DNA of 22,115 bases from Bdellovibrio sp. (GCA_046318155.1 JBKCUU010000026.1:1-22115), one strand, 5' to 3'. Shown: positions 1 through 22,115, counted from the stretch's first letter. Notes: generated by a model from the letters alone, not told the origin. Numbers and translations: made by a program.

Positions 1-80
1 CTTCTTCGACGTTGTACTGAGGTAATGACCTCTATCCGCTGACGGCCTCGGGGAAGTTCATAAGAACTATCATTATTCAT
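1..80 (-). CDS. IS3-family transposase OrfA, N-terminal part (partial, not in ORF track)
   Basis: ATG at 80 gives MNNDSSYELPRGRQRIEVITSVQRRR..., typical of the start of an HTH_Tnp_1-type OrfA; RBS about 8 nt upstream. Confidence 0.8.
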   Translation of the reverse strand, partial: MNNDSSYELPRGRQRIEVITSVQRRR

Positions 81-140
81 AGTCGTACTCCTATTCGTAG
101 GAGCAGACTGTCATGTCCGGTTCAAATGGGGTGCACTACA
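1..140 (-). mobile_element. Left end of an IS3-family (IS2-like) insertion sequence, continuing beyond the window start
   Basis: Minus strand from 140 reads TGTAGTGCACCCCATTTGAACCGGACA, an IS3-type terminal repeat (TG...CCCC...GGACA). It is followed by a GGAG RBS and an ORF encoding the IS2-like OrfA motif EVITSVQRRR. Confidence 0.8.
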
Positions 141-426
141 CTGAGTTCGTAGCCGTGACGGTTACGGCTGCAGAGGGTCTTTCGACAACCGCCAGGGATT
201 TGAATTGAGACTTTTTTACTTCCGCTCGCCACTGATAAATCGTTTCAACCGAAAGTCCGCTTAAATCCGCAGCTTTCTTGCACGAGCCGACAACATCAGT
301 CAGCAAGAGGGCTCTATCGCGAATTGATTTTGGCCAGACCTTGTAACCTCCGGAACCGACCTCGGCGATATATTGAGCATAGATTTGTTTGATCTCCGAA
401 ACTAATTCCGGTGCTGAATTTTTCAT
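136..426 (-). pseudogene. IS66 TnpA-like HTH protein, truncated at the 3' end by the IS3 insertion
   Basis: WPKSIRDRAL...AADLSGLSVETIYQWR HTH followed by F..L.V; the TAG stop (138-136) lies inside the IS3 terminal repeat. Confidence 0.6.
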
Positions 427-485
427 GCCGCGGAGTTTCGCTTATCTGAATTGATATCGCTAGACGCGTTTTAGGAAGTGTTTAC
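141..485 (-). mobile_element. Left end of a putative IS66-family element, interrupted by the IS3 element
   Basis: Minus strand from 485 begins GTAAACACTTCC (IS66 ends start GTAA), followed about 60 nt later by an HTH TnpA-like ORF. Confidence 0.55.
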
Positions 486-865
486 GCTCCTTCGATCGAA
501 TTTTCAAACACAATTTGATTGGTCCCGTTCTCATACAAGGCCACATAGAGCTTGCAGTTGATCGACCCGCCCGTTTGCACACAATCTCCCAGTTGCGAGA
601 TTAAGCTGTACTCACTCTTGTCTTTATTGCCGTCCGCGCACTGGTTGAATTTCTTGGCCTTGTAGCCGCGAGAGCTAAGCCCGCTGGCAGGTGTTTCAAG
701 GTCGCCTGCAAATTCTGCTGGCAAGCCGTTCTCGTCACAAACGGATTTACCGGCGGACCGAGGGGTATAGGTTTTAAAAATACCTAGCGAGCAGTCTTTG
801 GCAAATGTCGACAAGGGAGCAAGAATGACTAGAGAAGCTGTACAAACATTAAGCAGTGTTTTCAT
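482..865 (-). CDS. Secreted Cys-containing hypothetical protein, possibly truncated by the IS66 end
   Basis: Signal peptide MKTLLNV...STFA from ATG 865 (track starts at 883); several Cys; the TAA stop is part of the GTAA IS66-like terminus. Confidence 0.65.
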   Translation of the reverse strand: MKTLLNVCTASLVILAPLSTFAKDCSLGIFKTYTPRSAGKSVCDENGLPAEFAGDLETPASGLSSRGYKAKKFNQCADGNKDKSEYSLISQLGDCVQTGGSINCKLYVALYENGTNQIVFENSIEGA

Positions 866-925
866 GAGAAGCACTCTTGGCATATCGCGTTAAGCGAGCA
901 AAGAGTTTTTTCCCGAGTTACGGCA

Positions 926-1540
926 CTAATCCAGATCGACTTTTACTTCGAGCCAGATTTCATTTCGGCGAAGAAACCAAAGCTGAAAAGGCGAATTGAA
1001 TCTGGCCAGGATGGGCTCCCCAGTAGACGCCAGCCCATCACTTTTCAGCTCGCTTCTAAAGCTCTCGAGCTTCTCCTTGTAGCGCGACTCTGACCATGAG
1101 CCAGAATAACGATATGCCGCGATTTTGCGAGCCGGAAGCTGGCGCAATTGGACCCGAGAATCATTTGGAACCGGCAGGGTTTCAAGCGTGTATTTCTTGG
1201 GCATCGTGAATTGAACAAGAAAACCAGAGCTGTTTTTAGATTGTGTCACAGGGGCCGTCATTTCAATTTTCTCGGAAGCGACTTCTTGAGCGACCGGAGC
1301 GGTCATCGCGATTTTAGTTTTTGATTTGTTGGCGCCAAAGATGTACCCGGCCAGGATACGAAAGGCCTGATTTCCCGCATTTTCGAAATCGGAGTCGACT
1401 CGTGTTTCGGCCACGACCACCGGAGCATAGCTTCTGATTTCATAGTTGCGGGCCCTTGATTCGACAGTGTAGTCCGCTTCTTCAATCGCCATCGTAACCC
1501 CTGAGAATAAAACTATAAAAGCTGCTATCATTGCGAACAC
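926..1540 (-). CDS. SOUL-family heme-binding protein
   Basis: YEIRSY, AFRILAGYIFGAN, KIAMTAPV, FTMP, LPVPND, RRNEIW are SOUL motifs; N-terminal hydrophobic leader (start may be ATG 1531). Confidence 0.92.
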   Translation of the reverse strand: MFAMIAAFIVLFSGVTMAIEEADYTVESRARNYEIRSYAPVVVAETRVDSDFENAGNQAFRILAGYIFGANKSKTKIAMTAPVAQEVASEKIEMTAPVTQSKNSSGFLVQFTMPKKYTLETLPVPNDSRVQLRQLPARKIAAYRYSGSWSESRYKEKLESFRSELKSDGLASTGEPILARFNSPFQLWFLRRNEIWLEVKVDLD

Positions 1541-1741
1541 ACTACAGCAAAGTTAAGACCATTTGCAGCTTCTATCTCAGTTTCTATCTCAGTGATTGGG
1601 AGTGGGAGTTGACACGTCAACGAACAAAAATGCAGCCGAGTGGAGCCGAACCATGTAAAGCCTACATATTGACGCAATGCGGCCTGTTGGTTAGAAACAG
1701 GCCTCGAGAGTTAAAAACCAAACCTGACCTAGGAGTAATTC

Positions 1742-2125
1742 ATGAAACCGTTTCTTTTGTTGGCTCTTATGAGCCTGACCACCACAAGTGCCTTTGCCTC
1801 TGCTGACTTTTTTGAATGCGGTGGCTTTGCTGGAGTCGATGAATATCGTTCGGCCATTGATCTGAAAACGAACAAGGCCGATTTTTTTGACAATGATGCG
1901 ACGTCAATTTTGACTTTGAAATCGGTCAAATCGTTAGAGTCATCACCTCCTCAAACCCTCATGATTTTTGAAGGTCAGGATGCTGGCTATAGTGGGACGT
2001 TAAGACTTTCTTTTAACTTAACAAAAAAGAAAGCAACCATGGCTTCAATTGATAGCAATGGCAAAGTCAGCGAAATTGGAAAAGCGAACTGTGTTGTTGC
2101 TCCCCGCCGAGATCTTGAAGAGTAA
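1742..2125 (+). CDS. Secreted hypothetical protein
   Basis: AGGAG RBS; signal peptide ending SAFA; one Cys near each end of the mature chain; followed by a terminator. Confidence 0.8.
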   Translation: MKPFLLLALMSLTTTSAFASADFFECGGFAGVDEYRSAIDLKTNKADFFDNDATSILTLKSVKSLESSPPQTLMIFEGQDAGYSGTLRLSFNLTKKKATMASIDSNGKVSEIGKANCVVAPRRDLEE

Positions 2126-2146
2126 GATTTTTTTAGGTGCTAAATC

Positions 2147-2182
2147 AGCGGGAAGTCATTCTGGGCTTCCCGCTTTTTATTT
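2147..2182 (+). terminator. Rho-independent terminator
   Basis: AGCGGGAAG...CTTCCCGCT stem followed by TTTTATTT. Confidence 0.85.
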
Positions 2183-2201
2183 GTCGGCCTGATTCTTGCC
2201 A

Positions 2202-2370
2202 CTACAAATTGAATCGCGTTCCGACAAACAGGCTCGATTCAAGCGTATTAAATGAGTTGCTCACTTTTTCGATTTGATAGCCAACAGAATCATTCACAAC
2301 GCTCAACCCGAAGATAAATCTCTCGCCATTATAGCCAAGTCCTATTTTTATATGATTGCCATATCCAAAT
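2202..2370 (-). pseudogene. Orphan 3' fragment of an outer-membrane beta-barrel gene (DUF4421-like), not in ORF track
   Basis: A start-less frame reads GYGNHIKIGLGYNGERFIFGLSVVNDSVGYQIEKVSNSFNTLESSLFVGTRFNL*, with alternating beta-strand pattern and a terminal G.RF signature. Confidence 0.55.
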
Positions 2371-2614
2371 CGTTAATATTTTTCGTTTCAATGTATTTTT
2401 CCGGGACATAGAAGAAAGCATAACCGAAAGAAAATTCTCTGGTTCGATCTTCGATGATCTTGAAGTTATGTTTATTGCGATCTTTGCTTAAATAGGCTTC
2501 AGCTATCTTTGTAGCCGTTTTTTTATCAAGTTTTTCCATCTGATCACCTCGTGCGGAAAACCCTAAACCAATCCCAAGCATTGTCAGAATCGAAAGATGA
2601 ATAACAAACTTCAT
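2348..2614 (-). pseudogene. YrhB/Imm35-like protein with signal peptide, C-terminally truncated
   Basis: A..IAEAYL...IIEDRTREFSFGYAFFY...YIET resembles YrhB-like immunity proteins; the sequence stops before the usual G..P..V.K..G tail. Confidence 0.55.
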
Positions 2615-2736
2615 GTCTTAATTTTTCTCTAGTGACAATTGATTGTCCAGAAATCAAATCTTTCGCGCTATAGCTGGTCAGATTCCTTCGCAGAACCCTA
2701 AGCTTTTAGCTCACGACACCCAATGATTTAAATATC

Positions 2737-2765
2737 TTGACAAATTGAGCGATATACCGCACACT
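2737..2765 (+). promoter_or_regulatory. Sigma70-type promoter with palindromic operator for TA module 1
   Basis: TTGACA(2737)-N17-CACACT; imperfect palindrome GCGATATACCGC at 2749-2760. Confidence 0.55.
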
Positions 2766-2766
2766 T

Positions 2767-3087
2767 ATGTTCATGAGCACGTTGCTTCAGGTTCTTAAAA
2801 CAGCTGAGTTTGATAATTGGCTGTCGGTTCAGCCGCCCAAATCAAGAACCATCATCCTTGCTCGGCTCGATATGATTGCCCTCGGCCACTTTGGCAATCA
2901 TAAACGGTTTGAAGGGCTCATTGAACTTAAGTGGCTTAATGGAACTCGAGTTTATACTTTTATGTGGGGCAATGCTGTAGTGGTTGTCCTTTACGGAGGA
3001 AATAAAAATGGCCAAAGCCGCGACATCAAAAAAGCAAAAAAAATCAGGGACGAAGTCCTTGAAGGCACACGTACCCTTCACAAGTAA
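2767..3087 (+). CDS. RelE/ParE-family toxin (HI1419-like addiction-module killer)
   Basis: TAEFDNWL, ILARLD..ALGHFG, GLIELK, G.RVY, LYGGNK..QSRDIKKAK; start may be ATG 2773. Confidence 0.88.
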   Translation: MFMSTLLQVLKTAEFDNWLSVQPPKSRTIILARLDMIALGHFGNHKRFEGLIELKWLNGTRVYTFMWGNAVVVVLYGGNKNGQSRDIKKAKKIRDEVLEGTRTLHK

Positions 3088-3322
3088 AGAGCTCAAAGAC
3101 TCTCACTTGGTGGCTGACACCTTACTTGAGTGCATCAAGACAGGTGATATTGAAGCTTTTCGTGAGGTGCTGACAGCTCATCTCATGACTGTGAATAAAT
3201 CAGCCTTTGCCAAGAAATTTGGAATTGGCCGTCGTACTTTATACGACTTGATGGACCCCGCAAAAGTCTTCAATCCAGAGCTTTCAACAATCTCTGCTGT
3301 TATTAAATCACTTGCCGCTTAA
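3008..3322 (+). CDS. HTH antitoxin (HI1420-like addiction-module antidote)
   Basis: Overlaps the toxin 3' end; GD..AFRE.L, K..FAKKFGIGRRTLY, NPELSTISAVIKSL; ATG 3008 preferred over the track start. Confidence 0.85.
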   Translation: MAKAATSKKQKKSGTKSLKAHVPFTSKELKDSHLVADTLLECIKTGDIEAFREVLTAHLMTVNKSAFAKKFGIGRRTLYDLMDPAKVFNPELSTISAVIKSLAA

Positions 3323-3357
3323 TTGATGGGCTCCAAATCAAAATTAACCACCGCTCG

Positions 3358-3451
3358 GAGTTCGCCTACTATCAAACCCTCTCCGCCAAATTTTGAAAAT
3401 CCAATAAAATCAAGCATTTAAAAGTCATCGTCTTTGACAGTAGGCGAACTC
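3358..3451. repeat. Inverted-repeat site 1 (19-bp arms, tRNA-Ser-like core, IHF consensus)
   Basis: Arms GAGTTCGCCTACTATCAAA (3358-3376) and TTTGACAGTAGGCGAACTC (3433-3451), 1 mismatch; the spacer holds CTCTCCGCCA and AATCAAGCATTTA. Confidence 0.85.
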
Positions 3452-3475
3452 TTATTATGGTGGTTTTAATTTTTC

Positions 3476-3503
3476 TTGAATTTATATCGAACCTTGATAC
3501 ACT
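3476..3503 (+). promoter_or_regulatory. higBA1 promoter and operator
   Basis: TTGAAT-N16-TACACT with extended -10 TG; imperfect palindrome TATCGAACCTTGATA overlaps the spacer. Confidence 0.55.
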
Positions 3504-3510
3504 GATATTC

Positions 3511-3801
3511 GTGATAAAGTCATTCGGAAATGAAACAGCTCGGGACATTTTTAACGGTGACAGTACCAAAGAGGCCAGGAAGTTGCCTAGAAATCTTTGG
3601 TCGATCGCTGTTCGAAAACTTGATCAACTGAATGCGGCTTTTCAATTAAGTGATTTGAAAATTCCTCCAGGTAATCGGCTTGAGATTTTAAAGGGCGATT
3701 TGGCTGGACTTCACAGTATCAGAATAAACAATCAGTACCGCATTGTTTTTAAGTGGACTGAAGATGGCCCCGAGAGAGTTAAGATCATCGATTATCATTA
3801 G
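3511..3801 (+). CDS. higB: HigB-family toxin (plasmid maintenance system killer)
   Basis: IKSFG, RKLDQL, DLKIPPGNRLEILKGDLAGLHSIRINNQYRIVFKW, IIDYH; GTG 3511 is the likely start. Confidence 0.92.
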   Translation: MIKSFGNETARDIFNGDSTKEARKLPRNLWSIAVRKLDQLNAAFQLSDLKIPPGNRLEILKGDLAGLHSIRINNQYRIVFKWTEDGPERVKIIDYH

Positions 3802-3821
3802 GCGCAGAAAGGAAATAAAAA

Positions 3822-4115
3822 ATGCTACCAAAACACAGGCAACCAACTCATCCCGGAGAAATTCTTCTCAACGATTTTCTTGCGCCTATGGGCCGCACGC
3901 AGCAGGATTTTGCGACCCACTTGGGATGGACCTATGCCAGAGTTAACGAGATTATTAATGGAAAGCGTGGGGTATCTGAGGAGGCGGCTCTTTGCTTCGC
4001 AGACGCTTTTGGTACCTCGCCACAATTTTGGCTAAATTTACAGGCCAACTATGATTTATGGGCGGCACAACAAGCTCATAAAAAAGTAAAACCCCTTAAG
4101 TCAGTAGCCTCATAG
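3822..4115 (+). CDS. higA: HigA-family antitoxin
   Basis: PTHPGEILL.DFL, RVNEIINGKRGVS, FGTSPQFWLNLQANYDL. Confidence 0.93.
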   Translation: MLPKHRQPTHPGEILLNDFLAPMGRTQQDFATHLGWTYARVNEIINGKRGVSEEAALCFADAFGTSPQFWLNLQANYDLWAAQQAHKKVKPLKSVAS

Positions 4116-4140
4116 AATTTAAAAAGCGTGGACGGTCGAT

Positions 4141-4818
4141 ATGGCAAAAAAGAAGATCAAAAACAAAACTACGACAGTCCGAGAACACCCCATGCAAGTT
4201 CCCGTCAGCGAAAAAAATCCGACAGGAGTAACTATCCGCGATCAACATCTTCGTCGATTGCCTGGAACATATTTAAAGCGCGGAGATATTGACGATGTTT
4301 TTAAAAATCACAACCGAAAAGGCATTTCATATCCTACATTGGGTAAGATTCCCGAACATAAAACAGCAGATGACTATGATGCACTGATCGCTGTTTGGAC
4401 AGATTATTTCAATGCTAAATTGAAAACAGATCCACCACTTGACCCAGATGTCTTTAAAGCTCTTTTGGCAAGTGAATCTGGATTTCGTCTCCATACACCC
4501 AAAAATAAAACCGCTTTCGGAATTGCTCAAATTACGAAACAAACATGGGAAGTTTTGCAAAATCCAAAGGGTGAGGCCAAGGAATTTATTTTCAACGATA
4601 TTCGACAAAAAGATCTAAGAGATCCCAACATAGCGATTCCCATGGGTCTGCGATGGCTAATGTATAAATCAAAAAGAGCTGGGGCAAAGTTAGGGCGAAC
4701 ACCAAATCATGAAGACATCATACTCGAATACAAAGGCCTTCTGAAAAGTAAAACTGCATACAAAGATAACGCACTCAAAAATTATAGGTATTATTATGGA
4801 CTACTTAAAAAGAAGTAA
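4141..4818 (+). CDS. Lytic transglycosylase (SLT)/lysozyme-fold protein without signal peptide
   Basis: KALLASESGF (catalytic Glu motif I), AFGIAQIT (GLMQ-like motif II), DP..AI..G.RWL, EYKG (AYN-like position); basic N-terminal extension. Confidence 0.75.
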   Translation: MAKKKIKNKTTTVREHPMQVPVSEKNPTGVTIRDQHLRRLPGTYLKRGDIDDVFKNHNRKGISYPTLGKIPEHKTADDYDALIAVWTDYFNAKLKTDPPLDPDVFKALLASESGFRLHTPKNKTAFGIAQITKQTWEVLQNPKGEAKEFIFNDIRQKDLRDPNIAIPMGLRWLMYKSKRAGAKLGRTPNHEDIILEYKGLLKSKTAYKDNALKNYRYYYGLLKKK

Positions 4819-5314
4819 AGAGACACTATTTATTCTCATCTATCTATTGGCCATAGGCTGCTCGACATCCTCGTTTAAGATTTTACATAATAAAAATTCG
4901 GCCGTGGAGTTTTTGGTCACTCCAGACCGTGTTATCCTTGAGTGTGAAAGAGTAGAAACAGATGACCGCGGCGTAGTTGCGGGCTTTATGATGCATATTA
5001 TAGATGAAAAGAAGACCAGTTTTACCTTGGTGCAAACAAATACTCTTGATCGGGAAAGCTGTGAATATCGATCTACGAAAATTAAAAAAATCTTGAAGAG
5101 TGGTAAAGAAATCCATTTAGCTGGCATTGGCGATTTTCAGGAACCTAGGGAGACAGGATTGCGTAAATACACTTTTCCTAATTTTGGCGCGATTGAACAC
5201 AATGGACGCTCACTTCAATTTATCGCCATTTGGAATGAACACAATCTATGCTTTGGGGCCTTCTCAGCAGAAGAGCAACCGTGTCCGCCAGAGCCTTTTC
5301 CCCTTAAAAATTGA
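4796..5314 (+). CDS. Lipoprotein of unknown function
   Basis: Lipobox LAIG-C after a hydrophobic stretch; four further Cys; overlaps the SLT gene end by 23 nt; paralog at 6496. Confidence 0.82.
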   Translation: MDYLKRSKETLFILIYLLAIGCSTSSFKILHNKNSAVEFLVTPDRVILECERVETDDRGVVAGFMMHIIDEKKTSFTLVQTNTLDRESCEYRSTKIKKILKSGKEIHLAGIGDFQEPRETGLRKYTFPNFGAIEHNGRSLQFIAIWNEHNLCFGAFSAEEQPCPPEPFPLKN

Positions 5315-5350
5315 GTGAACCTACGTAAGATCAAATACAACCAAGCTGCG

Positions 5351-5442
5351 GAGTTCGCCTACTATCAAGCGTTCTTCGACAATATAATTCTTAAGTAAAA
5401 TCGAATAGTTAAAAATTTCTAGCTTTGACAGGAGTCGAACTC
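5351..5442. repeat. Inverted-repeat site 2 (paralog of site 1)
   Basis: Left arm CGGAGTTCGCCTACTATCAA is identical to site 1 (5349-5368 vs 3356-3375); right arm TTTGACAGGAGTCGAACTC (5424-5442); spacer holds AATCGAATAGTTA. Confidence 0.85.
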
Positions 5443-5478
5443 CAGAAAAGACACGCGTGTTTTTCTTTGCTATTTATT

Positions 5479-5497
5479 ACACTATTCGGCATAGTGT
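5479..5497. promoter_or_regulatory. Putative HigA2 operator
   Basis: Perfect palindrome ACACTAT-N5-ATAGTGT just upstream of higB2. Confidence 0.6.
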
Positions 5498-5515
5498 GTA
5501 TATTGGGGGGGCGAC

Positions 5516-5806
5516 ATGATCCGAAGCTTTGGCAATAGGAGCGCTCAAGACATTTGGGAAACAAATAGTTCAAAGTCGTTGCCAAGAGAATTATGGATCA
5601 GAGCTAAGGCCCTTTTAACCATCATGCACGGAACAACAGAACTGAGTGATTTAAAATTAAAAGGGCAACCGCCGAACATTCGGCTTCACAAGCTTAAGGG
5701 TGATAGAAAAGAAGAATGGAGCGTTACCATTAAACTTCCTTGGTGTATCACCTTTAAATTTAAAGGCGGTGAATTTACTGAGGTAAAAATTGAAAATTAT
5801 CATTGA
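5516..5806 (+). CDS. higB: HigB-family toxin
   Basis: MIRSFG, RLHKLKGDRKEEWSVTI, WCITFKF, IENYH. Confidence 0.9.
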   Translation: MIRSFGNRSAQDIWETNSSKSLPRELWIRAKALLTIMHGTTELSDLKLKGQPPNIRLHKLKGDRKEEWSVTIKLPWCITFKFKGGEFTEVKIENYH

Positions 5807-5815
5807 GAGGTACTT

Positions 5816-6076
5816 ATGATTAAAAATCCAAAACCAATGCACCCCGGAGTTGTTCTAAATGAAGTCTATATGCAAGAGATGGGACTAAATCAGTCTCAGC
5901 TGGCGGAAAAATGTGGTTGCTCCCCAAGGAAAATTAATGAAATTGTTAATGGTAAGCGTGCAATTTCCCCTGATTTTGCTCTCGTACTTGAAAAGGTTCT
6001 TGGGACAACTGCTGAAATGTGGGTTCGAATTCAGGCTGAATACGACCTTTGGATCGCTCGAAAACGAGTAGCGTAG
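5816..6076 (+). CDS. higA: HigA-family antitoxin
   Basis: PMHPGVVL, INEIVNGKRAISPDFA, GTTAEMWVRIQAEYDL. Confidence 0.92.
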   Translation: MIKNPKPMHPGVVLNEVYMQEMGLNQSQLAEKCGCSPRKINEIVNGKRAISPDFALVLEKVLGTTAEMWVRIQAEYDLWIARKRVA

Positions 6077-6518
6077 TGGCAAAGAAAAAAATAAAAAAGA
6101 ATACCACAACCGTTCGGGATCATTCACTACGCGTGCCTATGAGTAAAAAAAATCCCACAGGTATAACAATACGGGATCAACATTTCGTCACCACACCCCA
6201 GAAAACAAAACTGCTTTCGGAATTGCTCAAATCACCAAGGAGACATTGACTATTCTACAAAATCCTAAAGGCGAGGCCACGGAGTTTATTTTCAACGAAA
6301 TCCGACAGAAGGATTTGAAAGATCCCACCATTGCCATTCCGATGGGCGCTAGATGGCTTATGTATAAATCCAAACGTGCGGCTGCAAAGTTGGGGAAACA
6401 ACCATCCCATGAAGAGATTATTTTAGAGTATAAAGGCTTATTGAAAAGTAAAACCGAATACAAAGACAAAGCTCTAACGAGTTACAGGAACTACTATGGA
6501 CTGCTTAAAGATAACTAA
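6076..6518 (+). pseudogene. SLT-like paralog with internal deletion and frameshift
   Basis: GTG start overlaps the higA2 stop (TAGTG). The N-terminus matches 4141, then at about 6183 jumps to FRHHTPENKTAFGIAQIT in another frame; about 235 nt including the SES motif are missing. Confidence 0.88.
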
Positions 6519-7008
6519 ACGGGTATTGGGAATTTTTATCCTTCTGATGAGTTTCGCAGGGTGCGCAACTTCCTCGTTTAAGGTTTTGAGTCAAGAAAAG
6601 TCTTCCCTAGAGGTTCTGGTTACTCCGGATCGAGTAATTCTCGAATGCGAGAGAGTTGAGACAGATGATCGAGGCGTAGTCGCTGGCTTTATGATGCATG
6701 TCTTAGATGAGAAAAAAACAAGTTTTACGCTTGTGCAAACAAATACGCTCGATAAGGAAAGTTGTGATCGTAGAGTCAAAAAAATCGAAAAAATTTTGAA
6801 AAATGGCACTCAAATTTATTTGGCTGGAATAGGCGATTTTCGAGAGCCCAGAAAAACAGGTCTGCGCAAACACACTTTTCCCCGATTTGGTTCCGTAGAA
6901 GACAATGGCCGCTCTCTTCAATTTATTGCGATAAGGAATGAGCACGATCAATGCTTTGGAGCGCTCTCCGCCAATTTTGATAGTACGCGAATTGTCCGCA
7001 GTAGTTGA
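6496..7008 (+). CDS. Lipoprotein paralog with replaced C-terminus
   Basis: Lipobox FAG-C; closely similar to 4796..5314 (VTPDRVILECERVETDDRGVVAGFMMH) up to CFGA, then unrelated. Confidence 0.8.
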   Translation: MDCLKITKRVLGIFILLMSFAGCATSSFKVLSQEKSSLEVLVTPDRVILECERVETDDRGVVAGFMMHVLDEKKTSFTLVQTNTLDKESCDRRVKKIEKILKNGTQIYLAGIGDFREPRKTGLRKHTFPRFGSVEDNGRSLQFIAIRNEHDQCFGALSANFDSTRIVRSS

Positions 7009-7091
7009 ACAATTTCGTATCGGATAATTATGCCATCCAAGTTCGGTTCGAAAGTCGCTTGTCTAGAAGTTCACGGCGATCTTCATGATGT

Positions 7092-7598
7092 CTAGTTCTT
7101 CTTGCTCATAATTTTTTCGGTGTAGGCGAGGAGCAGGGCGCTGAGCAAAAAGACGGCGTGGATAATGACTTGCCACATGACTTGATCGTAGGCTTTTTCT
7201 TTGATGTTAATGAACGACTTCAAAAGATGGATCCCTGAAATCCCGACTAACGCCGTTGCCAGTTTGACTTTCAAAGCGCCCGCATCGATTTTATCGAGCC
7301 AATCGGGCTTATCGGGATGTCCTTGAAGATCCATTCGACTGACAAACGTTGCATAACCGCCAATGATCACCATGACCAAAAGATTGGCCACCATGGTGAT
7401 GTCGACCAAAGTTAAAATTCCTAACATCATGGCTTCTTCGGTAATCTGCTGCAGATTCACCGTTAGATGCCAAAGCTCGAGTATGAACTTATATGAGTAT
7501 AAAATCCCCGCCAAGATCAGACCCAGATACAAAGGTGCCTGAAACCAACGGCTGGCAAAAATAACTTTTTCGATCGAACCTTCGATATGTTTTGTCAT
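7092..7598 (-). CDS. yqhA: YqhA/UPF0114-family membrane protein
   Basis: IFASRWFQAPLYLGL, VDITMVANLLVMVIIGGY.TFVS, LKVKLA...ISGIHLLKSF. Confidence 0.9.
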   Translation of the reverse strand: MTKHIEGSIEKVIFASRWFQAPLYLGLILAGILYSYKFILELWHLTVNLQQITEEAMMLGILTLVDITMVANLLVMVIIGGYATFVSRMDLQGHPDKPDWLDKIDAGALKVKLATALVGISGIHLLKSFINIKEKAYDQVMWQVIIHAVFLLSALLLAYTEKIMSKKN

Positions 7599-7656
7599 CG
7601 GCGCAATTTATCTAAGAACAGCGAAAAGTACATCAAAAAAAATAGATCGCGTCTGC

Positions 7657-8091
7657 CTAAAAATCCTTGAGATACTCGCCGTAGCCAGCGGCCTGCATCT
7701 CTTCTTTTGGAATAAATCGCAGCGCCGCTGAATTCATGCAATAGCGAAGTCCCTCGGGCCCAGGGCCGTCGTCAAAGACATGACCCAAATGAGAGTCGCC
7801 GCTTTTGCTGCGCACCTCAGTGCGCGGAGAAAAAAGCTTGTAGTCAGTTTTTTCGACTAAGTTCTCTTTTGCCAAGGGCTTGGTAAAGCTGGGCCAACCT
7901 GTTCCTGAATCAAATTTGTCTTTGGAGCTAAAAAGCACCTCACCCGAGACGACATCAACATAAATGCCTTCACGTTTGTTGTCCCAATACTCATTACTAA
8001 AGGGAGCCTCGGTGCCTTCTTCTTGAGTGACACAAAACTGAGTCTCTGAAAGCTTTGCTTTGAGTTCTTCTTTAGTTGGTTTTTTGTACAT
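7657..8091 (-). CDS. msrB: Peptide-methionine (R)-S-oxide reductase
   Basis: [42 protein letters not shown]. Confidence 0.97.
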
Positions 8092-8100
8092 AAATCTCCT

Positions 8101-8286
8101 TTAGGCCGCTGTGGCCGAGAAGTTGATGAGTTTTGCGTTCGCAACAGCGTAGGTGATCTGAATCGGCTGGCAGCAAACTTCGCAATCTTCGATGTAGGTT
8201 TGTTGTTCTTCGAGGCTTATATCAAGCAGCATCGAAATTTTTTCGAAACAGTAAGGACATTTAAAGAATTTCTCTACTTCTTCCAT
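8101..8286 (-). CDS. CPXCG-motif cysteine-rich small protein
   Basis: CPYC...QTYIEDCEVCCQPI. Confidence 0.9.
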   Translation of the reverse strand: MEEVEKFFKCPYCFEKISMLLDISLEEQQTYIEDCEVCCQPIQITYAVANAKLINFSATAA

Positions 8287-8333
8287 GGCTGGATTTTTAA
8301 ACGCGAATGGCCGAGACGCAAAGAAAAATCAGT

Positions 8334-9341
8334 CTAATGCTGATAAACACGCTTGCAGCTAAACACACCCACATTCGACCGCACCTGGCTCCACACACCG
8401 CGCAGAATCGCCGCACTTTCAGGAGCAGTGCGAAGTTCGGGGTGAAACTGCACCAGCAAGCCTTTGCCGTTTTTAAATTCGAGGGCTTCGGTTATGCCTT
8501 CGGGACTGACGGCCGCAAGCTCTAAAGGGCCACCTGGCTCATAAATCACCGCCTGGTGATGCCAGCTGTAAACCGAGAAAGCGCGCAGGGAACCGACTTG
8601 TTTTTGCAGCAAACTGTTCGTTGTCGGGACTAGGCGAATCAGGTGGTCATTGTTGGCATGTTGGGTCGGGGATTTCAGCTGGATCGGAATATCTTGAACC
8701 AGTTTATAACCGAGCGCAACGCTCGTCATTTGATGCCCGCGGCACACCCCAAAAAGAAATCCCTTTTCGGCTTTTACATAAGCTCTGATCAATTCAATTT
8801 CAAGTTGATCACGGGTGGCATTAACGCTGCGAGCGTAGGTGACGGGCTCATTGTACATCCGCGGCGCAACATCATCGCCGCCCATAGCGACCAAGCCCGC
8901 AAACTCCGAAACAATTTTTTGATAAAACTGCTCGCGCTGCCTGGGGCGCAGCCGTTCAGCCGCTCCAACTGCGAGAACAAAGTTGTCGGTCTGAGGGAGT
9001 TGGGCCATAAATTTTTGAACGCGGGCGGCTTCAGGGCGATGATCATTTGTGCTGTTTCCAATGAACAAGGCTTTGTCCCGTCCTTTGGGAAGGACCGAAA
9101 TGATTCCCTCAGCTTCTGAAGGACCGGCAAGAGTCAACGGAACGATTTTGGTGATTTCAGACGAGCTAAAAAGCAGGGCGCGATAGGCTTCGATCGCTTG
9201 GCGGGGAGTCTCGCCCTCTTTTTGTGGAAGCACGTAGCGGGGTTGGCCGGGACCGGGCTGCCAAACCAAAAGGCCGACATCTGCCCAAACGTTGGACACC
9301 CAAATCAAAGAACAAAGCATTCCACGGACCCAGAGCCTCAT
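8334..9341 (-). CDS. Peptidase C26 / class I glutamine amidotransferase (PuuD-like) with signal peptide
   Basis: GGDDV.P.MY, RD..E, GVCRGHQ nucleophile, S.HHQAV, VQFHPE; leader ending VWA. Confidence 0.88.
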   Translation of the reverse strand: MRLWVRGMLCSLIWVSNVWADVGLLVWQPGPGQPRYVLPQKEGETPRQAIEAYRALLFSSSEITKIVPLTLAGPSEAEGIISVLPKGRDKALFIGNSTNDHRPEAARVQKFMAQLPQTDNFVLAVGAAERLRPRQREQFYQKIVSEFAGLVAMGGDDVAPRMYNEPVTYARSVNATRDQLEIELIRAYVKAEKGFLFGVCRGHQMTSVALGYKLVQDIPIQLKSPTQHANNDHLIRLVPTTNSLLQKQVGSLRAFSVYSWHHQAVIYEPGGPLELAAVSPEGITEALEFKNGKGLLVQFHPELRTAPESAAILRGVWSQVRSNVGVFSCKRVYQH

Positions 9342-9409
9342 ACCAGACTAGGACTACAAAAACGGGGCCTTTTGTTTGGCAAATCAAGGGCTTCGGCTAT
9401 GATAGGGGT

Positions 9410-9874
9410 ATGCGAAGCCTGGAGTCTTACCTGACCGAATACACCGAATCCCACCAGAATCGATTGAACGTCAAAATTCATCATGTCTGTGTCCCTGCGA
9501 TTGTGTGGAGTTTGCTCGCACTGACTTCGACCGTTGAGGTCGGTCCCGGCTTAAGTCTGGGACACGCCCTGACCTTTATGGCTTTGGTTTATTACGCGTT
9601 CTTTGAAAATGTGCGCGTGGTTCTTGCGATGACGGCTCTTATTCTTGTGATGTTCGCAACCTTTCCTTGGATCCCACAACTTGGGTATGTCAGCAGTGCG
9701 GTTTTTATCTTCGCGTGGCTGGGGCAATTTTATGGTCACAAGATCGAAGGCAAAAAGCCGTCGTTCTTAAAAGATTTTTTGTTTTTACTCATCGGTCCGA
9801 TTTGGTTGCTGGTTCAGTTCTTTCCGCAACTCATGCACAAGTCTGAGCCGCCGGACACAACTCACGTGTCCTGA
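9410..9874 (+). CDS. DUF962/Mpo1-like membrane protein
   Basis: Y.ESHQN..N..IH..CVP, W.GQFYGHKIEGKKPSF.KD..FLLIGP; start ATG 9410 behind a TTGGCA...TATGAT promoter. Confidence 0.9.
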   Translation: MRSLESYLTEYTESHQNRLNVKIHHVCVPAIVWSLLALTSTVEVGPGLSLGHALTFMALVYYAFFENVRVVLAMTALILVMFATFPWIPQLGYVSSAVFIFAWLGQFYGHKIEGKKPSFLKDFLFLLIGPIWLLVQFFPQLMHKSEPPDTTHVS

Positions 9875-9923
9875 TCCCACCCATGGTGCCGGTTGGCCGG
9901 TTTCTTGATAATGCGGCAAGGGT

Positions 9924-10484
9924 CTATTGGCAAGCCGTGTCGACAGGCGATGCGATGAAGGCATCTAAGAAGGGCTTTAGTGTTGTGTTAGAACTCGAGC
10001 CCATATCGAATCTTTGGCCGACAGGCACTTGCCCCGCGACAAACTGAGCGTTCGATTCAGCCAAGATAATAAATTGTACGTCGGCCGTTGGTGCTCGGCT
10101 CTGGATTTCTGCCTGTATGAGCTCTTGATTATCGACCATTGCTAGAAAGTGATTTTCGAGGGCCGTACGAGAAACGTTTGTGAGGGGCGATTGACCAAAA
10201 CAGAGTGGATCTGCATTTCGAGTCGTGACCGTGTTAAAATCTAAATAAACTTCGGCTTCGCGAACCAGTGTGCCGTTCGCGCCCCCGCGCCGGGTCAGAT
10301 AAAAGATCTTACCGTGAGAGAGGTCAACGCCATCGATGGGAGGCGAGATCGAAGTCAAAACGAACTTGCCGCTTTCCATTTCGATGGTTTCGAAGGAGGA
10401 TTTTCCGCAGTTCTGAAAAAGAAGAATCGCGATTGCCCACGTGAAGATCAATGGCAAATAGCGTCCCAATGAATTAGAATTCAT
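9924..10484 (-). CDS. Hypothetical lipoprotein (FQNC type)
   Basis: Hydrophobic leader ending LLFQNCGK. Confidence 0.75.
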   Translation of the reverse strand: MNSNSLGRYLPLIFTWAIAILLFQNCGKSSFETIEMESGKFVLTSISPPIDGVDLSHGKIFYLTRRGGANGTLVREAEVYLDFNTVTTRNADPLCFGQSPLTNVSRTALENHFLAMVDNQELIQAEIQSRAPTADVQFIILAESNAQFVAGQVPVGQRFDMGSSSNTTLKPFLDAFIASPVDTACQ

Positions 10485-10521
10485 TTTTCCCCCAGGTCTT
10501 TATTTTGGAATGAATTCAATC

Positions 10522-10553
10522 AAAAGAAAAGAGGGCACTGGGGCCCTCTTTCT
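10522..10553 (-). terminator. Rho-independent terminator of the M23 gene (possibly bidirectional)
   Basis: AAAGAGGGC/GCCCTCTTT stem flanked by A and T tracts. Confidence 0.75.
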
Positions 10554-10583
10554 TGGTCTGAGACAGGATCGTGTTGTTCTGGA

Positions 10584-11669
10584 CTAGGTTGATTTTGTGA
10601 GGTCAAAAAATCGAAAAAACGAAGCAACCTGGGCAAACAAATGGCTCATAAAGAGACGGGGATTTTTGACGACCGAAGCGCCGCGCGAAAGAGTGTGAGT
10701 TTCAAAATGCAGGTGGGCGCCGGTTCCAATACCCGTGCTTCCGGAGATCGCAACTGTTTGACCTTGAGTTACCGCGGTTCCATTTCGCAACGAGTGTTTT
10801 GAAAGATGCGCGTAGAGAGACTGCATGCCAACTTGGGGGTAAACAACGATCGTGTAGAGCCCATACCCCGTGAGTTTTTTAGTTCGTCGGTTCACTTCAG
10901 AGCGGTTCGCTAAAACTTTTCCATCAAAAACGGCAACCACGGGAGTTCCTGTTGCGGCACGCAAATCAATCCCCTTGTGCAAGCGTGTTTTGCGCAAAAC
11001 GGGGTGACGACGCATTCCGTACTCGCTCGTAACTTTGAGACAACCGTTACCACAGTTTTTAAGAGGGCTCATCATCCTCTTGTTTGATGCCGAAGCCTCA
11101 ACCAGAATGTTTTGGATGCGCCATTTAGCATCGGCGTCCAAAACATCCAAGGACGTTGCGATGGATTTAAGAAGGCGGTCATCTTGCTGAGTTTGTTGCA
11201 GAGTAACGGCTTCTTTGACGGGCTCTGAGTTTCCTTCCATTGTTTTTAATCTTTTGAGCATTGTTTGTGACAAACAATAGTCATCACGCTCAAGCATTTC
11301 GGATTCACGAAGTTCTTCATCTAAAATATCGACGACGCGGATCCCGCAAATCCAGCCACCTTTTGAGCGTTTGGAATTCGAACCATCTTCGTTTTCTGAA
11401 TACTCCTGATTCACGCGTTCGGGGGCAATTTTTTGATCCTCAATGGCCGTGCTCATCATGCGAACATCAAGCGACAGAATTGATTCCGCTGGCACCGTAA
11501 ATTTTGGCAGCAAAAGTGACTTGCCCGCGATATCCGATTTTAAGAACAGACGAACCTGCTCCTGAGTCTCGGCGTAGTAAGTCGAGCTGAAGGCGTCAAT
11601 CGGCTCGGCAAGCGAAAAACTTGAGAGAGTTGTTAGCACTCCAAAAAGGGCCAGGGTGTTTTTTTTCAT
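10584..11669 (-). CDS. Secreted M23-family metallopeptidase
   Basis: Signal peptide; HKGIDL, YAHL, SGSTG.GTGAHLHFE. Confidence 0.93.
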   Translation of the reverse strand: MKKNTLALFGVLTTLSSFSLAEPIDAFSSTYYAETQEQVRLFLKSDIAGKSLLLPKFTVPAESILSLDVRMMSTAIEDQKIAPERVNQEYSENEDGSNSKRSKGGWICGIRVVDILDEELRESEMLERDDYCLSQTMLKRLKTMEGNSEPVKEAVTLQQTQQDDRLLKSIATSLDVLDADAKWRIQNILVEASASNKRMMSPLKNCGNGCLKVTSEYGMRRHPVLRKTRLHKGIDLRAATGTPVVAVFDGKVLANRSEVNRRTKKLTGYGLYTIVVYPQVGMQSLYAHLSKHSLRNGTAVTQGQTVAISGSTGIGTGAHLHFETHTLSRGASVVKNPRLFMSHLFAQVASFFRFFDLTKST

Positions 11670-11842
11670 TGCTCATGCTCCAGTGGGGGATTCTGGATGA
11701 GGCAGAGCAAAAAACAAACAAGCCGGCGGCTGGTTAAAAACCGCCCTGCAGGGATTAGGCGCTCAGCAGCCTATAAGAAAGAAAAGGTGGTGACCGAAAT
11801 CGGCACTTGGCAAACCTTGGAACCGTGCTTATTTTGGAGGTC

Positions 11843-12319
11843 ATGCAAGAATCAAAGAAAATCTATATGCGAGAAGCCATTCGGTTGGCGCGCGAGAACA
11901 TGCTAAAAGGCCACGGTGGTCCGTTTGGCGCCGTCATCGTAAAAAGTGGACAAATTATAGGCAGGGGCTGGAACAAGGTGACCTCGGCCAATGATCCGAC
12001 GGCCCATGCTGAAGTTGAGGCTATTCGTCAGGCCTGCCAGAACCTTGGGACTTTTGAGCTTTCGGGTGCCGAAATCTATACCAGTTGTGAGCCTTGCCCC
12101 ATGTGTTTATCGGCGATTTACTGGGCGCGCTTGGACCGCATTTACTTTGCCAATACTCGAACAGATGCGGCTCAAATTCTGTTTGATGATGATTTGTTGT
12201 ATCAAGAAATTCAAAAAAAAATCGAAGACCGAAAGATCCCCATGGTGGCGCTATTGCGCGATGAAGCTCTTGGCGTCTTTGCTGAGTGGCAAAAAAAGTC
12301 CGATAAAATCAGCTATTAA
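11843..12319 (+). CDS. guaD: Guanine deaminase (cytidine-deaminase fold)
   Basis: GGPFGAVIV, DPTAHAE, SCEPCPMC, IYWAR, C-terminal Tyr; GGAGG RBS before ATG 11843. Confidence 0.88.
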   Translation: MQESKKIYMREAIRLARENMLKGHGGPFGAVIVKSGQIIGRGWNKVTSANDPTAHAEVEAIRQACQNLGTFELSGAEIYTSCEPCPMCLSAIYWARLDRIYFANTRTDAAQILFDDDLLYQEIQKKIEDRKIPMVALLRDEALGVFAEWQKKSDKISY

Positions 12320-12394
12320 ATTCTATTTGTGGAGGGATGGACAGACCATAGGCCCTGTGCCAGTCTTGGCCTTCAAGCTTGAGAGGACTTCAAC

Positions 12395-14497
12395 ATGAAA
12401 TGGTTCAAGCATCTTTACCTTCTCAATTGTCTGATCAACTGTCTGATTAATTGTCTTCTTTTTGTGCCTCTCGTGGCGGGAGCCCAGATGAAAAAACCAC
12501 ACAGGATCGAAAAGCACGGCGATGTCCGTGTTGATCATTACTTTTGGATGAAGGAACGCGACTCCAAGCCCGTTCTTGATTTTTTAAAAGCCGAGAATAA
12601 GCGCGCCCTTGATACGTTGAGACCCCACAAAGCGATCGAGCAAAAAATATTTGAAGAGATGAAGTCTCGAATGAACAAAGACGAAAGTTCGGTGCCCGTC
12701 AAAGACGGCGGCTACTATTATTATATTCGTTACGTCAAAAACAAAGAGTACCCGCTTCACTGTCGCCGCAAGGGTACGATGAACGCGGCCGAAGAAATCT
12801 TGTTAGACGAAAATAAAGACGCAAAGGGTGCTGATTATTACGATGCTTCGCGGATCGAGCCTTCGCCCGACCACTCGCGCTACCTCTACGCGGTCGACTC
12901 CGTCGGTCGCCGTTTTTTTGATCTCTATGTTTATGATTTGAAGTCGAAGAAAAAAAGAAAAGTTGTCTCCAACGCAACACCGTCTTTTACTTGGGCTGAA
13001 GACGGAAAGACGATCTTTTACGTCAAGCAAGATCCAGACACCCTGCGGGCCTACCAACTTTACCGCATCGATCTCGACGCCGAGAAGGAGCCCACGCTTG
13101 TCTATGAAGAAAAAGACACGACCTTTGATATTGGCGTCAGCAAGAGCCGCACAAAAAGATTTATCTTTATGGGTGCTTCCACTCGAGATTCGAGCGAATG
13201 GCATTTTATCGATGCCAAAACGCCGAAAGCCCCGTGGCAGATCTTTCAGCCTCGCGAAGCGAATCACGAATATGGGATCGAAGATTCGGGCAAAGAGTTC
13301 TTGATTCTGACCAATTGGAAGGCGTCAGAGTTTCGATTGATGTCGGCGGATCCGACGGCCCGAAAAAAAGAAGCCTGGACCGAAGTTATTCCAGAGCGAA
13401 AAGGTGTCCATTTGCAAAGTGTTGACGCTTACGAAACATTCTGGGTGCTTGCTGAGCGCGAAAAGGGTCTCACTCAAGTTCGCCTTTTTGATCCTAAAAC
13501 CAAAACTTCACGAGTCCTGGGTTTTGCAGATGAAGCCTTTATGGTTTCACCAATGGGACTTCCCGAATTTAAAGAGTCGCAAGTTCGCTTTCTTTATACC
13601 TCGCTCCTGCAGCCGTACACAGTTTTTGAAGAAAACGTGAAAACCAAAGATCGCAAAACTCTGAAGGTTGATCTGGTTCCCGGGTATGATCCTTCACTGT
13701 ACACCACTCGGCGTGTCTGGGCGACGGCCAAAGATGGAGTCAAAATTCCAATCTCGGTGATTTATAAAAAAACGACGGCGCTCAGTGGCACCGCTCCGGG
13801 CTTGCTCTATGGCTATGGATCCTACGGCCTTGCCAGTGAGCCCGGTTTTGACCAAACAATTTTTAGTCTTGTTGACCGAGGCTATATCTACGCGATCGCA
13901 CACATTCGCGGCGGCTCTGAAATGGGACGAGCTTGGTACGATCAGGGGCGGCTCGAAAACAAGATGAATACCTTTACCGACTTTATTGCGGCCGGTGAGC
14001 ATTTGATTGAGCAAAAATTCGTGGCCCCTGGTCACCTGGCGGCTCAGGGTGGAAGTGCCGGGGGCCTTCTGATGGGCGCTGTCGTGAACATAAAGCCCGA
14101 ACTCTTTAACAGCATTCTGGCCGAGGTCCCTTACGTCGATGTCCTCACAACAATGCTCGACGAGACGATACCGCTGACGACGAGCGAGTACCGTGAGTGG
14201 GGAAACCCCAATGATAAAAAGTTCTACGACGTAATTAAAAGCTACTCGCCCTATGATAATGTCACGGCGAAGGCGTACCCGCACATTTTTGTGACGACGG
14301 GGTATCATGACTCACAAGTTCAGTACTGGGAACCGGCTAAATGGGTTGCTAAATTACGCGAGCTTAAGACCGATCAAAGCTTGCTATTGTTCTATACGGA
14401 CCTCAAGGCGGGGCATTCGGGCGCGTCTGGGCGTTTTGAGTACCTCAAGCAATTAGCGCGGGAGTGGACCTTTATTCTTAAGGCAGACCGGCTTTAG
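12395..14497 (+). CDS. ptrB: Oligopeptidase B (S9A) with signal peptide
   Basis: HGDVR.D.YFW, YGYGSYG, AHIRGG.EMG, GGSAGG, DSQVQYWEPAKW, AGHSG.SGR. Confidence 0.95.
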   Translation: MKWFKHLYLLNCLINCLINCLLFVPLVAGAQMKKPHRIEKHGDVRVDHYFWMKERDSKPVLDFLKAENKRALDTLRPHKAIEQKIFEEMKSRMNKDESSVPVKDGGYYYYIRYVKNKEYPLHCRRKGTMNAAEEILLDENKDAKGADYYDASRIEPSPDHSRYLYAVDSVGRRFFDLYVYDLKSKKKRKVVSNATPSFTWAEDGKTIFYVKQDPDTLRAYQLYRIDLDAEKEPTLVYEEKDTTFDIGVSKSRTKRFIFMGASTRDSSEWHFIDAKTPKAPWQIFQPREANHEYGIEDSGKEFLILTNWKASEFRLMSADPTARKKEAWTEVIPERKGVHLQSVDAYETFWVLAEREKGLTQVRLFDPKTKTSRVLGFADEAFMVSPMGLPEFKESQVRFLYTSLLQPYTVFEENVKTKDRKTLKVDLVPGYDPSLYTTRRVWATAKDGVKIPISVIYKKTTALSGTAPGLLYGYGSYGLASEPGFDQTIFSLVDRGYIYAIAHIRGGSEMGRAWYDQGRLENKMNTFTDFIAAGEHLIEQKFVAPGHLAAQGGSAGGLLMGAVVNIKPELFNSILAEVPYVDVLTTMLDETIPLTTSEYREWGNPNDKKFYDVIKSYSPYDNVTAKAYPHIFVTTGYHDSQVQYWEPAKWVAKLRELKTDQSLLLFYTDLKAGHSGASGRFEYLKQLAREWTFILKADRL

Positions 14498-14499
14498 TT

Positions 14500-15150
14500 G
14501 TGGAACAGTTTGTTGTCGTCAAAGAAAATTGGCTCACCCGAGATCCTACCCCCGGGGCGATGACGTTGACTGTCTTCATGGTCATGCTGCTCGTTCTAAG
14601 TAATGTCCTCTTCTTGAGTGGTGCTTTTCACTTGGACAACGGGATGGCGGCTTCGAAGGATTCAATTTTTAATCAGCACCAGTACTGGCGTGCATGGACG
14701 GCACTGATTGCACATCGTGATTGGGGCCACCTGCTGAGCAACCTCTTTTTGTTTGCGCCGTTTTGCTATTATCTCTATGGGTACTTTGGCCCTTGGTATT
14801 TTCCGGTCACGGGTTTTGTGATTGGCGGATTGACCAATATCACCGTTGTGAATTCGATGCCTGCGCAAGTCAGCTTGGTGGGTGTTTCGGGCGTTGTTTA
14901 TTGGATGGGGGCCGCGTGGCTCACGCTTTATCTATTGATCGAGCGCCGCGAGTCCATTCGTCGTCGTTTGTTTAAAGTGTTTATCATCTCGGCTGTTTTG
15001 TTTTTGCCCGAGACCTATAGGCCCGAGATCAGCTATTATAGCCATTTTCTAGGTTTTGCGGCAGGCGTCGTGAGTTCATTGGTCCACTTTGCGATCAACC
15101 GAAAAAAGATTTTGGCGGCGGTGGTCACCGAAACCATTTTCGAAGTCTAG
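14500..15150 (+). CDS. Rhomboid-family intramembrane serine protease
   Basis: WR..TA...H..W.HL.SN, VGVSG, SHFLG; several transmembrane segments. Confidence 0.9.
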   Translation: MEQFVVVKENWLTRDPTPGAMTLTVFMVMLLVLSNVLFLSGAFHLDNGMAASKDSIFNQHQYWRAWTALIAHRDWGHLLSNLFLFAPFCYYLYGYFGPWYFPVTGFVIGGLTNITVVNSMPAQVSLVGVSGVVYWMGAAWLTLYLLIERRESIRRRLFKVFIISAVLFLPETYRPEISYYSHFLGFAAGVVSSLVHFAINRKKILAAVVTETIFEV

Positions 15151-15153
15151 AAA

Positions 15154-15297
15154 TTAGCGCGAAGTGAATGAATCACGGGGCTCATTGAGCCCCAGGTAGT
15201 TGAGGCTCAAGTTTCCAAAGCCCAATTGGTACTCTACCAAGTCTGAATTTGAAATCAAAAGAAGAGCCAAGATCATCAGGCAAGTGGACAAGCGCAT
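15154..15297 (-). CDS. Possible small protein with hydrophobic N-terminus (47 aa)
   Basis: AAGGTG RBS before ATG 15297; MRLSTCLMILALLLI...; converges tightly on the rhomboid stop. Confidence 0.35.
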   Translation of the reverse strand: MRLSTCLMILALLLISNSDLVEYQLGFGNLSLNYLGLNEPRDSFTSR

Positions 15298-15547
15298 GGG
15301 GACCACCTTTAACAAATGCAAGCCAGCCTTTCTTCGTGGATACTCATGGATATTCACGGATATTCGCTCACCTGTTCCCAAAAAAGGCAAAAGGGTCTAG
15401 GGAAATCTTTTTTCCCCTGTTTCTAAGTACTTACTCAAACTCGTCGCGTGAATAAACTTCAGAAGTGTCGACAGAAAAGACAGGCCGTCGCGCCAGGTCC
15501 CCGGCTTGTTCGAGATCAGTCGGCCTTGTTTTCGCAAGCACGAGAGC

Positions 15548-16102
15548 ATGAAGCAAACCCCTCGTCAGATACTCATGATTTGTTTAACTGTCCTGGCTTT
15601 TGAGGCCTCAGCAAATGGCCGAATCGAGCCAAAGACTTTGTGGCCCTCCCAGCCAATTGTGCAGGCGCGGGACTGTGTCCTTGTGCTCATCGCGCCCAAA
15701 ATGCATGTTCTGCTTAAGCCCGAGATCGACCGTCCCGTCATTCGCCCCGAAACTTCGACGGCGCTTAAAGACTATCAAGACTCGATCGAAAAATTTTGGG
15801 ACTGGCGTCCAGACGCTTTTTTGAACGTCTTTGTTCCGCTGAAAAACGAGATTTTTCTTTTTACTGAAGTTGGCTATTATCGATCTCGAGGTCGAAGTAT
15901 TTTTGATTCTCTCGCGCATGAGCTCGCGCACTATCTTCAGTTTACCTACAGAGGCGCCGATATGGCCGACGAATCGCTGGAGGGCGAGGCCGTGCAGGTG
16001 CAGACCTGGTTTCGTGAAACTTACCGAGCCCAGTTTCAAGGAGATGAGTTTGTCTGTCCAATCTCCACGGACTCAGAGAAAACAAGCCATTCAGGAAATT
16101 GA
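15548..16102 (+). CDS. Secreted protein with HExxH zinc-metallopeptidase motif
   Basis: Signal peptide ending ASA; SLAHELAHYLQ and downstream E.EA; ATG 15548 preferred over the track start 15506. Confidence 0.7.
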   Translation: MKQTPRQILMICLTVLAFEASANGRIEPKTLWPSQPIVQARDCVLVLIAPKMHVLLKPEIDRPVIRPETSTALKDYQDSIEKFWDWRPDAFLNVFVPLKNEIFLFTEVGYYRSRGRSIFDSLAHELAHYLQFTYRGADMADESLEGEAVQVQTWFRETYRAQFQGDEFVCPISTDSEKTSHSGN

Positions 16103-16112
16103 CTGAGGGAAT

Positions 16113-16205
<93 letters not shown>

Positions 16206-16271
16206 GCAGGTCAGATCCAAAGCTTGGACTTCATTCTTGCCATGCGCATTGAATCAAAGCAAGCCGCGACG

Positions 16272-16862
16272 TTAGCGGTAATTTTCTGGAAAGATTTCGC
16301 GCTCAACAGTCTCGATCACCGTGTGAATCAACTTAATATGCATCTCTTGGATCCGGTCACTGGTTTCGGCCGGGATGACAATCGCGAGATCCGCCATCTC
16401 TTTGAGCTTGCCGCCGCCTTTACCCAAAAGAGCAATGGTCTTTACTCCTTTAGCTTTGGCCGCCAAGAATGCCTGTATGACATTCTCAGAATTTCCGCTG
16501 GTTGAGAGGCCAATCAGAGCGTCGCCAGGGCGGGCAAGGCCTTCGATCTGGCGCGAGAAGATGTACTGAAAGCCATAATCATTTGAAACGCAGGTGACGT
16601 GGCTGGCGTCGCCCAGCGCTAAGGCACCCAAGGGCTTTCGGTCTTTGCGGTACCGACCGGTCATCTCCTCGGCAAAATGCATAGCGTCACAGTGCGAGCC
16701 GCCGTTGCCGCAAGAAAAGACATTTCCGCCTTTTTTGAAAGTCTCAATCAGAACCTGCGAAAACTGAACGCATTTTTCAATTTGCTCAGGGCTTTTCATG
16801 AAGTCGTTGATCGTTTTTTGGGCCTCGTTGAAGCAGTTCACCCAAACATCTTGAGGTTTCAT
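16272..16862 (-). CDS. gmhA: Phosphoheptose isomerase
   Basis: CGNGGS..DAMHFAEE, SNDYGF, LSTSGNS.NV, DRIQEMH; GGAGG RBS before ATG 16862. Confidence 0.96.
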   Translation of the reverse strand: MKPQDVWVNCFNEAQKTINDFMKSPEQIEKCVQFSQVLIETFKKGGNVFSCGNGGSHCDAMHFAEEMTGRYRKDRKPLGALALGDASHVTCVSNDYGFQYIFSRQIEGLARPGDALIGLSTSGNSENVIQAFLAAKAKGVKTIALLGKGGGKLKEMADLAIVIPAETSDRIQEMHIKLIHTVIETVEREIFPENYR

Positions 16863-16957
16863 AGATCCTCCCATTCTGATCGAAGATAAACATTTTGCAT
16901 CGAATTGGCAAAACCTTGATTTCCACAGAGCTTTCCACTAGCTTGCCGAATCTACGT

Positions 16958-17034
16958 GCAGTCGTAGCTCAGCTGGATAGAGTACCTGACTACGAATCAG
17001 GTGGTCGGAGGTTCGAATCCTCCCGTCTGCACCA
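16958..17034 (+). tRNA. tRNA-Arg(ACG)
   Basis: TAGCTCAGCTGGATAGAG D-arm, CTACGAA loop, GGTTCGAATCC, CCA end. Confidence 0.97.
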
Positions 17035-17062
17035 ATTCTTTCCCTTCAAAAGCCAAATCACC

Positions 17063-17320
17063 ATGCAAAAAAATGCCGCAAATCCCAGACAGCTCTACTT
17101 CTGGATGCGCGTGGGTCTTATGGTCCTGGCGCTGGTGGGGATTTTTTGGCTGATGACCTACTTTCAGTCGGGGGAGTTTGAAGCGTCACCCAATGTCCAA
17201 GGTCTGATGAATCCGGAAGGCTCGCCCGTTGTTCAAGAGCGCCGCGCTCGTCTGGTCATCGAGACGCCCAGCACAAGCCCGACTCCCGCAGCAGATGCCG
17301 GACCTACAAAGGATCGTTGA
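17063..17320 (+). CDS. Small single-transmembrane hypothetical protein
   Basis: ATG 17063; one hydrophobic segment; Pro/Thr-rich tail. Confidence 0.6.
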   Translation: MQKNAANPRQLYFWMRVGLMVLALVGIFWLMTYFQSGEFEASPNVQGLMNPEGSPVVQERRARLVIETPSTSPTPAADAGPTKDR

Positions 17321-17361
17321 CGAGCCGTTCGGTTTTGAATAATTTGTTGGTTCCTCAGAGT

Positions 17362-17437
17362 TCAGGAGTAGCTCAGTTGGTAGAGCAAGCGGCTGTTAAC
17401 CGCTTGGTCGGGGGTTCGAGTCCCTCCTCCTGAGCCA
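17362..17437 (+). tRNA. tRNA-Asn(GTT)
   Basis: TCAGGAG/CTCCTGA acceptor, CTGTTAA loop, GGTTCGAGTCC, CCA; upstream TTGACG-N17-TAATTT. Confidence 0.97.
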
Positions 17438-17555
17438 ATTGTATCAGGTTGTTAGTTTCTAGAACGTCCCAAAAAAACTAGACCACCCAGCACAAAAACT
17501 CGGGCTTAGAAAGCCCATTGTCCCGACTTAAAATGCTTTGCGAAACAAAGCTGTA

Positions 17556-17660
17556 AGTCCAATTACCTTTGATGAACTTACGTTGACGTAAAAACGCGAC
17601 GATTTAATGCGCTCTATGGAAAACACATTTAGATATTTTGGCGGGGTCATCAAAGAATAG
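17556..17660 (+). pseudogene. IS21-family IstA transposase relic (not in ORF track)
   Basis: Frame reads SPITFDELTLT*KRDDLMRSMENTFRYFGGVIKE*, matching the IstA E.T.TQ....(AF).YFGGVP segment with Q changed to a stop. Confidence 0.6.
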
Positions 17661-17984
17661 ATGGATTCAGGCGATCAAATCATGAAGAAGTCTGCCTCTG
17701 ATGACCGAAGAAAAAGACTTCAGATTTTTAGTCAAAAGTTGGTTTCTACATGAATTGAGCTAAAAACTTGCAGAGAATTGGGCTGTTTTTAAAAAACCTA
17801 TTTAAGTCAAAAACTTACGTCTAATATCGATTTGTCGTTGTTGCCGCTAAATGAAGTGGAACGCAAGGTGGAAGTCGTGCCCCTCTGGGCCGATTGCAAG
17901 TCTGGACCGGGCCTTGGTCAGGGCGAGCTCTAACTTAGTGTTAACAGGCGCAAATTTTTGAGAACATGTGGTGTGGAGAAGCAC

Positions 17985-18503
17985 ATGAAAAATTCGGCTT
18001 TGGCTTTTTGTTTTGGTGTCATCCTAACCGCGGCTTTTTTTGTTTTGTTTAAAACGGCCGGACCACACCAGCAGGGTGATCATGTTGAAACGAAGGCTGC
18101 GGGTTCGTACAACAGCTGTTCTCAGTTTTGTAACGACAGGCCTGACTTGTTGCCGCCACCTGAGTTTTCTAAATCAATGCCAGAAAAAGTGAAGCCCGAC
18201 TTAGACAATGGAATTCTTGTCAAATGGGAGCCGGTACCTAATGCCGTTCGCTACCGCGTGATTTTGTTAGACAAAAATGGTGAGCGGTTTAAATCAGCTT
18301 CTACTCAGCGCGCCTTTATGTATTTACCTAATCTACCGAGAGCCGAAAAAAACCAAGATCTCGAGTTTTCTGTGGCACTTGCGAGTATTGATAAAAATGA
18401 TCAAGAGGGACGCATGGGTGAACGCAAAAAGTTCACTGTGCGGGCGGGCGATCCTTTAGCTGGCGCTCCAAAAATTAAAGAAATCAAAGTCGAGGACGAA
18501 TAA
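17985..18503 (+). CDS. Membrane-anchored or exported protein with an FN3-like domain
   Basis: GGAG RBS, N-terminal hydrophobic segment, V.WEPVPNAVRYRV ... VALASID..G..G FN3 pattern. Confidence 0.75.
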   Translation: MKNSALAFCFGVILTAAFFVLFKTAGPHQQGDHVETKAAGSYNSCSQFCNDRPDLLPPPEFSKSMPEKVKPDLDNGILVKWEPVPNAVRYRVILLDKNGERFKSASTQRAFMYLPNLPRAEKNQDLEFSVALASIDKNDQEGRMGERKKFTVRAGDPLAGAPKIKEIKVEDE

Positions 18504-18507
18504 AACT

Positions 18508-20463
18508 TTGCTTTATTGGAGTCGTCTTTTTTTCTTGCTGCTGTTTTTGTTAAATCTAACCTTGGGTTTGAGTCCCGCTTTTGCTCAAGAAGAAAAAACT
18601 CAAGGCCCTGTAGCCACAACAGACACAACCGTGGCAGCCGAGGCCGCGGTCGTCAGCAAAGAAAGCCTACCTGCTAGAACGGTTTATCTTGCGGTCGAAA
18701 AAGTTCAGGCCGCTGATCGCTACCAAGTGCAGGTCTTGCCCGTTGACCAACAATGGGCCAACGAATATAGAACCGAGTTTAAGACGGAGCAAATTCGAAT
18801 GCGACTAACGCCAGGACACTACCGGCTTCGAGTCCGCTCTGTCGATAAAAGAAATCGCCCTGGTCGCTGGGGCGAGTTTCAAAGCTTTTGGGTCAACTTT
18901 AAGCCACCCGACAAGGTCTTTCCACAGCCGAATCAAGAGCTTGAGGCCAAGGGTTCGAACAACGAAAAGATCACTTTTGAGTGGCCAAGCGTTTATGGAG
19001 CAAAGTTTTATGTTTTCAAGCTCAGAGATGAGTTCGGAAATTTAAAAAAAAATGTCCGCACAGATCAGACTTTTTTGACACAAGAGATTTCGGTCGACTC
19101 GAAATACACTTGGTCCCTAACCCCAATCATTGATATGAACTCGCCAGACCCCGAACATCAGACCTGGATGGGTTTTTCGTTGCTCGCCAAGCGCTCAAGC
19201 GTCCGCTCCGTTGTCTTAAATGTTGATCCGATTCGAAAAGCAATTAGTTATCAGTTCGAGTTTGTGAAGTTTTTAAATGACGATAAAACTTCAGAACCAT
19301 CGCTATTTGAATCAACAGATCCTGGGTTTCGCGCCAGACTGAGTGCTGGTGCCTATGAAATGCGGGTCCGCGCTGTTTACAAAAGCGGGGTCACGACAGA
19401 CTGGAGTAACCCGCAAAAGTTTTTTGTAGAAATGCCGATTCCAAAAATTATTGAGCCCAGATCCAATGCTCAGATTGATCCTACTGATGATGAAAAAGCC
19501 AAGGTCAGATTGCGCTGGGAAAAAATCGAAACCGCTTTTAAGTACGGTGTTGAAATTTATAATCAAGATGATAGCTCCCTGGTCCAAAGGCTCGAGTCTG
19601 ACACCGAAGAGCTTGACGTTTTTCTTGCGCACAATGCCCGCTATCTCTGGAAAGTCAGGGCTTACAACAAATTTGAAAAACCAAGAAATCCCGCCGGAGT
19701 TGATAGCAAAAATGATACTCCCGGAGAGGGCTTTGGAATAAGCACTTATATTCCTTTAAAGCTGTCGAGCGGCGAAGAGCCCTCACAAAAGTACGCTTGG
19801 ACCCGATACATTGTTTCAAACGAACAACTTCTCACCAGGAATTACGACAACAACAATAAGGTGCAGCAAACCGTTCTTGGTGGCAGCGGAGAAGTGGCCT
19901 ATGGAAATTGGTGGCGCAAGACCGGGTATGGTATGCTGGGGACCTTGGCCTATTCTGGCTTTAGGAATAGTTCGCAAAACTACACCTATGCCATGGGAAG
20001 CGTTATGCTTGGCCGTCGGTATCTGCTGGCTGACGAATACCGCCTCAGGCTCTGGGGCGGCCTTGGCTATAAAGAGTTGCCCGAGGTCACCATAGATCCC
20101 ACGAGAGGCAATGCCGTTGCGGGAGAAAAAATAGCCTCCTTCGGTCCTGAATTGAAATTCTCCATCATTAAAGAACTGTCTTCTAACATTGGTGGTTATC
20201 TTAATGGCGGCATTTACTATAGCGCACTTAGCGTGAAAACCCCCAATGAGCTAGCCCAACTTCCCCAGTTCTCTTATCATCTAGGTTTATCAGGTACTCT
20301 GCGCCTGACGGATAGCATCGTTGGAACTCTTGGCTATACTTATCAAGTCGAAAAAGCGGCCTACCGTGCGCGATCCGTTTCGAGTGAAAACAACAGTGTT
20401 CAGATTTCGGGAAATTTCTTAAGCCTATCGTTGCAGTTTGGCCTAGAAAAAACAGAAAAATAG
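18508..20463 (+). CDS. Exported multi-FN3-like protein with probable C-terminal beta-barrel
   Basis: Signal peptide ending AFA; repeated W..V.GA..Y / GxYxxRVRxV..W units; C-terminal alternating aromatic strands ending SLSLQFG. Confidence 0.75.
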   Translation: MLYWSRLFFLLLFLLNLTLGLSPAFAQEEKTQGPVATTDTTVAAEAAVVSKESLPARTVYLAVEKVQAADRYQVQVLPVDQQWANEYRTEFKTEQIRMRLTPGHYRLRVRSVDKRNRPGRWGEFQSFWVNFKPPDKVFPQPNQELEAKGSNNEKITFEWPSVYGAKFYVFKLRDEFGNLKKNVRTDQTFLTQEISVDSKYTWSLTPIIDMNSPDPEHQTWMGFSLLAKRSSVRSVVLNVDPIRKAISYQFEFVKFLNDDKTSEPSLFESTDPGFRARLSAGAYEMRVRAVYKSGVTTDWSNPQKFFVEMPIPKIIEPRSNAQIDPTDDEKAKVRLRWEKIETAFKYGVEIYNQDDSSLVQRLESDTEELDVFLAHNARYLWKVRAYNKFEKPRNPAGVDSKNDTPGEGFGISTYIPLKLSSGEEPSQKYAWTRYIVSNEQLLTRNYDNNNKVQQTVLGGSGEVAYGNWWRKTGYGMLGTLAYSGFRNSSQNYTYAMGSVMLGRRYLLADEYRLRLWGGLGYKELPEVTIDPTRGNAVAGEKIASFGPELKFSIIKELSSNIGGYLNGGIYYSALSVKTPNELAQLPQFSYHLGLSGTLRLTDSIVGTLGYTYQVEKAAYRARSVSSENNSVQISGNFLSLSLQFGLEKTEK

Positions 20464-20467
20464 TCGC

Positions 20468-20998
20468 CTAATTTGTGTCAAAATTTTTCCATTCAATTTT
20501 TTTATCCGCCAAAGCTTTGTCCATATACCTTTGAAAATAGAGTTCTCGCTTTTGCTCTTTCATGTTGCCGATGACATTGTTCAGTTGATCGTTCGAAATT
20601 TTTTTTGGATCAAGCCTGAGGGACCTTAAAAAGTCAGCGAGCTCTTCTTTACTGATATCAACGCTGGCCTCAGATTTTATTTTTTGAATAAACTCAGCTG
20701 GGGCTTTTCCGTCTTTTTGAGCCAGCTCTTTGATAAGATTTTCTTTGATCGTGTTTAAAGCCCGTTGTTGCTTGTACCTTATGGTATTACCCGCTTTTTC
20801 TTGTTCGCTCATATTAACTTCGGCATCGCGCAAGGTAATTGGTTGGCCTTGATAGCTGCCAATGACCGGATCTGAATCTAGTCGGTTTTTTAAATGGTAT
20901 TTGTAAAACAAAAAAGCTGAAACGCACAGGGCTAAAGCCGTGGGAAGAACTCGTTTTAAAAAAAGCTGTTTAGAAAATTGTTCCGCCAAAATTTGCAC
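20468..20998 (-). CDS. Membrane-anchored helical protein (SurA/foldase N-domain-like)
   Basis: One transmembrane segment then VIG.Y.G.PIT..D, L...I.E.LI..A, IS.EE...F; no catalytic domain seen. Confidence 0.55.
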   Translation of the reverse strand: MQILAEQFSKQLFLKRVLPTALALCVSAFLFYKYHLKNRLDSDPVIGSYQGQPITLRDAEVNMSEQEKAGNTIRYKQQRALNTIKENLIKELAQKDGKAPAEFIQKIKSEASVDISKEELADFLRSLRLDPKKISNDQLNNVIGNMKEQKRELYFQRYMDKALADKKIEWKNFDTN

Positions 20999-22115
20999 CT
21001 GCTCCGATTGTTACCGTATTGACCATAAGAATATTACCGCCACCACCACGTGTAAAGCTTGAGCTGTTTAAGATCATATCTTGGAATTGGACAGTCCCAA
21101 GGCCTGCCACGCAGCTGATGGTGTTCGCAGCGCTGGCTGCCGTCAAGGTCGAGCCCGTCGCAGTTCCGAAGGTCATGCCTACTCCGGGATTGCCGGTTAA
21201 TGAGAGCGTCGTTCCAGCGCCCGTGACAGTGACATTACCCCTTGTTACGGCGGTTGCATTCGTGCTGGTATTGCTAATTGTGGTCGCGCCGCCGCCCATA
21301 ATGACCAGGGCATAGGTGTCGGCACCGCTTGAGCTTGTTCCCGTGTAGGTGACGGCCGTGCCTGTGCCGGTGATATTAAATGTTCCTCCAGAGATTGTCG
21401 AAACCGCGGTGTTTGCAAAGGTCAAAACCCCGCCGACGCGCATGGTTCCCGAGAGGGTATAGGCAGTCGCGCTGCCGCTTGCAAAGGTGACATTGTTTAG
21501 AGCTTGCGCTCCTGTGTCTGTGATTGTGGCAGCCGCGGCCTTTCTAAAAGTTAAAGTTGAGCCCGCGGCCGAGATTGTTCCTGCTGTATAGGTATAGTTA
21601 TTACCTAAAGCAATATTCCCTGAAAGAGTGACTGTATTTGTAGAGTTGATTGTCAGATTTGGAATTCTTGAAGTTGCGCCGCCACCTGTGATGGTTTGTG
21701 CTGAAGCGCCAGTTACATTCACAACTGTTGTCCCAGTATAAGTTGATGCAGAGGCCGTCCCAACGGTAATTCCTGCCCGAGAGTTGATCGTTCCACCAGT
21801 CATGGTCACCGCAAAGCCAGCTCCGCCCTGATTAAATGAGAGCAAGCCTTGCGAGTTTAGCGTTGCTCCATTGATGGTAATCGCTGCCGTTGGTGCAAAG
21901 GTCACTGTTCCTGCTACATCTGTTGTGCCAGAGAAGGTGACTGTGTTGCTGCCGCTTAAGTTTAATCGAGGAATCGTTGCTCCAAGACCACCGCCTGTGA
22001 TGGTTTGTGCCGTTGCTCCTGTCACATCCACAACTGTTGTTCCACTGTAGTTTGTCGTTGTGGCAGAAATGGTCGTCCCAGCTCGCGAGTTAATTGTACC
22101 GCCAGTCATCGTCAC
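20970..22115 (-). CDS. C-terminal part of a large Gly/Thr-rich beta-strand-repeat surface protein (partial)
   Basis: Open to the window edge; G/T/A/N-rich; repeat MTGGTINSRAG...GTTVV.VTGA.AQTITGGG with a 102-aa period. Confidence 0.85.
   Translation of the reverse strand: MTMTGGTINSRAGTTISATTTNYSGTTVVDVTGATAQTITGGGLGATIPRLNLSGSNTVTFSGTTDVAGTVTFAPTAAITINGATLNSQGLLSFNQGGAGFAVTMTGGTINSRAGITVGTASASTYTGTTVVNVTGASAQTITGGGATSRIPNLTINSTNTVTLSGNIALGNNYTYTAGTISAAGSTLTFRKAAAATITDTGAQALNNVTFASGSATAYTLSGTMRVGGVLTFANTAVSTISGGTFNITGTGTAVTYTGTSSSGADTYALVIMGGGATTISNTSTNATAVTRGNVTVTGAGTTLSLTGNPGVGMTFGTATGSTLTAASAANTISCVAGLGTVQFQDMILNSSSFTRGGGGNILMVNTVTIGAGANFGGTIF

What the first reader, a model, noticed from the sequence alone, without database searches (positions are those of the whole stretch)
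3511..7008. Repeated four-gene unit: higB-higA-lytic transglycosylase-like gene-lipoprotein gene
Seen: two tandem units, each a toxin-first HigBA pair followed closely by an SLT-like gene (25-nt gap in unit 1, TAGTG overlap in unit 2) and an overlapping lipoprotein gene, with no terminator visible between them. The SLT has catalytic-type motifs but no signal peptide, and carries a conserved basic N-terminal extension (VREHP..VP.S.KNPTG.TIRDQH). The partner is a lipid-anchored Cys-rich protein. Established: peptidoglycan-active effectors are typically paired with a downstream periplasmic lipoprotein immunity gene, and HigBA operons are HigA-autorepressed. Inference: a TA-regulated cell-wall enzyme/immunity or lysis module, possibly for defence or predation. 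I do not recognise it as a described system.
Basis: partly seen in the sequence, partly recalled or inferred. Interest (0 to 1): 0.85.

Follow-up and report, generated by a model that had tools for sequence, protein, structure and literature searches.

The report
Mobile toxin-antitoxin plus lysin-inhibitor cassettes
Two small mobile gene cassettes lie side by side in a freshwater predatory-type bacterium, each joining a toxin-antitoxin pair to a cell-wall-cutting enzyme and a lipoprotein predicted to block it, an undescribed combination whose second copy is already decaying.

Summary
Unit 1 (3511-5314) is intact: higB, higA, a signal-less SLT-fold enzyme and an overlapping lipoprotein gene. 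In unit 2 the SLT gene is a pseudogene: about 233 nt are lost, including the catalytic Glu-Ser, and the frame shifts. Its lipoprotein also has a replaced C-terminus.

The units are not a duplication. The HigBA pairs share about 39% identity, while SLT/lipoprotein share 72-80%. They are separate cassettes bounded by an inverted repeat and a pseudo-tRNA 3' end. Relatives carry the same cassettes directly after tRNA-Ser(GGA). Other freshwater metagenomes show different junctions and an intact SLT2.

- **Conserved core:** the SLT-lipoprotein pair is found in 71 of 79 Bdellovibrionota loci.
- **Predicted binding:** the lipoprotein loop sits on the catalytic Glu (ipSAE 0.87, best control 0.00).
- **TA link:** 21 of 69 loci have a TA-type module of at least seven kinds ending within 50 nt upstream on the same strand. 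None of 64 has one abutting downstream. HepT-SLT and nucleotidyltransferase-SLT fusions exist.

Best reading: a mobile, TA-led operon carrying a leaderless peptidoglycan-lytic toxin and its periplasmic lipoprotein immunity. Export route, co-transcription and biological role are untested. I found no description in print.

The parts
2767..3322 (+). Neighbouring cassette TA0: RelE/ParE-type toxin (2767-3087) and HI1420-type antidote (2984-3322). It ends with the same right-end repeat as unit 1.
   Evidence: TIGR02683 63.3 bits (cut-off 62.85); TIGR02684 and PF21716 below cut-off. Other samples differ before 2686 and before 3334.
3337..3451 (.). Junction 1: arm1 3358-3375, pseudo-tRNA 3' end CCCTCTCCGCCA 3377-3388, AT-rich spacer, arm2 3434-3451 (inverted copy of arm1).
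   Evidence: Five copies of the 18-mer in the window against 0.02 expected. Arms are 95% complementary. In L046 a tRNA-Ser(GGA) gene ends at the matching point.
3511..3801 (+). higB1 (GTG start).
   Evidence: PF05015 66.2 bits. The start matches the HigB2 N-terminus.
3822..4115 (+). higA1.
   Evidence: TIGR02607 97.7 bits.
4141..4818 (+). Intact leaderless SLT-fold enzyme, 225 aa, pI 9.9, with a conserved N-terminal H..VP.S.KNP.G.T...H domain.
   Evidence: PF01464. AF2 pLDDT 83.9. Foldseek: phiKZ gp144 E 6.9e-4, MltE/MltC/Slt70 probability about 1. Invariant E112 and S113. No hydrophobic segment.
4796..5314 (+). Lipoprotein 1, 172 aa: lipobox AIGC (Cys22) plus four conserved Cys. Predicted inhibitor of the SLT enzyme.
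   Evidence: No Pfam, NCBIfam or PADLOC family. 67 homologues. Alignment. AF2 pLDDT 88.5. Complex ipSAE 0.87 against best control 0.00.
5330..5442 (.). Junction 2: arm1 5351-5368, cassette boundary at about 5376/5377, arm2 5425-5442.
   Evidence: Homology with own contig C47 (97%, next to tRNA-Asp) starts at 5377 and with G006 at 5380. In run X3 a tRNA-Asp 3' end lies directly before 5380, and another flank follows 5370.
5476..5504 (+). Promoter-like site of unit 2, with the palindrome ACACTAT-N5-ATAGTGT (5479-5497) between its hexamers. A likely HigA2 operator.
   Evidence: Scan 9 of 12 (the total count is at chance level). The palindrome is read and is conserved in L048 and L053. Its function is inferred.
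5516..6076 (+). higB2 (5516-5806) and higA2 (5816-6076). A different HigBA lineage from unit 1.
   Evidence: PF05015 29.6 bits; TIGR02607 98.2 bits. About 39% identity to pair 1.
6077..6518 (+). SLT pseudogene: N-terminal 36 codons, then a deletion of about 233 nt with a frameshift at about 6183. The C-terminal part is readable in another frame (6246-6518).
   Evidence: Contigs of X3 and X5 continue past 6183/6178 with undeleted SLT sequence.
6496..7008 (+). Lipoprotein 2: 72% identical to lipoprotein 1 up to 6971, then an unrelated C-terminus. The last conserved Cys is missing.
6962..6994 (.). Array end: a core-like CTCTCCGCCA inside the lipoprotein-2 gene, followed by an arm2-like repeat (6977-6994).
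   Evidence: That recombination happened at this point is inferred.

Best explanation
The region is a short array of independently acquired mobile cassettes of about 2 kb, with no recombinase gene of their own. They have piled up at a tRNA-type attachment site.

Each full cassette is probably one operon. It is led by a self-repressed type II TA pair (here HigBA), which supplies the promoter and probably stabilises the cassette. It ends with a two-gene toxin/immunity pair.

The toxin is a strongly basic, signal-less lytic-transglycosylase-fold enzyme that cuts peptidoglycan. The immunity protein is an outer-membrane-type lipoprotein. It meets the enzyme in the periplasm and blocks it by laying a loop across the catalytic Glu.

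The enzyme reaches a periplasm, its own or a neighbour's, by a route that is not encoded in the cassette. Unit 1 is functional. Unit 2 has lost the enzyme and is decaying.

Shown here: gene content, fold, conservation of the pair, cassette ends, population variants and TA linkage. Inferred: co-transcription, inhibition, periplasmic site of action, and a competitive (bacteriocin-like) or self-addictive role.
For: - **Conserved pair:** a lipoprotein homologue lies directly after, or overlapping, the SLT gene in 71 of 79 loci. The 8 misses are contig ends, truncated hits, or a distant subfamily. That subfamily has a different exported partner gene overlapping at -3 or 0.
- **Divergence:** the lipoprotein diverges faster than the enzyme in 60 of 61 loci, and their divergences are correlated (Spearman 0.51; the loci are related, so not independent).
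- **Fold and active site:**
- **Complex model:** runs 0.89, 0.87 and 0.00, median 0.87, best of 3 controls 0.00, partner pLDDT at least 81. The tool reports at least 0% agreement of contacts between runs. The mark was reached by 116 of 157 solved complexes and 2 of 215 mismatched pairs, and these counts hold only roughly because my own alignments were used. The interface includes SLT residues 111-114, 130, 132 and 198-221, and lipoprotein residues 79-85.
- **Cassette ends:** tRNA-Ser 3' end, then arm2, genes, arm1, then a pseudo-tRNA end, in L046, L048 and L053. The same arms flank a Phd-ParE version in L075.
- **tRNA upstream:** a tRNA gene lies on the same strand within 1.1 kb upstream of the SLT gene in 10 of 79 loci. 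My rough estimate of the chance expectation is under 1.
- **Population variants:** alternative junctions at 3334, 3393, 5370 and 5380, and an undeleted SLT2.
- **TA linkage:**
- **Precedent:** a signal-less lysozyme-like effector that reaches the producer's periplasm by an unknown route and needs a lipoprotein immunity protein. PMC10933484, passages read.
Against: - No export signal or delivery system was found. PF05943 (TssC) and PF03135 (VirB4) have no hit in the 95%-complete genome.
- One of the three complex runs scored 0.00.
- No RNA evidence shows a four-gene transcript. The only RNA contig covers 5015-5280 and may be DNA carry-over.
- 46 to 48 of 69 loci lack a recognised TA module at the SLT start, so TA is optional.
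- No recombinase was identified for the cassettes. TIGR02249 gave only below-cut-off hits to ordinary tyrosine recombinases.
- The lipoprotein fold has no clear structural relative: best Foldseek E 0.075, best VIA Z 5.7. The inhibitor role therefore rests on the complex model and gene order alone.
Confidence: 0.5

Rival explanations
1. TA-gated suicide lysis (abortive infection or stress-triggered autolysis). The TA pair acts as an interchangeable sensor. When the antitoxin is lost, the operon is derepressed, the leaderless enzyme rises above what the lipoprotein can hold, and the cell lyses.
For: TA modules of at least seven kinds sit in the same slot, ending within 50 nt of the SLT start, in 21 of 69 loci. 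AbiEi/AbiEii occupies it in L028. Fusions of HepT, a nucleotidyltransferase or DUF4325 with the SLT protein exist. A palindrome lies in the unit-2 promoter region.
Against: The cassette has no holin or other way for the enzyme to cross the inner membrane. Enzyme and inhibitor are translationally coupled, so derepression raises both. PADLOC gave no hit for the SLT or lipoprotein proteins. Most loci lack a TA module. Copies that have lost the enzyme but kept the lipoprotein (unit 2, P0246) fit immunity against outside attack better than a suicide device.
Confidence: 0.2
2. No functional tie between the two halves. SLT-lipoprotein pairs and TA pairs are both selfish island cargo, and they are merely packed together by cassette recombination at the same hot spots.
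For: The neighbourhood is TA-rich on both sides. About 8-9 of 64 loci have a TA-type gene among the two nearest downstream ORFs. Further TA pairs lie on the opposite strand upstream, for example in L052, L050 and L084. The cassettes are mobile. Many SLT-lipoprotein pairs sit beside housekeeping genes without any TA.
Against: The association is directional and tight: 21 of 69 abut upstream on the same strand against 0 of 64 abutting downstream. It also holds in the distant subfamily: Phd in L120, HipA in L122, and the fused HepT and nucleotidyltransferase forms.
Confidence: 0.2
3. A predation or contact weapon. The leaderless enzyme, perhaps together with the TA toxin, is delivered into prey or rival cells by a Bdellovibrionota-specific apparatus. 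The lipoprotein and the antitoxin serve as self-protection.
For: The family was found only in Bdellovibrionota-labelled or unclassified MAGs: 79 of 79 loci, and the names. The distribution is patchy and multi-copy, 20 of 41 related genomes. The effector-then-immunity gene order holds, and the family is basic (pI 9.1-9.9).
Against: The N-terminal domain is not a shared trafficking module. Of 51 representatives with at least 90 residues after it, 43 continue into the SLT domain and the other 8 look truncated or broken. No delivery genes are linked. TA toxins have no delivery domains.
Confidence: 0.08
4. An ordinary cell-wall remodelling enzyme with a regulatory lipoprotein partner, that is, housekeeping.
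For: The subclade at 45-50% identity lies beside housekeeping genes such as Ham1, ABC-3 and RF-1.
Against: The enzyme has no export signal. It is absent from 21 of 41 related genomes. It is multi-copy, sits on low-GC cassettes, and has decaying copies.
Confidence: 0.02

Closest known systems
Xanthomonas X-Tfe(XAC2609)/X-Tfi(XAC2610) T4SS effector-immunity pair (PMC10933484, passages read)
   Same: A cytoplasmically made, signal-less peptidoglycan hydrolase is followed by a lipoprotein immunity gene. That enzyme reaches the producer's periplasm by an unknown, secretion-system-independent route, and the lipoprotein protects against this.
   Different: X-Tfe carries a C-terminal XVIPCD signal and is delivered by an X-T4SS. 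No VirB4 gene was found here. The paper describes X-Tfi as a beta-propeller, whereas this lipoprotein is a small beta-barrel-like fold. There is no TA pair upstream and no tRNA cassette.
Pesticin and its periplasmic immunity protein Pim; colicin-type bacteriocin operons
   Same: A leaderless peptidoglycan-cutting bacteriocin with a periplasmic immunity protein on a mobile replicon. Release involves loss of some producer cells.
   Different: Pesticin has receptor-binding and translocation domains and a T4-lysozyme fold. Here the enzyme is 225 aa with a small His/Cys N-domain and an SLT fold. No uptake domains are recognisable.
T6SS peptidoglycan effectors with periplasmic Tsi/Tgi-type immunity proteins (recalled; reviews appear only in the listing)
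   Same: Effector-then-immunity order, a fast-evolving immunity protein, and orphan or decayed copies.
   Different: No TssC gene in this genome. No MIX, FIX or PAAR-type N-terminal domains.
Tripartite TAC systems (HigB-HigA-SecB-like chaperone) and other TA operons with extra genes (recalled)
   Same: A HigBA pair with further co-oriented, closely spaced genes.
   Different: The extra genes here are an enzyme/inhibitor pair that also occurs without TA and with many different TA families.
Cis-mobilizable elements and tandem accretion at tRNA attachment sites (concept recalled; PMC5704250 seen only in the listing)
   Same: Small elements bounded by attachment-site repeats, lacking their own recombinase, stacked in tandem at a tRNA 3' end.
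   Different: CIMEs are described for Firmicutes ICE/IME families. These are about 2 kb and found in Bdellovibrionota. Their recombinase is unknown, and their mobility is inferred from junction variants only.
TA cassettes in chromosomal integron arrays (recalled)
   Same: Same-strand arrays of small cassettes separated by imperfect inverted repeats. TA cassettes carry their own promoters.
   Different: No integron integrase above cut-off. The crossover lies between the two arms at a tRNA-like core, and the arms do not fit the attC R''/R' consensus (read).

Membership tests
HigBA type II toxin-antitoxin | HigB-like RelE-fold toxin | tested here: met
   PF05015 66.2 and 29.6 bits, cut-off 27.
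HigBA type II toxin-antitoxin | HigA HTH antitoxin encoded after the toxin | tested here: met
   TIGR02607 97.7 and 98.2 bits, cut-off 47.7. Gene order.
HigBA type II toxin-antitoxin | Toxicity, neutralisation and autorepression | not testable with these tools
   Only a palindrome in the promoter region was seen.
Family 1 lytic transglycosylase (SLT domain) | SLT domain above the curated cut-off, with the catalytic Glu-Ser and G..Q motifs | tested here: met
   PF01464 28.7 bits against 21.3. E112, S113, G127 and Q130 are invariant in 26 sequences.
Family 1 lytic transglycosylase (SLT domain) | Goose-lysozyme/SLT fold | tested here: met
   Foldseek: 3bkh E 6.9e-4; MltE, MltC and Slt70 at probability 0.97-1.0.
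Family 1 lytic transglycosylase (SLT domain) | Sec signal or lipobox for export to the periplasm | tested here: not met
   Only 6 codons lie between the upstream stop and the start. Maximum hydropathy in the first 40 aa is at most 0.46 in 25 of 26 sequences.
Family 1 lytic transglycosylase (SLT domain) | Formation of 1,6-anhydro-MurNAc products | not testable with these tools
   Needs an enzyme assay.
Antibacterial effector-immunity pair | Immunity gene directly downstream, targeted to the compartment where the effector acts | tested here: met
   71 of 79 loci. Lipobox and signal peptide.
Antibacterial effector-immunity pair | Immunity protein binds the effector | tested here: inconclusive
   The complex model passes: 0.87 against best control 0.00, two of three runs. 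This is a prediction only.
Antibacterial effector-immunity pair | A delivery system in the genome | tested here: not met
   No PF05943 or PF03135 hit in the 95%-complete genome. Other systems were not searched.
Integron cassette array | Integron integrase | tested here: not met
   TIGR02249 best hit 70.4 bits against a cut-off of 265. The genome is 95% complete.
Integron cassette array | attC sites with the R''(RYYYAAC)/R'(GTTRRRY) consensus and crossover in R' | tested here: not met
   The arms read GAGTTCGCC...GGCGAACTC, and the boundary lies between the arms. No attC model was run.
tRNA-site integrative element without recombinase (CIME-like) | tRNA gene at one end and a repeat of its 3' end at the other | tested here: met
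   L046, L048 and L053. In the window only pseudo-tRNA ends are present. Own contig C47 carries tRNA-Asp joined to a unit-2 leader.
tRNA-site integrative element without recombinase (CIME-like) | Excision or integration shown | tested here: inconclusive
   Alternative junctions appear in other samples. No circular form or empty site was seen.
Phage lysis cassette (holin, endolysin, spanin) | Holin gene and Rz/Rz1-type spanins | tested here: inconclusive
   No membrane-protein ORF lies in the units. Only a weak PHROG Rz-like hit on the signal-peptide region of lipoprotein 2, E 0.0049.
Known lysozyme/LT inhibitor families (Ivy, MliC/PliC, PliG) | Shared fold | tested here: inconclusive
   These families do not appear among the rows shown by Foldseek or VIA. 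Best hits are OB-like, Z 5.7.

The most novel reading that the evidence does not exclude
Type II/IV TA modules of many families serve as swappable triggers for a leaderless lytic transglycosylase held in check by a lipoprotein inhibitor. This would be a Bdellovibrionota-wide, TA-fired lysis or bacteriocin-release device carried on miniature tRNA-targeting cassettes. The HepT-SLT and nucleotidyltransferase-SLT fusions would be its single-chain forms.
Probability: 0.2. Interest if true: 0.85.

Novelty: new variant of a known kind. Interest (0 to 1): 0.62.

Why it matters
If the reading holds, it adds a phylum-specific family of peptidoglycan-lytic toxin/immunity pairs with an unexplained, signal-less route to the cell wall.

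It also shows that TA operons of many kinds can carry such a pair as downstream cargo, or even as a fused domain. That makes an open question directly testable: what do chromosomal TA modules do beyond stabilising DNA? One can ask whether TA derepression drives expression of a linked lytic enzyme.

The roughly 2-kb cassettes at tRNA sites, which have no recombinase, are a compact system for studying accretion and decay of mobile cargo in uncultured freshwater predators.

The enzyme family (basic, small, apparently self-sufficient) and its inhibitor could interest people working on lysins against Gram-negative bacteria.

Tried and rejected
- **Integron array:** no integrase above cut-off, and the repeat geometry does not fit attC.
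- **tRNA or Rfam element in the junctions:** ARAGORN and Rfam found only the three tRNAs at 16-17.4 kb.
- **Known defence system:** no PADLOC hit for the SLT, lipoprotein or HigB proteins.
- **Phage lysis cassette:** only weak PHROG hits.
- **N-terminal domain as a shared trafficking module of polymorphic toxins:** the profile search found 174 proteins at E up to 0.001. Of the best 150, 51 have at least 90 residues after the domain. Of those, 43 continue into SLT and 8 are truncated, frameshifted or deleted forms.
- **ESM Atlas:** no usable hit for the N-terminal 70 residues or the lipoprotein.
- **Lipoprotein fold:** no Foldseek match at E up to 0.001. VIA best Z is 5.7, within the tool's stated noise range.
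- **RNA evidence:** one metatranscriptome contig on 5015-5280 only, which is not evidence of an operon.
- **Programmed frameshift fusing SLT to the lipoprotein:** the lipoprotein frame is +1 relative to SLT and the A-rich run is not in a -1 slippery register (read). Dropped.
- **Literature:** searches listed no paper describing a TA-SLT-lipoprotein operon or these cassettes. I saw listings only, apart from PMC10933484. Subscription journals are not covered.
- **A known slip in ORF picking:** in L057 a same-length overlapping ORF was chosen instead of the GNAT gene seen in L026. The upstream tallies are therefore approximate.

Full report
**Setting.** The window is a whole 22,115-nt contig (C26) of a 2.75-Mb, 130-contig genome that is 95% complete. 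Homologues carry Bdellovibrionales, Pseudobdellovibrionaceae or Oligoflexia labels. Near-identical DNA occurs in freshwater metagenomes. Positions about 2000-7000 have 39-43% G+C against 45-53% in most of the rest of the contig.

**What is at 3511-7008.** Unit 1 is intact:
- higB1, 3511-3801 (PF05015, 66.2 bits).
- higA1, 3822-4115 (TIGR02607, 97.7 bits).
- After a 25-nt gap, a 225-aa SLT-domain protein, 4141-4818 (PF01464, 28.7 bits against a cut-off of 21.3).
- Overlapping it by 23 nt, a 172-aa protein with a lipobox, 4796-5314. It has no Pfam family above cut-off and no NCBIfam or PADLOC hit.

Unit 2 begins in the same way, with higB2 at 5516-5806 and higA2 at 5816-6076, whose stop overlaps a GTG start (TAGTG). 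Its SLT gene is broken. After 36 codons, about 233 nt that correspond to unit-1 positions 4249-4481 are missing. The lost stretch includes the catalytic Glu-Ser, and the reading frame shifts. Lipoprotein 2 is 72% identical to lipoprotein 1 up to position 6971 and then changes to unrelated sequence, losing the last conserved Cys.

**Not a duplication.** The SLT-lipoprotein DNA of the two units is 73% identical over 790 nt. The two HigBA pairs share only about 38-39% protein identity. Each HigBA type occurs with its own SLT-lipoprotein pair in other genomes. The unit-2 type is seen in L027/L074, L048 and L053. The unit-1 type is seen in L046.

**Cassette ends.** An 18-nt sequence occurs five times in the window, against 0.02 expected by chance. 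It reads forward (arm1) just after the stop codons of the upstream TA pair and of lipoprotein 1. It reads inverted (arm2) about 45-55 nt further on, ahead of each higB gene. A fifth, arm2-like copy lies at 6977-6994.

In the related contig L046 (84% identical to window 3380-6183), a tRNA-Ser(GGA) gene ends exactly where the window reads CCCTCTCCGCCA. Its arm2 follows 43 nt later. After its lipoprotein gene come arm1 and TTTCTCCGCCA, a degenerate copy of the tRNA's T-arm and acceptor end. L048 and L053 show the same layout. L075 has the same arms around a Phd-ParE-SLT-lipoprotein unit.

Two independent comparisons place the left edge of unit 2 at 5377-5380. Own contig C47 has a tRNA-Asp gene directly followed by a 97% copy of 5377-5490, after which the contig ends. 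G006 is 94% identical from 5380 onward. In the own genome, tRNA-Ser(GGA) (C27) and tRNA-Asp (C47) both lie within about 110 nt of contig ends.

Contigs from other freshwater samples give further variants:
- A tRNA-Asp end directly before 5380.
- A different flank after 5370, the one that follows a BrnTA-like pair on own contig C19.
- Different sequence before 2686 and before 3334, and after 3393.
- SLT2 sequence that runs on undeleted past 6178-6183.

No integron integrase was found, and no recombinase gene lies within the units.

I conclude that the repeat is an array of separately acquired cassettes of about 2 kb at a tRNA-type attachment site. The deletion in SLT2 is recent and polymorphic. 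Actual excision was not observed.

**The conserved core is the SLT-lipoprotein pair.** The SLT protein has 540 relatives at E up to 0.001 among the candidates scored, nearly all about 224 aa. It is present in 20 of 41 related genomes, often in several copies. In 79 loci from species-representative genomes, a lipoprotein homologue lies directly after or overlapping the SLT gene in 71. The 8 misses are:
- Three contig ends (L054, L057, L112).
- Two truncated hits (L122, L124).
- Three members of a 38-40%-identity subfamily (L120, L121, L123).

That subfamily instead has a different 176-198-aa exported protein whose gene overlaps at -3 or 0.

The lipoprotein diverges faster than the enzyme in 60 of 61 comparable loci.

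The AF2 model of the enzyme (pLDDT 83.9) matches lytic transglycosylases: phiKZ gp144 at E 6.9e-4, and MltE, MltC and Slt70 at probability about 1. E112, S113, G127 and Q130 are invariant.

None of the 26 family members examined has a hydrophobic N-terminus, and all are basic, with pI 9.1-9.9.

The lipoprotein model (pLDDT 88.5) is a small beta-barrel with one helix. It has no clear structural relative.

**Predicted binding.** The complex of the SLT protein with the mature lipoprotein (residues 23-172) scored 0.89, 0.87 and 0.00, median 0.87. The best of three controls scored 0.00, and partner pLDDT was at least 81. The tool reports at least 0% agreement of contacts between runs. The mark was reached by 116 of 157 solved complexes and 2 of 215 mismatched pairs, and these counts hold only roughly because my own alignments were used. 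The lowest-error contacts join SLT 111-113 (including the catalytic Glu), Q130, K198 and 207-215 to lipoprotein residues 63-65 and 77-83. This is the geometry of an active-site-blocking inhibitor. It is a model, not a measurement.

**Link to TA modules.** 69 of the 79 loci have at least 700 nt upstream of the SLT gene. In 21 of them a TA-type module lies on the same strand and ends between -3 and +46 nt from the inferred SLT start:
- HigB-HigA, 6 loci.
- RelE/YafQ-like toxin plus HigA-like HTH, 6 loci. NCBIfam hits were below cut-off for the three toxins tested.
- BrnT-BrnA, 2 loci (one with BrnA only).
- Phd-ParE, 1 locus.
- Phd plus an unassigned gene, 1 locus.
- MazE plus an unassigned gene, 1 locus.
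- DarT-macrodomain, 1 locus.
- Nucleotidyltransferase plus an unassigned 150-aa gene, 2 loci.
- Fic, 1 locus.

Two more lie at 77-122 nt (ParE-HTH, HipA). An AbiEi-like/AbiEii pair occupies the slot in L028.

As a control, I looked at the two nearest ORFs downstream of the lipoprotein gene in the 64 loci with at least 700 nt of downstream sequence. About 8-9 of those loci include TA-type genes. None abuts the lipoprotein gene, and several are on the opposite strand. So the neighbourhood is TA-rich in general, but the tight upstream arrangement is specific.

Roughly two thirds of loci have no recognised TA there. In several, a tRNA gene is followed directly by SLT-lipoprotein (L069, L071, L098). 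The 45-50% subclade lies beside housekeeping genes.

A profile of the N-terminal 62 residues found 174 proteins at E up to 0.001 among 1.84 billion representatives. Of the 51 among the best 150 that have at least 90 residues after the domain, 43 continue into the SLT domain. I scanned 20 of them with Pfam. Seven carry an extra N-terminal domain:
- HepT-like RNase, 2 proteins.
- Pol-beta nucleotidyltransferase, 1 protein.
- DUF4325, 3 proteins (one of them weak).
- A YhcG nuclease fragment, 1 protein.

Such fusions fit genes that are routinely abutted and co-expressed in the cytoplasm.

The distant subfamily shows the older form of the N-domain, a Cys/His motif (HPWRLCP.G.HW...H...H.HC). The window's protein keeps only two of these His residues.

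**How it most likely works.**
- *Shown:* gene content, fold, conservation of the pair, cassette ends, population variants, directional TA linkage.
- *Inferred:* the four genes form one operon driven from the higB promoter. The evidence is a promoter-like site at 5476-5504 with a palindrome between its hexamers, and no terminator-like site between the genes of a unit. The scan totals for both kinds of site are at chance level.
- *Inferred:* the enzyme acts on peptidoglycan. The disulfide-bonded lipoprotein neutralises it in the periplasm. The TA pair stabilises the cassette and provides transcription.

How a signal-less enzyme reaches a periplasm is open. [quoted passage not shown] It has no signal peptide, yet it damages the producer's wall independently of its secretion system unless the lipoprotein X-Tfi(XAC2610) is present (PMC10933484, passages). 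No T6SS sheath gene or VirB4 gene was found in this genome.

Two copies have lost the catalytic domain but kept the lipoprotein gene: unit 2 here, and P0246, where the N-domain runs straight into the lipoprotein. These resemble orphan immunity genes and lean towards attack from outside, that is, a bacteriocin-like role. The rivals are TA-fired suicide lysis and mere co-location. Both remain open and are scored in their own sections.

**Novelty.** Five literature searches listed no description of a TA-SLT-lipoprotein operon or of these cassettes. I saw listings only, and the library lacks most subscription journals. Each component kind is already known: a TA pair, a lytic transglycosylase, a lipoprotein immunity protein, and tRNA-site accretion. 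The new elements are the conserved combination, the interchangeable TA slot with fused forms, the N-domain, and the miniature cassettes that lack a recombinase. I rate it a new variant of a known kind.

Noticed in passing
window 2348-2614 (-): An 88-aa protein with a signal-peptide-like N-terminus and a weak Imm35 (immunity protein 35) hit, E 2.9e-4, below cut-off. It lies just left of the cassette array.
   Followed up: no
window 136-426 (-) and L006 2-295 (-): HTH_23-type transposase-like fragment at the contig start. A similar IS-type HTH ORF lies on own contig C19 near another cassette.
   Followed up: no
L006 (own contig C19) 1500-2034: A BrnT/BrnA-like pair (assigned from its sequence, not scanned against a family library) is followed by the same arm1 and pseudo-tRNA end as in the window. 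So the cassette system carries TA-only units elsewhere in this genome.
   Followed up: partly
own contigs C27:76-165 and C47:110-186: tRNA-Ser(GGA) and tRNA-Asp(GTC) both lie within about 110 nt of contig ends. The assembly breaks just downstream of the very tRNAs that serve as cassette sites in relatives.
   Followed up: partly
L120, L121, L123, L037-L045: A distant SLT subfamily (33-40% identity) has a Cys/His N-terminal motif (HPWRLCP.G.HW..H...H.HC). Its gene is tightly coupled to an unrelated 176-198-aa partner carrying a signal peptide or lipobox.
   Followed up: partly
proteins P0233, P0312, P0281, P0272, P0263, P0234, P0323: Single-chain fusions of HepT-like RNase, Pol-beta nucleotidyltransferase, DUF4325 or a YhcG nuclease fragment to the N-domain-SLT protein. 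Their genomic context was not looked at.
   Followed up: partly
protein P0246; L046 about 5984-6072: Other decayed copies. In P0246 the N-domain is joined directly to the lipoprotein, with the catalytic domain deleted. In L046 the second SLT gene is cut at a different point from the window's.
   Followed up: partly
L029/L077, L072, L059: Short ORFs with weak 'Recombinase' (PF07508) and HTH hits lie next to some SLT-lipoprotein units. They are possible remnants of a serine recombinase that might mobilise the cassettes.
   Followed up: no
L100 3950-4654 (+) and 5907-6476 (-): Two SLT genes in convergent orientation on one short contig.
   Followed up: no
window 10584-11669 (-): A 361-aa M23 peptidase gene lies a few kb from the array, in core-like sequence of normal G+C.
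   Followed up: no
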